The notes beneath the pieces were generated by a model that saw only the letters and a program-made list of their open reading frames with translations, searched no databases and was not told the DNA's origin. From positions 192,001 through 256,000 of the forward strand of contig CAVYTU010000017.1 in assembly GCA_963771465.1 (NCBI GenBank): DNA of 64,000 bases, in the 5' to 3' direction. This stretch comes from an uncultured delta proteobacterium. Lineage in GTDB: Bacteria > Desulfobacterota > Binatia > UBA9968. The translations under genes were made by a program, and so were the position numbers. Positions 1-64,000 of the stretch are shown piece by piece; the first letter of the stretch is position 1; each line of letters starts with the position of its first letter.

Positions 1-1
1 T

Positions 2-55
2 CCGGGCGGAGGCTCGATCTTCACGCTCTATCTGCCTCTCGCTTCGGCGCCTTAG
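2..55 (+). CDS. C-terminal end of a sensor histidine kinase (partial, runs off the window start)
   Basis: Frame 2 reads PGGGSIFTLYLPLASAP*, a typical HATPase_c G2-box C-terminus. Confidence 0.6.
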   Translation, partial: PGGGSIFTLYLPLASAP

Positions 56-347
56 CTCTGGTTGCCAACCTTTCAAATTTGTAATTTTCCGGAAAGCTCG
101 CGGCCATGCATTTGCGTTACTTTACCCGGCGAAGCGGCAAATTTTGTCTGGACGGATCGGACTATCGCCTCTCGCCGATAAACAGCCATAAAATTTGGCG
201 CGCGAAATTGCGCGTGATATCAAGGACGGTCGCAGGAAGGTGGACGAATAAGTCGTAGCGCGCGGATGCCTTGCGAAATCGGCAATCGGGCCGCAAGCGA
301 CTTGAAGATCATTACCGGCGATACAATTATAATAGTAGGATAATGCA

Positions 348-1859
348 TTGAAGGAAACCGGCGGCCTGGAAATCCGCGATAAACTGCTGTTCGCTTTGAT
401 TTTCGCGGGCCTGCTGCTGCGTCTGCTGTTGTCGCCGCCGATCTTGCATCGCGGGGAGGCTCGCGAGGGGCTGGTCGTCCAAGAGATCGTGCACAACCAG
501 CAATGGATTTTGCCCTTTCGCAACGGCGAATTGCCTTCTAAGCCGCCGCTTTTTCATTGGATCGCTGCGTCCGCGGCGATGGTTTTTGGCGAGAGTGATT
601 TTATTGTAAGACTGCCGTCGGCAATCGGCGCCGGGCTTATGGTCGTCGTCACTTTCTTGCTGGGCCGAGCCATGGGTGGCCGGCTGACCGGCTGGCTCGC
701 CGTCGGCGCGCTCTTGGGCATCTATCATTTTTGGCATGCGGCGGTGGAAGCCAGGGTGGACATGATCTTTAGCGCTTGTGTCACGGCGGCCATCGCGGGG
801 TTTTATTTTTGGTACCGTGATGGCACTGGCGCCGCGCGCGTTATTTGCTACTTGGCTAGCGTTTGCGCCGTGCTCGCCAAAGGCCCAGTCGGTATTGCGT
901 TGATCGGCTTAGTGATCGTCGGCTTTGTCGCGGTGGAGAAGCAGCCTCGATCGCTTTTGACTTTTTGGTCCTGGCCTTGGATTGGTGTCGCGCTTGTCAT
1001 TATCGCCGGCTGGTACGGCCTCGCTTATTCCATCGGCGGTGAAAAATTTATCGCTTTGCAACTCGGCTATGAAAACGTCGATAGGTTCATCGGCGGTGAC
1101 GCTTTTCCCAGGCACAAAATGTATCTCAGAATGGCGATATGGTTGGTGGATCAGACTCTGCCATGGAATTTGGCCCTACTCTGGTCCGTGCTTCGCTGGC
1201 TGCGCGGCACGCGTGAAAATAGCGATGGGCATCTGCTGCATGTTTGGTGGTTCGCGATCTTTTGCTTTTTCGCCCTCGCCGCCCGGACGCGCCCGGTTTA
1301 TTTATTGCCGATCTTTCCGGCGATCGCGTTGCTCGCCGCGCGCGCGTTGAACGCTTTGATCGCTCACGGTGCCGCTTCCGTTCGCACGGGCCAGGCGCCG
1401 GTAGGTTCGTTTTCATCTGACGCCGCGCCACGCTTCTCGAGCTTAGCCAGGTGGTTCGTCGTCGGCGTTCTGATCAGCGATATAACCGTGGCGCTGGCGA
1501 CCTATTTCAATTTGCAATACGACAAACGTGCCCAGGCGAGATTCGCGTTTGTGAGACAGATTGGCGTGGCGATCGCTGCGAACACATCACTATTTGCCGC
1601 CCCAGATCTCGATGGCGAAGATTTCATCGTCTTGGCCTATCGTTTACGGCGCCAGATCGATCAAAAGCCAATCTATTGCGCGAAGCGGAACGATTATTTT
1701 CTGACGCCAGTCGATCCGAAGGCTGTTTGGGAAGCGCGAGTACTCGCTTCGCTGGACAGCGGCAATACCGCGCTCGTGACTGCGCTTGCCGACGGTCTTC
1801 ACACCTCGACGCAAAACTGCCAAGTTCCTTTATCAACTGCGGGTAACGGAGATAATTAA
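348..1859 (+). CDS. ArnT/GT39 (PMT_2)-family membrane glycosyltransferase
   Basis: 503-aa polytopic ORF with GEAREG...W..P..NG...SKPPLFHW, RLPSA, ARVDM and LAKGPVG motifs. Confidence 0.85.
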   Translation: MKETGGLEIRDKLLFALIFAGLLLRLLLSPPILHRGEAREGLVVQEIVHNQQWILPFRNGELPSKPPLFHWIAASAAMVFGESDFIVRLPSAIGAGLMVVVTFLLGRAMGGRLTGWLAVGALLGIYHFWHAAVEARVDMIFSACVTAAIAGFYFWYRDGTGAARVICYLASVCAVLAKGPVGIALIGLVIVGFVAVEKQPRSLLTFWSWPWIGVALVIIAGWYGLAYSIGGEKFIALQLGYENVDRFIGGDAFPRHKMYLRMAIWLVDQTLPWNLALLWSVLRWLRGTRENSDGHLLHVWWFAIFCFFALAARTRPVYLLPIFPAIALLAARALNALIAHGAASVRTGQAPVGSFSSDAAPRFSSLARWFVVGVLISDITVALATYFNLQYDKRAQARFAFVRQIGVAIAANTSLFAAPDLDGEDFIVLAYRLRRQIDQKPIYCAKRNDYFLTPVDPKAVWEARVLASLDSGNTALVTALADGLHTSTQNCQVPLSTAGNGDN

Positions 1860-3595
1860 TGCAGGCCTCTAACGTACACCTGAACACCACGGTACAGCAA
1901 ACGGGAGGGAGTTTTTGGCTTCATGTTATCTTGCTTCTCGCGCTCTGCGGCGTGCTTTATTTCCCCTATCTCGGCAACGCGCCTTTGTTCGACAGAGGCG
2001 AACCGCGCGAAGCTCTGGCGGTGCAGGACATCGTTCAGCGCGGCGAATGGCTGTTTCCACTCAAGCGGGCAACGGCGATGCCGTCGAAACCGCCACTGTT
2101 TCATTGGTCGGCGGCGCTCACCTATCAAATCACCGGAACCCTGAACGAAGCGACGATTCGTTTTCCGTCGGCGCTTTATGCGACGCTGGGCGTTCTGTTG
2201 ATTTATCTGCTTGGGCGAAAACTGTTCGGCGCTGGGGTCGGTTTGCTCGCGGCGGCGATTCTGGCGACCACGATGATCTATCAAGACCAGGCGCTGAGCG
2301 CGCGCGTCGATATGACGCTGTGCTTTTTCGTCACCGCCAGCCTGGTGTTGTTTTACGCGCTCTATCGCGGCTTCTTAGACAACCGGCTTTGGTATTTTGT
2401 TTTGTACAGCTTGGTCGGACTCGGTACTTTGGCCAAAGGCCCGCTCGGTATTTTGTTGCCGGGATTGGTGATCGCGATTTTTCTCGTGCTTAAAAAGCGT
2501 TGGGATCTGATTGTCAAGTTCGCGTTTCATCCCGGTGTGGTGCTTGCGTTGATCGTCATCATCGGTTGGTATGGTTTGGCGATCACTCGCGGCGGCGAGG
2601 GATTCGTCGATCGCCAGTTGCTCTCTGAAAACGTCAATCGCTTTTTCGGCGGCTCAGGCCATAGCCATCCGGTTTATTACTACATGGGTTATCTTTTCAC
2701 GCTGGCATTGCCGTGGGGGTTGTTCTTGCCATTTTTATTTTGGGATTGTTTTAAAAAAGATTGGCGCGACGATGATGATCGGCTTTTTCCAGCTGGTTTG
2801 GTTCGCGGTCATGTTTGTATTTTTTTCCTTTGCGGATGGCAAGCGTCCGGTCTATCTATTGCCCGTCTATCCCGCGCTGGCTTTGCTGTTGGCGGACTGG
2901 TTTCATCGCCAAGTCGGTAGCATCGGCATCCGGTCAATTTTCTTTCGCTTGCTCGCCGTATTCGCTGCGCTTACTGGTCTGATGCTCCTCTTGATCGTAT
3001 TTGGCGATTTGTGGGGCCGCAATCCTGGCTGGTTTTTTTCTCCCATCGAATCCGCGCTCAAACCCAAGGATCGCGCCAACTTTCTGGTGATCACCCGGCA
3101 ATTGGCCGATTTCGGTTGGAAGTTTGATTCTGCCGTTATGCTCTCGGCGCTGCTTTGGTTTGGCTTGGGCTATTGCTTATGGACGGGCCGCCTGCGCGCA
3201 GCGGCGCACCAGCTAGTGATCCAAGCCATCGTCATGCGGATTCGTCAGCAACGGTTTGGTTATTCCGCAGATCGCCGCGACCAAGAGTTATCGCGAGTTC
3301 ATGATCGAGGTAAATCGACATGTCGGACCGCAAGAGAGGCTTATCCTTTACGGCCCTTTCAATAGCGATGCGGTGATTTTCTATCGCGGACAGCCTATCG
3401 AGATGGATGGCCGATCGATTGCGGCCGTTGCTGCGAGTCTCACGCCTGGACCCGGCGCTATCATTATGATGGAGCAGACGTGGCAGGAAATTCACAAGCT
3501 CAATGCTCAAGTGCCGGCGCCGCTCGTGCGCAGCGTGGGCAAGGGCCCGGAGGGCGTATGCGCCGCTGGTGCTGGTGGCGGCAAAAATTTCTTAG
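1859..3595 (+). pseudogene. Second ArnT/GT39-family glycosyltransferase, split by about 3 frameshifts (pseudogene or sequencing error)
   Basis: ORFs 1859-2920, 2571-3365 and 3256-3768 join into one paralog (GEPREA, SKPPLFHW, ARVDM, LAKGPLG, KRPVYLLPVYPALALL); shifts near 2785, 3235 and 3556; likely stop TAG at 3593-3595. Confidence 0.75.
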
Positions 3596-3599
3596 CGGG

Positions 3600-3725
3600 T
3601 TATTTGAAAGCCCCTTTCTTTTCCAGCTCCCGCAGCGCGCGCAGGTCGACGAAGTCCTCGAACTTCAGGCCTTCGCTTTCGCTTCCTTGGCGAGCTTACG
3701 AGCACGGTTTGAATACCGCCCGGCG
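3600..3725 (-). pseudogene. Degraded remnant of an NMT1/SsuA-type ABC substrate-binding protein C-terminus
   Basis: Across three frames the minus strand reads GIQTVL / KLAKEAKA / EGLKFEDFVDLRALRELEKKGAFK*, resembling the C-terminal helix of such SBPs. Confidence 0.4.
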
Positions 3726-3826
3726 GTTGACCGCAACGGCAGCGGCGCGCGCTTGGGTCGGATCATAACTCTTGCGACAGTGCAGGTCGGGTGTTACATC
3801 ATGCTGTCGATGCAAAGGAGAGAGCT

Positions 3827-4756
3827 ATGGACCTGAATCGCCGTACTTTGATCAAGGCCGGAGTAGTCGCTGGAGCTTCGTTGTTACTACCGCCGTCCGA
3901 TCTATTCGCTCAGACACAACCGCTGATCCGGAAAAAAATTCCTTCCTCCGGCGAGACCATTCCGATCATTGGCATCGGCACGGCGCGCCGTTATGAGGAA
4001 GTCAAAAACGACGCTGAGAAAGTGCCGCTGCGGGAAACCATTAAAGAATTCCAGGCGCTCGGCGGCACGGTGATCGATAGCTCGCCGTCGTATGGCACCG
4101 CGGAAGCTGTGGTCGGTGAATTGGTCGATGGGCTCAAAATCCGCGACTCGCTGTTTCTCGCGACAAAAGTGAGCTTGCGCAAAGTCGTCGGACGGGACGA
4201 AGGCCTCAAGCAGATCGAAGCATCGTTCAAAAAATACCGCACCAACAAGCTCGATCTGATCGCGGTGCACAACCTGCTCGACACCGATACCCAGCTCAAG
4301 ACCCTGCGCGAGATGAAAGCGGCAGGCCGCATTCGCTATGTCGGCATGACGACTTCATTCGATAATCAGTATGGCGAGTTCGAACAGGTGATGAAGAAAG
4401 AGAGCCTCGACTTCATTCAGGTCGATTACGCGCTCGATAATCGCGACGCCGGCGACCGCATTATTCCATTGGCGCCGGATCGCGGCATGGCGGTGATGAT
4501 CAACTTGCCGTTCGGACGCGGCCGCCTTTTTAACGCCGTGCAGGGTAAGAAGTTGCCGGAGTGGGCGAGCGAGTTCGATTGTGCGACCTGGGCGCAATTC
4601 TTTTTGAAATACATCGTCTCTCATCCAGCCATCACCTGTGCCGTACCGGGCATGGCGCGTCCTGAGTACGTCGTCGACAATCTCGGCGCAGCGCGTGGAC
4701 GCTTGCCCGATACGGCAATGCGTAAACGCATGGAGCAGTTCATCGACAACGTTTGA
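3827..4756 (+). CDS. Aldo/keto reductase with Tat signal peptide
   Basis: MDLNRRTLIK twin-arginine leader, RBS AAGGAG, IGIGT, IDSSPSYG.AE, ATK, LDLIAVHN motifs. Confidence 0.9.
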   Translation: MDLNRRTLIKAGVVAGASLLLPPSDLFAQTQPLIRKKIPSSGETIPIIGIGTARRYEEVKNDAEKVPLRETIKEFQALGGTVIDSSPSYGTAEAVVGELVDGLKIRDSLFLATKVSLRKVVGRDEGLKQIEASFKKYRTNKLDLIAVHNLLDTDTQLKTLREMKAAGRIRYVGMTTSFDNQYGEFEQVMKKESLDFIQVDYALDNRDAGDRIIPLAPDRGMAVMINLPFGRGRLFNAVQGKKLPEWASEFDCATWAQFFLKYIVSHPAITCAVPGMARPEYVVDNLGAARGRLPDTAMRKRMEQFIDNV

Positions 4757-4783
4757 GGAGTTAGGTTCAGTGGTGAGGAGTCA

Positions 4784-6097
4784 GTGACGGAAACTGGCGC
4801 GGCGGCAAGCGGCGGAGCTTTTCATCGAGTTCTATCGCGTGTGATCGATGTGCAGCCGGCTGAGATGCGGGTGCTCGGGTGGTCGTGGCTTTATATTTTC
4901 TCGGTGCTTTTCTCCTATTACATTCTTCGGCCGATTCGTGATGAAATGGGTGTGGCCGGCGGCGTGGAGAATCTCCAGTGGCTTTTCACCGGGACGCTGC
5001 TCGGCATGATCGCGGTCAATCCGCCCTTTGCGGCGCTGGTGGCACGGCTGCCGCGGGTAAAGTTTATCGCCTGGACGTATCGATTCTTTGCGCTCAATCT
5101 GTTGATCTTTGTTGTGCTGCTGCAAGCCTCATCGGCCGAACAACATATCTGGATCGGCCGCGTGTTCTTTATCTGGGCGTCGGTTTTTAATCTGTTCGTC
5201 GTCTCAGTGTTCTGGGCGTTGATGGTCGATGTTTTCAACACCGAGCAAAGCAAGCGGTTGTTTGGTTTTATCGCCGCCGGCGCGACCCTCGGCGGCATCG
5301 TCGGCTCCAGCGTAACGGCGGCTTTCGCCAAGCAAGTGCCGGCGGCTTATTTGCTGCTGGGCTCGGTGCTGCTGCTGGAAGCCGCGGTGTTCTGTGTAAG
5401 GCGATTGTCAGAATTATCCGCAGCACTCCATCGAACGCCCGGCGCGGCGCGGGACGGAGAACCCATCGGCGGGTCGATTCTAAACGGCCTGGCGCATGCG
5501 TTTAAGTCGCCCTATCTGATCAACGTAAGTTTCTTTCTGCTCTTGTTCGCCATCACGTCGACGTTTCTTTATTTTCAGCAGGCCGAAATCGCCAGAAAAT
5601 CTTTCGCCGACCGCGGCGCGCGCACGGCATTTTTCGCTCAAGTGGATCTATGGGTGAATGTGCTGACCTTGGGCGCCCAACTGTTTTTCACCGGGCGTAC
5701 TATCAAATGGATCGGAGTTGGGCTGACGTTGGCAATCCTGCCGCTGATGAGTATTGCCGGTTTTGCGGCGCTGGCTTGGACGCCGACGATCGTCGCGCTG
5801 GTCGCTTTCCAAGTAGCGCGGCGCGCCGGCAATTTTGCTTTCGCCAGACCGACCCGCGAGGTGCTGTTCACCGTCGTGCCGCGGGAGGACAAGTACAAAG
5901 CCAAGAGTTTTATCGATACGGTGGTTTACCGGCTCGGCGATCAAGTCGGTGCGTGGTCATACGCGGGCCTCGGCGCGATCGGATTGGCGATGACGGGAAT
6001 CTCGCTGGTGGCTGTACCGATTTCGATAGCGTGGCTGGTCAATAGTTTGTGGCTCGGCAAAAGGCAAAAAGGACTTGAGGCGGGGTTGGCGTCTTAG
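4784..6097 (+). CDS. MFS transporter, ATP:ADP antiporter (AAA/NTT-like) family
   Basis: SYYILRPIRDEMG, FNLFVVSVFW, KRLFGFIAAG and REVLFTVV.REDKYKAKSFIDT motifs. Confidence 0.85.
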   Translation: MTETGAAASGGAFHRVLSRVIDVQPAEMRVLGWSWLYIFSVLFSYYILRPIRDEMGVAGGVENLQWLFTGTLLGMIAVNPPFAALVARLPRVKFIAWTYRFFALNLLIFVVLLQASSAEQHIWIGRVFFIWASVFNLFVVSVFWALMVDVFNTEQSKRLFGFIAAGATLGGIVGSSVTAAFAKQVPAAYLLLGSVLLLEAAVFCVRRLSELSAALHRTPGAARDGEPIGGSILNGLAHAFKSPYLINVSFFLLLFAITSTFLYFQQAEIARKSFADRGARTAFFAQVDLWVNVLTLGAQLFFTGRTIKWIGVGLTLAILPLMSIAGFAALAWTPTIVALVAFQVARRAGNFAFARPTREVLFTVVPREDKYKAKSFIDTVVYRLGDQVGAWSYAGLGAIGLAMTGISLVAVPISIAWLVNSLWLGKRQKGLEAGLAS

Positions 6098-6170
6098 AGA
6101 TTGACGAGAGTATGAGTTTTCTCGTCGACCCTTTCTTGGGTAGACACGAATTTTACCGCTCTTTTTACCG

Positions 6171-6707
6171 CTAACTTTTCGCCGCGGTCAGATCGATATC
6201 GATGTTCTCTTCTCGCTGAATCTCCGCAAAGCGTTCGCGCAGTTGATTGACATTCGTTCTCGTCGGCACGGCCAAGTTGGCTTCGAGTTGAAAAATCGGC
6301 GTGCCGCTGATCGGCGCGGCGTAGGTTTTGGTCTCCATCGATTCGATATTGACGCCCATGCTGCTCAGCACGTTGCTGATACGGTAGACGATCCCGGGAT
6401 GATCCATGCATGAGGCTGTCAGCTTGTAGGGTAGGAATGATTGCGCGGCTTCGCGAACAGCCGGTATCTTGGTGGAGATCGTCAGGCCGGTCTCGACTTC
6501 GATTTGCCGATAGTCGCTGGCGATCTTTTTTAGCTTGCCACTGTCGCCGCTGATCAGAACGATGACGGCGAATTCGCCGCAAAACACCGCCATCTTACTG
6601 TCCTCGATGTTGCAGCCGTGGCGCGCGATGAATTCAGCGATTTTTTCCACCAATCCAACGCGGTCTGGTCCGACCGCGGTCATGATTAAGTGATTCGTAT
6701 CGGCCAT
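6171..6707 (-). CDS. GcvR-like double ACT-domain protein (glycine cleavage regulator family)
   Basis: TAVGPDRVGLV...GCNIEDSKM and MDHPGIVYRIS..L...GVNI ACT motifs. Confidence 0.8.
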   Translation of the reverse strand: MADTNHLIMTAVGPDRVGLVEKIAEFIARHGCNIEDSKMAVFCGEFAVIVLISGDSGKLKKIASDYRQIEVETGLTISTKIPAVREAAQSFLPYKLTASCMDHPGIVYRISNVLSSMGVNIESMETKTYAAPISGTPIFQLEANLAVPTRTNVNQLRERFAEIQREENIDIDLTAAKS

Positions 6708-6727
6708 GGCTTCAAACTAATGAATTT

Positions 6728-6763
6728 GTTCAAACAGTTCAAATCGTTCAAGCCGTTCAAATC
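6728..6763. repeat. Four tandem 9-bp GTTCAAnnn repeats
   Basis: gttcaaaca gttcaaatc gttcaagcc gttcaaatc. Confidence 0.75.
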
Positions 6764-6807
6764 GTCGGATCGGCTGGACTCAGAGAACCCAACACTTCAC
6801 TACTCCA

Positions 6808-8107
6808 TCACTCCAGGTTCTGAAAAAAACCATCCATGATCGCGTCGTGCCAGAGTTTGGCTACCGACGGGACGATACCCAGCGGCAGTTTTTCGTCTGT
6901 CCAACCCCAAGAATGAATCCCGGCGCCGAGTGAAACCGCGCGCACTTTCGGCGCGGGATTCATTTTAGCGAATAGCGGCTGGGAGCGTTCGCACCGTCCA
7001 AGCGTGACGGTGTCGTCGTTGACGCCGTGGATGGAGAGAAAGTTGGGCACCGGCTTTACCCCGGGGCCGGAGAGTTCTCTGGTATAGCCGAGATAGCGTT
7101 GTACCAGTTCGTCACTTTCCCGGTGCGACAATTTCAACCGGGTTGCCGCAGCGCGCGCGGCGGCTTGAAGCGCGCTGGTCGAATTTTTGTGGATAAAATC
7201 CTCGGCTTTGAAATTGGGCCGTTTCTTGGCGCTCTCCCAACGTTCGAAAGTGAGCTCGATCAGCATCGGCAACCCGATGCCTTTATCTTTCATGCCTTCG
7301 TACATGTAGCGCGCCGTGTCGCGCCAGGTGCGTAGCCGCAATTGATTGAATGGAAACTCCCAGTCGTCGCCGCTGATCAATGGATACATCCAGCCAAACG
7401 GCGAACTGCCCCAGCCGACCAGGCCGGCGATATTGGCCACCCGCTGTGACGCCATCATGGCGAACGGACCGCCGGTGGAGTGGCCGTGCATGTAAACGGA
7501 AAATTCGCCGTCGGGAAATTGTCGACGTGCACTTTCTCTCACCGCTTGCTCGAAGGCTACCGGCCAAGCAGCCATGCGATGATAAAATTCCGTGCCTTCT
7601 TTGGCGGCGAGTGACACCAACGTGCCGTAGTTCTCGCGCTTCGACGTGTCCTTGACGACGGTGTATTGATCCTTGGTGATTTTCGTTTCCTTAGCCCAAA
7701 GTGGTGTGCGCGCTGAGCCGTCAGGATTTTCGACATCGTCGGGCCAGTCGCGGTTGGCATCGTGGAAATAATAGCGCCCCGGAAAAGTCAGGGTGGCGAC
7801 TTTGATGGCGTATTTTGCCTGCCAGCGTGCGGGCAACACGCTGGACGGATTTGAAGTCCGACACGCCGCCGTGGAGCAAGAAGATGCCGACTTTCTTGCC
7901 ATCGGGGCCGGTTGGGATACTGCTTCGATCGCTCGGTTGGTAGCTCACCACACCGATATCCCAGTCCATCTCGAGCTCGTGAAGGCGAAATACATCTTCG
8001 TCTTCATCGATGGACATATCCTGCAAGGCGATAACCTCGGCATTGAGCCTGAGCACATCTTCAAATGAAACAACTGCCGGCGGTTCCCAGGATGATTTAA
8101 CGGCCAT
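6808..8107 (-). CDS. Uncharacterised alpha/beta-hydrolase-fold protein (one frameshift near 7815)
   Basis: ORFs 7721-8125 (LLHGG oxyanion motif) and 6808-7902 (GHSTGG nucleophile elbow, HGVNDD, GIHSW) join at a 4-base homopolymer. Confidence 0.7.
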
Positions 8108-8164
8108 GAGTGCAATTTCTTCCAATCGAGCAGTTGAGCTTGTGATGAGCGGCCATTTTCACAA

Positions 8165-10063
8165 TCACCGCGATTCAACCAAGGCTTCATGCAGTACCCG
8201 GCCGGCGGCGTCTTTGGGCTTCGGTAAATTCAACAGCCACGCTAGCGTCGGCGCGAAGTCGATGATCCGGACATTCGCTAGTTTGATTCCGGCGCGGATG
8301 CCGGGGCCGTTGAGCAGCATAATGGTGCGCATCGACGGTTGCTCCGGGTTGGCGCCGTGGTTGCCGTAGGGTTCCGCGTCGCTGATCAATGGGCTGCCGG
8401 TTAAGCGTGGATCGAAGTCATAGCCGTTTACCAATTCGACATAAATATCGCCGCCGACTTCACCGCCGATGCCTTTAGCCTCGCCGGCGATCTCGGCATC
8501 GAAGATCGCCGTAACGATCGGCCGGTCGCCGTCGCGCAACGCGAGCAGCGCGGCGCGAACTTTACCGACGAGCTCCGAACGCTCGGCGCGCGGCACGATG
8601 CCACTTTTGCGATCGGTGGAATTGATCAGCAGGTAGCCGTTATTGACCGCCGGATAGAGAACCTTAGTCTTGCTCAGATCGACGCGCCCTTGCCCGTCAA
8701 GGACGAGCATCTCGGCTTGTTGCAGCGCATCATTGAGGGCGACACGTTTATGCATTCCCTGGAGCCCGTGGTCGGAAATCAGCGCGACGAGCGATTGGTC
8801 GGGACGTTTGGCCAGTAGCAGACCGAGATGTTCGTCGCAAGAACGATAGACGCGTTCGAGCAGCGGTCTGAGTTTGTCGGCGATCTCCTGACGATAGGTT
8901 GGCAGGGTGGGATCGAGATGACCGCGCCAAGCGTGCTCGGCTTCATCGGGAAATGGCGTGTAGGCGAGATAAATATCCCAGGGCAAATTCTCAATCGCCC
9001 AGCGATTGGTTTCCATCAACTGATGCTGAGCAAAGAGTAGGGTTTCCAGATAACGCGCCTCGGCGCCGCCGCCACCGCCGTTGGCGAGGGGTCGTCCAAA
9101 GGCGCCGTTCTGGTAGAGAATGCTGGCGCCGTTGCCGATGAATGTGCGCACCGTAGAGCTGGCTAATAAGTCTGCGGGCAAATCCAATTGGCGCGTTGGC
9201 CGCGTGTAGTAGAGGAAGAAGTCGCTGCCGTCGGTTTTGAGATCGAAGAGGCGAAAATAACTTCGAGCTTCCTGGCCGCCGCTCTTGACGTCCAGCGGCG
9301 CACTCCAAAACAGTTCGCTGCCGGGACCTGGATTGGCGGGTTTCAATCGCGCTGTTACATGCTTGCCGTCGCGGCTGGTGCTGATTAGCAGGGTGTCGTA
9401 GCCAAATTGCAGGTCTTCCGGGTCGTCGATCAGCAAGCCGGAAAAATTCGTATCGCCGACGGTAAACGCGACTTCGATGGGAGTGGTATCGCTGGCCGGC
9501 GGATTTTCCCAAGGCGCCGCCGTCTCTGGCTGAATCGCGCGTTTGGTGACAATGCCGTCGCGGCCGGCGATCATATTGTAACCGGAAAAGCGCGCGACAT
9601 GTTCGGCGCGCTCCTCGGCAAAGGATGGGATATGCGAAACCACCGACTTCCTGCCCGCCCGCTCCGCCGTAGCCCAAATCGCTTCGGCGCGGAGAGGCGC
9701 GCCGGAAAAGCCGGGGAGGCTTTCCAAAATCGTATACTCGGCGCGCGGCGCGCGCGGCACGCGGTTGCCGCTGATGCCGGTAATCCGTGGCGGCGCGCCG
9801 GTCATTAGAGAGGCGAAGCCGGTCGCGGTCTTCGATGGAAAGCCGGCCATGACGTCGTCGGCAAACGCGCCGCCTTCGATAAGCTTGGCTAGGTTCGGCA
9901 ATTTCCCTTGCTTCAAAAGCTCGTCGACGAACGACGGCACGGTACCATCCCAGGCGAGCACGATGGCTTTTTGTGCACTTTGGCCGTGCGCCAGAGCTGG
10001 CAATAACGGCACGAGAAGTAAAATGCACAATAGCCGGCGAGTTGCGTGAAGTAGGCGGTTCAT
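8165..10063 (-). CDS. Secreted alkaline-phosphatase-superfamily nucleotide pyrophosphatase/phosphodiesterase
   Basis: Signal peptide; LAWDG, FPSKT, DEAEH, ISDHG, GNHG and IIDFAPT motifs. Confidence 0.85.
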   Translation of the reverse strand: MNRLLHATRRLLCILLLVPLLPALAHGQSAQKAIVLAWDGTVPSFVDELLKQGKLPNLAKLIEGGAFADDVMAGFPSKTATGFASLMTGAPPRITGISGNRVPRAPRAEYTILESLPGFSGAPLRAEAIWATAERAGRKSVVSHIPSFAEERAEHVARFSGYNMIAGRDGIVTKRAIQPETAAPWENPPASDTTPIEVAFTVGDTNFSGLLIDDPEDLQFGYDTLLISTSRDGKHVTARLKPANPGPGSELFWSAPLDVKSGGQEARSYFRLFDLKTDGSDFFLYYTRPTRQLDLPADLLASSTVRTFIGNGASILYQNGAFGRPLANGGGGGAEARYLETLLFAQHQLMETNRWAIENLPWDIYLAYTPFPDEAEHAWRGHLDPTLPTYRQEIADKLRPLLERVYRSCDEHLGLLLAKRPDQSLVALISDHGLQGMHKRVALNDALQQAEMLVLDGQGRVDLSKTKVLYPAVNNGYLLINSTDRKSGIVPRAERSELVGKVRAALLALRDGDRPIVTAIFDAEIAGEAKGIGGEVGGDIYVELVNGYDFDPRLTGSPLISDAEPYGNHGANPEQPSMRTIMLLNGPGIRAGIKLANVRIIDFAPTLAWLLNLPKPKDAAGRVLHEALVESR

Positions 10064-10193
10064 TTTGTCAGAGGGTATCCCTGAGATTAACGATGGCACA
10101 TCGAGCTGTCAACGCATAGCGGACCTGAGCAGGAATTGTTATACAGACTCACTGGAATTCGATAGGCAGTTTCCAACTGCCGGAGGACGCTGG

Positions 10194-11021
10194 ATGAATC
10201 TTCGAAAAGCGCGATGGCTATTGCCGCACGTTGTCACCGTACTCCTTACTTTGGCTGCTGAGTTACCGGCACAGAGCAAAGCCACCGCCTCGGCCGACGA
10301 TCTGCTCAAATCCATCGGCATGACCAAGCCGGCTTTAGCGAAGGCGCCGGATTTCACTCTGCGCGACGCCGGCGGCGGCACGGTGAGTCTGAGCGGCTAC
10401 CGCGGCAATTTAGTGCTACTTAACTTCTGGGCCACCTGGTGTGGGCCGTGTCGAGAGGAGATGCCGTCGATGGAGCAACTGAGCCGCAACTTCGGCGGCC
10501 AGGGCTTTACGATTCTAGCGGTCAACCAGAAAGAAAGCGCGGCGCAGGTGACAAAATATATGAAAACCCACGGGCTCAACTTTAGCGCGCCGCTTGATTT
10601 GGACGGGCGGGTCAATACCGCTTATCGCGTCTACGGAATTCCGGTGACGTATTTGATCGACGGCGGCGGCAACGCCATCGGCATGAAGTCCGGCCCGCGC
10701 GACTGGGCGCGGCGTGACGTTGTCGATGTCTTTCGCAAGCTGGTCGGCGAAAGCGCTAGCGGCATAGTCGGCGGTTCGTTGGAACTCGAACCGATTACAC
10801 CGATGCCGAGCGCGCTACGCGCCAAAGGCGGCGCCTTGCTGGTGCGCTCACAACAGGACCCATTCTCGGAAGCGGTCGCCAAGTTGCCGCCAAACGAAGA
10901 AGTCACGCCCATAGGGAAAGCTTCCGGCGCCGGCGAGTTCTGGTACATGGTGCGGACCAAGATCGGCGCCATCGGCTGGGTGAGAGGGGTGGACGTGGAA
11001 GGCGTCAGCCAACAGCGCTGA
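10194..11021 (+). CDS. TlpA/ResA-like thiol:disulfide oxidoreductase with C-terminal SH3b-like domain
   Basis: RBS GGAGGA; signal peptide; NFWATWCGPCREEMP; C-terminal WYMVRTKIGAIGWV. Confidence 0.85.
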   Translation: MNLRKARWLLPHVVTVLLTLAAELPAQSKATASADDLLKSIGMTKPALAKAPDFTLRDAGGGTVSLSGYRGNLVLLNFWATWCGPCREEMPSMEQLSRNFGGQGFTILAVNQKESAAQVTKYMKTHGLNFSAPLDLDGRVNTAYRVYGIPVTYLIDGGGNAIGMKSGPRDWARRDVVDVFRKLVGESASGIVGGSLELEPITPMPSALRAKGGALLVRSQQDPFSEAVAKLPPNEEVTPIGKASGAGEFWYMVRTKIGAIGWVRGVDVEGVSQQR

Positions 11022-11052
11022 TCGGTCGCCTGAATCCAGCTGGAGCAATTGA

Positions 11053-13083
11053 ATGGTCAAAAGGATTCCAACCACGCTCGAGACCCACGGCCACGGGCGG
11101 ATCGATGACTATTATTGGCTGCGCGAGCGGGACAATCCTGAGGTCATCAAGTATCTCAACGATGAGAACGCGTTTGCGGCCAAAGAAATGGCGCATGCGC
11201 AGGACTTCGAAAGGAAATTGTTCGAGGAGATCAAAGCACGAATCAAGCAAACCGATATGTCGGTGCCGTACAAACGTGACGACTATTTCTACTATACGCG
11301 CTACGAGGAGGGCAAAGAATATCCGATCTACGCGCGTAAGCGCGGCGTGCTCGATGCGGCGGAAGAAATCATGCTCGATGTCAATCTCCTAGCCGTCGGC
11401 CATGACTTTTTTTCCGTCGGCGGCACGGCGGTGAGCGCGGGACAGAATCTGCTGGCGTACGCGGTGGACACTCAGGGGCGGCGAATTCATACGACGTACT
11501 TAAAAAACCTGACGACCGGTGAACTGCTAGCCGACGTGATCCCTAACGTCAGTGAGAACCTGGCTTGGGCCAACGATAACCGGACTCTGTTTTACGGCAA
11601 GCAGGACGAAACGACGCTGCGCCAGTACCAAATTTGGCGCCACGTTGTCGGCACCGACCCGGCCCAAGATCAACGGATCTACCAGGAAGACGACCAGACC
11701 TTCGGCGCCTATATTTTCAGAACCAAGTCGAAGAAGTTTTTGATGATCGTGGCGTCCCAGACGGTTTGCCAGGAATATCGCTATCTGGATGCCAATGCGC
11801 CCGGTGGCGAATTCAAAATCTTTCTGCCGCGCCAACGGGGACATGAATATAGTGTCGACCACATCGGCGATCGCTTTATCATCCGCACCAATGCTCAGGC
11901 GAAAAACTTTCGCCTGATGTGGACGCCAGTGGAGAACACCGCGCGGCAGCAATGGCAGGAAATTATTGCGCACCGCGATGATGTGTTTCTCGGCGACTTC
12001 GACTTGTTCAAGGACTATTTGGTCTTGGAAGAGCGAGTGCGCGGGTTGACGCAGATTCGCGTTGTGCCCTGGTCCGGCGAGCCAAGCCACTATTTGTCGT
12101 TTGACGAGCCGGCTTATCGCGCTCATCTGGGCGCGAACTTGGAATTCGATACCAAGACTTTGCGCTATGAATACACCTCGATGAAGACGCCGCTGTCGAT
12201 TTTCGACTATGACATGGCGACGCGCCAACGGGTTCAATTGAAACAAGAGGAAGTGCTCGGCGGTTTTAACGCCGATGACTACGCCACCGAGCGGCTTTTC
12301 GCCCGAGCCGCCGACGGCACGGAAATTCCGCTGTCGATTCTCTATCGCAAGGGCATGAAACGCGACGGACGCAATCCGCTCCTGCTCTACGGCTACGGTT
12401 CCTACGGAATTAGCATCGACGCCGCGTTCGCGTCGCCGCGCTTGAGCTTGGTCGACCGCGGCTTTGTCTTCGCCATCGCCCATATCCGCGGCGGCCAGGA
12501 GTTGGGCCGGCGCTGGTACGAGGATGGCAAACTGTTACGGAAAAAAAACACCTTTAACGATTTCATCGCTTGCGCGGAATTCCTCATCCGCGAAAACTTC
12601 ACGAACCCTGGAAAACTTTTTGCCATGGGCCGGAGCGCCGGCGGTTTGCTGATGGGAGCGGTGAGCAATCTACGGCCGGATTTGTTTAAGGGGATCGTCG
12701 CCGAAGTGCCGTTTGTCGACGTGGTGACGACGATGTTGGACTCATCGATTCCGCTCACCACCGGCGAGTTCGACGAATGGGGCGATCCGAACCAGAAAGA
12801 GTTTTATGATTGCATGCTGTCCTATTCGCCCTATGACAACGTTGAGAGAAAAAACTATCCGGCGATGCTGATCACCGGCGGCTTACACGATTCCCAAGTG
12901 CAGTATTGGGAGCCGGCCAAGTGGGCCGCGAAGCTGCGCGCGCTCAAGACCGACAATAATCGGCTGTTGTTGAAAACCAACATGGATGCCGGCCACGGTG
13001 GCGCGTCGGGAAGATTCCGCCGTCACCAAGAGACGGCGTTTTCATATGTGTTTATTCTCGACTTGGCAGGCATTCGCGCTTAG
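11053..13083 (+). CDS. ptrB: Oligopeptidase B (S9A)
   Basis: DDYYWLR N-terminus, YGYGSYG, GRSAGG, HDSQV and GHGG catalytic motifs. Confidence 0.95.
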   Translation: MVKRIPTTLETHGHGRIDDYYWLRERDNPEVIKYLNDENAFAAKEMAHAQDFERKLFEEIKARIKQTDMSVPYKRDDYFYYTRYEEGKEYPIYARKRGVLDAAEEIMLDVNLLAVGHDFFSVGGTAVSAGQNLLAYAVDTQGRRIHTTYLKNLTTGELLADVIPNVSENLAWANDNRTLFYGKQDETTLRQYQIWRHVVGTDPAQDQRIYQEDDQTFGAYIFRTKSKKFLMIVASQTVCQEYRYLDANAPGGEFKIFLPRQRGHEYSVDHIGDRFIIRTNAQAKNFRLMWTPVENTARQQWQEIIAHRDDVFLGDFDLFKDYLVLEERVRGLTQIRVVPWSGEPSHYLSFDEPAYRAHLGANLEFDTKTLRYEYTSMKTPLSIFDYDMATRQRVQLKQEEVLGGFNADDYATERLFARAADGTEIPLSILYRKGMKRDGRNPLLLYGYGSYGISIDAAFASPRLSLVDRGFVFAIAHIRGGQELGRRWYEDGKLLRKKNTFNDFIACAEFLIRENFTNPGKLFAMGRSAGGLLMGAVSNLRPDLFKGIVAEVPFVDVVTTMLDSSIPLTTGEFDEWGDPNQKEFYDCMLSYSPYDNVERKNYPAMLITGGLHDSQVQYWEPAKWAAKLRALKTDNNRLLLKTNMDAGHGGASGRFRRHQETAFSYVFILDLAGIRA

Positions 13084-13091
13084 CAAGTGCA

Positions 13092-13165
13092 ATTACAGAT
13101 TCCCAATTCAAAATTACTCAATCGGCTCCGAGCCAATTTGGAATCTGAAATTTCGAATCTGGAAT
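13092..13165. repeat. Heptamer-repeat imperfect palindrome between convergent ptrB and rarA
   Basis: attacag attccca attcaaa ... aatttgg aatctga aatttcg aatctgg. Confidence 0.7.
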
Positions 13166-14493
13166 CATCCTTTGCTGTTCTTTTTCTGTTCTTCCCAGAA
13201 TTGCAGCCGTTCTTTGATCTGCTTTTCGTAGCCGGCTTCGCCGGGCGTGTAGTATTTTCTGCCGGCGAGTTCGAGTGGCAGGTGTTGTTGATCGACGATG
13301 TGGCCTTCGTAGTTGTGGGCGTATTTGTAGTCTTTGCCGTAGCCGAGATTTTTCATCAAACCGGTCGGCGCATTGCGTAAGTGCAGCGGGACTGGGAGCG
13401 CACCATGTTCTTCGACGTCTTTTACCGCCGAGAGCATCGCGTGGTAGGACGCGTTGGACTTGGGCGCAGTGGCGAGATAAGTGACCGCCTGTGCTAGCGG
13501 GATTCTTCCTTCCGGTAAACCGACGAAATGTACGGCATCCTTTGCCGCGATGGCGACTTGGAGCGCGCGCGGGTCGGCGTTGCCGATATCTTCGGCGGCA
13601 AAAATCACCATCCGCCGAGCGATAAATAGCGGTTCTTCGCCGGCCTCGAGCATGCGCATCATCCAATAAAGCGCCGCATCGGCATCGCTGCCGCGCATAC
13701 TTTTGATAAACGCCGAAATAACGTTGTAATGCTCTTCGCCGGCTTTGTCGTATTGCAACGGCTTTTTCTGCAGCGCTTCTCGCAAATGAGCAAGGCCGAT
13801 TTCTTTGTGATGGCTGGCTTGGGCCAGTACCGCGGCGCTTTCCAATGCATTCAGCGCGACACGGCAGTCGCCTTGGGACTGTTGCACGAGAAACTCTAAA
13901 CCTTCTGACGTAAGGGTCAGCGCTAACGCACCCAGGCCGCGCTCCCTATCGTTGAGCGCGCGTTCGATGATCGTCGCCATGTTTTCCGCTGACAGGGTTT
14001 TGAGAACCAAGACTTGGCAGCGCGAGAGCAGGGGCGAGATGACTTCGAAGGATGGATTCTCCGTTGTCGCGCCGATGAGCGTCAGAGTGCCGCGCTCGAC
14101 GTGAGGCAGGAAATTATCCTGCTGACCTTTGTTGAAGTGATGAATCTCATCGACAAAAAGCACGGTAGGCTTGCCGAGACGCTGCAAGCGCTCGGCTTCT
14201 TGAATAATCGCTTTGAGTTCCTTGACGCCGGAAGTGACCGCGGAAAAATGCACGCAGGCGGCGCCAGCGGAACTCGCCAAGATTTGTGCCAGCGTGGTTT
14301 TGCCGCTCCCCGGCGGACCCCACAGAATCAGCGAGCGGAGTTTGCCAGGGCCGGCGACGCCACTTAGCAGCTTGCCCGGACCGAGCAGATGTTCTTGGCC
14401 GACGAACTCGGTCAGCGTGCGCGGCCGCATCCGTTCGGCGAGGGGCCGATTGGATTGTTGTACCGGTGAATTCAGTGATTCAAAAAGATCCAT
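13165..14493 (-). CDS. rarA: Replication-associated recombination protein A (MgsA/RarA AAA+ ATPase)
   Basis: PLAERMRP, WGPPGSGKTT, FVDEIH, ATTENPSF, SAFIKSMRGSD motifs. Confidence 0.95.
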   Translation of the reverse strand: MDLFESLNSPVQQSNRPLAERMRPRTLTEFVGQEHLLGPGKLLSGVAGPGKLRSLILWGPPGSGKTTLAQILASSAGAACVHFSAVTSGVKELKAIIQEAERLQRLGKPTVLFVDEIHHFNKGQQDNFLPHVERGTLTLIGATTENPSFEVISPLLSRCQVLVLKTLSAENMATIIERALNDRERGLGALALTLTSEGLEFLVQQSQGDCRVALNALESAAVLAQASHHKEIGLAHLREALQKKPLQYDKAGEEHYNVISAFIKSMRGSDADAALYWMMRMLEAGEEPLFIARRMVIFAAEDIGNADPRALQVAIAAKDAVHFVGLPEGRIPLAQAVTYLATAPKSNASYHAMLSAVKDVEEHGALPVPLHLRNAPTGLMKNLGYGKDYKYAHNYEGHIVDQQHLPLELAGRKYYTPGEAGYEKQIKERLQFWEEQKKNSKG

Positions 14494-14601
14494 GGGCGAA
14501 TGCTAGCATAACTCGATGCCAGGGTTGTAGCTGGGCATCTTCGCCTTTCGTTCTGGACGCGACGATGCTAAGATCACGCGAGAATTACTTTCATAGCTGA
14601 G

Positions 14602-14961
14602 ATGACTGACAAAGAAAATCCATCGTTTATGCAGGGGGCGGCGCCGCGCACGGTTTTGTTCGCCAATTCTTCGATCTCCGGCAAGTTGAGTTATAACCTG
14701 CCGGTTAAGATTGACGGTCATTTCACCGGCGAGATCAAGTCGACGGAGCTGTTGGTGATCGGCGCTAACGCCCAAGTCGACGCGCATATCTCGGCGCGCC
14801 AAGTGCATTTAGAGGGGAGACTGGTTGGCTCGGTGCAGGCGATGGGCTGTTTTGAAGTGATGCCCGGCGGTTACTTCAAAGGCGAAGCCCGCGTGGCCGA
14901 GCTGCGGGTTCACCCTGGCGCGGTTTTCGATGGCGCTGGAAATATCCTCGGTAGCGGCTAA
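14602..14961 (+). CDS. Bactofilin (polymer-forming cytoskeletal protein)
   Basis: ISGKL...VKIDGHFTGEI...LVIGANAQV beta-helix repeats ending GAVFDG. Confidence 0.8.
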   Translation: MTDKENPSFMQGAAPRTVLFANSSISGKLSYNLPVKIDGHFTGEIKSTELLVIGANAQVDAHISARQVHLEGRLVGSVQAMGCFEVMPGGYFKGEARVAELRVHPGAVFDGAGNILGSG

Positions 14962-14972
14962 TTCGCTTCAAA

Positions 14973-15323
14973 CTATCGGCTTGAGTCTTCACCGGTCAGA
15001 CGCGCCGCCTTGCCCGAGCGCTCGCGCAGAAAATAAAGCTTGGCGCGCCGCACTTTGCCGCGGGATACGACTTCGACTTTCTCGATGCGCGGCGAGTGGA
15101 GCGGGAAAACTCTTTCGACGCCGACGCCGTAGGAAATCTTACGCACCCTAAAGTTGGCGCGAGTGCCGCTGCCCGACATGCCAATAACAATGCCTTCGAA
15201 TATTTGCGTGCGCTCTTTTTCGCCTTCGACGACTTTCACGTGGACGCGCACGGTTTCCCCCGGCCGAAGCGCCGGCGGTTGCTGTTTAGCCTGCTGAGCT
15301 TCGAGTTGATCGATGAGATTCAT
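14973..15323 (-). CDS. rplS: 50S ribosomal protein L19
   Basis: [31 protein letters not shown]. Confidence 0.98.
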
Positions 15324-15336
15324 GCTTGACTCCTGT

Positions 15337-16611
15337 CTATCCCTGCCGTCCCATCAAGCGATCCAGAATAATCGCTGCCGCAGAGCGCACCGAAAGATGG
15401 TTATAATCGGTGTAGCCCTCGACCGCCTCTAGGACGTAGTCTGATTGTGAAATTATGGTTTCAGTTAGGCCCCATCCCGTGCCAAAAATAATCAGAAACG
15501 GGCGGGTCTTATTATTTAACATGTCTCTCAGCGCGGCGAAAGAGGTACGCACTCCCATGGGCCGGGCTGAGGTGACGACGATGGCGGGCTTTTCACCGCT
15601 TTCCCGCTCGATATCGATGATGACGTCGTCCAGGCAGTTGGCGATCCGGGTGATTTCGAGCGCCTGTTTGCGTGTCACATTGTATTCGCTGCCGTAGCCG
15701 GTTTCCCAATGTTCGATGATTTTGAGCGCGAGCTTTTGCAGCGCCTTGACCGGCGTGACGACGTAAAAGCCCTTGACGCCGTAAGTGCGGCCCGAACGGG
15801 AGATGTCGTGGATGTCCATGTTGGTCACCGCGGTGGTGACGACGTGATGGTTTTTATCATAAACCGGGTAATGCACGAGCGCGACATAGACCGCGGCCTG
15901 TGCCGCTTGCGTCTTCTCGGAGATTTTAAAATCGCTATTCGTTAGCAGATCAGGGCGGCGTTGGCGGGTTAGCGTGACGCTCTGCTCACGGCGCCATTGG
16001 GCGATTTTCTCATGATCGCCTGAGAGCAACACTTCGGGAACTTTCATGCCGCGGAAATCTTCCGGGCGGGTATATTGCGGGTATTCGAGCAGGCCGTCGC
16101 TGAAGGAATCTTCCGCCGGCGAGTTTTCGTTGCCGAGAACGCCGGGGATCAATCTTGCCACTGCATCGATCACGACATTGGCCGCGGGTTCACCGCCGGT
16201 TAGCGTATAGTCGCCGATCGATAGTTCTTCGTCGACGAAAGTCTTTACTCTCTCGTCGATGCCTTCGTAGCGGCCGCAGATCAGGACGATCTCTTTTTCG
16301 TTGGCCAGCCGAGCCGCCGCGCTCTGATTGAAGACCCGACCCTGGGGTGCCAACAGGATAACCCGCGCCTGAGCATTTTTTCGCCGAGCATCTTCGATCG
16401 CAGCTGCCAGGGGCTCGGGCTTCATCACCATGCCTTGGCCGCCGCCGTAAGGGGAGTCGTCGGTAACGTGATGGCGGTCGTGGGTGTAAGCGCGCAGATC
16501 GACTTGCTCGACTTCGATCAAGCCCTTTTCCTGGGCTTTCTTTAAAATGCTGTGACCCAAGGCGGAATCCAGCATATGCGGAAAGATCGTGATTAGCGTG
16601 AACTTGAGCAT
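15337..16611 (-). CDS. trmD: tRNA (guanine-N1)-methyltransferase TrmD fused to a C-terminal SPOUT RNA methyltransferase (DUF2168-like)
   Basis: [34 protein letters not shown], then VALVHYPV...[10 protein letters not shown]...FGTGWG...YNHLSVR. Confidence 0.93.
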
Positions 16612-16632
16612 GCCGGCCGCAATTCAAAACAA

Positions 16633-17145
16633 CTAAAGGTCCAACAGGCCTCGGGGTAGGTTGACGATAACTTTTCGATCATCGAAATCGACCTTCTCGA
16701 TGATTTCTTTGACCGCCGGAATCAAATGTTCTTTGTCCGCTCCTCGGACCACGTAAAGTTCGCCGCCCGCAGTGGAAAGCGTTCCAGTAATAGTTCCGAC
16801 TACCGCGCCATTTAAATCAACCACCGCAAAGCCGATGATCTGGTAGTGATAGTATTGCCCGGGTTCGAGCGGATCGAGCGCATCGTCACTGATCAGCAGT
16901 GTCGAGCCGATCAAGGGTTGCGCGGCGTTGATGCTGTCGACGCCGCGCAGTTTGATCAGGAACTGTCTTTTATGCGGCTTGCTCGATTCGAGCTGATGGA
17001 TCGATTGCCGCCCCGACTTTTCGAGGTAAACTTCCATTCCCGCAGAGAGCACCGAACTCTCCGGGTTGAAGGAGTTTAATTTTAGCCAGCCGTCGAGCCC
17101 ATGGGTGGCGACGATTTCACCGAGGGGAACCGAATGGGCAACCAT
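16633..17145 (-). CDS. rimM: Ribosome maturation factor RimM
   Basis: GEIVATHGLDG, YYHYQIIG, LIPAV...IIEKVD; canonical position; start uncertain. Confidence 0.92.
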   Translation of the reverse strand: MVAHSVPLGEIVATHGLDGWLKLNSFNPESSVLSAGMEVYLEKSGRQSIHQLESSKPHKRQFLIKLRGVDSINAAQPLIGSTLLISDDALDPLEPGQYYHYQIIGFAVVDLNGAVVGTITGTLSTAGGELYVVRGADKEHLIPAVKEIIEKVDFDDRKVIVNLPRGLLDL

Positions 17146-17164
17146 CGGCGTACCCGGCGCGAGA

Positions 17165-17401
17165 TTAGCTCTCCTCGACGATTTCGAGGACGACTCTGCG
17201 GTTGTCACGGGCAGCCGCGGCGTTGAGCAACGTGCGGATGGATTTCGCCGTGCGGCCTTGTCGGCCGATGATCCGGCCGAGATCTTCCTTGGCTACTTTG
17301 AGCTCTAAAACCTGAGCCTCGTCGTTGGCCGATTCCTTGATCTCAACCGCATCGGGATTGCTCACCAAAGCTTTGGCCAAGTATTGCACCAAATCTTTCA
17401 T
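17165..17401 (-). CDS. khpA: KH-domain RNA-binding protein (KhpA/YlqC)
   Basis: DLGRIIGRQGRTAKSIRTLL; lies between rpsP and rimM. Confidence 0.92.
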   Translation of the reverse strand: MKDLVQYLAKALVSNPDAVEIKESANDEAQVLELKVAKEDLGRIIGRQGRTAKSIRTLLNAAAARDNRRVVLEIVEES

Positions 17402-17418
17402 CGATTCCGGCATACTGC

Positions 17419-17664
17419 CTAGCTGGCTTTCTTTTCTTTTTTGATCAGCTGGGAGACCGTCGCGGACGGCTTGGCGCCCTTTTTGATCCACGACTCGATC
17501 TTATCTTGGTTGAGTTTGACGCCGCCGGTTTTGGCGCTCGGATCGTAGGTGCCGACCTGCTCGATATAACGGCCGTCGCGGGGGAAGCGCTGATCGCTGA
17601 CGACGATACGGTAAAAGGGTTTTTTCTTCGCCCCATGGCGGCTCATGCGAATGCTGACACTCAT
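17419..17664 (-). CDS. rpsP: 30S ribosomal protein S16
   Basis: [32 protein letters not shown]. Confidence 0.98.
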
Positions 17665-17676
17665 TTTTCTTCTCCT

Positions 17677-19017
17677 CTAATTAAATGGGTTGGGCATTCT
17701 GCTGAGGAGCGATTTGGCTCCCAGCTTGCTCACCCGTGACATCATTTTTTTCATTTCAAGAAATTGTTTCATCAAGCGATTGACGTCGTTGACCGTGGTG
17801 CCGCTGCCTTGGGCGATGCGCCGGCGCCGGCCGCCATTCAAAAGCGCCGGATTGCGCCGTTCTTGAATCGTCATCGAGTTGATGATCGCTTCGACCCGTT
17901 TCAATTCCTTCTCAGCTTTGTCGGCATCGACCTGGGACGCCAGCTTCTTGCCGCCAGGGATCATCTCAAGCAGGCCGCCCACAGGTCCCATGCGTTTGAT
18001 TTGTTGGAGCTGCAGTTGAAACTCTTCCAGGGTAAATTGTTGCTTTTGAAACGCCTGCTGTAATCGCTCGGCTTCTTTCTGCTCGACGTTTTGCTGCACC
18101 TTGTCGATCAGCGAAAGCACATCGCCCATGCCCAAAATGCGCGAAGCCAACCGGTCGGGGTAGAACGGTTCGAGCGCGTCGAGCTTTTCGCCGACACCCG
18201 AGAACAAAATCGGCTTGCCGACCATCTCGCGGATCGACAAAGCCGCGCCGCCGCGGGCGTCGCCGTCGAGTTTGGTCAGTATAATTCCGCTCAGACCGAG
18301 TTTGCCGTCGAAACCGAGCGCTTGATTGACGGCATCCTGACCGGTCATGGAGTCGGCGACAAACAAAATTTGATGCGGCCCGACCGCGTCTTTGATGCTT
18401 GCCAACTCCTGCATCAACTCTTCATCGATATGCAAACGCCCGGCGGTGTCGATCAGCAGCACGTCGCAGAATTTCTTCTTGGCTTCTTCTAAAGCGCGCT
18501 GGCAAATCGCCACGGCCGACATCTTGGGATCGGAATCATAAACCGGCACCGCCAACTCGTTGCCGAGAATTTTCAGCTGCTCGATGGCTGCCGGACGATA
18601 GATATCCGCCGGCACAAGAAAGGGCGTGCGTTTCTTTTCTTTTTTAAGATAGCGCGCCAGTTTCGCCAGCGTCGTGGTCTTGCCTGATCCCTGTAAGCCG
18701 ACCAGCATGATGACCACTGGCGGCGCGCTCTTAAGATCGATCTCACGGTACTCGCCGCCCAATAATTGAATCAGTTCGTCGCGCACGATGCCGACGAACT
18801 GCTGCTCGGGCGTGAGACTTTGCAGCACCTCTTGGCCCATCGCTTTGGCCTTAACCGCATCGAGAAAGGTCTTGACGACCTTCAGATGAACATCGGCCTC
18901 GAGCAAAGCGAGGCGCACGTCGCGCAGCGCGTCGTCAATATTGGTCTCGGTGATCCTGCCCTGACCTCGTAACCGTTTAAAGGTCAGTTCAAGTTTGTCG
19001 GTTAGCGATTCGAACAT
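17677..19017 (-). CDS. ffh: Signal recognition particle protein
   Basis: ALLEADV, GLQGSGKTTT, DTAGR, TKLDGDARGG, RILGMGD and the M domain. Confidence 0.98.
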   Translation of the reverse strand: MFESLTDKLELTFKRLRGQGRITETNIDDALRDVRLALLEADVHLKVVKTFLDAVKAKAMGQEVLQSLTPEQQFVGIVRDELIQLLGGEYREIDLKSAPPVVIMLVGLQGSGKTTTLAKLARYLKKEKKRTPFLVPADIYRPAAIEQLKILGNELAVPVYDSDPKMSAVAICQRALEEAKKKFCDVLLIDTAGRLHIDEELMQELASIKDAVGPHQILFVADSMTGQDAVNQALGFDGKLGLSGIILTKLDGDARGGAALSIREMVGKPILFSGVGEKLDALEPFYPDRLASRILGMGDVLSLIDKVQQNVEQKEAERLQQAFQKQQFTLEEFQLQLQQIKRMGPVGGLLEMIPGGKKLASQVDADKAEKELKRVEAIINSMTIQERRNPALLNGGRRRRIAQGSGTTVNDVNRLMKQFLEMKKMMSRVSKLGAKSLLSRMPNPFN

Positions 19018-19164
19018 GAATGGGATTGCTAAATTACTATATTTCCAGCGGAAAGTTTCACAGCAAAGTAATATGAAAGATTCGGAGAGTCAAGGTAGAG
19101 GGGGCTAGCTGTAGGCGAAGACAATCTCTATGTTGGGTAAATTAAATGCCGTCGGGCGTCTGAT

Positions 19165-22100
19165 TTAGCTAGATAGAGTTGTGGAACTTTCAATTACCGA
19201 GCCGAGTTTTTCGATAACTTCACTGACTAAGTAGGGTTTGTGGATGCAGCCCATGACGCCGGCTCGGAGGATCTCCGCTTTCAATTCTGGCTGCAGATAG
19301 CCGGTTGCGATAATAATGCGCACATCCGGGTTTTGCTCTTTTAGGCGAGGAATCACGTCTAAGCCGGTGACTTTAGGCAAGCCGAGATCGAGCAGCACCA
19401 CATCGATCTCTGCCTGGTGCTGTTGGTAGAGTTCGATCGCTTCTTTGCCGTCCTTGGCCGCCAAGACGCGGTAGCCCGCCCGCGGCAAGAGCTTTTTCAG
19501 AAGGCGCACCATTTGCTCTTCGTCCTCGACGACGAGAACAGTTCCTCGATGAGCGGCGTGATTTTGACCGGAAGCTTCCACTTTTATGGTTTCGTCGACC
19601 GGCGAAATTTCTATCGAGCGAAGCATGGGCAAATAAAGCCGAAACGTGGTGCCGTGCCCGACCTGGCTGTCCACTTCGATGAAACCATTGTGTTCTTTCA
19701 CGATCCCGTAAACGATTGCGAGTCCTAAGCCGGTGCCTTCGCCTACCCCTTTGGTCGTGAAGAAAGGCTCGAAAATGCGCGCGCGGATTTCTTCGCGCAT
19801 GCCGATACCCGTATCGCTGATCACCACGCAGACACAGCCATCCGCGCCAGCGCCAACTTGCCGGCCGGTCAATTCGTTGGCGTCGACTACATTCGTCGTG
19901 ATCGTAAGCGTACCGCCCGTCGGCATGGCGTCACGAGCATTGACGCTGATATTGAGGAGCGCTTGGCTGAGTTTGTTTGCATCGGCCGACACGAGCATTG
20001 GCCGGGGATCAAGAGCCAAGGCGACGGCGATCGTTTTGGGGAAAGTTTTGATCAAGTCACGGAGTGTCAAAACGATATCGTTGACGTTTGCCGGCGCTAA
20101 ACGCGTCTCCACCTTGCGCGCCACCGTGAGCAGTTGGCGCACCACCGCGGCGCCGCGATCGATTTCTTGGTTGATGATTTTCAAGCTCGCTTTGATCTGC
20201 GGGGTGGCCGAACGTTCATGGCCAATCAGCGTAGCGTAGCCGTTGATAACGTTGAGAATATTGTTGAAATCGTGCGCGATACCGCCCGCCAGCGTGCCGA
20301 CGCTCTCCATCTTTTGCGCGTGACGAAGCTGCTGTTCAAGATGCTTTTGCTCGGTGATGGTTTCCAGCAAAGCGCTGTGCGCTCGCTCTAGATCGGCCGT
20401 GCGCTCTTGCACTCGCCTCTCGAGATCTTCGTTAGTTTTGACTAATTCGTCCTTCGCTTGACGCAGCAGTTCGTCGGCGCGCTTGCGCTCCGAGATGTCG
20501 CGCACGATGCCGGTGAAAATACGCTGATCGCCGACGCGCGTTTCGCTTACCGCGAGTTCGCATGGAAAAGTTTCACCGCCCTTGCGCCGGCCGGATACTT
20601 CGCGGCCGACGCCGATTACTTTTTTGTCTCCCGTGCGCAGATAATTGCTGATATAGGAATCGTGCTCGGCCCGGTATGGATCGGCCGTAAGCATGCGAAT
20701 GTTCTGACCGATCATTTCCGCGGCCGGGTAAGCAAAGATGCGCTGGGCCGCCGGATTGACGGTATTTATCGTCCCGCGCTCGTCTATGGTAATGATACCA
20801 TCCACCGCCGTGTCAACCACGGCGCGCAAACGTTCCTCGCTATGCAGCAGGAGATCTTCGGTCTGAGTCCGTTCGATAAAGTCCGCAGCCTGACGGGCCA
20901 GCAAGTCCAGCAGCGTCAGCTGACGATCGGTGGGGCGATGTGGCTTTCGATAATGTGTCGATAGCATACCGACCAGATGGCCGGCACGACTGACCAGTGG
21001 GGTGGACTGAACCGCCCGCGCACCGGCTGCGAGCATCGCCTCGCGAGCGGGAGTATCGGCGAAAATTCGACTGGTGCTGACATCGTCCACGATGACCCGC
21101 GCGCCCAGTTGCATCGCGCTGCCGCAGGCGGCTGAGCCATCATGAACCGTATCGAAGAATTCAAGGAAAGGACTCTCGAAACCCCGTTGCGCGACGATCT
21201 TCAAGACGCTTGATCCGCGCTCGAAGAGTTGCACGTCACCCATGTCGGCGCCGGTGATTTCAATGCCAACGTCGAGAATATCGTGCAGCAGCGCGCCCGC
21301 GTCGTGGGTCTGCACGAGTCTTATGCTGAGCCGCTGCAATCGCGTCATCGCCGCCAAATCGGCGGCCAATTGTTTGTTGAGCGTGGCTATTTCGTTTTCG
21401 CTCCGCTTGCGCTCGGTGATGTCGTTAATCGATGCGACCCAGCCGTGGACTTGGCCGTGCTCGTCCTTGTCAGGCATGTAAAACACGCGAATGAAGCGAC
21501 TGCCAACTCGCTTGAACGGAATCTCCGCTTCGAATTCGACGGGCCGCCCCTGCAGGACGGTGTCCACGTAGGGTCGAATGGCTGCAAAACCTTCGGCGCC
21601 GATAATATCCAGGATCGGTCTGCCGATGATCTGCGTGGGCGTCAGGTCGAGCATCGCCGCATAGGCACGGTTGACGTAAGTATAGCGGAGATCGCGACTG
21701 CATTGGGTTAGCAATACCGGAGTGATATCGGTGATTGCGCGCAGCTGGAATCGCTGAGTCCGGAGGTCATCTTCGGCCCGCTTGCGCTCCATGAATTGGC
21801 CGATCTGCCCGCCAATATCGCTGACCATCTGCAGGAAATGATCGTCAGGTTCGCGAACCTCGCGACTGAAGCATTCGACGACGCCGAGAATCTCGCCACC
21901 CAGTTTGATTGGAAAGCCGAAGGCGCCGTGCAGCCCGTCTTTGCTAGCCAGTGGCGCGCGTGGGAAATTGCTGTCCGTGGTAACGTCGGCGATCCAGGCT
22001 GCCGCGCCGGTGCTCCAAACTCGGCCGGGTAATTCCACTCCGGCAGGAAAGCGGCGTTGTTTGGTGTCGGCCGCAAATAATGGCGCCTGTAGGGTGGGCA

Positions 22101-23283
22101 GATGCCACACCTCGACGCAGCGCAATTCATTGGCAGAACGATCGATGTTCCAGAGCGCGCCCCAGTCCCATCGGGCCCGCTCGCAGAGAACTTGGAGGAT
22201 CTGTGGAACAGCCTCCTTAAGCGTCGGAGACTCTGCCAGCACGCGGTTAACCGCCTCCTGGACCTCCAGACGTTGCTGGACTCGCCTGCTCTCAGAGATG
22301 ACAGAAGCAAGCACCAAGGTCGCAGCGGCGATGGTGCCCATGAAACCCTGAAGGCGGAGCAGGGATTCATGGGGATTGGCATCCGCATACGGACCGACGC
22401 CCAATTGAGTGCCTACTAACGCAACGCTCGACATGATCATCGCTGAAGTTACGGCGCCGCGTTGACCGAAACGGAAAGCCGCCCACAATAGTGGAAGGAC
22501 GACTGCATAATCCGGGCTCGAAGAAATGCCTCTGAGAAATATCAAGTAACCGATCAAAAGCAGCGATAGTAGCAGTCCGCCAGCCTCCATCACCCGCTTC
22601 GGATTCCATTGAGGAAATGGCTGCGTCACCCAGATCACTAGGAGCGGCGCAACGATCAAATCGCCCACCGCATCGCCCAGCCACCAGGTAAGCCAAATCG
22701 CTTCATAGCGATCCCATGGAGCGAAGCCCGTCAGGGTCAAGCTGGTAACTCCCAAGGTCGCACTCACGGCCGTGCTCAGAATCGGGCCGAGCACGACAAA
22801 CTTGAAAATGTTTCTGGCTCGTTCGAAGGCTTTGGCCCCATTGGCAAAACGGACGATCGCCCAAGCTCCCAGCAGCGCCTCTAGCGTATTGCCGGCCGCG
22901 ATGCCGAGCGTGGTCACCAGCGATCCTTGCGTGGTGATGTTCACCAGGAAGGCGCCGATAAAAATTCCCGGCCAAAGGCGGTATCCCCAAAGTAGGAGCG
23001 CCGCTAGCGCGATCCCAGTAGGAGGCCAAACCGCAGAGGTGCTCGCGTGAATATAGGCCCAAGAAAGGCCAATCTTACCGGCGCAAAAATATACTGCCGC
23101 GAGAGCCACGATCGCTGTCGATGTGCGCAACCATGGTCGCTTATTAAAGTCACCGCTTAGTACCGGCCAGGAGCTTAGGGTCAAAAAATTTCCCTTTCGA
23201 TGGTGAACTGAAGTTAAAATGGGATCTGGGTGGAACACCGGGTGTTCACCCCCGGTCTCATTTCCCGAAGTCAGTTTAGCCAT
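19165..23283 (-). CDS. Hybrid sensor histidine kinase (MASE1-GAF-PAS-GAF-PAS-HisKA-HATPase-REC)
   Basis: VWPPTGIALA/WWLGDAVG MASE1 motifs, two DITERK-type PAC ends, GGIAHDFNN H-box, EPFFTTK..GTGLGL, VEDE..LLDLGLP receiver. Confidence 0.92.
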   Translation of the reverse strand: MAKLTSGNETGGEHPVFHPDPILTSVHHRKGNFLTLSSWPVLSGDFNKRPWLRTSTAIVALAAVYFCAGKIGLSWAYIHASTSAVWPPTGIALAALLLWGYRLWPGIFIGAFLVNITTQGSLVTTLGIAAGNTLEALLGAWAIVRFANGAKAFERARNIFKFVVLGPILSTAVSATLGVTSLTLTGFAPWDRYEAIWLTWWLGDAVGDLIVAPLLVIWVTQPFPQWNPKRVMEAGGLLLSLLLIGYLIFLRGISSSPDYAVVLPLLWAAFRFGQRGAVTSAMIMSSVALVGTQLGVGPYADANPHESLLRLQGFMGTIAAATLVLASVISESRRVQQRLEVQEAVNRVLAESPTLKEAVPQILQVLCERARWDWGALWNIDRSANELRCVEVWHLPTLQAPLFAADTKQRRFPAGVELPGRVWSTGAAAWIADVTTDSNFPRAPLASKDGLHGAFGFPIKLGGEILGVVECFSREVREPDDHFLQMVSDIGGQIGQFMERKRAEDDLRTQRFQLRAITDITPVLLTQCSRDLRYTYVNRAYAAMLDLTPTQIIGRPILDIIGAEGFAAIRPYVDTVLQGRPVEFEAEIPFKRVGSRFIRVFYMPDKDEHGQVHGWVASINDITERKRSENEIATLNKQLAADLAAMTRLQRLSIRLVQTHDAGALLHDILDVGIEITGADMGDVQLFERGSSVLKIVAQRGFESPFLEFFDTVHDGSAACGSAMQLGARVIVDDVSTSRIFADTPAREAMLAAGARAVQSTPLVSRAGHLVGMLSTHYRKPHRPTDRQLTLLDLLARQAADFIERTQTEDLLLHSEERLRAVVDTAVDGIITIDERGTINTVNPAAQRIFAYPAAEMIGQNIRMLTADPYRAEHDSYISNYLRTGDKKVIGVGREVSGRRKGGETFPCELAVSETRVGDQRIFTGIVRDISERKRADELLRQAKDELVKTNEDLERRVQERTADLERAHSALLETITEQKHLEQQLRHAQKMESVGTLAGGIAHDFNNILNVINGYATLIGHERSATPQIKASLKIINQEIDRGAAVVRQLLTVARKVETRLAPANVNDIVLTLRDLIKTFPKTIAVALALDPRPMLVSADANKLSQALLNISVNARDAMPTGGTLTITTNVVDANELTGRQVGAGADGCVCVVISDTGIGMREEIRARIFEPFFTTKGVGEGTGLGLAIVYGIVKEHNGFIEVDSQVGHGTTFRLYLPMLRSIEISPVDETIKVEASGQNHAAHRGTVLVVEDEEQMVRLLKKLLPRAGYRVLAAKDGKEAIELYQQHQAEIDVVLLDLGLPKVTGLDVIPRLKEQNPDVRIIIATGYLQPELKAEILRAGVMGCIHKPYLVSEVIEKLGSVIESSTTLSS

Positions 23284-23548
23284 GAATCAGTCTTCCAAAG
23301 GTGCGAGTAGCGGGCCATATCCTTATCCTTCTCATTTGTAGTTTGTCAATCTATTTTTACTTTTACCGCGGTGTTGTCGTCGATTGAATTGAACTGTTGC
23401 CCGCACCAACTTTGAGCCGGGATTATCGCTAGAATGTGAATCGGAAAAAAAAGCGGTGCTGGTCCGACTATGCTCTAGTCTTTGCTCTAGCTGCAAAAAG
23501 TGCTATGGGAGGGCACTTCCGACAATTTAATGCTTCTGTCAGGCGGCT

Positions 23549-23902
23549 ATGTCAAAAAGAATCCTCGTTGTCGATAACGAACAACGCAGCCGGGAAATCA
23601 TCGCGCACTTTTTGCGCGAAGCAGAATACGACGTCGGGGAGGCAGATGACGGCGTAAGCGCCATCCAAATGCTTGCCAAAAATAAATATGACTTGATGAT
23701 TTGTGATGTCGTCATGCCTCAGTTGGGGGCCTTTGACGTGATCAGTTACATGAAGTCCCGCTCGCTCTCGACGTCAGTCATACTGATCACGGGACATCCC
23801 GACTTGCTCGCGAGACGAGGCCTCGGACATTTACCCCATTTTGCCAAGCCCTTTAATATGTATGATCTGCTCCGCATGGTTGAAAAATTGCTCAGTGCAT
23901 AA
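23549..23902 (+). CDS. Single-domain response regulator
   Basis: ILVVDNE, ICDVVMP, ILITG, AKPF; divergent from the hybrid kinase. Confidence 0.88.
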   Translation: MSKRILVVDNEQRSREIIAHFLREAEYDVGEADDGVSAIQMLAKNKYDLMICDVVMPQLGAFDVISYMKSRSLSTSVILITGHPDLLARRGLGHLPHFAKPFNMYDLLRMVEKLLSA

Positions 23903-24182
23903 ACGGCTGGGTTAGCCATCCGTCTCAGATTCGCTCGCCTTTGATAGTCTTTAGATTTACTCTCGGAAAGAAGGAAACCGCCAGGTGGGAGTGGGGTCGA
24001 CGACGAGTTCCACACGGCTTTCTACTGAAAAACCCACATGGTTTTTTTCTCGAGTCTGCGGCTTTGGCGGCTGAGGTAGAGTTTTGGAGTTGAGGGGAGG
24101 CTTGGAAATTGAAGGGTGAAGTCTTTAGGACGAGTCTCATCGCCTGATACCGCGCAGCTTACCGCGGGTGTTCATTGAAGCC

Positions 24183-24232
24183 AAAAAGAAAGGCCCGTTG
24201 CCAACGTCTTTCAACGCTGGTAACGGGCCTTT
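24183..24232 (-). terminator. Rho-independent terminator of groESL
   Basis: Inverted repeat aaaggcccgttgcca / tggtaacgggccttt followed by a T-rich tract on the minus strand. Confidence 0.8.
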
Positions 24233-24250
24233 GGCAAGAGTGCGGTTGTT

Positions 24251-25927
<1,677 letters not shown>

Positions 25928-25951
25928 TCAGTTTCTCGAAAAATTATCTTA

Positions 25952-26242
25952 TTATTTGTCGATGATACCGAGGATATCATCCTCGCGCATGATCATGTGT
26001 TCTTCGCCGTCGATATTGATTTCGCTGCCGGAATATTTCCCGAATAGCACTCGGTCATTCACTTTAACATCGAGCGGGGTGATCTTGCCGTCATCGTTGA
26101 CTTTTCCCTTACCGACCGCCACGACTTTGCCTTCCTGCGGCTTCTCCTTGGCGGTGTCGGGGATGAAGATCCCTCCCTTGCTCTTTTCCTCTTCCTCGAT
26201 GCGTTTGACGATGACCCGGTCTTGCAAAGGCCTTATTTTCAC
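25952..26242 (-). CDS. groS: Co-chaperonin GroES
   Basis: RPLQDRV...[16 protein letters not shown]; GTG start with GGAGG RBS. Confidence 0.98.
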
Positions 26243-26346
26243 GTCCTGCCTCCTTTCAGATTTTCAACTTAAACTACTATTTTTTATGGAGTTTGCCGGG
26301 ACTATCGCGTTCGCAAAAAGATCCCCGGATAGTCCTCGGCGCGGTC

Positions 26347-26375
26347 AATCTAAGCATTGATTAGTCGATGTCAAG
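26347..26375 (-). promoter_or_regulatory. Putative sigma70 promoter of groESL
   Basis: Minus strand TTGACA-N16-TAGATT. Confidence 0.5.
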
Positions 26376-26430
26376 GTTTTTCATGTGAAATTTCGTTTTG
26401 GTTTACCGTTGCCGCACGGCTAACGCCAGG

Positions 26431-26706
26431 TCAGCGGCGCTGCTTGCGGGACTCCTCTTCGAAATATTTGCGGTATAGGATATCCCACTCCCGGCTGCCA
26501 GGCGGCACGCGACGCGAAAGCGATTGGATTTTCTGCCGGACGATATCGTCGATCTGGTCTTCGCGCTGAAAAAAATCATGTAGCACCAGTTTGGTATCAG
26601 CGAGCGCCCGGCCCTCGCTGGGAAAATCGCCCAGGTTTCCCTTGCGCACGGCGTCGATCACCAGGTGGGCGAGATGGGAGATGCGGCTGTCGGACAAACG
26701 GGTCAC
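26431..26706 (-). CDS. DUF507-family protein
   Basis: RLSDSRISHLA...VPPGSREWDILYRKYFEEE. Confidence 0.75.
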   Translation of the reverse strand: MTRLSDSRISHLAHLVIDAVRKGNLGDFPSEGRALADTKLVLHDFFQREDQIDDIVRQKIQSLSRRVPPGSREWDILYRKYFEEESRKQRR

Positions 26707-26978
26707 AGGATAAAACCTTTCTTGGCCGCGAGTTTCTGTTTGGCGAGCAGAAACATCTTAAACGGGTCCATATCCCGCGACGCTTGAGCGACGGAGGCTA
26801 GCATCTTGCGCGCTTCTTCTTCGATCGCTTCTTCCTCGGCAAAATTCTTGGCGATCACGTCGGCGATGGTCTTTTTTATCGCCGCGTCAGTGGCTTTGCC
26901 GACCATCAGTTCATTCTTCTTATAGCTGGCGAGCAGCAAGCTTGCGATCTGGTCAAGCTGTTCCGGCTTAATTTTCAT
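26703..26978 (-). CDS. DUF507-family protein
   Basis: MKIKPEQ...EEEARKML...KMFLLAKQKLAAKKGFIL. Confidence 0.75.
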   Translation of the reverse strand: MKIKPEQLDQIASLLLASYKKNELMVGKATDAAIKKTIADVIAKNFAEEEAIEEEARKMLASVAQASRDMDPFKMFLLAKQKLAAKKGFIL

Positions 26979-26982
26979 CAGC

Positions 26983-27282
26983 TGTGGAAAACTCTGTGGA
27001 TAACCTGCTCGTTAACGGTTAATAGCCCGGTAGACGTTGTGGGTTTAAAGTTCGTATCTATCGGTCACGCGCGCTGAAGTCAATTGCCGATTGGCTCCCG
27101 TGCACGTTTGGAAATGACCTTTTAGGCGGGAAAATGTTGTGATTCCTGGGCTTTTTTGCCAATATGATTTTGCCTGACCGAGTTCCATGGAAATTCCATT
27201 AAGAATTTATACACAGCCCGGTATCGCCTGGGTTGTTTATCTGCCAATACCCTGTGTGGAGAACTCATTTGGCTGTGCATAA
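26983..27282. promoter_or_regulatory. Cluster of DnaA boxes
   Basis: TGTGGAAAA 26983, TGTGGATAA 26995, TTATACACA 27207, TGTGGAGAA 27255 (1 mismatch), TGTGCATAA 27274 versus consensus TTWTNCACA. Confidence 0.65.
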
Positions 27283-28177
27283 GCCGCGCCGCTTGAAGCC
27301 GGGGGCGCTGATCGGCGTCATCGCGCCAGCCAGTTCGGTGGAGTCTCGTGCGCTCCAAGCCGGCGTCGCCGCGCTCAGAGCTGAGGGCTTCGAAGTTGAG
27401 ATCGGCGCCAGCGTTTACGAGCAAAAAGGTTACCTTGCCGGCAGCGCTGACAAGCGCGCCGCCGATCTCGATGGCTTCTTTCGCCGTGACGATATTGACG
27501 CGATTTTTTGCGCCCGCGGCGGTTTTGGCTCGATCCAAACGCTACCCTACTTAGCTGCGACGCTAAAAAATCATCCGAAAATCTTCGTCGGCTACAGCGA
27601 TATCACCGTGCTGCTCAACTGGCTCTACCAATTTTGTGCTATGATCACGTTCCACGCGCCGATGGTGGCCGAAGATTTTGCCCGCGGCTTGTCGGAGCAG
27701 GGCAGAAAACTGTTGTGGTGTGTCCTGCGCGGCGAAGATTGTGGTTGGACGTTGTCCTTGGACGAGTCGATCCGTCCCGGCATCGCTGACGCCGAAATGA
27801 TGGGCGGCTGTTTGTCGCTGTTGGTGACCACGTTAGGCACGTCCTACGAGATCGATAGCCGCGGTAAATTGCTTTTCTTGGAGGATGTCGGCGAGCGTCC
27901 TTACCGTGTTGAGCGCATGCTGACTCATCTCAAGATGGCTGGCAAGCTGGATCATGTGGCGGGTGTCGTGTTTGGCGATTTTATCCGCTGTGAAGATGAA
28001 GGCTCGAGAGATGTCAAAGAAGTTATCTGCGAACTATTTCATGACGCGCGCTATCCGGTCGTCATGGGATTGAGAGCGGGGCACGGGCCGGAAAATATTA
28101 CTCTACCCTTCGGCGCCAGGATGCGTCTCGATGGCGAGCGGGCGACTTTGGCTTTACTCGAATCGCCGGTAAGCTGA
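27269..28177 (+). CDS. ldcA: Muramoyltetrapeptide LD-carboxypeptidase (S66)
   Basis: IAPAS, CARGGFG, GYSDIT, FLEDVGE and GHG motifs; TTG start with GGAGA RBS inferred. Confidence 0.9.
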   Translation: MAVHKPRRLKPGALIGVIAPASSVESRALQAGVAALRAEGFEVEIGASVYEQKGYLAGSADKRAADLDGFFRRDDIDAIFCARGGFGSIQTLPYLAATLKNHPKIFVGYSDITVLLNWLYQFCAMITFHAPMVAEDFARGLSEQGRKLLWCVLRGEDCGWTLSLDESIRPGIADAEMMGGCLSLLVTTLGTSYEIDSRGKLLFLEDVGERPYRVERMLTHLKMAGKLDHVAGVVFGDFIRCEDEGSRDVKEVICELFHDARYPVVMGLRAGHGPENITLPFGARMRLDGERATLALLESPVS

Positions 28178-28234
28178 TTGCGACAAATTCTCTAATCTGT
28201 ATTCTATCCAGTATCATCCAATGAAATTTTAACC

Positions 28235-29362
28235 ATGGATTTTCATGCCGTTGAAACCGCTTGCCAGGATGCCGTGGCGCAGGGTGTTTTTCCCGGCGCT
28301 GTTTTACTCATCGCAAAAGATCAAGATGTCGTTTTTGAGCAGGCCTTCGGACAGCGCTCGCTGGTACCGGATAAGTCGCCGCTGCGGGTCGAGACGATTT
28401 TCGATATCGCTTCACTGACCAAGCCGCTGGCGACGACCACGGCGATCATGCTGCTGGTGCGGGAAAAAAAAATTCGCCTGGACGATCAGATCACGCGGGT
28501 GATTCCGATGTATGGCGTCCTCGGCAAAAGTCTGACGACGTTTCGCCATTTGCTCGCGCACGGCGGCGGTTTGCCGGCATGGAAGCCGTACTTCGAAGAG
28601 ATCATCAAAAGTGAGAAGGCCGGGCGAATCAATTTTACCGCCAGCCGCGCCGCCAAGAGCTACGTTTACGAACAGATTCATCGCGACAAATCGATAAGCC
28701 CGCCGGGCACGCAAAGCCTTTACAGCGACCTCGGCTTCATCATTCTCGCCGAAGCCGTCGAAATTCTCACCGGCAATTCGCTGGATCGCTTTTGCCAAGA
28801 TCGAATATTCAAGCCCATGGGGATGCGCGCAACCGGCTTCGTCGATCTAAGCCAACTTCGAACGCGCCGTTTAGAGCCAGTAACCGAGATGATCGCGCCC
28901 ACGGAAAACTGTCCCTGGCGCAAAAAAGTTCTCTGCGGCGAAGTCCACGATGACAACGCCTACGCCATGGGCGGCGTGTCCGGTCACGCCGGACTGTTCT
29001 CCTCGGTCCGTGACATTCATGCTTTTGTCTCCCGGCTGGATCAGTGCCGCAGGAGTAAAGATAGTTTCTTGCCGCAGCCATTGGTTGAAGAGTTTCTGAC
29101 TAAAGATCAAACCGTCAGCCAGTCGACCTTCGCACTCGGTTGGGATACGCCGACGCCGGGGCAATCGTCGAGCGGCAGTCTGTTTTCACCCCGATCCGTC
29201 GGCCATCTCGGTTTCACCGGTTGCTCGATTTGGTGGGATCTGGAAAAAAATTGCCACGTCGTGCTCATGACCAATCGGGTGCACCCGACGCGCAAGAACG
29301 ACAAGATCAAAGAGTTTCGCCCGCTGATTCACGACCTGATCATGAAAGCGCTTTTTGCATGA
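28235..29362 (+). CDS. Serine hydrolase, beta-lactamase class C/esterase family
   Basis: FDIASLTK (SxxK), YSDLGF, GEVHDDNA, GHLGFTG, TNRVHP. Confidence 0.88.
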   Translation: MDFHAVETACQDAVAQGVFPGAVLLIAKDQDVVFEQAFGQRSLVPDKSPLRVETIFDIASLTKPLATTTAIMLLVREKKIRLDDQITRVIPMYGVLGKSLTTFRHLLAHGGGLPAWKPYFEEIIKSEKAGRINFTASRAAKSYVYEQIHRDKSISPPGTQSLYSDLGFIILAEAVEILTGNSLDRFCQDRIFKPMGMRATGFVDLSQLRTRRLEPVTEMIAPTENCPWRKKVLCGEVHDDNAYAMGGVSGHAGLFSSVRDIHAFVSRLDQCRRSKDSFLPQPLVEEFLTKDQTVSQSTFALGWDTPTPGQSSSGSLFSPRSVGHLGFTGCSIWWDLEKNCHVVLMTNRVHPTRKNDKIKEFRPLIHDLIMKALFA

Positions 29363-30777
29363 ACGATTTACCGCCGCCGGGCAGCCATATCCATCTGGTC
29401 GCGGTTTGCGGTGTTGGCATGGCGTCCCTCGCCGGGCTGCTTAAATCGCGCGGCTACCGCATCACCGGGTCGGATCAGAACGTTTATCCGCCGATGAGCA
29501 CTTATCTTGCGGACATCGGCATCACCGTGCTCGCGGGCTATCACGCCGAGCATGTCACGCCGCCGCCCGATCTCGTGGTCATCGGCAACGCCGTGTCGCG
29601 CGGCAACGCCGAAGCCGAAGCCGTCCTCAGCCAGCGTATTCCATACATTTCGTTTCCCCAGGCACTGGGTCAGTTTCTGATCGGTGCGCGAACGTCGTTG
29701 GTGATCACCGGCACCCACGGCAAGACGACGACGACAGCTTTGGCGGCTTGGGTGCTGACCCGCGCCGGGCTCGATCCGGGTTTTTTTGTCGGCGGCGTGC
29801 CGCTCAACTTCGGCAGCGGCTGGCGACCCGGCAGCGGCGATCACGTTGTCCTTGAGGGCGATGAATATGACACTGCGTTTTTCGACAAGGGACCCAAGTT
29901 TCTCCACTACCGGCCAAAAAACGTTATTCTTACCAGTGTGGAGTTCGATCACGCCGATATTTATCGCGATCTTGACCATGTCAAAAGCGCGTTCGCCCGG
30001 TTAATCGAAATTATTCCTAGCGATGGAATACTTGTCGTGTGCAGTGACTACGCCGAAGCGATGTCGGTTTCACAGGGATTGCATTCGCGGCGGATTACCT
30101 ACGGCGATAACGGCGATTGGACGGCACAAGATATTCAGTTCCGCGAGGGTCGGACTTTTTTTGCGCCGTGCTACAAAGGCCGGTGCGAAGGCACGCTGGA
30201 GGCCGCGGTTATCGGTCGGCACAACGTCAAAAACGCGTTGGCGGTCTACGCCATGGGGCGGGCCATGGGCCTCGAGCGCGGCAAGCTGCTCGAAGGCTTG
30301 GGCGACTTCAAGGGCGTTAAGCGGCGCCAGGAGATTCGCGGCGAGGCACGCCGCGTTCTGGTGATCGATGATTTCGCGCATCATCCGACCGCCGTGCGCG
30401 AGACGATCGACGCGGTGCGCACCGCCTACCAAGGGCGCAGACTCTGGGCGATCTTTGAGCCCCGCAGCAATACCAGCAAACGCAATATCTTTGAAAAGGA
30501 GTTCGTCGCGGCGTTGTCATTGGCGGACAAAGTGATCGTCGCCGGTGTCCATCAACCGGAGAAAGTGCCGCAAGGAGAGCGGCTTTCGGTTGCCAGCGTC
30601 GTGGAAAAGATCAATCGAGTTGATGGCGATTCTCGCGCGCTGGCGATCGCAGGTGCGCTGGAGATTGCCGATTATGTCGCGCACAACGCGCGCAGCGGCG
30701 ATGTTGTGCTGGTCATGTCGAACGGCGGTTTTGACGGGGTGCACGATAAAATTCTTCAGGCCCTGTCGGCCAAATAG
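29359..30777 (+). CDS. mpl: UDP-N-acetylmuramate:L-alanyl-gamma-D-glutamyl-meso-diaminopimelate ligase
   Basis: VCGVGMASLA, GSDQNVYPPMS, GTHGKTTT, EGDEYDTAFFDK, DDFAHHPT, FEPRSNT; ATGA overlap with upstream gene. Confidence 0.93.
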   Translation: MNDLPPPGSHIHLVAVCGVGMASLAGLLKSRGYRITGSDQNVYPPMSTYLADIGITVLAGYHAEHVTPPPDLVVIGNAVSRGNAEAEAVLSQRIPYISFPQALGQFLIGARTSLVITGTHGKTTTTALAAWVLTRAGLDPGFFVGGVPLNFGSGWRPGSGDHVVLEGDEYDTAFFDKGPKFLHYRPKNVILTSVEFDHADIYRDLDHVKSAFARLIEIIPSDGILVVCSDYAEAMSVSQGLHSRRITYGDNGDWTAQDIQFREGRTFFAPCYKGRCEGTLEAAVIGRHNVKNALAVYAMGRAMGLERGKLLEGLGDFKGVKRRQEIRGEARRVLVIDDFAHHPTAVRETIDAVRTAYQGRRLWAIFEPRSNTSKRNIFEKEFVAALSLADKVIVAGVHQPEKVPQGERLSVASVVEKINRVDGDSRALAIAGALEIADYVAHNARSGDVVLVMSNGGFDGVHDKILQALSAK

Positions 30778-30992
30778 CGCTGAGCGCATTCTTCGCTACA
30801 AAAATATTTGCCGTCGCGGGCAACGGCTTCCGACTTCGGCACATAGGTTTGACACTGCGGATCGAGCACCATCGCTTCGCCGAGTTGGGGTGCGTCCGGA
30901 GATTTTCCCTTACGGCCGAGGAGAAGCGATTTCAGCACCAGAAATAGAATATAGACGATGGCTGAGAGGAACAGCAGGCGGAGAAGCAGCAT
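30756..30992 (-). CDS. Small membrane-anchored TRASH/YHS-like (PP0621-like) protein
   Basis: N-terminal TM then MVLDPQCQTYVP...YFCSEEC. Confidence 0.7.
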   Translation of the reverse strand: MLLLRLLFLSAIVYILFLVLKSLLLGRKGKSPDAPQLGEAMVLDPQCQTYVPKSEAVARDGKYFCSEECAQRYLADRA

Positions 30993-31023
30993 AGCACTCC
31001 CGATTCGAAGCCGGCCCGCCGGC

Positions 31024-31527
31024 TTAGGAGTGAAACAGATGAATTTTCTTGTCGTCTTTAACCTTGAATAGCAATTCGGAGATGGTTACGCCCAGCTCGG
31101 GATGGACGACTTGAGGCGCGATTTCGCTCAGGGGAATGAGCACGAATTTGCGTGTCGACATCTCCGGATGGGGGATGCGCAGATCCTTTTTTTTCACCAC
31201 CGCGGAGTCATAGAGCAAGATGTCGAGGTCGATGATCCGCGCGCCCCAGCGTTTTTTCACTTTCTTTCGTCCCATCGCGCGCTCGATGTTTTTGAACTTC
31301 TTGAGCAGCATGTCGGGCTTGAATTTGGTTTCGATCTCCACCGCGCCGTTGACGTACCAGTCTTTGGCGTCGCCCAGCGGCTCGCTTTCGTAGAGCGATG
31401 ACTCCTTGATCACGCGGGTGTCCGGCAGTTTGGCGAGACGGTTCACCGCCTCGAAGAAGTTTTCCCTCTTGTTGCCGACGTTGGATCCGATGCCGATGTA
31501 AACTTGGTGGGCAATCGCGCTGGCCAT
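31024..31527 (-). CDS. folK: 2-amino-4-hydroxy-6-hydroxymethyldihydropteridine diphosphokinase
   Basis: YIGIGSNVG, WGARIIDLDILL, IPHP, FVLIPLSEI. Confidence 0.95.
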   Translation of the reverse strand: MASAIAHQVYIGIGSNVGNKRENFFEAVNRLAKLPDTRVIKESSLYESEPLGDAKDWYVNGAVEIETKFKPDMLLKKFKNIERAMGRKKVKKRWGARIIDLDILLYDSAVVKKKDLRIPHPEMSTRKFVLIPLSEIAPQVVHPELGVTISELLFKVKDDKKIHLFHS

Positions 31528-31550
31528 GTTGTTGCTTTTGGAAAAGAATT

Positions 31551-32732
31551 CTACAGCTTGACCCGGCGAATCCTTTCCGCTACCTCCCGCAACCGTTCTT
31601 TGTCAACGCAAACGGTAAATCGAACATAACCTTCGCCGGCATCACCGAAGCCGTTGCCCGGTGTCGTGACCACGCCGGCATCGTCAAGCAGTTTGGCGGT
31701 AAAATCGGCGGACGAAAGCCCCTTGGGGCAAGCAACCCAAACGTAGAACGTCGCCTTGGGCTTGTCGCATTCCAAGCCGACGGCGCGCAGGCCGTCGACG
31801 AGTATATCGCGCCGCTCCTGATAGATTTTTCGGCTTGGCTCCACGATCTTATCGCCGAGCTTGAGCGCCTCGATGCCGGCTTCTTGCACGGCCTGGAAAA
31901 TGCCCGAGTCCAAATTCGACTTCGCCTGCGCCAAACCGCCGACCAAATCGGCGTTGCCGACCGCCATGCCGATACGCCAGCCGGTCATGTTGAAGGTTTT
32001 CGACAGCGAATGAAACTCGACGCCGACTTCGCGCGCGCCGTCGACTTCGAGAAAACTCATGGGCCGGTAGCCGTCGTAGCCCATTTCCGTATAGGCGGCG
32101 TCGTGGCAGACGATGACGTTATACTTATTGGCGAAATCGATCACCCGCAGGTAAAAATCCTTGTCCGCGACCGCCGCGGTGGGATTGTTCGGATAGTTGA
32201 TCCAAAGCAGTTTGGCTTGCTTGGCTACATCCGCTGGGATGGCATCGAGGTCCGGTAGAAATTGATTTTCTTTCCTGAGCGGCAAAAAGTAATTTTTGCC
32301 GCCGCTAAATGCCGTGCCGATGTGATAAACTGGGTAACAAGGGCTCGATACCAACACAACATCGCCGGGATCGACGAAGGCGACCGCCATATTGCCGATG
32401 CCTTCCTTGGAACCGATCAGCGAGACGACTTCTTTTGCCGGATCTAAGGTCACCTTGAAACGGGATTGATACCAGTTGCTGACGGCTTGGCGGAACTCGC
32501 CCATGCCCGAACTGCTTGGATAACGGTGATTAACCGGTTTGCTGGCACCCTCCAAGAGCTTTTCCACGACCACTGATGGTGTTGGAATATCCGGATCGCC
32601 GACGCCAAGATCGATCAAATCGACCCCGCGTGACATGGCTTCGCGTTTGCGGCGGTCGATCTCAGCGAAGAGGTACGGCGGCAACTCGTTGATTCTTCGG
32701 GCCTTTTTTATTGCGATAGGCAATGCTTTCAA
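31551..32732 (-). CDS. dapL: LL-diaminopimelate aminotransferase
   Basis: LPPYLFAEID, LGVGDPD, GSKEG, NYPNNPT, DAAY, SLSKTFNMTGWRIG. Confidence 0.85.
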   Translation of the reverse strand: MKALPIAIKKARRINELPPYLFAEIDRRKREAMSRGVDLIDLGVGDPDIPTPSVVVEKLLEGASKPVNHRYPSSSGMGEFRQAVSNWYQSRFKVTLDPAKEVVSLIGSKEGIGNMAVAFVDPGDVVLVSSPCYPVYHIGTAFSGGKNYFLPLRKENQFLPDLDAIPADVAKQAKLLWINYPNNPTAAVADKDFYLRVIDFANKYNVIVCHDAAYTEMGYDGYRPMSFLEVDGAREVGVEFHSLSKTFNMTGWRIGMAVGNADLVGGLAQAKSNLDSGIFQAVQEAGIEALKLGDKIVEPSRKIYQERRDILVDGLRAVGLECDKPKATFYVWVACPKGLSSADFTAKLLDDAGVVTTPGNGFGDAGEGYVRFTVCVDKERLREVAERIRRVKL

Positions 32733-32834
32733 ACCTCCAATTGAAAATCGCCACGGTTGTACCTGTTTTTTATATTTTTGACAACCACAAAGGAAAAACG
32801 CATTGTGACCAGGCAGATGGGAAACCCTTAAAGC

Positions 32835-33332
32835 ATGGATGTTATTATCGATGGCTACAACCTAATCGGCAGCGACCAAGGGCTCCAGGGAGCGCTGGAA
32901 CATAAGCGAAACTGGCTGGTTCAGCAGCTTCAACGCTATCAAAAACTCAAACAGTTCAACGTGATCGTCGTGTTCGACGGCTGGCGGACCGGTTCAGCCA
33001 ACGAAACCAGCGAAAAGACCGCCGGGGTTTCAATAATTTACTCGCGCATCGGTGAAAAAGCTGATCAAGTCATCATTCGTATCGCTCGAGAAAAAGGCAG
33101 TGGCGCGGTAGTCGTTAGCTCGGATCGTGAAATTCGCAATGCGGTGGAGCGCGGCGGCGCCGTGGCAATTCATGCGGGTGAGTTCATGCAAATCTTAAAA
33201 AGCATCGATGGCGTCAGATTCGAGGATGACATTGACGACGCCTATGAAGTTGCAGATAAGCGTGGCAATCCCAACCGCCTCGGCAAAGCCGAGCGCAAGC
33301 GCCTCGACAAGCTAAAAAGACTAAAGCTGTGA
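32835..33332 (+). CDS. NYN-domain (YacP/Rae1-like) ribonuclease
   Basis: IIDGYNLI, VVFDG, ADQVI, VVSSDRE acidic PIN/NYN motifs. Confidence 0.85.
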   Translation: MDVIIDGYNLIGSDQGLQGALEHKRNWLVQQLQRYQKLKQFNVIVVFDGWRTGSANETSEKTAGVSIIYSRIGEKADQVIIRIAREKGSGAVVVSSDREIRNAVERGGAVAIHAGEFMQILKSIDGVRFEDDIDDAYEVADKRGNPNRLGKAERKRLDKLKRLKL

Positions 33333-33393
33333 TGCAGTTCTGAAATTTGGAATCATCATCGCAGTGACGGTTGCGGCATGCTAGCACTAGAAA

Positions 33394-34044
33394 TTATTTG
33401 CTGCTTGGCCGTTCAACGGCAGTCAAAAGCCCGTTTTGGAAATTGAGGATTGAACCATCGGCGTAGAACCAGCGTTCTTCTTTAACGGAGGTTACGCCGC
33501 GTCGGTTCACAACCCGTTTTGGCGCACCTAAGACCCGTTTTACCTCGCCGCTGCTGAGTCCAGGTGTCGCGTGTCGCTTGATAGCCGCCTGTTTGACGGC
33601 GGCTGACCAAGGTTGCGCCTGAATCCAATCGACGCGCTTCTTGTCTTCTACGGCAAATTCCTCCGCCTTGCGTTTTTCATTAGCCTTCGGATCGGCCGTG
33701 GCAATCGTTGCGTTTAGCTCTTCGTGAAATGCATCCGGTTTCATGTAGCCAACTTTGCCCGATGCGAACTTCACTTTGTAATAGGGATTTTTCTGCGCTC
33801 GTCCGACGAGCTCGGTGATCTCAAACGAATCGTTGTCGACAGCTTGAAAATTTGCCGCGTTGGGTGCCGGAGCGGCGAGGAAAACCGGTAATTTGCCATT
33901 CACGGCCGTGATCCAAAACTCGCTGCCGACCCGTCCCGCCAGCGCATCCATTTGTTTTTCCGTGTAGTGATTGGAGGCAAATGCCCAACCTGAAAGATCG
34001 CTCAGGGCCAGCAGAATGAAAATGATTTTGAATGACCTAAGCAT
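33394..34044 (-). CDS. Secreted hypothetical protein with SmpA/DUF2845-like C-terminal domain
   Basis: Signal peptide; GLSSGEVKRVLGAP...EERWFY...LNFQNGLLTAV. Confidence 0.6.
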   Translation of the reverse strand: MLRSFKIIFILLALSDLSGWAFASNHYTEKQMDALAGRVGSEFWITAVNGKLPVFLAAPAPNAANFQAVDNDSFEITELVGRAQKNPYYKVKFASGKVGYMKPDAFHEELNATIATADPKANEKRKAEEFAVEDKKRVDWIQAQPWSAAVKQAAIKRHATPGLSSGEVKRVLGAPKRVVNRRGVTSVKEERWFYADGSILNFQNGLLTAVERPSSK

Positions 34045-34220
34045 GACTCGATGGATTAGACGATGGCGAAACGGTTTTGCTTACGCTGATTCAGCCAAGC
34101 TAAAAAAAACATCGCGCGAAGGTCCGAGCGTGTTGATAATCGAGCGGACTACTGCGGACGGCTAAAGCTGGATGTTGATGTCACCAATTTGCCACTACCA
34201 ACAACTACCTATGAAAAAAA

Positions 34221-34297
34221 TGGTTGCGGGGCCGGGATTTGAACCCGGGACCTCAAGGTTATGAGCCTTGCGAGCTACCAGACTGCTCCACCCCGCG
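34221..34297 (-). tRNA. tRNA-fMet (CAT), initiator
   Basis: CGCGGGGTGGAGCAGTCTGGTAGCTCGCAAGGCTCATAACCTTGAGGTCCCGGGTTCAAATCCCGGCCCCGCAACCA: C1:A72 mismatch, CAT anticodon, encoded CCA. Confidence 0.96.
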
Positions 34298-34316
34298 ATA
34301 AGAATTTCGAGTGATC

Positions 34317-34345
34317 TTTGTACCTTGCGCTTTCCACGGAGTCAA
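34317..34345 (-). promoter_or_regulatory. Putative sigma70 promoter of tRNA-fMet
   Basis: TTGACT-N17-TACAAA about 20 bp upstream of the tRNA. Confidence 0.6.
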
Positions 34346-34359
34346 GGTAGTGAAGCTCA

Positions 34360-34782
34360 ATGAGTGAAAAATTGCGCAATCCACTGCTCACCGTCGATAT
34401 CATCGTTGAAGTAAACGGCGGCATCGTTCTGATCGAAAGAAAAAATATTCCCCATGGCTGGGCGATCCCTGGCGGGTTTGTCGACTACGGGGAGAGTATT
34501 GAAACCGCGGCGCTGCGTGAGGCGAAGGAAGAAATCTCCCTTGATGTTGTTCTAACCGATCAGTTCCATACTTATTCCAATCCGAACCGGGACCCACGCC
34601 ATCACACCGTGTCAACGGTTTTCATTGCGACTGCGAATGGCACTCCTCGTGGTGCCGACGACGCCAAAGTAGCGCGGCTGTTTCGCGAGGACGATTTGCC
34701 CCAACCGATCGTGTTCGATCACAAACAAATCCTGCGCGACTATTTCGTATTCAAAAAGACCGGCCGACGACCGCAGCCGTGA
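34360..34782 (+). CDS. NUDIX hydrolase
   Basis: [22 protein letters not shown] Nudix box, YSNPNRDPR. Confidence 0.92.
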
Positions 34783-34792
34783 TGCGAACTCA

Positions 34793-35989
34793 TTAGCTGA
34801 GCTTGGCGACCGCGTCGCGAATGCGCGCGCAACCCTTCTCGATGTCTGGGAGCGATGTCGCGTAGGAGAAGCGAATATGCTCGCGGGAACCGAAATCTTC
34901 GCCCGGCACGCCGGCGACTTTGGCCGCTTCGAGCAAGTAGTCGGCAAGGTCGCACGGCGATGCGAGTTTCTTGCCATTTCCCATCTTGCCTAACAAGCCG
35001 GCGATGTTGGGAAAGACATAGAACGCGCCTTCCGGTTTGAGGCAGCGAATGCCCGGGATCGCGTTCAGCCGCTCGACGATCACGTCGCGGCGTTTGTGAA
35101 ATTCCTTGACCATTATCGTCACCGTGTCCTGCGGTCCGCGGATCGCTTCCAACGCCGCCGCTTGAGCGATGGAGGTGGGGTTAGAGGTGGATTGGCTCTG
35201 AATTTTTGCCGATGCGGCGATAACATCGCTCGGGCCGAGGGCGTAACCGATGCGCCAACCGGTCATGGCGTAAGTCTTCGACACGCCGTTGATGAGGAGC
35301 GTGCGCTCGCGCAGCGCCGGGCACAGCGCGACAAGATTGTGAATCTCAAAGCCGTCGTAAACAATCTTCTCGTAAATATCGTCAGCGAAAATAAGACAGT
35401 CGTGCTTTTCCAGAATCGCGCCGATGGCGAGCAGTTCGTCGCGATTGTAGCTCGCGCCGGTGGGATTGCACGGACTGTTCAAGAAGAAGACGCGTGTCTT
35501 TGGCGTCAGCGCCGCTTGGAGTTGTTCGGGTTTGATTCGAAACGCGCTCGCCTCAGTAGTCGGGATCAACTTTGGCGCGCCGCCGGCGAGTAAAGCCATA
35601 TCCGAGTAGCTCACCCAATAGGGCGCGGGAATCAGCACTTCGTCGCCCGGATTGACCACCGCTTGTAGCAGATTATAAATCGAGTGCTTGGCGCCGCAGC
35701 TCACGATGACGTCTTCTTTGCGGTAGCTCAGGCCGTATTCCTTTTGATATTTTTGCGCGATCGCTTCGCGCAAGGGCTCGATGCCTTTAACATCGGTATA
35801 TTTCGTCATGCCTTTGCCGAGCGCCTCGATCGCCGCCGCTTTGATAGGTTCCGGCGTGTCGAAGTCCGGTTCACCGGCGGAGAAATTGACGACATCGACG
35901 CCTTCGGCGCGGAGTTTTCCTGCTTTGGCGGCGATCGCCAAGGTCACCGACGGTTTGACGAGACTCGTGCGTTCAGCGAGCTTTGTCAT
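34793..35989 (-). CDS. aspC: Aspartate aminotransferase (class I PLP)
   Basis: AGEPDFDTP, GAKHS, NSPCNPTG, DDIYE, GVSKTYAMTGWRIGY. Confidence 0.88.
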   Translation of the reverse strand: MTKLAERTSLVKPSVTLAIAAKAGKLRAEGVDVVNFSAGEPDFDTPEPIKAAAIEALGKGMTKYTDVKGIEPLREAIAQKYQKEYGLSYRKEDVIVSCGAKHSIYNLLQAVVNPGDEVLIPAPYWVSYSDMALLAGGAPKLIPTTEASAFRIKPEQLQAALTPKTRVFFLNSPCNPTGASYNRDELLAIGAILEKHDCLIFADDIYEKIVYDGFEIHNLVALCPALRERTLLINGVSKTYAMTGWRIGYALGPSDVIAASAKIQSQSTSNPTSIAQAAALEAIRGPQDTVTIMVKEFHKRRDVIVERLNAIPGIRCLKPEGAFYVFPNIAGLLGKMGNGKKLASPCDLADYLLEAAKVAGVPGEDFGSREHIRFSYATSLPDIEKGCARIRDAVAKLS

Positions 35990-36495
35990 CTCGACGTTCC
36001 TGAATGCTTGAATTTCTCTCTGAGCTTCGCCAGCACGTTATCCGGCACCAGACCGGAAACATCGCCACCCAGACTGGCAACTTCTTTGACCAATCGGGAG
36101 CTGGTGTAGAATTCCGATTCGCCGGTCATCATGAAGAAGGTTTCCAGTTTGGGCTTGAGCCGGTGATTCATCATCGCCATTTGGAATTCATATTCAAAAT
36201 CAGATATCGCCCGCAGGCCGCGGATGACCACGGTCGAGCCTTTGCGCTCGGCGTAGTCAACCAGCAATCCTTGAAAGGAGTCAGCCTTAACTCGGCCGTG
36301 CAGCGGCGCGAAGACTTCGTTGACCATGTCGATTCGTTCTTGCAGGCCAAAAAGCGAGCGATCCTTTTCCGGATTGCTGGCGATGGCGACGATCACTTTA
36401 TCGAAGACGCGCAAGGTGCGTGTGACCAAATCGACGTGCCCATTGGTGATTGGATCGAAGGAGCCGGGGTAGATCGCGAGATCGCTATTTGCCAT
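35986..36495 (-). CDS. coaD: Pantetheine-phosphate adenylyltransferase
   Basis: YPGSFDPITNGH, IRGLRAISDFEYE. Confidence 0.97.
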   Translation of the reverse strand: MANSDLAIYPGSFDPITNGHVDLVTRTLRVFDKVIVAIASNPEKDRSLFGLQERIDMVNEVFAPLHGRVKADSFQGLLVDYAERKGSTVVIRGLRAISDFEYEFQMAMMNHRLKPKLETFFMMTGESEFYTSSRLVKEVASLGGDVSGLVPDNVLAKLREKFKHSGTSR

Positions 36496-36505
36496 GTGTT
36501 CGTCC

Positions 36506-37078
36506 TTAAACCGGTTGATTCGGAGTTGCCGCTAATACAAAGAATGACAGGAGAGTATCACCATAACGTCTTTGGTCATTCAAGACGAGATGGTCATACT
36601 GGGATTTCACGGCCTCACGAGCGCTGTGTTCCGCAACTACCTTGCCGGTGGCGGTCAGCGCATTATTTTGGGCAAGCGTTTTGAGTGTGGTGCCGACCAA
36701 CTCGCGGTCGTAGGGCGGATCGAGAAATATCAGATCAAAGCGTTCGCCCGACTTCGCGAGCTTCCGTAGCGAGCGCGCTACCGGTGCGGTCCACACTTGT
36801 GCGCGCTCGTTCAGACTGAGCCGACGGAGATTTTCTCGGATAACCGCTGTCGCGCGCGGCGATTCGTCGACGAGTACCGCGATTGCCGCGCCGCGGCTTA
36901 GCGCTTCGATGCTGACGTTGCCGCTGCCGGCGAAAAGATCGAGGACTCGCATACCGGAAAAGTCATGCGGCAAGATATTAAACAGCGACTCTTTGACCCG
37001 CGCCGCGGTGGGACGGGTCGCCTGCCCTTTAGGAACTTTTAGCCGGCGTCCGCGCGCCGCGCCCCCGATGACTCGCAT
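36506..37078 (-). CDS. rsmD: 16S rRNA (guanine966-N2)-methyltransferase
   Basis: MRVIGG..RGRRL, RPT..RVKESLFN, LDLFAGSG, FLDPPY. Confidence 0.95.
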   Translation of the reverse strand: MRVIGGAARGRRLKVPKGQATRPTAARVKESLFNILPHDFSGMRVLDLFAGSGNVSIEALSRGAAIAVLVDESPRATAVIRENLRRLSLNERAQVWTAPVARSLRKLAKSGERFDLIFLDPPYDRELVGTTLKTLAQNNALTATGKVVAEHSAREAVKSQYDHLVLNDQRRYGDTLLSFFVLAATPNQPV

Positions 37079-37121
37079 AAATTTCTACTGATCCGTAGGA
37101 TTCGCCCAACCGCGATCGCCG

Positions 37122-38129
37122 CTAGGATTCGATGCGTAATACGACCTTGCCGAACACACTATCTTGCGCCAGCCGCTGTTCTGCTAGCGCGGTGGCGTCG
37201 TATGGAACGACTCGATCGATGATCGGTTGGGTGCCCGTGACATCGAGAAAGCTCAGCACCTGGCGAAATTCCTCGCGGCTGCCGAGTGTCGCCCCGAACA
37301 CTTTCAAGTCGTTCCAAAAAATCCGCCGTAGATCAGTGGGTGGCGCGGCGCCGGCGGCGGCGCCTGAAGTCACTAGCCGCCCGCCTTTTGCGAGCGACGC
37401 AAGACTTTTCACCCAGCCATCGCCGCCAACGCAGTCAAGCACCACGTCGACGCCGCGTTTGTTAGTAAGATGGCGAACCTCCTTGGCGAAGTCTGCATTA
37501 TGGCGATTAATGCCATGTTCAGCGCCGAGATTCTTGGCTTTGGCAAGCTTCGCTTCGCTCTTTGACGTTACGATTATCCGCGCTCCCAAATATTTCGCTA
37601 ACTGCAACGCGGCGGTGGTGACGCCGCTGCCAATATCCACGAGCAATATCCACTGACCCGGTTTTAGCTCGGCGATGGTAACCAGCATGCGCCAGGCGGT
37701 GAGAAACGCCGTGGGAAAGGCGGCGGCTTGGGCCAATGAAAATCCCGCGGGGACAGCGAAGCCATTGTGCGCCGGCAGGCGGACGAACTTGGTGCACGGC
37801 GCAATTCCGCTCATATCAGCGCACATGAATTCACGGTCGTTGACGCAATATTCGCACGCACCACAACCGAAACAAGGATAAAGACATACCGCGTCCCCCG
37901 GTTTAAGATTTTTCACAGCGCTGCCAACGGCGATGACGATGCCGGCGCCGTCGGCGCCGAGCATTTCAGGCGACGGCGAGCTCTCGCCAGCTTCTTCCCG
38001 GCGCAGGCAAATATCACTATCGTTCAGTCCTACCGCCTTGAGTTCGACGACGGCATCGCCGGGCGACTCGATTGCCGCCAGAGCGCGCGTTCCATCGGGC
38101 AAATGGTCGAGGCCACTTTGCTGGTACAT
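37122..38129 (-). CDS. Zinc-binding MDR oxidoreductase (ADH/quinone reductase family)
   Basis: LGADGAG, CGACEYC...C structural Zn cluster, FLTAWRML, GVDVVLDCVG, FGKVVL. Confidence 0.8.
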   Translation of the reverse strand: MYQQSGLDHLPDGTRALAAIESPGDAVVELKAVGLNDSDICLRREEAGESSPSPEMLGADGAGIVIAVGSAVKNLKPGDAVCLYPCFGCGACEYCVNDREFMCADMSGIAPCTKFVRLPAHNGFAVPAGFSLAQAAAFPTAFLTAWRMLVTIAELKPGQWILLVDIGSGVTTAALQLAKYLGARIIVTSKSEAKLAKAKNLGAEHGINRHNADFAKEVRHLTNKRGVDVVLDCVGGDGWVKSLASLAKGGRLVTSGAAAGAAPPTDLRRIFWNDLKVFGATLGSREEFRQVLSFLDVTGTQPIIDRVVPYDATALAEQRLAQDSVFGKVVLRIES

Positions 38130-38263
38130 ATTATTAACGGCTTGCAGAACGATTCCTTAGAGAATTTGGCTAGCAGGATCGCGCGGTAAATTCAAAGCGT
38201 CGGACATAACAAGGCTGGGAACGATCAGCGGCGCGCTCACTGCGGCGCTGATTGGCTGGCGCG

Positions 38264-38611
38264 TTAAGCGGAAAAAGAGGTGCCGCAACCGCAGGTCGCG
38301 GTGGCGTTAGGATTGCTGAACTTAAAACCACCGCCGTAGAGGCCGGTCTCAAAGTCGATGACCATGCCCTGTAAGAACGGCGCGCTGGCGCTGTCGATGT
38401 AAACTCTGACGCCACTCCACTCGAGCACGGTGTCATCAGATTTTTGTTCTTTGTCGAAGTCGAGCTTGTAGGAGTGGCCGGAGCAGCCGCCGTCAGTCAC
38501 GGCTACACGTAAAGCCTGGCCGGCGCGGTCGTCGCGCGCAAGGAGCTTTCTAACCTGCTCGATGGCGGTCTCGGTCAGCGTCAGGTCTAATGCGGTGTCG
38601 GTGGTTTCCAT
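38264..38611 (-). CDS. HesB/IscA/ErpA-family Fe-S carrier protein
   Basis: GGCSG and NPNA..TCGCGTSF motifs. Confidence 0.93.
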   Translation of the reverse strand: METTDTALDLTLTETAIEQVRKLLARDDRAGQALRVAVTDGGCSGHSYKLDFDKEQKSDDTVLEWSGVRVYIDSASAPFLQGMVIDFETGLYGGGFKFSNPNATATCGCGTSFSA

Positions 38612-38679
38612 GGCTTTGTCCTTGATGACTTAAGGTTAATGCCGGTGTGGCTGCAAGTCAAGGAAGCTTCGAGTCGGGC

Positions 38680-39606
38680 TTAGCGGTCGAACAGGGCCTG
38701 CACGAATTGGCGAGGGTTAAAGGGTTGCAGGTCTTCAACGTCTTCGCCGACGCCAATATACTTCACCGGCACGCCGAGCTCTTCTTGGATGCCGACGATG
38801 ACTCCCCCTTTGGCGGTGCCGTCGAGCTTGGTGAGCACGATGCCGGTGATCGCCGTCGCTTCTTTGAAGACGCGGGCTTGCTGCAAGCCGTTCTGGCCAG
38901 TGGTCGCGTCCAACACCAAGAGGGTTTCATGGGGCGCGTCGGGCTGCTCGCGCATGATCACCCGGCGGATTTTTTTTAGCTCTTCAACCAAATGCACTTT
39001 GGTGTGGAGCCGGCCCGCGGTGTCGATCAGCAAAACGTCGACGCCGCGGCTTTTCGCCGCTTGAACGCCGTCGAAGACAACGGCCGACGGGTCCGAGCCG
39101 GCCTTATGTTTGACGACATCGACGCCAACCCGTTGGCCCCAAATGTCGAGCTGTTCGACGGCGGCGGCGCGAAAGGTGTCCCCCGCGACCAACAAAACTT
39201 TTTTCCCGGCGCTGCGATACTGGGCGGCGAGTTTACCGATGGTCGTGGTCTTGCCGACACCGTTCACGCCGAGAAAAAGAATTACCCATGGCTTGACTGA
39301 CAGAGGTGCGATTCGCGGTGCTGACGTTGAGCCTTGGAGCATGTCGACCATCGCCGCTTGGAGACGCGCAGCCATTTCTTGGCCCAAGTCTTCGTCGCCA
39401 TTGGGCGATTGGCGGCGCAGCGCGTCCATCAATTTTTGCGTCGCTTTAACGCCAACATCGGCGGTGAGCAAGCTTTCTTCCATGGCGTCGAGAGAGGTTT
39501 CATCCCACTGGCGATTCTGGAAGATCGCGCCGATTTTTTCGACCCAGGTCTCACGGCTTTTAGTTAGGCCTTGCTTGAGCCGTTGAAAGAAAGAACCTTC
39601 TGCCAT
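38680..39606 (-). CDS. ftsY: SRP receptor FtsY
   Basis: GVNGVGKTTTIGKLA, DTFRAAA, DTAGRL, TKLDGTAKGG. Confidence 0.97.
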   Translation of the reverse strand: MAEGSFFQRLKQGLTKSRETWVEKIGAIFQNRQWDETSLDAMEESLLTADVGVKATQKLMDALRRQSPNGDEDLGQEMAARLQAAMVDMLQGSTSAPRIAPLSVKPWVILFLGVNGVGKTTTIGKLAAQYRSAGKKVLLVAGDTFRAAAVEQLDIWGQRVGVDVVKHKAGSDPSAVVFDGVQAAKSRGVDVLLIDTAGRLHTKVHLVEELKKIRRVIMREQPDAPHETLLVLDATTGQNGLQQARVFKEATAITGIVLTKLDGTAKGGVIVGIQEELGVPVKYIGVGEDVEDLQPFNPRQFVQALFDR

Positions 39607-39784
39607 GCCTTGATACTGTTGGAAGCCCGGGTGAGAGTCAAACGGGGCACACGTGAAATCGCGCGCAGCACAAATTGCTGGCTAGGTATAGGTGTACTTC
39701 GGAGTCCCTTACGAGGCGCCGGACGAACGACAAAAATTCCCAATGACCTAGAGGATTTTATTCATGGCGCGGATTGCGCTTGTG

Positions 39785-42700
39785 TTATTGCATTCTGACG
39801 GAAACGACCTTGGAAACCCCAGGCTCCGCCATGGTGATGCCGTAAAGCATTTCGGCAGCCTGCATGGATTTCTTATTGTGCGTGACCATGATGAACTGCG
39901 AATACTCGCTCATCTCTTTGATCATGTCGTTGAACCGGTCGATGTTGGCGTCGTCGAGGGGCGCATCGACCTCATCGAGGAAGCAAAACGGACTCGGTTT
40001 CGTCAAAAAGATTGCAAACAGCAAGCTAACGGCCGTCAATGCTTTTTCGCCGCCGGAAAGTAACGTGATCGATTGGAGCTTCTTGCCGGGCGGCTGGACG
40101 ATGATGTCGACGCCGGTTTCGAGATAGTCGTTCTCGTCGGTGAGCACGAGCTTGGCCTTACCGCCGCGAAATAGCCGCGGAAAGATCGCCTCGAACTTTT
40201 CATTAATCGCTTCGAAACTTTCCTTGAAGCGCAGTCGGCAAATGCGGTTGAGCTTGACGATGGTTTGCTGCAAGTCGGCGATGGATTTTTCCAAATCCTC
40301 TTTTTGCTGGCTCATGAACTGAAAGCGCGTTGTCAGTTCTTCGTACTCGCCGATGGCGGCGAGATTGACTTCGCCCATACGCTCCAGCCGGCCGCGCAGA
40401 TCGTCGATCTCGCTAACCAGCTCGGCTTTCGACGGAGTATTCTCCGGCCATTCCACGATTAGCGTCTCTAGCTCCGCGTCGTATTTTTCGCGCAAATTAT
40501 CAGCGAGGTGCTGCAAATGGAGCCGCTGTTCAGCGAGGGTTAAGTGCAGGCCGTTCTTTTCTTCCTGGCAGGCTTCACTAAGAGGACGAAGCTCCTTGAT
40601 CGCTTCGCCGATCTCGGCGAGCTGCATGGAAATCGTGCGATAGCGTTGCCGTTCGGACTGCAAACGCGCTTCGAGATCTTGCAGTTCGATCCGGCTTTGG
40701 CCGAGCGCTTGTTCGGTTTGCGCCAGGTTCTGCTCGATGTCGCCGCGTTGCTGTTGGCAGTCGGCGAGACGTCCCTGCCGCGTCGCGATCTCGCTGGCGG
40801 TTTGTTCTTGCAGGGCGACCCGATTGGCGAGATTGACGTGCGTGTTGTCGCGCTTTTCGCCCAACGCGGCATTGCGAATGCGCGACTGGGTGACGGCACC
40901 CTCGGCGGTTTCTAGGTCTCGGCGCAAAGCCGTGTACTCGGCTTGCTTCTGGCTGAGCGCTTGCGCACGTTGTGCCTTCTCCTCGAGCCGCGCTTGGCTC
41001 ATGCTGCGGTTGCGCTGCAACTCGTCGTCAAGCAGCTGGATCGTGGTCGTCAGATCGCACTGTTCTTGCATCAACGCGCGCGCCGTTTGCGTCAAGCGCT
41101 CATGCTCTTGATTGGCGGCGCGGTTTTCGTGTTCGAGGCGTACGCGCTCGAGCTCCAGGCGGTGAACTTCGTTGCCGAGCAGAGTTTTTTTCGTCTCGGC
41201 TTGTTCGAGTTCCTGTTTGAGCTTTTCGATCTCACGTTCTTCGAAAGGCAATCGACCTTCGAGTTCGGTGAGCGTGCTACTGATTTCGCGAATGCGCCGC
41301 CGTTGGGCGAGCACGCTTCCTTCCAACGACGCGCCATTACCGCCAGAGACAATTCCCATGGGATCGATGACTTCGCCTTCAGGCGTGACCAGTGTGCTGT
41401 AGTAGCCGTTGCGATTCCACAGCGCGATGCCGGCCTGCAGATCGTGCACGACCATCACGTCGGCGAGCAGGTATTCGGCGACGTCGCGATAGCCCTCTTT
41501 GATCGAAACCATGTCAATCAGAGACGCAACGACCTCGGCCTCGCCGATGGGCAGCTCTTTATGCTGCTTGCGCTTCATCTCGCGCGGGATGAAGCTGCTC
41601 CGCCCAGAGGCTTCGGTCTTAAGATATTCGATCGCTTCGATGCCTTCGTCGTGGCCTTTGACGATGACGTATTGCAAGCGGTCGCCAAGCACTGCGGTGA
41701 GTGCTTTTTCGTATGATTCAGGCGCTTCGATTACGTCGGCAACCAGGCCGTAGATGCCGTTGGGCGCGCTATCGTGCTGCTTTTTCAGCATGATTGCGCG
41801 CACGCCTTCTTGATAGCCTTCGTAATTTCGCTGCAAGTCTTCCAAGGATACCAGGCGCGAATGATTCTCCTGGATTCGCGCCTTCAGCGTCGCGATTTTT
41901 TTCTCTTCGGCTTCTTTGGCTTGGCTGAGCGATTGAATGGACGCGTTGGCCAGAGACGCATCGAGCGTCCGGTTGCGCACGGCGTCGAGGCAAACCGCCA
42001 ACGCACCGGCGCTGTCGTTTTGCTTGGCCGCACACGCCGTCAATGCCACAGTTACCTGGTTGTGCTCCTCTTGGCATTGCGCCAATTGCCGGCTGATTTC
42101 GCTATGACGTTTTTCCTTGGCTAGGGTGTCATTATTGAGATAGGCGATTTGGTTGGCGCACTCGATGGACGCTTCCTTCTCGCCCTCGATGTCAGCCTGG
42201 CGCCTGCCAAGCTCGGCTTGCAGTTTGCCGAGATCGTTTTCCTTGTCGCGTAGAAAGGTTGCTTCGAACAGCGATAGCTGGATGAAACTTTCCTGAGCTT
42301 TGTTAAGCTCGTCAATTTCCTGGGTCAGTGCTTTGGTGCGCTCGTTGAGGGTTGACAGCGCCGCGCGGTTTTCCGCATCGGTTTGTTCGAGCTGGGAAAG
42401 ATCTTTGCGGTAAAATTCACACTTTTGCTCGTCGGTTTGGATTTGCGTGCGCCGTTGATAGACATTTTCCTGCTGCGCGCCGATTTCCTGGTCGGCTTCG
42501 AGCAACGCCAGCCGCACCACTTCGCTCTCGGCGTCTTTGGCATGGAGTTGGGCGAGCTGTTCGGCGAGTTGATTTTCCACGCCGCGCAGCCGGCTTTCTT
42601 GTTGGCCGATTTCCTGGTGAAAAGCGTCACGCTGCAAGACCGTAAATGCGAGTTCTTTGTCTTTTAGCTCGGCGCGCAAGGCGCGATAGCGCTCGGCTTT

Positions 42701-43339
42701 CTTGGCTTGCAATTCCATCGAACGGATTTGCCGCTCGATTTCGCGCACGATGTCGGTGACGCGCAGGAGATTTTGCTGGGTGCGCTCGAGTTTTCTCTCG
42801 GCGACGATCTTACGGCTTTTATACTTGCTGGTGCCGGCGGCTTCTTCAATCAGCGCGCGTCGCTCCTCGGGTTTAGCATTGACCAGCTCGTCGACTTTGC
42901 CTTGTTCGACGATTGAATAAGCTTTGCTGCCGACGCCGGTACCTAAAAACAGCTCGACGACATCTTTCAGTCGGCAGTCCATTTTGTTGATGGAATACTC
43001 CGATTCACCGGAACGAAACAGCCGCCGCGTCACCATGATTTCGCTATAGTTGCTGTACTCCGCCGGCCCCCGGCCATCTTCATTGTCGAATACAATCGAT
43101 ACTTCGGCCATGCCGGTGGCGGGCAGAGTATCACTGCCGGCGAAAACCACATCTTCCATCTGGTGGCCGCGCAGGTGGCGCGCGCTCTGCTCACCCATGG
43201 CCCAGCGCAGGGCGTCGACGATGTTCGATTTGCCACAGCCATTGGGCCCAACCACCGCGGTGATGCCAGGGTTTAGGTCTACGGTAGTCTTCTGAGCAAA
43301 AGACTTAAAGCCAATCATTTCGAGACGTTTTAGGCGCAT
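39785..43339 (-). CDS. smc: Chromosome segregation protein SMC
   Basis: GFKSF, VGPNGCGKSN, hinge domain, coiled coils, LSGGE, LDEVDAPLD. Confidence 0.98.
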   Translation of the reverse strand: MRLKRLEMIGFKSFAQKTTVDLNPGITAVVGPNGCGKSNIVDALRWAMGEQSARHLRGHQMEDVVFAGSDTLPATGMAEVSIVFDNEDGRGPAEYSNYSEIMVTRRLFRSGESEYSINKMDCRLKDVVELFLGTGVGSKAYSIVEQGKVDELVNAKPEERRALIEEAAGTSKYKSRKIVAERKLERTQQNLLRVTDIVREIERQIRSMELQAKKAERYRALRAELKDKELAFTVLQRDAFHQEIGQQESRLRGVENQLAEQLAQLHAKDAESEVVRLALLEADQEIGAQQENVYQRRTQIQTDEQKCEFYRKDLSQLEQTDAENRAALSTLNERTKALTQEIDELNKAQESFIQLSLFEATFLRDKENDLGKLQAELGRRQADIEGEKEASIECANQIAYLNNDTLAKEKRHSEISRQLAQCQEEHNQVTVALTACAAKQNDSAGALAVCLDAVRNRTLDASLANASIQSLSQAKEAEEKKIATLKARIQENHSRLVSLEDLQRNYEGYQEGVRAIMLKKQHDSAPNGIYGLVADVIEAPESYEKALTAVLGDRLQYVIVKGHDEGIEAIEYLKTEASGRSSFIPREMKRKQHKELPIGEAEVVASLIDMVSIKEGYRDVAEYLLADVMVVHDLQAGIALWNRNGYYSTLVTPEGEVIDPMGIVSGGNGASLEGSVLAQRRRIREISSTLTELEGRLPFEEREIEKLKQELEQAETKKTLLGNEVHRLELERVRLEHENRAANQEHERLTQTARALMQEQCDLTTTIQLLDDELQRNRSMSQARLEEKAQRAQALSQKQAEYTALRRDLETAEGAVTQSRIRNAALGEKRDNTHVNLANRVALQEQTASEIATRQGRLADCQQQRGDIEQNLAQTEQALGQSRIELQDLEARLQSERQRYRTISMQLAEIGEAIKELRPLSEACQEEKNGLHLTLAEQRLHLQHLADNLREKYDAELETLIVEWPENTPSKAELVSEIDDLRGRLERMGEVNLAAIGEYEELTTRFQFMSQQKEDLEKSIADLQQTIVKLNRICRLRFKESFEAINEKFEAIFPRLFRGGKAKLVLTDENDYLETGVDIIVQPPGKKLQSITLLSGGEKALTAVSLLFAIFLTKPSPFCFLDEVDAPLDDANIDRFNDMIKEMSEYSQFIMVTHNKKSMQAAEMLYGITMAEPGVSKVVSVRMQ

Positions 43340-43431
43340 AGGTAATTCTATTCCGGGGAAGTTCTAGGCAATTTCTACCATTGAAATATAACCGCAATAT
43401 TTCACAGGTGGGAGGGGTAGTCAAGAAAAAA

Positions 43432-43480
43432 TCACAATATACGGTGGGGGCTGTGGATAATTCACCACAAGATATGGGAG
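43432..43480. promoter_or_regulatory. Tandem NrdR-box-like sites flanking a perfect DnaA box upstream of smc
   Basis: TCACAATATACGGTGG (43432), TGTGGATAA (43452), CCACAAGATATGGGAG (43465). Confidence 0.6.
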
Positions 43481-43553
43481 CCGTTCGGTATTACGCGGTC
43501 TGCTGAGCTAACTGTGACCGGTCGCCAACGAACCCGCGCGGATTTGAACAGAA

Positions 43554-44186
43554 CTAACTTTCCAGCAGCTCGGTGTTCCAATAGGAGACATCGATGGTAT
43601 TGAGAAAGGGCGCCCATTCTTTATAGCGGGACATGCTGAAAGTTTCCTGCATGAACGGGGTCCACTGTGGTTTGAAAGGCTTGCGCACGAGCGGCATGTT
43701 GGCCTGCTGTGGGGTGCGGCCGCCTTTGCGATGATTGCACTCGTGGCAGGAGCAGACGACATTCTCCCAAACCGACGTGCCGCCCTGGGAGCGGGGAATG
43801 ACATGATCGAGATTGAGCTCTTGGCGTGGCAGCCGCCAGCCACAGTACTGGCAAGTGCATTTATCTCGGGCGTAGATGTTATAGCGGCTAAAGCGCACCT
43901 GACGCTTGGGCACTCGGTCGTAGGTGACGAGTAGAATAACCCGCGGCACCCGGATCACTCGGTTGACCAAACCGACCGTCTCAGCGTGGGCGGAAATCGA
44001 CAGATCGCTCCAGCTGTTAAAATCAAAAGTCTGGTACTGCTCGTTCACCGCTTTGGCGATGCCCTGATAGAGCAGCACAAAAGCGCGCCGTACCGACGTG
44101 ACATGGATCGGCAAATAGGAACGATTGAGGATCAGAACCTTGGTGTTGAGGACCGTGAATGCTGGCGCGGTGGCCGGATAACTCAT
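43554..44186 (-). CDS. HNH endonuclease (McrA-like)
   Basis: VLILNRSY, NIYARD..TCQYCG, LDHVIPRSQGG..WENVVCSCHECNHRKG. Confidence 0.9.
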   Translation of the reverse strand: MSYPATAPAFTVLNTKVLILNRSYLPIHVTSVRRAFVLLYQGIAKAVNEQYQTFDFNSWSDLSISAHAETVGLVNRVIRVPRVILLVTYDRVPKRQVRFSRYNIYARDKCTCQYCGWRLPRQELNLDHVIPRSQGGTSVWENVVCSCHECNHRKGGRTPQQANMPLVRKPFKPQWTPFMQETFSMSRYKEWAPFLNTIDVSYWNTELLES

Positions 44187-44435
44187 AATCAGCTTTGTCG
44201 TTGTCGTTTGAAGCCTTTATGATCTGCCGGTATTCCACTCAAAGTAGCTGGCGCACACTCCAATGTCAATTAAGCTGGAGGTCGTGTATGAAAGCTTACT
44301 TGCAGTCATGGCTGTTTTCCTCTATAAACAAATTGAGCTGCTTTAGTGGTCCTTTGGAGACCGCCGCGTTTGTTTAGGCGATCCGCGTCACATTATCCCT
44401 CCAGCGTTCACTGACTTGGTTGTTCGTAAATTCGT

Positions 44436-45944
44436 ATGAAACAGGAAATTTTTATCAATTCGACGCCCCAGGAGAGCCGCATCGCCATCATGGAAGATGG
44501 TGTGCTCGCTGAATTCCTCATCGAAAGAAAAGAGGAAATGGGCGTTGCGGGGAATATCTATAAAGGGAAGGTCGCGCGCGTGCTTCCCGGCATGCAAGCC
44601 GCCTTCATCGATATGGGCATGGAAAAGGCCGGCTTTTTACATGCATCGGATTTTTCGACCGAACTGGACGAAATACAATTGACCGGCGACGATGTCGAGT
44701 TCGCGGAGGCGCCCAAGCCGCCACCGTCTTCATCGCGTCGTTTACCGTTGGAAAAACAGCTTTCGCGTAATGAAGAAATTCTCGTCCAGGTTGCCAAGGA
44801 TCCGCTCGGCACCAAGGGCGCGCGGGTTACCTGTCATGTCTCCTTGCCGGGCCGCTACATGGTTTACATGCCGGGCACCAAGCACATCGGTATCTCGCGC
44901 CGCATCGAGAGTGATGAAGAGCGCAAGCGGCTGAAGGAGATCGCCCAGTCGCTCGGCACTGAAAAGGGTGGATTTATCCTGCGCACCGCCTGCGAAGGGC
45001 TTAGCAAAAGGGAAATTCAAAGAGATCTGGCCTTTCTCACCAAACTGTGGGAGGGGATTCAGAAACGGGCCGCCAGCGCGGCGGCGCCGACGCTGATTCA
45101 CCAGGATCTCGATCTCATCGCGCGCACGCTGCGCGATTTTTTTACCGCCGATACCGATCAAGTCGTCATTGATTCGCCGAAGGATCACCGCCGGGTGGTC
45201 GATTTCGTGCGTCACTTCATGAGCCGGCACAAAGCGAAGATCGTGCTCTATAACGACAAGGAACCGCTCTTCGAGCAATATGCCATCGAAGAAAAGGTCG
45301 TCAAAGCGCTGGACCGACGCGTGTGGCTACGTTCCGGCGGCTACCTGATCATCGAACGCACCGAGGCGCTGACGGCTGTGGACGTAAACACCGGCCGCTT
45401 CGTCGGCAAACGCAATCAGGAAGACACGATCATCAAAACTAACATGGAGGCGGTGCAGGAGGTGGTGCGCCAGCTCCGGCTGCGCAACGTCGGTGGCCTC
45501 ATCATCATTGACTTCATCGACATGGAAAAAGAGGGCAATCGCAAGAAGGTATACGATGCTTTGAGAGAGGCGCTGAAGAAAGACAAAGCGCGCACCAACA
45601 TTCTCAAAATATCCGAGCTCGGTTTGGTCGAGATGACGCGCCAGCGCACGCGCGAGAGCTTGGAGAATCAGCTGCTCCGTTCGTGCCCGCACTGCGACGG
45701 GCGCGGTCGGATCAAGTCAGCGCCGACGATTGCTTATGACGTGCTACGCGCGATCAAGCGCCAGCAGCCGAGCTTCGACGGCGGCAAAAATATCGTCGTG
45801 CGCTTGCACCCGGACATCGCCAACTTCCTTTACGACGAGAAAAATAACAGCTTGGAAAATCTCGAACGCGAGATCAATCGCCGCATCATCATCAAAGCCA
45901 GCCAGGAGCTGCACCACGAGAAGTATGAAATCTCCGAGGCGTAA
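44436..45944 (+). CDS. rng: Ribonuclease G (Rne/Rng family)
   Basis: GNIYKGKV..VLPGMQAAF, DVNTG, LRNVGGLIIIDFIDM, CPHC.G; 502 aa with no RNase E scaffold. Confidence 0.92.
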   Translation: MKQEIFINSTPQESRIAIMEDGVLAEFLIERKEEMGVAGNIYKGKVARVLPGMQAAFIDMGMEKAGFLHASDFSTELDEIQLTGDDVEFAEAPKPPPSSSRRLPLEKQLSRNEEILVQVAKDPLGTKGARVTCHVSLPGRYMVYMPGTKHIGISRRIESDEERKRLKEIAQSLGTEKGGFILRTACEGLSKREIQRDLAFLTKLWEGIQKRAASAAAPTLIHQDLDLIARTLRDFFTADTDQVVIDSPKDHRRVVDFVRHFMSRHKAKIVLYNDKEPLFEQYAIEEKVVKALDRRVWLRSGGYLIIERTEALTAVDVNTGRFVGKRNQEDTIIKTNMEAVQEVVRQLRLRNVGGLIIIDFIDMEKEGNRKKVYDALREALKKDKARTNILKISELGLVEMTRQRTRESLENQLLRSCPHCDGRGRIKSAPTIAYDVLRAIKRQQPSFDGGKNIVVRLHPDIANFLYDEKNNSLENLEREINRRIIIKASQELHHEKYEISEA

Positions 45945-46002
45945 GAACTCGGAGATTTAACCGCGCAAAACTTTCGGACTTCCGCAGTTAAAACTGAAAC
46001 AG

Positions 46003-46181
46003 CGAGTGAGGCACGATCCTTCCGTAGTGAAGACAATCGGCCTGTGCCTCTGAGCCGGCAACCAACATCGTTGTCTGGCGAGCGATCGTTGGCAGGCAAT
46101 GGAACGGCTGCCAACCAGAGAAAATGACTTTGCACCCGCAGCGTTAGGTGTCTTCAGTACTCCAGGCTCGTGCCACACTCG
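46003..46181 (+). ncRNA. Candidate structured non-coding RNA (about 180 nt), family not recognised
   Basis: Ends pair over about 33 positions with symmetric mismatches (CGAGTG-A-GGCACGA-T-CCT-TCC-GTA-G-TGAAGACA / TGTCTTCA-G-TAC-TCC-AGG-C-TCGTGCC-A-CACTCG), plus inner helices; strand inferred from a GCGA tetraloop. Confidence 0.6.
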
Positions 46182-46214
46182 GGCACACATTTACTCCACC
46201 TGCGGAAGCTGGGT

Positions 46215-46871
46215 TCAATTCTTCGGCCAGGCGTGGATGTCGGCGCCTTTACGCAGTTTTTTTTCGTCGTAAATTTCGTAGTGGGTGAACGCTGTGATCG
46301 GCCGGCGCGGTTTGGCTTTCGGCCAACTGCTGGCGTGGCCGATGGGCATGACCCAGAGCAGTCTTAGCTCATCGGGTACTTTGAATAATTCTCTTAGCTC
46401 CGGTTCGACTTCTTCACGCACGGAAACCCAGACCGTGCCGAGATTCATGCTCGCGGCCGCCAGCATCATTTGCTGCACGGAGTTGGCGATGCTCGCCTGA
46501 AACAGTTTCTCTCGGTCGGACGGTTGGCGCGTGGTTAGATAGACCTGCTTCGTGCGCGCCTCGCCGCAGGCGAGCACGAGGACGCTCACGTCGCCGACGT
46601 AGTCTTTTTTCAACCCCTTATAATGCACCGGGTCTTCTTTCTTCCGATCGCGCCACTCTTTGGAATAGATTTCACGCACCAACTTCATTTTCTTGCGGTC
46701 ACGCGTGACGACGAATTCCCACGGTTGCGTATTGGCGCCTGAGGGCGCCCAGCGGGCGGCTTCAAGGATGGTGTTCAATTGCTGCTGGGTGACTTTGCCG
46801 GTTTTGTAGACGCGCACGCTGCGGCGGTGTTGCATGATTTTGAGCAAATTTTCAGTGTCCATAGTTTTCAT
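46215..46871 (-). CDS. Nitroreductase-family flavoprotein
   Basis: RRSVRVY, AARWAPSGANTQPWEFVV, MMLAA..MNLGTVW, PIGH. Confidence 0.9.
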   Translation of the reverse strand: MKTMDTENLLKIMQHRRSVRVYKTGKVTQQQLNTILEAARWAPSGANTQPWEFVVTRDRKKMKLVREIYSKEWRDRKKEDPVHYKGLKKDYVGDVSVLVLACGEARTKQVYLTTRQPSDREKLFQASIANSVQQMMLAAASMNLGTVWVSVREEVEPELRELFKVPDELRLLWVMPIGHASSWPKAKPRRPITAFTHYEIYDEKKLRKGADIHAWPKN

Positions 46872-46885
46872 TCCAAATGACGAAG

Positions 46886-48628
46886 CTAATTGAGCGTGAC
46901 TTGGCTGCGCCGACCGAACCACCAGGCGATGAAAATCAGCGGTGTCAAAACCAGGGTCATGAGCAGGGTGACAGCGGAAGCTTTGTTGATATTGCCGCTG
47001 TACCAATAGCTCCAGATGACGGCCGGCAGCGTGATGTTGTCGTGCACCGCGAGAAAGACAGCGGCGGTGAGCTCGCGGTAGACCAGCAACGCAGACCATA
47101 TCCACACCGAAAAAAGCGTCGGCCGGATGAGCGGGAACAAAACTCTCCAGGCGGTGCGGCTGTTAGAGAGACCGGCGACGAAAGCCGCCTCTTCCAGCTC
47201 GCGATGGATTTGCAGCAGCGAGCCGTTGAGGGCGCGGGTCGCGAAGGCCAGGCGGGCGATGATATAGACGATGGCGATGATCCACACCGAGCCGTAAAGC
47301 GGAATCGCGGTGCCGAGCACAAAAAGCGAAAGCAATAAGGCGCCGATGGCGAGAATCACTTCCGGCAATGCCTGCGGCAAGAAGGCGCCGAATTCAAGCG
47401 CATAGCGAATGCGGCTGCGGGAGCGCACGATGAGCCAAGAAATCGTAAAGGCCAACAGCAGAACCACTAGCGGCACCAGCGCTACCAAAATCGCCGTATT
47501 CCAAAGTCCGCGCAGAGCCAACTGCCAGTCCATGCCATAAAAATTCGCCAGCGAGAGCTGTCCCATCGTCGCCAGAGACGGCGGCACGAAATATGGCATG
47601 AGCGCCGCGTAAGCGATTAATAACAGCGGCAGGAGTTTGGAGATGAATGCGTAGCCGGCGATAAAACTCCAAGCGGCGAGGGACCAATTGCCCAAGTCTA
47701 ACAGGGCCGGTTTGTAGCCTTTACCGGTGACCACTTCGAAACGGTGACTCTGGCGCAGCACTTGGCTGTACCAAAGCGTAAGCAGCGCGGCGACGACGAT
47801 CATGAAAGCGCCGACCACGCCGGTGATACCATATTCCGGCAGCCCCGCGCCTTGGGGATGGACTTTCAAGTAAATAAACGTGCTAAGCAGGTATACCCGG
47901 TTACCGAGGCCCAGGATCGCCGGGATGTCGAACGTGGCGAGGCCGATGGTGAATATGTAGATGACCGCCGCCATGATCCCGGGGCGGGCTAACGGGAGGG
48001 TCACGCGGCGAATGATTTTCGTGTAATTCATGCCGTGCACGCGCGCCGCTTCTTCCAGCGTCGGATTCATGGCGCGAAACATTTGCGCGGTAAGTATGAA
48101 CGCCAGCGCGGAAAGACTTAGCCCTTGTACGAATCCCATGCCGATGGGTGTGGCGATATTGATCGGCGCTTCGCTTAGCTCCAATAGGTTGATGAGCCAG
48201 CGATTTATGATGCCGATGCGCGGATGCGCGATCATGGTCCAACCCATCGCGGTGTAGATACCGGGAATCAAAAGTCCCAGAGTCATGAGTGCGTAGACGA
48301 GAGTCTTTCCGGGGATGCTGGTGCGCTCCACCAGCCAGGCGATGGGCAGACCGAAAAGCAGCGCGAAAAACGTCGCGGTGACAGTAAAGAGGAGCGTATT
48401 GGCAACCACCCGGTAGACGAACGGATCACTGACGACCTCGTGGTAGTTAGCAAATGTAAAGGTGGCGCTGGGGGTGCCGAAGGCGCCCTTTTGCAGGCTG
48501 ATCCAAAACATCACGATTACGAGGATGAAAATCACCGCCATCGGGATCATCGCCACAGACAAGAGCGCGGACGAGGTGTGACTGCGCGCGCGGAACAGAG
48601 CCGGCAATCTCAAAACCGCCTGTTTCAT
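46886..48628 (-). CDS. ABC transporter permease (FbpB/ThiP-type, duplicated TM domain)
   Basis: Two EAA loops (LEEAARVHG, LEEAAFVAG), AWLVERT. Confidence 0.9.
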   Translation of the reverse strand: MKQAVLRLPALFRARSHTSSALLSVAMIPMAVIFILVIVMFWISLQKGAFGTPSATFTFANYHEVVSDPFVYRVVANTLLFTVTATFFALLFGLPIAWLVERTSIPGKTLVYALMTLGLLIPGIYTAMGWTMIAHPRIGIINRWLINLLELSEAPINIATPIGMGFVQGLSLSALAFILTAQMFRAMNPTLEEAARVHGMNYTKIIRRVTLPLARPGIMAAVIYIFTIGLATFDIPAILGLGNRVYLLSTFIYLKVHPQGAGLPEYGITGVVGAFMIVVAALLTLWYSQVLRQSHRFEVVTGKGYKPALLDLGNWSLAAWSFIAGYAFISKLLPLLLIAYAALMPYFVPPSLATMGQLSLANFYGMDWQLALRGLWNTAILVALVPLVVLLLAFTISWLIVRSRSRIRYALEFGAFLPQALPEVILAIGALLLSLFVLGTAIPLYGSVWIIAIVYIIARLAFATRALNGSLLQIHRELEEAAFVAGLSNSRTAWRVLFPLIRPTLFSVWIWSALLVYRELTAAVFLAVHDNITLPAVIWSYWYSGNINKASAVTLLMTLVLTPLIFIAWWFGRRSQVTLN

Positions 48629-48685
48629 GATTTCCTCTGTGGTAGTCGCTGCGGCGAGTCCTGTGCCACAGCGACCATGGTCCAA

Positions 48686-49765
48686 TTATTTGCCGCCGTC
48701 GCGCAAAATCGCTTCCAGCTCTTTTTGCGTCTTGGCGTAGTCCTTGAATGTCGCCAGCCATTCAGGCGAATTAATAATAATCTTGCCTTTGGCCGTGCGC
48801 AGGCCGTCGAGTTCCCGTTTAGTCTGCGAACCGGGAAACAGGTGGAGATCCATGCCGTCATGTTTCCACAGCATTTCCTGCCCTTCGGACGACATGAGGT
48901 AATTGATCAACAACGCGCCGATATTGGGCGAGCGCGAATTTTTTGGAATCGCCGCGTAGCGCATGTGCAACACGGTGCCCTCTTCCATCACCGTATGTCC
49001 GACCGGCGCGCCGGTGCGCTTGAGGACGTTCACGTCATTGCCGCCGCAGGTAAACGCCAGCATCAAAAACTCACCGCTGGTAATGCGCTCCGATTCGCCG
49101 CAGCGCATCAGCCCGGCGATCTGTTTGGAGAGCTGCTTGGTGTAGTCGATCATCTTTTCTCGACCGAGGAAGTCCGGCGTGGCGAACTCCCTGAGGCCGG
49201 CGGCATACGGGGTTGAGGCGATTTTCCCTTTCCACTTGGGGTTGAGCACATCGGACAAACGGCGCGGAATGTCATTGCCCTTGACCATCTGGGAGTTGTA
49301 TTGGACGCCCACCACCGCCGTGCCGAATGCGACATGGGTATTCGCTGGCGCGATAGCGTGAAACTTCCCTTCAGGTTTGGGCTGGTGCTCAATAATTTTG
49401 TCGTAAGTCATGGCGCTGAATAGTTTGGCGTTCTGACCGTCGAAAATCGCTTGGGCGTTGCCCAAGTAGACGTCGGTGCTGGCCGGCTGTCCAGCCGCGG
49501 CTTCCTGGATGATGCGCAACATCAACCGCTGCATGTCGGGCCCCGGCGTGTACTGGCCCTTGAGATTGAGCTTGTATTTGCGATTCATCCCAGCGAGCAG
49601 TTCTTGAAATCCTTCGCTGCCGCCAAAGCTGTTCTGTCCCCATTGGCCGCGAAAGTTGCTTTCTTTTTTCGCGCCTTCGACGATCTCCGCTAAGGTGGCG
49701 GCGCGCGCATGCGCGGTGAGGCTGAAAAGCGCGAGCGTTAGCGCAAAGAATTTTGTCGCGATCAT
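48686..49765 (-). CDS. ABC transporter substrate-binding protein (Fe3+/polyamine cluster type)
   Basis: Signal peptide, GAKKES, YNSQMV...PRRLSDVLNPKWKGKI, SPN.GALLINYLMS.EGQ. Confidence 0.85.
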   Translation of the reverse strand: MIATKFFALTLALFSLTAHARAATLAEIVEGAKKESNFRGQWGQNSFGGSEGFQELLAGMNRKYKLNLKGQYTPGPDMQRLMLRIIQEAAAGQPASTDVYLGNAQAIFDGQNAKLFSAMTYDKIIEHQPKPEGKFHAIAPANTHVAFGTAVVGVQYNSQMVKGNDIPRRLSDVLNPKWKGKIASTPYAAGLREFATPDFLGREKMIDYTKQLSKQIAGLMRCGESERITSGEFLMLAFTCGGNDVNVLKRTGAPVGHTVMEEGTVLHMRYAAIPKNSRSPNIGALLINYLMSSEGQEMLWKHDGMDLHLFPGSQTKRELDGLRTAKGKIIINSPEWLATFKDYAKTQKELEAILRDGGK

Positions 49766-49782
49766 AAAATTCCTCCTTCGGT

Positions 49783-50853
49783 TTATCGGTCTTGGGCAAA
49801 AACCATAATATCCGCCGAGTCGACTTTGAATTGAATCGCACCGTCGGCGCTTTTCGGCAAAATTCGGTTCTTACCGAATAGCTGTCTGCCGTTCGCTTCA
49901 GCGCAGAAAGTGAATTGGTCGCCGAGAAAGGTGCTCGAGACGATTTTTCCGCTAAAGGAATTGGTCTCCGCACCGACGCTCGAAAGCGCGAGACATTCGG
50001 GGCGAAATCCCAGGCGAACTTTATTGCCGGGGCGGGTGCCGCGCTCAACATTCAGTTTGCCGATGGCGCAACTGGCAACGCCCGCTTCGACCATTTCACC
50101 GTCGAGCCAGTTCACCGAGCCGAAAAAATCGGCGACATCCGCGCTTACCGGCCGGTGGTAGATTTCCGCCGGCGCTCCCACCTGCAAAAGTTCGCCCGCT
50201 TGCATGAGCGCGATCTTATCTGCGATCGCCATCGCCTCGACTTGATCATGGGTGACGTAAAGCACTGTCGAGCCGAGCTGTTTTGCCAGTTCGCGTATTT
50301 TGCCGCGCACGTCTTCGCGCAAGCGCGCGTCGAGATTGCTGAGCGGTTCGTCCATCAAGAGTAAACGCGAGCTCACGGCGATGGCGCGCGCCAAGGCGAC
50401 GCGTTGTTGCTGGCCGCCGCTGAGCAAGGTGGCCGGCCGGTCGGCTTGTTCTTCCAATTGCACCAGTCGGAGCGCTTCTTTGACGCGGTTGGCGACTTCT
50501 TTGCGCGGAATTTTCTGCGAGCCTTCAGCCAGGGGCAGGGCGATGTTCTGTGAGACCGTGAGATGGGGCCAGACGGCGTAGGATTGAAACACCATGCCGA
50601 GCTTGCGCTGCTGCGGCGGAATCCAAGTTGGCGGCTGATCCGAAGAAACAATTCTATCGGCGATGCGAATCTCGCCGCCGTCCGGCGTTTCCAGACCGGC
50701 GATACAGCGCAGCAAAGTTGTTTTGCCCGAGCCGCTGGCGCCAACGATAACGAACAGTTCGCCTTCGGCGACTTCTAAATCCAGTGACTTGATCGCGGCG
50801 ATCTCGCCGTCGCTGACTCGGAAGCGTTTGTGCAGGCGGCGGATCGAAATCAT
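49783..50853 (-). CDS. ABC transporter ATP-binding protein (FbpC/PotA type)
   Basis: GASGSGKTT, FQSYAVWPH, LSGGQQQR, LMDEP, TOBE-like tail. Confidence 0.93.
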   Translation of the reverse strand: MISIRRLHKRFRVSDGEIAAIKSLDLEVAEGELFVIVGASGSGKTTLLRCIAGLETPDGGEIRIADRIVSSDQPPTWIPPQQRKLGMVFQSYAVWPHLTVSQNIALPLAEGSQKIPRKEVANRVKEALRLVQLEEQADRPATLLSGGQQQRVALARAIAVSSRLLLMDEPLSNLDARLREDVRGKIRELAKQLGSTVLYVTHDQVEAMAIADKIALMQAGELLQVGAPAEIYHRPVSADVADFFGSVNWLDGEMVEAGVASCAIGKLNVERGTRPGNKVRLGFRPECLALSSVGAETNSFSGKIVSSTFLGDQFTFCAEANGRQLFGKNRILPKSADGAIQFKVDSADIMVFAQDR

Positions 50854-50920
50854 GAAATTAGCGGGTCTAGCCAGCAGTTGGTATCATGACGACGGAGCCT
50901 GAATCTTTTCGAACTAGCCT

Positions 50921-50990
50921 GTTTGAGGTTTCGGGTTTCGAGTTCCAGGTTTAGCGTTAACCTGAAACCCAAAACCCTGGGACTCGAAAC
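50921..50990. repeat. Heptamer-repeat imperfect palindrome
   Basis: gtttgag gtttcgg gtttcga gttccag ... aacctga aacccaa aaccctg ggactcgaaac. Confidence 0.7.
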
Positions 50991-50996
50991 TAGCGC

Positions 50997-51506
50997 CTAA
51001 TGATACTCGGCGTTAGGCAGCGGATTTTCGACCGCTTCTTCAAGCGTCGTGGCCCGCCGCCATTCGTTGGCTGGTCGACTCTTACCATCGGTGCCGACCT
51101 GATCCATGGCGGAATAGATCTCGATTTTGTAGCCGTCGGGATCGTAGAATTCCAGGCCGGGGTTGCCACCGGGACCGCGCCGTCCCTCGTAAAAAATGGT
51201 TACGCCTTTGGATTTCAGAAATTCGCGAATCTTGAAAAGTTCCGAAACGGTCGCGACTTCCAGGGCCATGTGGTCAAACCCCACTTGGCCCTGCTTGGGC
51301 AGCTCGTTTTGCTCCTTGGCCTGTACCAGCGCAACGGTATGATGATCCGTTGAGTTGCGGAAAAAGGCCATGCCGTGCTCGTTTTTGTCGGAGAATTTGA
51401 AACCCATGACGTCCGTCCAGAACTTCGAGCTGCGCTCGATGTCGCTGACGCTCAACACCACGTGACCGATTTTCTTGATTTTTATCGGTGATTTTTCGTC
51501 CGCCAT
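50997..51506 (-). CDS. VOC-family protein (extradiol dioxygenase/glyoxalase-like)
   Basis: IGHVVL, DHHTVAL, DHMALEV, DPDGYKIE metal-ligand pattern. Confidence 0.85.
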   Translation of the reverse strand: MADEKSPIKIKKIGHVVLSVSDIERSSKFWTDVMGFKFSDKNEHGMAFFRNSTDHHTVALVQAKEQNELPKQGQVGFDHMALEVATVSELFKIREFLKSKGVTIFYEGRRGPGGNPGLEFYDPDGYKIEIYSAMDQVGTDGKSRPANEWRRATTLEEAVENPLPNAEYH

Positions 51507-51629
51507 AAATTGCTCCTTTTATTTTTTACGATTTGCGTTTTATTGCCGGCGCTTAAAGTACCGAATTTCTATCATGGAAGGCTGGGCTAAGGAAAGGTGC
51601 AAATCATTCGCCCAAGCGGGGGAAAACGG

Positions 51630-52037
51630 CTAGCGGCGGTAAAGTTTTTCGATCAGCTTGCGGCCATAATTCCTGACCGAGCCCAAGTCCATGGACCGCC
51701 TTTTCAGCATGTCCAAACGGATGAGCTTCCATTGGAGGCTTTTCGCCAGCGATTTACGTTCGCCTTCATCCTCGACGTGTTTCAATAAATCTTCCAGGAT
51801 GTGGATGTCTTTTAATAAGTCGGCTTCGGGCGGCAGGACGTTGGCGTTCTTGAGCACGTGATAGGCCATGCGCAAGTCTTCCGGCACGGTGCTCAGCTCT
51901 TCGAGCGCCAGCGGTTTGCCTTTGCCGGCGAGATCATCGAACTCGCCGTTGCGCTGGGCTTCGAGAATGCGCTGCTCGGCGAGCCGTTCGATGAAGCCGA
52001 CCGCGCCGGTGGGTTGGGTTGGGCGTTTGATCGCCAT
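51630..52037 (-). CDS. DUF1992-domain protein
   Basis: AEQRILEA..NGEFDDLAGKGKPL...VPEDLRMAY.VLKNA..LPPE. Confidence 0.85.
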   Translation of the reverse strand: MAIKRPTQPTGAVGFIERLAEQRILEAQRNGEFDDLAGKGKPLALEELSTVPEDLRMAYHVLKNANVLPPEADLLKDIHILEDLLKHVEDEGERKSLAKSLQWKLIRLDMLKRRSMDLGSVRNYGRKLIEKLYRR

Positions 52038-52050
52038 AGTGATTAATAGT

Positions 52051-53340
52051 TCAATCTCCGTCGTTAATCCTACCCCGTATCGCGGGGGAGGAAAGAGGTG
52101 AGGGTTCGATATTGTAACTTTTTTCTTCCTCCGGCGGTCGCACGTGACGGAACATCATGTAGAAGACGACGTCGTTGACCAATTGTAAACCGCCACCGAT
52201 GAATAGGGGAAGCGTGAGCGAGATGTTTTGCATTAAATATGTCGCGATAGTCGGGCTGATGCCAAAGGGCACGGCTCGCGCCAAGCTGGTGACGCCGGCG
52301 GCTGAACCGCGCTCGCTCGATTGGACCATTGCCATGGTGAACGAAGCGCGCAGCGGGTTATCCATGTAGGCGAAGAACGAGCGTACCGCGAGAAGAGTCG
52401 CTGCCAGAAAGAAAGTCGGTGCGAAGGGAATCGAAAGATAGATCAACGAAGCGAATCCATGGGAAAAGGCCATGGTTCTCACGATGCCCAAGTATCGCGC
52501 GATGATCGGCGCGCTTAAGAATGACAGGGCGGCGAGAAAGTTGGCGATGAAAAAAAGCAGACCGAGAGATTTGAGGTCGACGCCGAAGCGGAGAAAGAAC
52601 CAGTAGGACACCAATCCGCCGGCCATACCGGCGCCGAAGTTGTCGACGAAAGCGAGAATCGACATCTTGGTGACGAACACGCCGGTGGTACGTGAAATTT
52701 TCTCTTCAACTTGCCGCGGTTGGTACCGTTCGTCGATGGCATTATAAACGAATAATAAACCGACGCTGAATAGGATGGTCAGAACAAAGAGCGGTTTATA
52801 CGAGGACACGGAGTCCCAGCCGGCGCGCTCTTGAAGAAATTGTGGCAAACCGGCCGCCAGGGCGCCGATGGCGCCCATCACTGAGCCGACAAAAGCGTTC
52901 AGCGCGAAAATCTGATTGCGGTTTTCCGGCTGACACTTTTCCGCTAGCAGAGCTTCCTCCACGGGATTGAACGGGCCGCCGCCCGAACCGCCGCCTCCCG
53001 ATCCACCGGCGCCGACGTTGGCGATGATGACCGCGAGGAGAATGAAAACCAAGCCGCTAAAGAACACGAAAATGCCATTCGAGATGATCGTCAGGACGGC
53101 GAGCAGCATGAGAATTTTTCTACGCCCGTAGCGGTCCGAGAGGTAACCCCAGACCGCGGTCAGCACCGCGCCGCTCAAGTAAGCGACGGAATAAACGATG
53201 CCGATGGTCACCGGCGAGTAGCCGAGACGATCTAGGTAGATAGCGAAGACCACGTTCAGATAGGAAAAGGCGAAAGCGCGGATGCCGCGCGAGGCCATGA
53301 GCAGTTTGGCGTCGTGATGAAGGTCGCGATAGATGGCCAT
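52051..53340 (-). CDS. MFS transporter
   Basis: About 12 TM segments, GYLSDRYGRRK motif A; start MAIYRD inferred. Confidence 0.88.
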   Translation of the reverse strand: MAIYRDLHHDAKLLMASRGIRAFAFSYLNVVFAIYLDRLGYSPVTIGIVYSVAYLSGAVLTAVWGYLSDRYGRRKILMLLAVLTIISNGIFVFFSGLVFILLAVIIANVGAGGSGGGGSGGGPFNPVEEALLAEKCQPENRNQIFALNAFVGSVMGAIGALAAGLPQFLQERAGWDSVSSYKPLFVLTILFSVGLLFVYNAIDERYQPRQVEEKISRTTGVFVTKMSILAFVDNFGAGMAGGLVSYWFFLRFGVDLKSLGLLFFIANFLAALSFLSAPIIARYLGIVRTMAFSHGFASLIYLSIPFAPTFFLAATLLAVRSFFAYMDNPLRASFTMAMVQSSERGSAAGVTSLARAVPFGISPTIATYLMQNISLTLPLFIGGGLQLVNDVVFYMMFRHVRPPEEEKSYNIEPSPLSSPAIRGRINDGD

Positions 53341-53342
53341 GA

Positions 53343-54599
53343 TTACGCGGTGGCCGCTTGCGGCTTGGCCCCTTGTTCTTCCGGCGGCTTGACGTCGCGG
53401 AACATGTAGTAGAAGACGCAATCGTGGAACAATTGTAGAAAGCCGCCGATGAAAATCGGCACGCCTAGGGAAAAACTCTGCATTAAATAGGCGGACAGAG
53501 TCGGACTGATGGCCACGGGCACATGGCGCGACAGACTCGTCAGTCCCGCCGCAGAGCCGCGGTCCTCGGGGCGAACTACGCCCATGATAAACGAACTGCG
53601 CAAAGGGGTGTCCATGTAAGCCAGATACGAGCGCACGATGGTGAGGGCGGCGGCGATGGTAAAGGTCGGCGCTAGCGGCAGAAACAAATAGATCAGCGAG
53701 GCTAGGCCGTGCGAGAACGCCATGGTGCGTACGATGCCAATTTTCCGCGCGATGATCGGCGCGGTGAGAAACGACATGGCGGCGAGAAAATAGGACAGAA
53801 AGAACATCAAGCCCAAGGATTTCAGTTCGACGCCGTAGCGCAGAAAAAACCAGTAGGCCATCAACGGACTGATCAATCCGCCGCCGAGGTTGTCGACCAT
53901 ACCGAGGAGCGACATCTTGAGCACGAACTTGTTCGCTTTGGTCGCGAGCTTTTTCTTTTCCCGCTTTTGATAGACGTGATGTTCGTCGATTTGCGAATAA
54001 GCGTAAATCAGCACGATGCTGAACAAAATCGTCAGCGCGAAAAGCGGCTTATAGGAATCGATCGGCTGCCAACGCCAATTTTCTTGGAGATGCTGTGGCA
54101 GACCGCTGAGCAGCGCGCCGAGGGAACCGCACATGGAGCCGACGAAAGCGTTGGCGCCGAACACTTTATTGCGATTCTCCGCCGTGCACTTTTCCGCGAG
54201 CAATGCTTGTTCGACCGGACTCATGGGCCCGCCGCCTTGTCCGCCGGCGCCCGAGCCGCCGGCGCCGACGTTGGCGATAATCACAGCGCCGATGATGAAG
54301 ATCAGATGGCTAAAGAAAATATAGATGAGATTCGAGACGATGGTCAGCGCGGCGAGCAGAATCAAGATGTTCTTGCGGCCGTAGCGGTCCGACAAATAAC
54401 CCCACAGTGCGGTGAGAACCGCGCTGGCGGCGTAGGCGGTGGTGACGACGAAACCGACCGTCATGGTCGAGTAACCCAACTGACTTAGATAAATGGTAAA
54501 GATCACACCCAGATACGAAAAGGCAAAGGCGCGCACGCCGCGGGAGGTCATGAGAATGATCGCATCCCGCTGCAAATCGCCGAAGAATTTCTCGATCAC
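53343..54599 (-). CDS. MFS transporter (tandem paralog)
   Basis: GYLSDRYGRK motif A; clearly similar to the downstream MFS. Confidence 0.88.
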   Translation of the reverse strand: MIEKFFGDLQRDAIILMTSRGVRAFAFSYLGVIFTIYLSQLGYSTMTVGFVVTTAYAASAVLTALWGYLSDRYGRKNILILLAALTIVSNLIYIFFSHLIFIIGAVIIANVGAGGSGAGGQGGGPMSPVEQALLAEKCTAENRNKVFGANAFVGSMCGSLGALLSGLPQHLQENWRWQPIDSYKPLFALTILFSIVLIYAYSQIDEHHVYQKREKKKLATKANKFVLKMSLLGMVDNLGGGLISPLMAYWFFLRYGVELKSLGLMFFLSYFLAAMSFLTAPIIARKIGIVRTMAFSHGLASLIYLFLPLAPTFTIAAALTIVRSYLAYMDTPLRSSFIMGVVRPEDRGSAAGLTSLSRHVPVAISPTLSAYLMQSFSLGVPIFIGGFLQLFHDCVFYYMFRDVKPPEEQGAKPQAATA

Positions 54600-55570
54600 T
54601 TGGTCTGCCCTTGTTGCAGGATGGCTTGGTAGTGGCTGCGCTCGTAGTCGAGCTCGGTACGTATGCCGATGGCGTGAAGCGCGTCATTAGCCTCATCCAA
54701 AGATGTGCTGTGGCGCAGCGCTTGAGCCGGCCGGGCGAGGGTATCGTAGAGTTTTCGGGTCGAGACGAAAAAGGTCAGCGCGCTGAGCGGCGTCAGTTTG
54801 ACATGGCGCTCGCCGCGGCGAATATCGTGGTTGCCCCAGGCGCCGCGAAAGCACTGCACCGGAATCGCGCTCGCCTCGGTGGGGACGGTTTTGATCACTT
54901 CTTCGAGCTCCGCGGCGATCTTCGGCGTGAGCGACCAAGCGCCGAGCAGTCCGTTGGCTGCGGCAAGCTTGCTGAGAGCGATCTCAATTTCGCCGACGCT
55001 GAGTTCGCCGTCGCTGCCGTAACCAAAAACGCCCCATAGGGTTCGCTGGCCGCGCTTTTCCAATTCCGTAAACGCGGCGAGCATGATCGAGTCCGCCAGC
55101 GGACTGCGCAGGCCCGGTTCATAGCCTTCGGTCAAAGAATCGCCGCCGACGTCGAGACCGACGAGCAAATCTGCATTCAGTTCTTTCATGGCGACTTCCA
55201 GCCCGTCGACGACGCCTTGCACGCCGCCGTTGATGTCGACGAGCAAGACTTCTCGTTTAATAACCGCCGCCATCCTCGCTTCCGCGAAGGGCACGCCGGT
55301 GCTGGTTTGGCTTTCCGGATTGGCTAGCCAGGCGTGTGGGTGCAGCGCGCGGACGTTATTCGTTTCACTCAATTTGCGCGGGCCGGGGATGGGATCGTAG
55401 ACGTTACGTTCCCAAGAAAGGCCGCCGAGGGTAAATTGCAGGCCGCAAAATTCTAAGAAGCGCGCCGCCGCCAGCGCACCGACCACGTCGCCGCCGCCGC
55501 CAACGCCGATGATAAGAGCATGTTTCGAGGCACGGATGATGTCTTCGAGTGAGGCGGTGGCGGAAGTCAT
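54596..55570 (-). CDS. DUF1152-domain protein
   Basis: IGVGGGGDV, LDVGGDSL..G.E..LRSPLADS, GYGSDGEL. Confidence 0.8.
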   Translation of the reverse strand: MTSATASLEDIIRASKHALIIGVGGGGDVVGALAAARFLEFCGLQFTLGGLSWERNVYDPIPGPRKLSETNNVRALHPHAWLANPESQTSTGVPFAEARMAAVIKREVLLVDINGGVQGVVDGLEVAMKELNADLLVGLDVGGDSLTEGYEPGLRSPLADSIMLAAFTELEKRGQRTLWGVFGYGSDGELSVGEIEIALSKLAAANGLLGAWSLTPKIAAELEEVIKTVPTEASAIPVQCFRGAWGNHDIRRGERHVKLTPLSALTFFVSTRKLYDTLARPAQALRHSTSLDEANDALHAIGIRTELDYERSHYQAILQQGQTK

Positions 55571-56120
55571 TTAGGAATGTGCGTGTCCTGTCCCGGCACG
55601 GGATTGGCGATGGCTTCGTCGATGGATTTCACGCCGTGCCATTCGCTCGACGGCCGCACCCGGCCGTCGCTGCCGACTTGATCGACGCCCCAGTAAATTT
55701 CCAACGAGTGATTGTCTGGGTCGCGAAACTCGACGGCGATCTGGCAGCCGGCGCGGCGTCGACCTTCGAAGTCGATCTTGGCGCCAACCTCGCGCAAGCG
55801 ATCGCACGCGCGCAGAACTTCGCCAAGGGTTGGCACTTCAAAGGCGAGATGATGCAGCTCGCGATTACTATTCTTGCCGTCGCCTTGACCGACGAGAGCC
55901 AGGCAATGATGATCAGTGTCGCAGCGCAAGAAAACCATGCCGCCGGGCATCATGTCTTCGGGATAAACATCGGAGACTTTGAAGCCAAGCACTTTAGTGT
56001 AGAACTCCGTCGCGCGCTCGAGATCGCTGACCTGCAAGACCACGTGGCCGACTTTGGCGATGTGGAATTCCATGCCCTTCGGAGGCGCCAGTTTTTAAGC
56101 TTTTCAATATTAACGGCCAT
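55567..56120 (-). CDS. VOC-family protein (N-terminal frameshift at a 5-base homopolymer near 56095)
   Basis: VGHVVL, DHHCLAL, HHLAFEV, DPDNHSLE; RBS-bearing start MAVNIEKLK joins the ORF if one A is added. Confidence 0.82.
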
Positions 56121-56177
56121 ACTCGAGCCTCCAATGATTGCGGACAATTCGGTTCGGAGTTGTCGCCCGCGAATAAA

Positions 56178-56975
56178 TTAACTTGGCGAGTTCGGCATGA
56201 GCTTGTTGGCACGCAGAAAATCGATGACGAATTCGTCGAAGCCGGCGGGATCTTCGATGTTACAGGCGTGGCCGGTTTTCGGTAGAATTTTATGCACGGC
56301 GCCGGGAATGAGCGACGCGGTTTTCTTGCCGCCGGCGAGGGAATTGTCGTATTCGCCGTTGATCACCAAGGTCGGCACTTTCATCGTCGCCAGGCGCGGC
56401 GTCATGTCGAGGCCGCCGCGGGCGCGAAAGATTTGCCCGATGGATTCACCGGACAGCCACGGGTCGCGCTCGACAAACGTATTGAGCAAATATTTGCCAA
56501 GTTTGGTTTCAGGAAAATCCGGCGCGACCAATTCGCGTAAATGTTGGATGTGAAATTTCTCGATGCCGATTTTGGTATAGCCGTGAATCCGCTTATCGAT
56601 GCTGCCGCCGGGGCCGCTGCTGCCGCCGACGAGAATAATTGCTTTAAAGATTTCCGGGTGATCGAGGCCGAGCAAGATGGCCATGCCCGAGCCGACGCTG
56701 ACGCCGCCGAGGATCGCTTCTTTCACGCCTTCGTCACGGCAGACGCCGAGCACGTCGTCAGCCATGTCTTTTAAACTGAACGGCGTTGTCGGCTTGTCCG
56801 AGCGGCCGTAGCCGCGGATGTCGATGGCGATCACTTTGAAGTAAGTCGAGAAGTGGGCGATCTGATACATCCACAAGTTGTGGTCGAAGGGATTGGCGTG
56901 AACCATGACGAAGGGCAAACCTTCGCCGGAAACTTCGTAGTAGATCTTCAGGCCGTTGGCTGTGCTGTAGGGCAT
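56178..56975 (-). CDS. Alpha/beta hydrolase
   Basis: DIRGYGRS, GVSVG nucleophile elbow, INGEYD, GHACNIE. Confidence 0.88.
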   Translation of the reverse strand: MPYSTANGLKIYYEVSGEGLPFVMVHANPFDHNLWMYQIAHFSTYFKVIAIDIRGYGRSDKPTTPFSLKDMADDVLGVCRDEGVKEAILGGVSVGSGMAILLGLDHPEIFKAIILVGGSSGPGGSIDKRIHGYTKIGIEKFHIQHLRELVAPDFPETKLGKYLLNTFVERDPWLSGESIGQIFRARGGLDMTPRLATMKVPTLVINGEYDNSLAGGKKTASLIPGAVHKILPKTGHACNIEDPAGFDEFVIDFLRANKLMPNSPS

Positions 56976-57007
56976 GGTGTTTTTTGCGCAGTGAGTCGCT
57001 TTGGGGT

Positions 57008-57079
57008 TTCGCCTTACCCTCACCGTTTACCCTTTACGGTCGATTCGGTAAGGGGTGAAGGGTAAGGGGTTAGGGGTCA
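57008..57079. repeat. Heptamer-repeat imperfect palindrome
   Basis: ttaccc tcaccgt ttaccct ttac ... gtaa ggggtga agggtaa ggggtta ggggtca. Confidence 0.7.
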
Positions 57080-57096
57080 CGGAATCGTTCCATTAG

Positions 57097-57802
57097 TTAG
57101 TTCGATTTCCTCGGCCGCTCTTGCTTGATCTTTTCTTTCACTTCTTCGAGCTTCATCACGTCGGTGTACTTGTGGTGCATGTCGAAGAGATTTACTTTGT
57201 GCGACAGGATACTGCGGTCGTAGACGCATTCTTCGACGATGGACACGTGATAGCCGAGACTAGTAGCCGTCGACGCAGCTGGCGCGCACACAGCCGCTGG
57301 TGCTCTCGCCGCAGACGATCAAACTGTCGCATCCCAGTTGAGTTAGATGCGCGACCAGCGGCGTGCCGAAAAAGCCGCTGGCGCGTTCTTTGAAAATCAC
57401 CACGTCGCCTTGCTGCGGCTTGAACTCTTCTTTTATTTCAAACGCTTCGGGATCGATCTTCACGCGCTGGCGGTTGGTGGCGTAGATGTAGTCGGGCTTG
57501 GCTTCTTTTCTGGTTTCCGTGGTCGTGTAAAAGACCGGAATTTTGAGCGAGCGCGCCAACGCGAATAGTTCCTGGGTCGGTTTGATCGCGTTATGCGCAT
57601 AGACGCCGCAGGAGCTTTTATGAGTGTCGACCAGCTCGTGCGGATATTTTGCGCCGCCTTCATAGGCGAGGTTGTAAAGATCGATGGCCAACAGCGCCGG
57701 TCTTTGGCCGATGTAGGTTTCGCGATGATACGGCGTGTACGTTTTCATAATTTCCGGCGAGACGATGTCCTGCCAACAATGATCTTCAAATTCTGCTGCC
57801 AT
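57097..57802 (-). CDS. Isochorismatase/cysteine hydrolase (maleamate amidohydrolase-like), frameshift near 57262
   Basis: LAID, KERASGFFGT, GESTSGCVRAS triad; tail SLGYHVSIVEECVYDRS...FDMHHKY lies in another frame. Confidence 0.82.
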
Positions 57803-57976
57803 GTTTCACTCCTCAATTTTTATTGTGACGCAGATTGAGCACCCGACTCCTCATCTACATATAGCTTCGCGCCGATGTCAAGAAAGCCGGCTGATTGGCG
57901 AGAAAAGACGTTGCGCGCTGGTTTCGGCAGTGATAGCTTTTCGCCGAGCAAACCCCCGAACTGAGGTTAAATCGAG

Positions 57977-58422
57977 ATGGACTATTCAAAAGAGTTCGTC
58001 GCTCAGCTCTCCGATGACCAACTCCAAACCGAGTGGGAAAAGTATCTCGCCTATTCCTATGAGCGACAGAGGCTGCGCGGTTTAGTTCAGAGCGTTCTCA
58101 GGAAAAAGGCGCCCGAGCGCGCGGTCAACGCTCAAGAGCTTGCCGAAGGTGGACTCGCAGCAGTTAAATCCGGCGACAAGGAGATTCTGCTTGCTAAAGT
58201 CGACGGCAAGATCCACGCCATCGACAATGCCTGCGGCCACTTAGCCTACCCGCTTAACGACGGCAAGCTTGACGGTCATGTCGTTACCTGCCCCTGGCAC
58301 TTCGCCCGATTCGACGTGCGCACGGGCGAGGTCGTCAGTGCCGGAATCGATTTCGAGAATCTCAAACCATTGGAATGCAAGTTTCCGCTGATGGAAGTTT
58401 GGCAATCGGTGAAAAGCCATGA
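57977..58422 (+). CDS. Rieske [2Fe-2S] ferredoxin with N-terminal helical extension (frameshift near 58370)
   Basis: CGH...CPWH Rieske ligands; corrected tail GMQVSADGSLAIGEKP* overlaps the next ATG. Confidence 0.75.
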
Positions 58423-58866
58423 ACCAGACATACACTCGCGAAGAACTCGAAAAACTCAGCCATGCCGAGCTCAAGAAGTTGGCCGCCGAGCTGGAAATGG
58501 AAGGGGCGCAGATCAAAAAAACACGCCACTATTTCATCAGCCGAGTTTTGGCGGCGGATCGAGAACCGGCCGCTCAAAGTTGCCAAGCTCGGCGAAGGCG
58601 AGATGGCCGCCGTGCGCCTGGGCGACCAGCCGATTGTCTTCGCCAAGGTTGAGGACAAGATTTACGCTTTCAACGACCGCTGCCCGCACAAAGGGTTTCC
58701 ACTCCATAAAGGCAGCCTGGACGGGCATACTCTCACCTGCGCCTATCACGGCGGCCAGTTCGACATTCGCAACGGCCAATGTTTGAAGCATCCTTATGAA
58801 ACGTATCCGTGTCAGAGTTTCGCCGTCGATGTGGCTGAAGACGGAATGATTGAGTGCAAGTCGTGA
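58419..58866 (+). CDS. Second Rieske [2Fe-2S] ferredoxin with N-terminal helical extension (frameshift near 58540)
   Basis: MNQTYTREELEKLSHAELKKLAAEL... then CPH...CAYH ligands in ORF 58462-58866. Confidence 0.75.
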
Positions 58867-58907
58867 CTTCGCCGGTTGGCAGCAGGTGAAAAAACCGGAG
58901 GTGCGAA

Positions 58908-60030
58908 ATGAGCCGTTGCTGCTCAGTGCGCTTCGCCGTTTTCCTCCCAATTACCGCATGGCTTTGCTTCGCGAGCGTCGACTCACGCCGCCGCGCCGAG
59001 TCCCGCGGTCGCCAAGGCCAAGCATGACGCCGAGGCAAAGGGATACATCTTTGAGTCCAGCCGCGATGAGATCGTCGCCAAGGCAAAAAAAGAAGGTGCC
59101 GTTCGGGTGCTGGCATCATCGAGTCCGGCGGCCCTTGCGCCGCTCGTTAAAGCTTTCAAAGACAAATATCCTTTCATCGACGCCCGCGCCACAGAGATCG
59201 TGCGAGAAGATTCGCAGACACGGGCTATGCAATTAAAATCGGGTTCGCGGTTGGACGAAGATGTCATCCACGTTCCGCCGGATCTCTATCCGGATTATCT
59301 GCCGTATTTGAAAAAATTCGACATCGCCGCCATGGCTGAGCACAAAGTCTTGGACATTCCAGTGAAGATGATCGACTCCATTCAGCTGAATCTGGTGGCG
59401 ATGGAAAGCTCGCTACAGGTGGTGGCGTTTAATAAATGTCTCATCGATCCGGCCAAGGTTCCCAATAGCTGGGAAGATTTTCTCAAGCCGGAATTCAAGG
59501 GCAAGAAGTTCCTCGTCGATATCCGCCCTAATCTTGAGACCGTCATGGCCGCCGGAGCGGGTGAGGCGTGGATGGTCAACTACGCCAAGCGAATCGCCGC
59601 GCAGCAACCGATTTGGATTCGCGGCCAAACCAAGACAATCACACAGATCGCCGCCGGCGAGTACACGCTCCATCGCGGCGCGTATTATCAAGGCGTGGTG
59701 CGAAGCATGCGCAAAGATCCGACCGGCTGCCTCCAGTCAAAAATTATCGAGCCGATCCCAGTTCGGGTCGACGGACCGCACGCAGTCTTGGCGACTTCAG
59801 CCAATCCTCACGCGGCTCTGCTCTGGCTGGAATTTATGGCCGGCGTCCAGGGGCAGGCGATCACCGATGAATACGAGCCGGTGAGCGCGTCGGTTTACTC
59901 GCCCGGATCGGTGATCGAGAAGATTGTCAGAGGCAAAAAAGCGTGGATCAGAGATTTGCAGTCGATCGATAAGACGCAGAAATGGATGGCGATGGCGGTC
60001 GAAGCCTTCGGCTTTCCGCGCGGCAACTAA
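58908..60030 (+). CDS. ABC transporter substrate-binding protein (frameshift near 58987)
   Basis: GGAGG RBS, signal-like N-terminus, AKAKKEGAV, PNSWEDFLKPEFKG, NPHAALLWLEF. Confidence 0.8.
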
Positions 60031-60065
60031 CGGTATTTGCAACCAACTCGGTTTAGATTTCGAAA

Positions 60066-60305
60066 TTACATTTGGTTGGGAGATTCAGTCGCTTTGCGCG
60101 CCCGGATCTCATTGATCTCGTGCCAGTCCTCGGCCCAGCGCTCTACTTCTTCTTTCTTATCGCCGTAGCGTTTTTGCACGACGCCGAGGAATTTATCGTA
60201 GTCGCCTTCCGCTTCGAGCAGATCGTTGTCGGTCAACTGGCCCCATTTCTTTTTGATCGCACCTTTGAATTCCTGCCAACTTCCTTCGAATTGTTCTTTA
60301 TTCAT
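60066..60305 (-). CDS. CsbD-family general stress protein
   Basis: MNKEQFEGSWQEFKG.IKKKWGQLTDNDL...G.VQKRYG. Confidence 0.88.
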   Translation of the reverse strand: MNKEQFEGSWQEFKGAIKKKWGQLTDNDLLEAEGDYDKFLGVVQKRYGDKKEEVERWAEDWHEINEIRARKATESPNQM

Positions 60306-60354
60306 GAGAACGCCTCCTTGTCTCCAGTGCCCGAGTTTTCCCGCTTCTACCGCA

Positions 60355-61101
60355 TCAACCTCTCCAATAATTTTCCTGCCCATAATGTTCATAGAGCTGG
60401 GTTTCATACTCGCGGTCGAGTTTGTCGGAATTAAATTCTGGCCCGCTCTTTATCGCCTCGCGCGAAAGGTTGACGTAAACGTTGGAGTTCTTCCAATCGA
60501 CAGTGGCGATCCACCGCGGCGCTACCAGGATTTTCTTTCCCGGCAACCAGTTGCGGGTATCGACGACCATATAGCGAATCGTCCAGGTGTCATCGTCGAC
60601 AATAAAATCATCGACGTGGCCGATCTCGCCGTCGGTCGCCTGAATCGAGTATTCGGTCACGTGCTTCATGCTGCGTAGATGGGATTGATTCACCTCTTCC
60701 GTGAGTGCGATCTTTTGATCGATGTCTTCGGCAATCAAATCCCGCGGCAGAGTTACCGGTCCCCAAATTTCATCGCCGGCCCAGTAATAGGGGAATCCGT
60801 AGTAGTTGTAATACCTAACTTCATCTTGAGCCGACAATTCTTCGTTCAGGCTAATATCCGGACTATTTTTTACCTGTTCTTGCGTCAGTAACACCGGCAG
60901 TCGTTTTCCCTCCCAGTCCGCCTGATCGACGACGATGGGCGAAATCAACACCTTGCGTCCGGGCAACCAACGTTTGGTGTCCGCGACCAAATACCGAACC
61001 GTCCAATTTTTATCGTCGAAAATAAAATCGTTGGCTTCGCCGATATCACCGTCGCGCGCGCCAATGGAAAAACCTTTCAGATCCTTCATTTTACGAAGCA
61101 T
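60355..61101 (-). CDS. Tandem PRC-barrel domain protein
   Basis: Two repeats of A.DG.IG...DFI.DD..WT.RY.V.DT..WLPG.K.L. Confidence 0.88.
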   Translation of the reverse strand: MLRKMKDLKGFSIGARDGDIGEANDFIFDDKNWTVRYLVADTKRWLPGRKVLISPIVVDQADWEGKRLPVLLTQEQVKNSPDISLNEELSAQDEVRYYNYYGFPYYWAGDEIWGPVTLPRDLIAEDIDQKIALTEEVNQSHLRSMKHVTEYSIQATDGEIGHVDDFIVDDDTWTIRYMVVDTRNWLPGKKILVAPRWIATVDWKNSNVYVNLSREAIKSGPEFNSDKLDREYETQLYEHYGQENYWRG

Positions 61102-61400
61102 AACGTCACCTCCGTGGCCGAGAATTAGGTTGACTTGGATTCAGCTCTTCACTAGGAACTTAAACGATGAGCGACAACTGTATTCGCTGGTTATATGTCG
61201 CATGGGCGGTTAATTGGCTCAAGTGTGTAGTATTGACCATGGTGAGCGGACTTTCGACTTACTTGAAGCGGTTTAAGTATCGCCTTGACCCCATAATGCA
61301 CTTATGCGGGATGGTTGCCGTCCAATTTTAGACGGTTTCGAAAATGATTCGCAGTCGGTCTAGTCGACCACCTAGTCTATTAGTTCTTTGGAGGTGTGCC

Positions 61401-61670
61401 GTGGGTCGTATAAATGTTTTCTTGACCGACGAGCTGCTCGAACGGATCAACGAAGAAGCAAAGGAAGAGAAAACCACCCGCAGCGCGCTGATTCAGACGG
61501 CTTTGGAGAATTATATCGAAGCCCAGCGGCGTGATCGCGCAGAGGAGGAAAAACAGAAAACGATGCATAAAGCCGCGCGCAAGATGGATGCGTTGGCAAA
61601 GAAATTGGGCAAATGGAATGCGCAAAAAAAAAATCCGAAAGTACCGCCGAGCAACCTCAAGGAAAACTAA
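61401..61670 (+). CDS. Ribbon-helix-helix (CopG-like) protein, probable orphan antitoxin
   Basis: GTG start after GGAGG; RINVFLTDELLERINEEA....TRSALIQTALE. Confidence 0.7.
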   Translation: MGRINVFLTDELLERINEEAKEEKTTRSALIQTALENYIEAQRRDRAEEEKQKTMHKAARKMDALAKKLGKWNAQKKNPKVPPSNLKEN

Positions 61671-61741
61671 TCGTCTAAGAAATTAGGAGTTTGAAGAAGG
61701 TTATACGCTAATTCTGAAGTTTAATTTTGTTCTGGTCAGGA

Positions 61742-61801
61742 GTTTAACGTCTTGGGTGAGAGGCGCGGTCCACCGCGTCCGTCTCAACCCAATGGTTAGA
61801 C
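61742..61801 (-). mobile_element. Integron attC site (60 bp)
   Basis: Minus strand GTCTAAC(R'') CATTG GGTTGAGA(L'') CGG ACGCGG-TGGA-CCGCGC C TCTCACC(L') CAAGAC GTTAAAC(R'); the upstream gene's TAA stop lies inside R''. Confidence 0.85.
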
Positions 61802-63236
61802 ACCGCGTTCATCGACTGCGCTAGGGAACATTCCCTGTCCTGGGGTCAGCACATTGTTTGGATCGAAACGCTGCTTTGCATTTCGGAACGATTCCCAAAC
61901 TGGCCCATAGTACTGAATCCAATCCGCCTGCGAAAACGGTATCGCGGTCGTGGTCAAGCGCGTCCCGCCCATATCGCGCGCCCGCTCGTAAAGAGTGCGA
62001 TTCATCGCGAGCAGGGATCCAATGTCGGTAAACGACGCCGGTGGTCTGCGCCGGAGTTGAAATCGAACGGCGAGATCTTCCTTCGGCATGCGAACGAGCG
62101 GACGCTTGATGCTGCTCGTCCTCCATACAGAAAACAACTGAGTGGAAAAGGCGACTTCCGCCGGAGTGGCGAGAACTCTGTTGCCAAACTCGACGGATGT
62201 CGATGCGGGCAAGCACACGTGCAGCCAGGGCTGCGGCAGGGGGGAGGGGTTGAAGGGTATGCGCCGATAGTATTCGGGATAGGTTATCACGCTGGCACTC
62301 TTACTTGTGAATCCCAGGCCCGCGAGCAGTTGCGATTCGTTTGGGGAATTCGGAGCATCGTAGAAGGCTCCGCATGGCAGGTTAAACGTGAACCCGCCGC
62401 CTGGTCGTTCGCGGGTGTTCCCATCGACTTCGTTGAAACGCCCGTCCTTCACGAGAAACGTCAGATCAGCGATGGCAGCTTGCCAGTTGGCGTAACTCAG
62501 CACGAGGAAGAGGACATGCGTGGGTGCCGGCACCAGCACCATGACTGCTTTCACGATAATGCCGCATTGACCCATACCGGCAAGCATGGCGTTGAAGAGA
62601 TCACTGTTGCGTTCGTCGGAACAGGTAACGAGCTGTCCATGCCCCGTCACCACCTGGAGCTCTAGGACGTGATCGACCTGAAATCCTTCGCGCCATGTGC
62701 TCGCGTGGAATCCACCCGTACTGATCGTCCCGCCGACCGAAAGGAAGTAAGGGGCAGTCACTGGTGGCCTGAGCTTGCGGGCGTACGCCGCATCGTAGAC
62801 CGCGCTCCACAGCGCTCCGGAGCTGGCCTCGATGGCCGGACGGCCGCCGACGTCGATGACACGGACCGAATTCAAGGTGCTGGAGTCTATGACAACTCCG
62901 GCATCGACTTGAGCCTGGCCAAACATTGCCTGGCCATTGCCCCGCATCGGCGACCTTGAGGCCGCGCTGGTTCGCAAATCGAACGAGTTCAACCACATCT
63001 TCAACTGAACTGGGCCTGAGCACGGCGATTGGCATCCGGTGGACGATGTGTCCGAAGTCGTCTGCAGCCACCTGCCGCTCGGCGTCACCGAAGAGCAATC
63101 TCCCACTGAGATCCGTCAGGTCGTTGCGCAGGAGTTGCCCCATGGGCAGCGACGGCGGCAGGCGAGAAATTTTTCGTTCCATGCGTCACCCCTAAGTCCC
63201 GCGCTAGTCGCGCTGATATCAAACTGCGATGTCTAA
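61748..63236 (-). mobile_element. Integron gene cassette (about 1.49 kb)
   Basis: Begins at G|TTAGAC (63237-63231), the exact complement of its own R'' GTCTAAC; carries one gene; ends in attC. Confidence 0.8.
61796..63182 (-). CDS. FAD-binding oxidoreductase, cytokinin-dehydrogenase-like (VAO/PCMH family), frameshift near 62950
   Basis: AADDFG...PIAVLRPSSVEDV, RG.G..MFGQAQ, LSVGGTIS, FNAMLAGMGQCGII, QPWL, W..YYG..W..F..AKQRFDP..VLTPGQGMF. Confidence 0.8.
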
Positions 63237-63290
63237 CTATTAAGTGAGCCGCCGTAGGCGGCGACAAACGCTGGTCGGCTTATCTCTGGC
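63231..63290 (-). mobile_element. Putative attI-like recombination site preceding the cassette
   Basis: GCCGCC-TAC-GGCGGC-TCACTTAATA-GTTAGAC core site with no upstream R''/L'' arm that would make it an attC. Confidence 0.5.
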
Positions 63291-63323
63291 GACGGCTCCG
63301 ACAATAAAATCCAAATCGGTTGC

Positions 63324-63352
63324 AATATCCAACGGCTAACCCAACTTGTCAA
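63324..63352 (-). promoter_or_regulatory. Putative cassette promoter (Pc-like)
   Basis: TTGACA-N17-GATATT pointing into the cassette, about 90 bp upstream of the core site. Confidence 0.55.
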
Positions 63353-63552
63353 CGATAAGTATTCCGCAAAAAGCCGCCCGAAGTGGCGGCTTATCTCACT
63401 AACGACTGGCGGGTTATTCCAACCCACGTTTCCTTGTGCTACCGGTGAATACTTACCAACCGATCCGCGCTCGGCAAGAAATAGTAAGTGGTGTCGGCTT
63501 ATTAACACACGACGGGATCTATTGCTTCTCACCCGGTCACGAACGGTTCCAG

Positions 63553-63690
63553 TTATCGATGGCCGAGCCGTCGCGCGCCGGTGTCGCTGACGGTGATCGG
63601 TTCGCCGATGAGAGCGGGCGTGCCTTTGAAGTCGATCTGCGTTTTTACCGTGAATGTAAATCCCGGCTCGATGACGATGTCTCTGTCACG
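63553..63690 (-). pseudogene. C-terminal fragment of an M24 (Xaa-Pro peptidase-like) protein
   Basis: IEPGFTFTVK...IGEPITVSDTGARRLGHR*; no N-terminal part visible upstream. Confidence 0.5.
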
Positions 63691-63822
63691 CGCTGCCTCC
63701 CAAAGGGCGGATGGACTTGCTTTCGGCCGAAACAGAATAGCGGCAAAGAACGCAATGGGCAAAGGAGAACGTATGACAACCACCAGGGAATCTGGCACAA
63801 TGCAGGCGAACGGAGAATGGTT

Positions 63823-64000
63823 ATGAGCGACATCACATTGTCTATCCCAGATGAGACTCTAGTGGCTCTCAAGGTCAGGCCCGAACAACTGGGCGGTGAA
63901 ATTCGACTGGCGGCTGCCGTAAAGTTGTACGAAGTCGGTCGAATTTCGTCTGGTACGGCGGCGAAGCTTGCGGGTATTCCGAGAAGGCTGTTCTTAACGA
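63823..64000 (+). CDS. UPF0175-family protein (probable antitoxin), partial
   Basis: MSDITLSIPDETL...EIRLAAAVKLYEVGRISSGTAAKLAGIPR; GGAG RBS; runs off the window end. Confidence 0.8.
   Translation, partial: MSDITLSIPDETLVALKVRPEQLGGEIRLAAAVKLYEVGRISSGTAAKLAGIPRRLFLT

Follow-up and report, generated by a model that had tools for sequence, protein, structure and literature searches.

A structured RNA candidate downstream of rng in an uncultured delta proteobacterium is very probably a decayed copy of a dispersed MITE family

Introduction

ERIC/IRU and Correia elements are prokaryotic MITEs with long stem-loops. A T-N-A triplet, or T-A within a 4-letter palindrome, is the target choice of the IS5/PIF-Harbinger and IS630 families; to our knowledge, IS200/IS605 elements and REPINs make neither terminal inverted repeats (TIRs) nor flanking direct repeats.

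PMC10969869 describes prokaryotic MITEs as shorter than 500 bp, with TIRs of ~4-30 bp and with direct repeats in younger copies, and it reports that MITE transcripts form stable stem-loops, naming QMITE and RUP. MITEs are reported from nearly 1700 prokaryotic genera (PMC11602168), so that an unstudied lineage can be expected to contain a new family. Dispersed repeats may themselves serve as targets, as is reported for REPs and IS110-family elements (PMC12288879 and PMC11208160).

Here, we analyzed a window of 64,000 nt (the whole stretch of DNA under study) from the genome of an uncultured delta proteobacterium (6.9 Mb, 19 contigs, ~56% G+C). An earlier note, made from the letters of this window, had singled out the gap between the rng and nitroreductase genes as an orphan structured RNA and offered three readings of it: the gap could encode a divergent 6S RNA, represent a new ncRNA class, or contain a small non-autonomous element. 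We found that the third of these stands and that the first two do not, and we consider it very probable that the element is a decayed copy of a dispersed, non-autonomous and non-coding MITE of ~240 bp.

The family compares closely with MITEs that carry long stem-loops (ERIC/IRU, Correia, RUP, and the QMITEs of Coxiella), since it is short and non-coding, has TIRs and flanking direct repeats, occurs in tens of dispersed and mostly intergenic copies with a stable predicted stem-loop, and includes deletion derivatives as well as copies into which another IS has inserted. Unlike those MITEs, it is not AT-rich, shows no similarity to any Rfam-curated repeat RNA, belongs to an uncultured soil lineage, and had no parent IS that our searches could find. 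Every MITE feature given in PMC10969869 is present in the family except a known parent IS, although its paired region (~35-bp stem plus TIR) exceeds the TIR of 4-30 bp described there.

Results

The rng-nitroreductase gap folds strongly on both strands

The gap at 45945-46214 is 270 nt long and lies between an RNase E/G family gene (rng, 44436-45944, plus strand) and a nitroreductase gene (46215-47105, minus strand), which are convergent as had been described. An HNH endonuclease ORF of 210 aa (HNH_5, E 3e-15; 43554-44186, minus strand) sits just upstream of rng. With a repeat finder, we recovered all of the inverted repeats listed in the earlier note at the positions it gave, including both arms of the long closing helix (33 nt, 82% complementary), the outer repeat that begins at 45979 and 46200, the inner stem 46088-46095/46108-46115, and the palindrome 46078-46093 (Table 1).

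When the plus strand of the gap was folded as RNA, the energy was -101.3 kcal/mol compared to -83.4 +/- 4.7 kcal/mol for 200 dinucleotide shuffles, none of which folded as well (z -3.84), which bears out the description of the region as highly structured. Since the sequence is a palindrome, the minus strand folds almost equally well (-101.0 kcal/mol, z -2.65), with 1/200 dinucleotide shuffles as good. Consensus folds of the two subfamilies described below are slightly better in the minus orientation (A, -101.8 vs -95.6 kcal/mol; B, -94.0 vs -87.7 kcal/mol), opposite to the copy at 45972-46214, for which the plus strand gives the better fold.

A consensus scan of 45850-46350 returned no promoter-like and no terminator-like sites, and the TAAAAC hexamer that had been read as -10-like was not borne out. 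The separate hairpin across the rng stop codon has no T-run and was therefore not called as a terminator by the scan. The Rfam check proposed in the earlier note gave no match for the region: at the gathering score, tRNA alone was matched in the whole 64,000-nt window, and at E<=10, 45850-46350 returned nothing of weight, only four chance matches that each fell far under the respective cut-off, one of which (a microRNA model) was caused by the hairpin at 45928-45958.

Table 1. Features of the element and its immediate surroundings (positions in the 64,000-nt window)
Feature	Position	Strand	Basis
Probable MITE copy, subfamily A, 243 bp	45972..46214	+ (= family-model orientation)	Profile match, model positions 4-241, 214 bits
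Left TIR, inner part	45979..45987	.	9 nt, 100% complementary to 46200-46208
Left arm of long subterminal stem, including conserved asymmetric internal loop	46003..46035	.	Covaries with right arm across 76 copies
Central region, small hairpins, subfamily-variable	46036..46148	.	Divergence from consensus
Right arm of long subterminal stem	46149..46181	.	Fold, repeat finder, covariation
Right TIR	46200..46214	.	Matches right end of family in alignment
T-N-A flank at right edge, which is the nitroreductase stop codon	46215..46217	-	ORF 46215-47105 including stop
Separate perfect 11-bp hairpin across rng stop codon, outside element	45928..45958	+	Repeat finder

The element belongs to a repeat family with about 90 loci in its own genome

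To count copies, we searched the element's own genome by BLAST and obtained 21 matches, of which the 20 other than the element itself were 73-87% identical to it, while a more permissive BLAST returned ~45 pieces. Three rounds of profile search gave 153 matches on both strands, corresponding to 91 loci on 17/19 contigs, and only one of these copies falls within the window. The sequence that had been called an orphan is thus repeated ~90 times in its own genome, and the count of genomic copies, which the earlier note had proposed with many dispersed copies pointing to a MITE, came out at 91 dispersed loci.

Near full length on the 241-position model are 52/91 loci, which divide into subfamily A (n=18, including the copy under study) and subfamily B (n=34). 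Full-length copies measure 196-277 bp, mostly 235-255 bp. Identity to the representative of the same subfamily is 63-87% in A and 64-82% in B, and identity to the representative of the other subfamily is ~41-56% at an equal length of ~245 bp. The ends of the copy at 45972-46214 were set by alignment to the 51 other near-full-length copies. Since its nearest relative in the genome is only 81% identical, this copy is old, and the outermost ~8 nt of its left end (45972-45979) have diverged from the family consensus; of its TIRs, only the inner 9 nt are still perfectly complementary. It is assigned to a MITE through its family and not through its own ends.

We found no sign of coding capacity in the family, whose longest open stretches average 74.6 aa compared to 71.2 aa in dinucleotide shuffles and share no conserved reading frame. 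A small-protein reading was rejected, as the long open stretches are compositional.

Subfamilies share their ends and differ in their target repeats

The ends of A and B are inverted copies of one shared core, and inward of these TIRs, each copy has a ~35-bp imperfect subterminal stem followed by a subfamily-specific center. The stem contains an asymmetric internal loop, the letters of which are almost invariant family-wide. In subfamily A, an identical T-N-A triplet stands on both sides of 6/13 readable copies, with one more copy showing it at a 1-nt offset. Since the middle letter of the triplet is C, G or A depending on the copy, the repeat is direct and not inverted. In subfamily B, an exact 4-letter palindrome is present at both ends in 7/26 anchored copies, and two further copies have a variant first letter of the palindrome, with the identical variant on either side. 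The palindrome is also found at both ends in 4/4 full-length young copies from a congener, G008. Both patterns, T-N-A in A and the palindrome in B and in the G008 subfamily, resemble the target choice described above for IS5/PIF-Harbinger and IS630.

We also observed that at 13/84 ends of 42 copies, as at this locus, a facing ORF has its stop codon within the flanking target repeat, at a distance of 1-2 nt, and duplication of such a target therefore preserves or supplies a stop codon. Three mini derivatives of ~75 nt, at G000:C12:170184, C14:417639 and C14:681789 (G000 being the element's own genome), have kept both ends and lack the stem and center.

Two subfamily-A copies outside the window carry an IS110-family element at the same position (~model position 76), at G000:C10:78937-80246 (L154) and G000:C15:1048751-1049394 (L155). 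The element has a Transposase_20 domain (E 1.4e-21) with the N-terminal part out of frame; one of its copies is 1310 bp long and the other is a rearranged remnant. At the junction, 48 nt on the left and 18 nt on the right are identical in both cases; elsewhere the two host copies differ from each other, as do their flanks, which suggests either that the IS110-family element targets the repeat site-specifically, as IS110 elements do with REPs, or that conversion has occurred. In being a dispersed extragenic palindrome that is targeted by an IS110-family element, the family is like REP/REPIN sequences; unlike those of the REP/REPIN (RAYT) system, it is much longer, has TIRs and direct repeats, and showed no copy beside any of the six Y1 loci fetched.

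The element is absent from the orthologous gap of 16 congeners

In 16/30 other genus genomes, the two flanks of the gap lie on one contig at a distance of 0-133 nt (15 genomes without the unpublished G005, which is also counted in our tallies of sampled genomes, B-type ends, and congeners with transposase-family elements), and nothing in these 16 gaps matches the element part of the query. Homologs downstream of rng, which the earlier note had suggested collecting from relatives, are therefore missing there. One further congener has 897 nt between the flanks, another has a short gap in which matches are fragmentary, and other genomes have the flanks on separate contigs.

We then read the junctions against the relatives G009, the flanks of which are 91% and 87% identical to those of the element's own genome, and G020. 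On the right side, homology to both restarts exactly at the 46215-46217 triplet that follows the element's last base. On the left side, the intergenic DNA is not alignable with the relatives, so there is no clean empty site and the left junction is unreadable, because the DNA of the relatives at this point is a different hairpin made of 7-nt units. The matching left copy of the T-N-A duplication is no longer recognizable at this locus, where the left triplet differs from the right one.

The 7-nt-unit hairpins, the arms of which are tandem runs, lie in the orthologous gap at ~760-885 of L016 (G009:C508) and ~88590-88700 of L020 (G020:C23). Similarly built hairpins of other 7-nt units are present in the element's own genome at G000:C8 ~105420 and G000:C14 ~74330, and these hairpins may form a second, REP-like class of repeats.

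Three other studies yielded DNA contigs that cover the insertion with 0 differences (X2, 45562-46900; X6, 45917-46350; X11, 45765-46285), and no contig joins across the element as an empty allele would.

Copy number and absence at the orthologous site refute the proposal that a single-copy ncRNA gene, be it a divergent 6S RNA or another, lies downstream of rng, and we now give this proposal next to no credence. The element does share with 6S RNA (RF00013) a length in the range of ~180-240 nt and a long closing helix with internal loops, and the 6S gene of this genome is unaccounted for, as RF00013 was without a match anywhere in it in a search that recovered 6S RNA in only 5/14 control genomes and hence says little. 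Unlike 6S RNA, however, the element is multi-copy and has no single-copy conserved locus, and 45850-46350 contains no RF00013 match even at E<=10 and no promoter-like site.

The family is confined to the genus and has recently been active

Sampling of 24 genus genomes recovered the family in 10, and it was found in 0/16 genomes of two further families in the order. A B-type end (<=2 mismatches) was found in 22/31 genus genomes at 1 to 40 each, compared to 1 in total for the reversed control. A worldwide scan with one genome per species returned at least 102 loci, and at least 45 of these were true family copies by profile; among the matches listed, all 45 true copies were in MAGs titled Deltaproteobacteria, uncultured Syntrophobacter, Candidatus Binatia, Thermodesulfobacteriota, or delta proteobacterium. 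As far as these comparisons reach, the family is mobile and does not extend beyond the genus.

In G008, a third subfamily has the ends and stem of the family with an entirely different center. Four of its copies are 92-94.5% alike, a figure that includes their unrelated flanks, which at the sequence level indicates a recent burst of the family in G008. Identical family ends also lie 110-240 nt from contig ends in G008 (C2, C3, C44, C58, C62 and C67), and the young subfamily apparently breaks that assembly.

Arm pairing is kept between subfamilies and decays within them

To examine the stem, we aligned 76 copies from the element's own genome, four congeners, and MAGs. Across this alignment, a 26-pair stem is 93.1% paired compared to 84.9% in shuffles (0/500 as high), with double changes at 17/26 pairs and in 155 cells compared to 42 expected, where counts refer to cells and not to events and most changes are at the level of subfamilies. 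Seven pairs switch Watson-Crick type, each in more than 10 copies. Controls in which the stem was slid reached 33-50% pairing, a comparison that favors the stem, as it was chosen by a pairing search on the same alignment. RNAalifold predicted only 13 pairs from all 76 copies because A and B are misaligned at their ends, and hence the stem was set by the pairing search. Divergence from the family consensus is 22-24% in unpaired and central columns and 12-16% in paired columns.

Within subfamilies, the picture was different. Paired cells make up 82.6% compared to 81.3% in shuffles within A, and 87.5% compared to 86.7% within B. In both subfamilies, a one-sided change more often breaks its pair than preserves it (A, 175 vs 90; B, 188 vs 135). 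Since G-U combinations are as frequent as A-C combinations (69 vs 60 in A, 83 vs 83 in B), neither strand is favored as RNA.

Strong pairing between subfamilies together with decay within them indicates that the hairpin is a property of the mobile element and is not preserved site by site. The simplest reading of the alignments is that arm complementarity would be kept only in the lineage of still-transposing copies and lost after insertion. The cause could be one protein that binds both arms, or a need for the folded strand. The covarying arms are far longer than the usual TIR of 4-30 bp, and a plain transposase-binding model does not require such length.

Copies lie mostly downstream of genes without preference for a strand

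On a crude ORF map that covers 84% of the genome, 79/91 loci are intergenic; 51 of these have tandem neighbors, 24 convergent ones, and only 4 divergent ones. Of the 33 full-length copies between tandem genes, 15 are oriented with the genes and 18 against them. This pattern is that of an element tolerated downstream of genes, without a strand-specific role.

In one RNA-library run (X12), a 287-nt contig spans 45891-46177 with 0 differences and leads from the 3' end of rng into the element. Contigs of this run over the neighboring genes are similarly shallow, strand and ends cannot be read from contigs, and carry-over of DNA is possible. Among RNA-library contigs, bins 45732-45839 are uncovered and coverage is thin up to ~45890 and over 46178-46256, neither of which counts as evidence in contigs. 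The X12 contig is compatible with read-through from rng, and transcription of the element is possible.

These data also bear on whether the copies might function as structured RNAs, either as sRNA genes or as regulators in 3'-UTRs, having been spread by transposition and then kept in many copies for their RNA role, which we regard as unlikely. Strong covariation of the long stem over 76 copies from several genomes, a fold that beats its shuffles, and the X12 contig would all fit such a role, as would the preference for sites downstream of genes, with 4/79 intergenic copies in divergent gaps; MITE-derived sRNAs of Coxiella are likewise cited in PMC10969869. However, pairing within subfamilies is barely above that of shuffles and pair-breaking changes dominate, the equal numbers of G-U and A-C mismatches and the 15 vs 18 orientations leave no strand favored, and the element has neither promoter- or terminator-like sites nor a matching Rfam family. 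The RNA-library contigs, in turn, are as shallow as those of genes, may reflect DNA carry-over, and give no strand or ends.

Searches for the mobilizing enzyme

We searched for a transposase that could move the family. PF01609, PF13586 and PF13359 had no matches in the element's own genome, and PF13586 gave three sub-threshold matches and nothing more across the genus. PF01609/PF13359 (IS4/IS5-type) elements are common in congeners, and their readable inverted ends are unrelated to those of the family. Further transposase loci (two in G008 and one each in G009 and G024) are without the family's end core, and PF13358 (IS630-type) had no matches in the five family-carrying genomes examined. Short end motifs paired within 6 kb were too noisy for use.

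Several candidates were set aside. Solitary ends, considered as possible ends of an autonomous element, proved to be ~75-nt mini derivatives or truncated copies, and the single end matches of G008, like a pair 1.37 kb apart in G024, belonged to ordinary copies of ~250 bp beside unrelated genes.

The transposase-family and end-motif searches of the element's own genome and of congeners thus returned no autonomous IS with matching ends, in assemblies that are drafts or MAGs, from which multi-copy IS elements are often missing. In this respect, the family is unlike IS5/PIF-Harbinger and IS630, as no transposase of these types with the family's ends was found in the genomes searched.

On the other hand, Y1_Tnp genes are present in all five examined carriers (2 in the element's own genome, 3 in G008, 9 in G009, 5 in G024 and 1 in G046). 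Since a DDE partner was not found, and since the hairpin and its asymmetric loop are kept by compensatory changes between subfamilies, we considered whether the family might be a REPIN- or IS200/IS605-type hairpin that is moved as single-stranded DNA by a hairpin-recognizing Y1 (HUH) transposase. This is very unlikely, as the family has TIRs together with flanking direct repeats, and no family copy was found in or beside any of the six Y1 loci that were fetched. In the element's own genome, contig C3, which holds one of the two Y1 genes, has no family locus, and the other Y1 gene is 7.2 kb from the nearest copy.

Discussion

Under the preferred reading as a decayed MITE copy, a DDE-type transposase acting in trans, with T-N-A or a 4-letter palindrome as its cutting site, would have mobilized the element, and the target pattern would fit that of the IS5/PIF-Harbinger and IS630 families. 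At this locus, insertion may have occurred on the nitroreductase stop codon, with the duplication retaining that stop codon. The long hairpin would then be the element's own extended inverted repeat, complementary only while its lineage transposes, and what remains here is probably a passive hairpin at the 3' end of both convergent transcripts, that of rng and that of the nitroreductase gene.

Since no DDE element with matching ends was found in the genomes searched, despite a recent burst in a congener, we also considered that a non-classical agent moves the family. Because the stem and its loop are kept through at least seven Watson-Crick-switching pairs, such an agent could use the folded hairpin, whether single-stranded DNA or RNA, as its recognized substrate or as a guide. 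We see only a small chance of this; if true, the family would be a hairpin-dependent mobile element of an undescribed kind that also lands on stop codons.

As a decayed MITE copy, the element removes one false candidate for a new structured RNA, and little rests on the locus itself. The result is also a warning that ~90 intergenic sequences of this genome that resemble "structured RNAs", and further ones in the genus, are one repeat. For specialists in mobile DNA, the target repeats at stop codons, the long covariation of the arms, and the repeated insertion site of an IS110-family element may be of interest. In the uncultured soil lineage that carries it, the family is of some use for tracing mobile-DNA activity.
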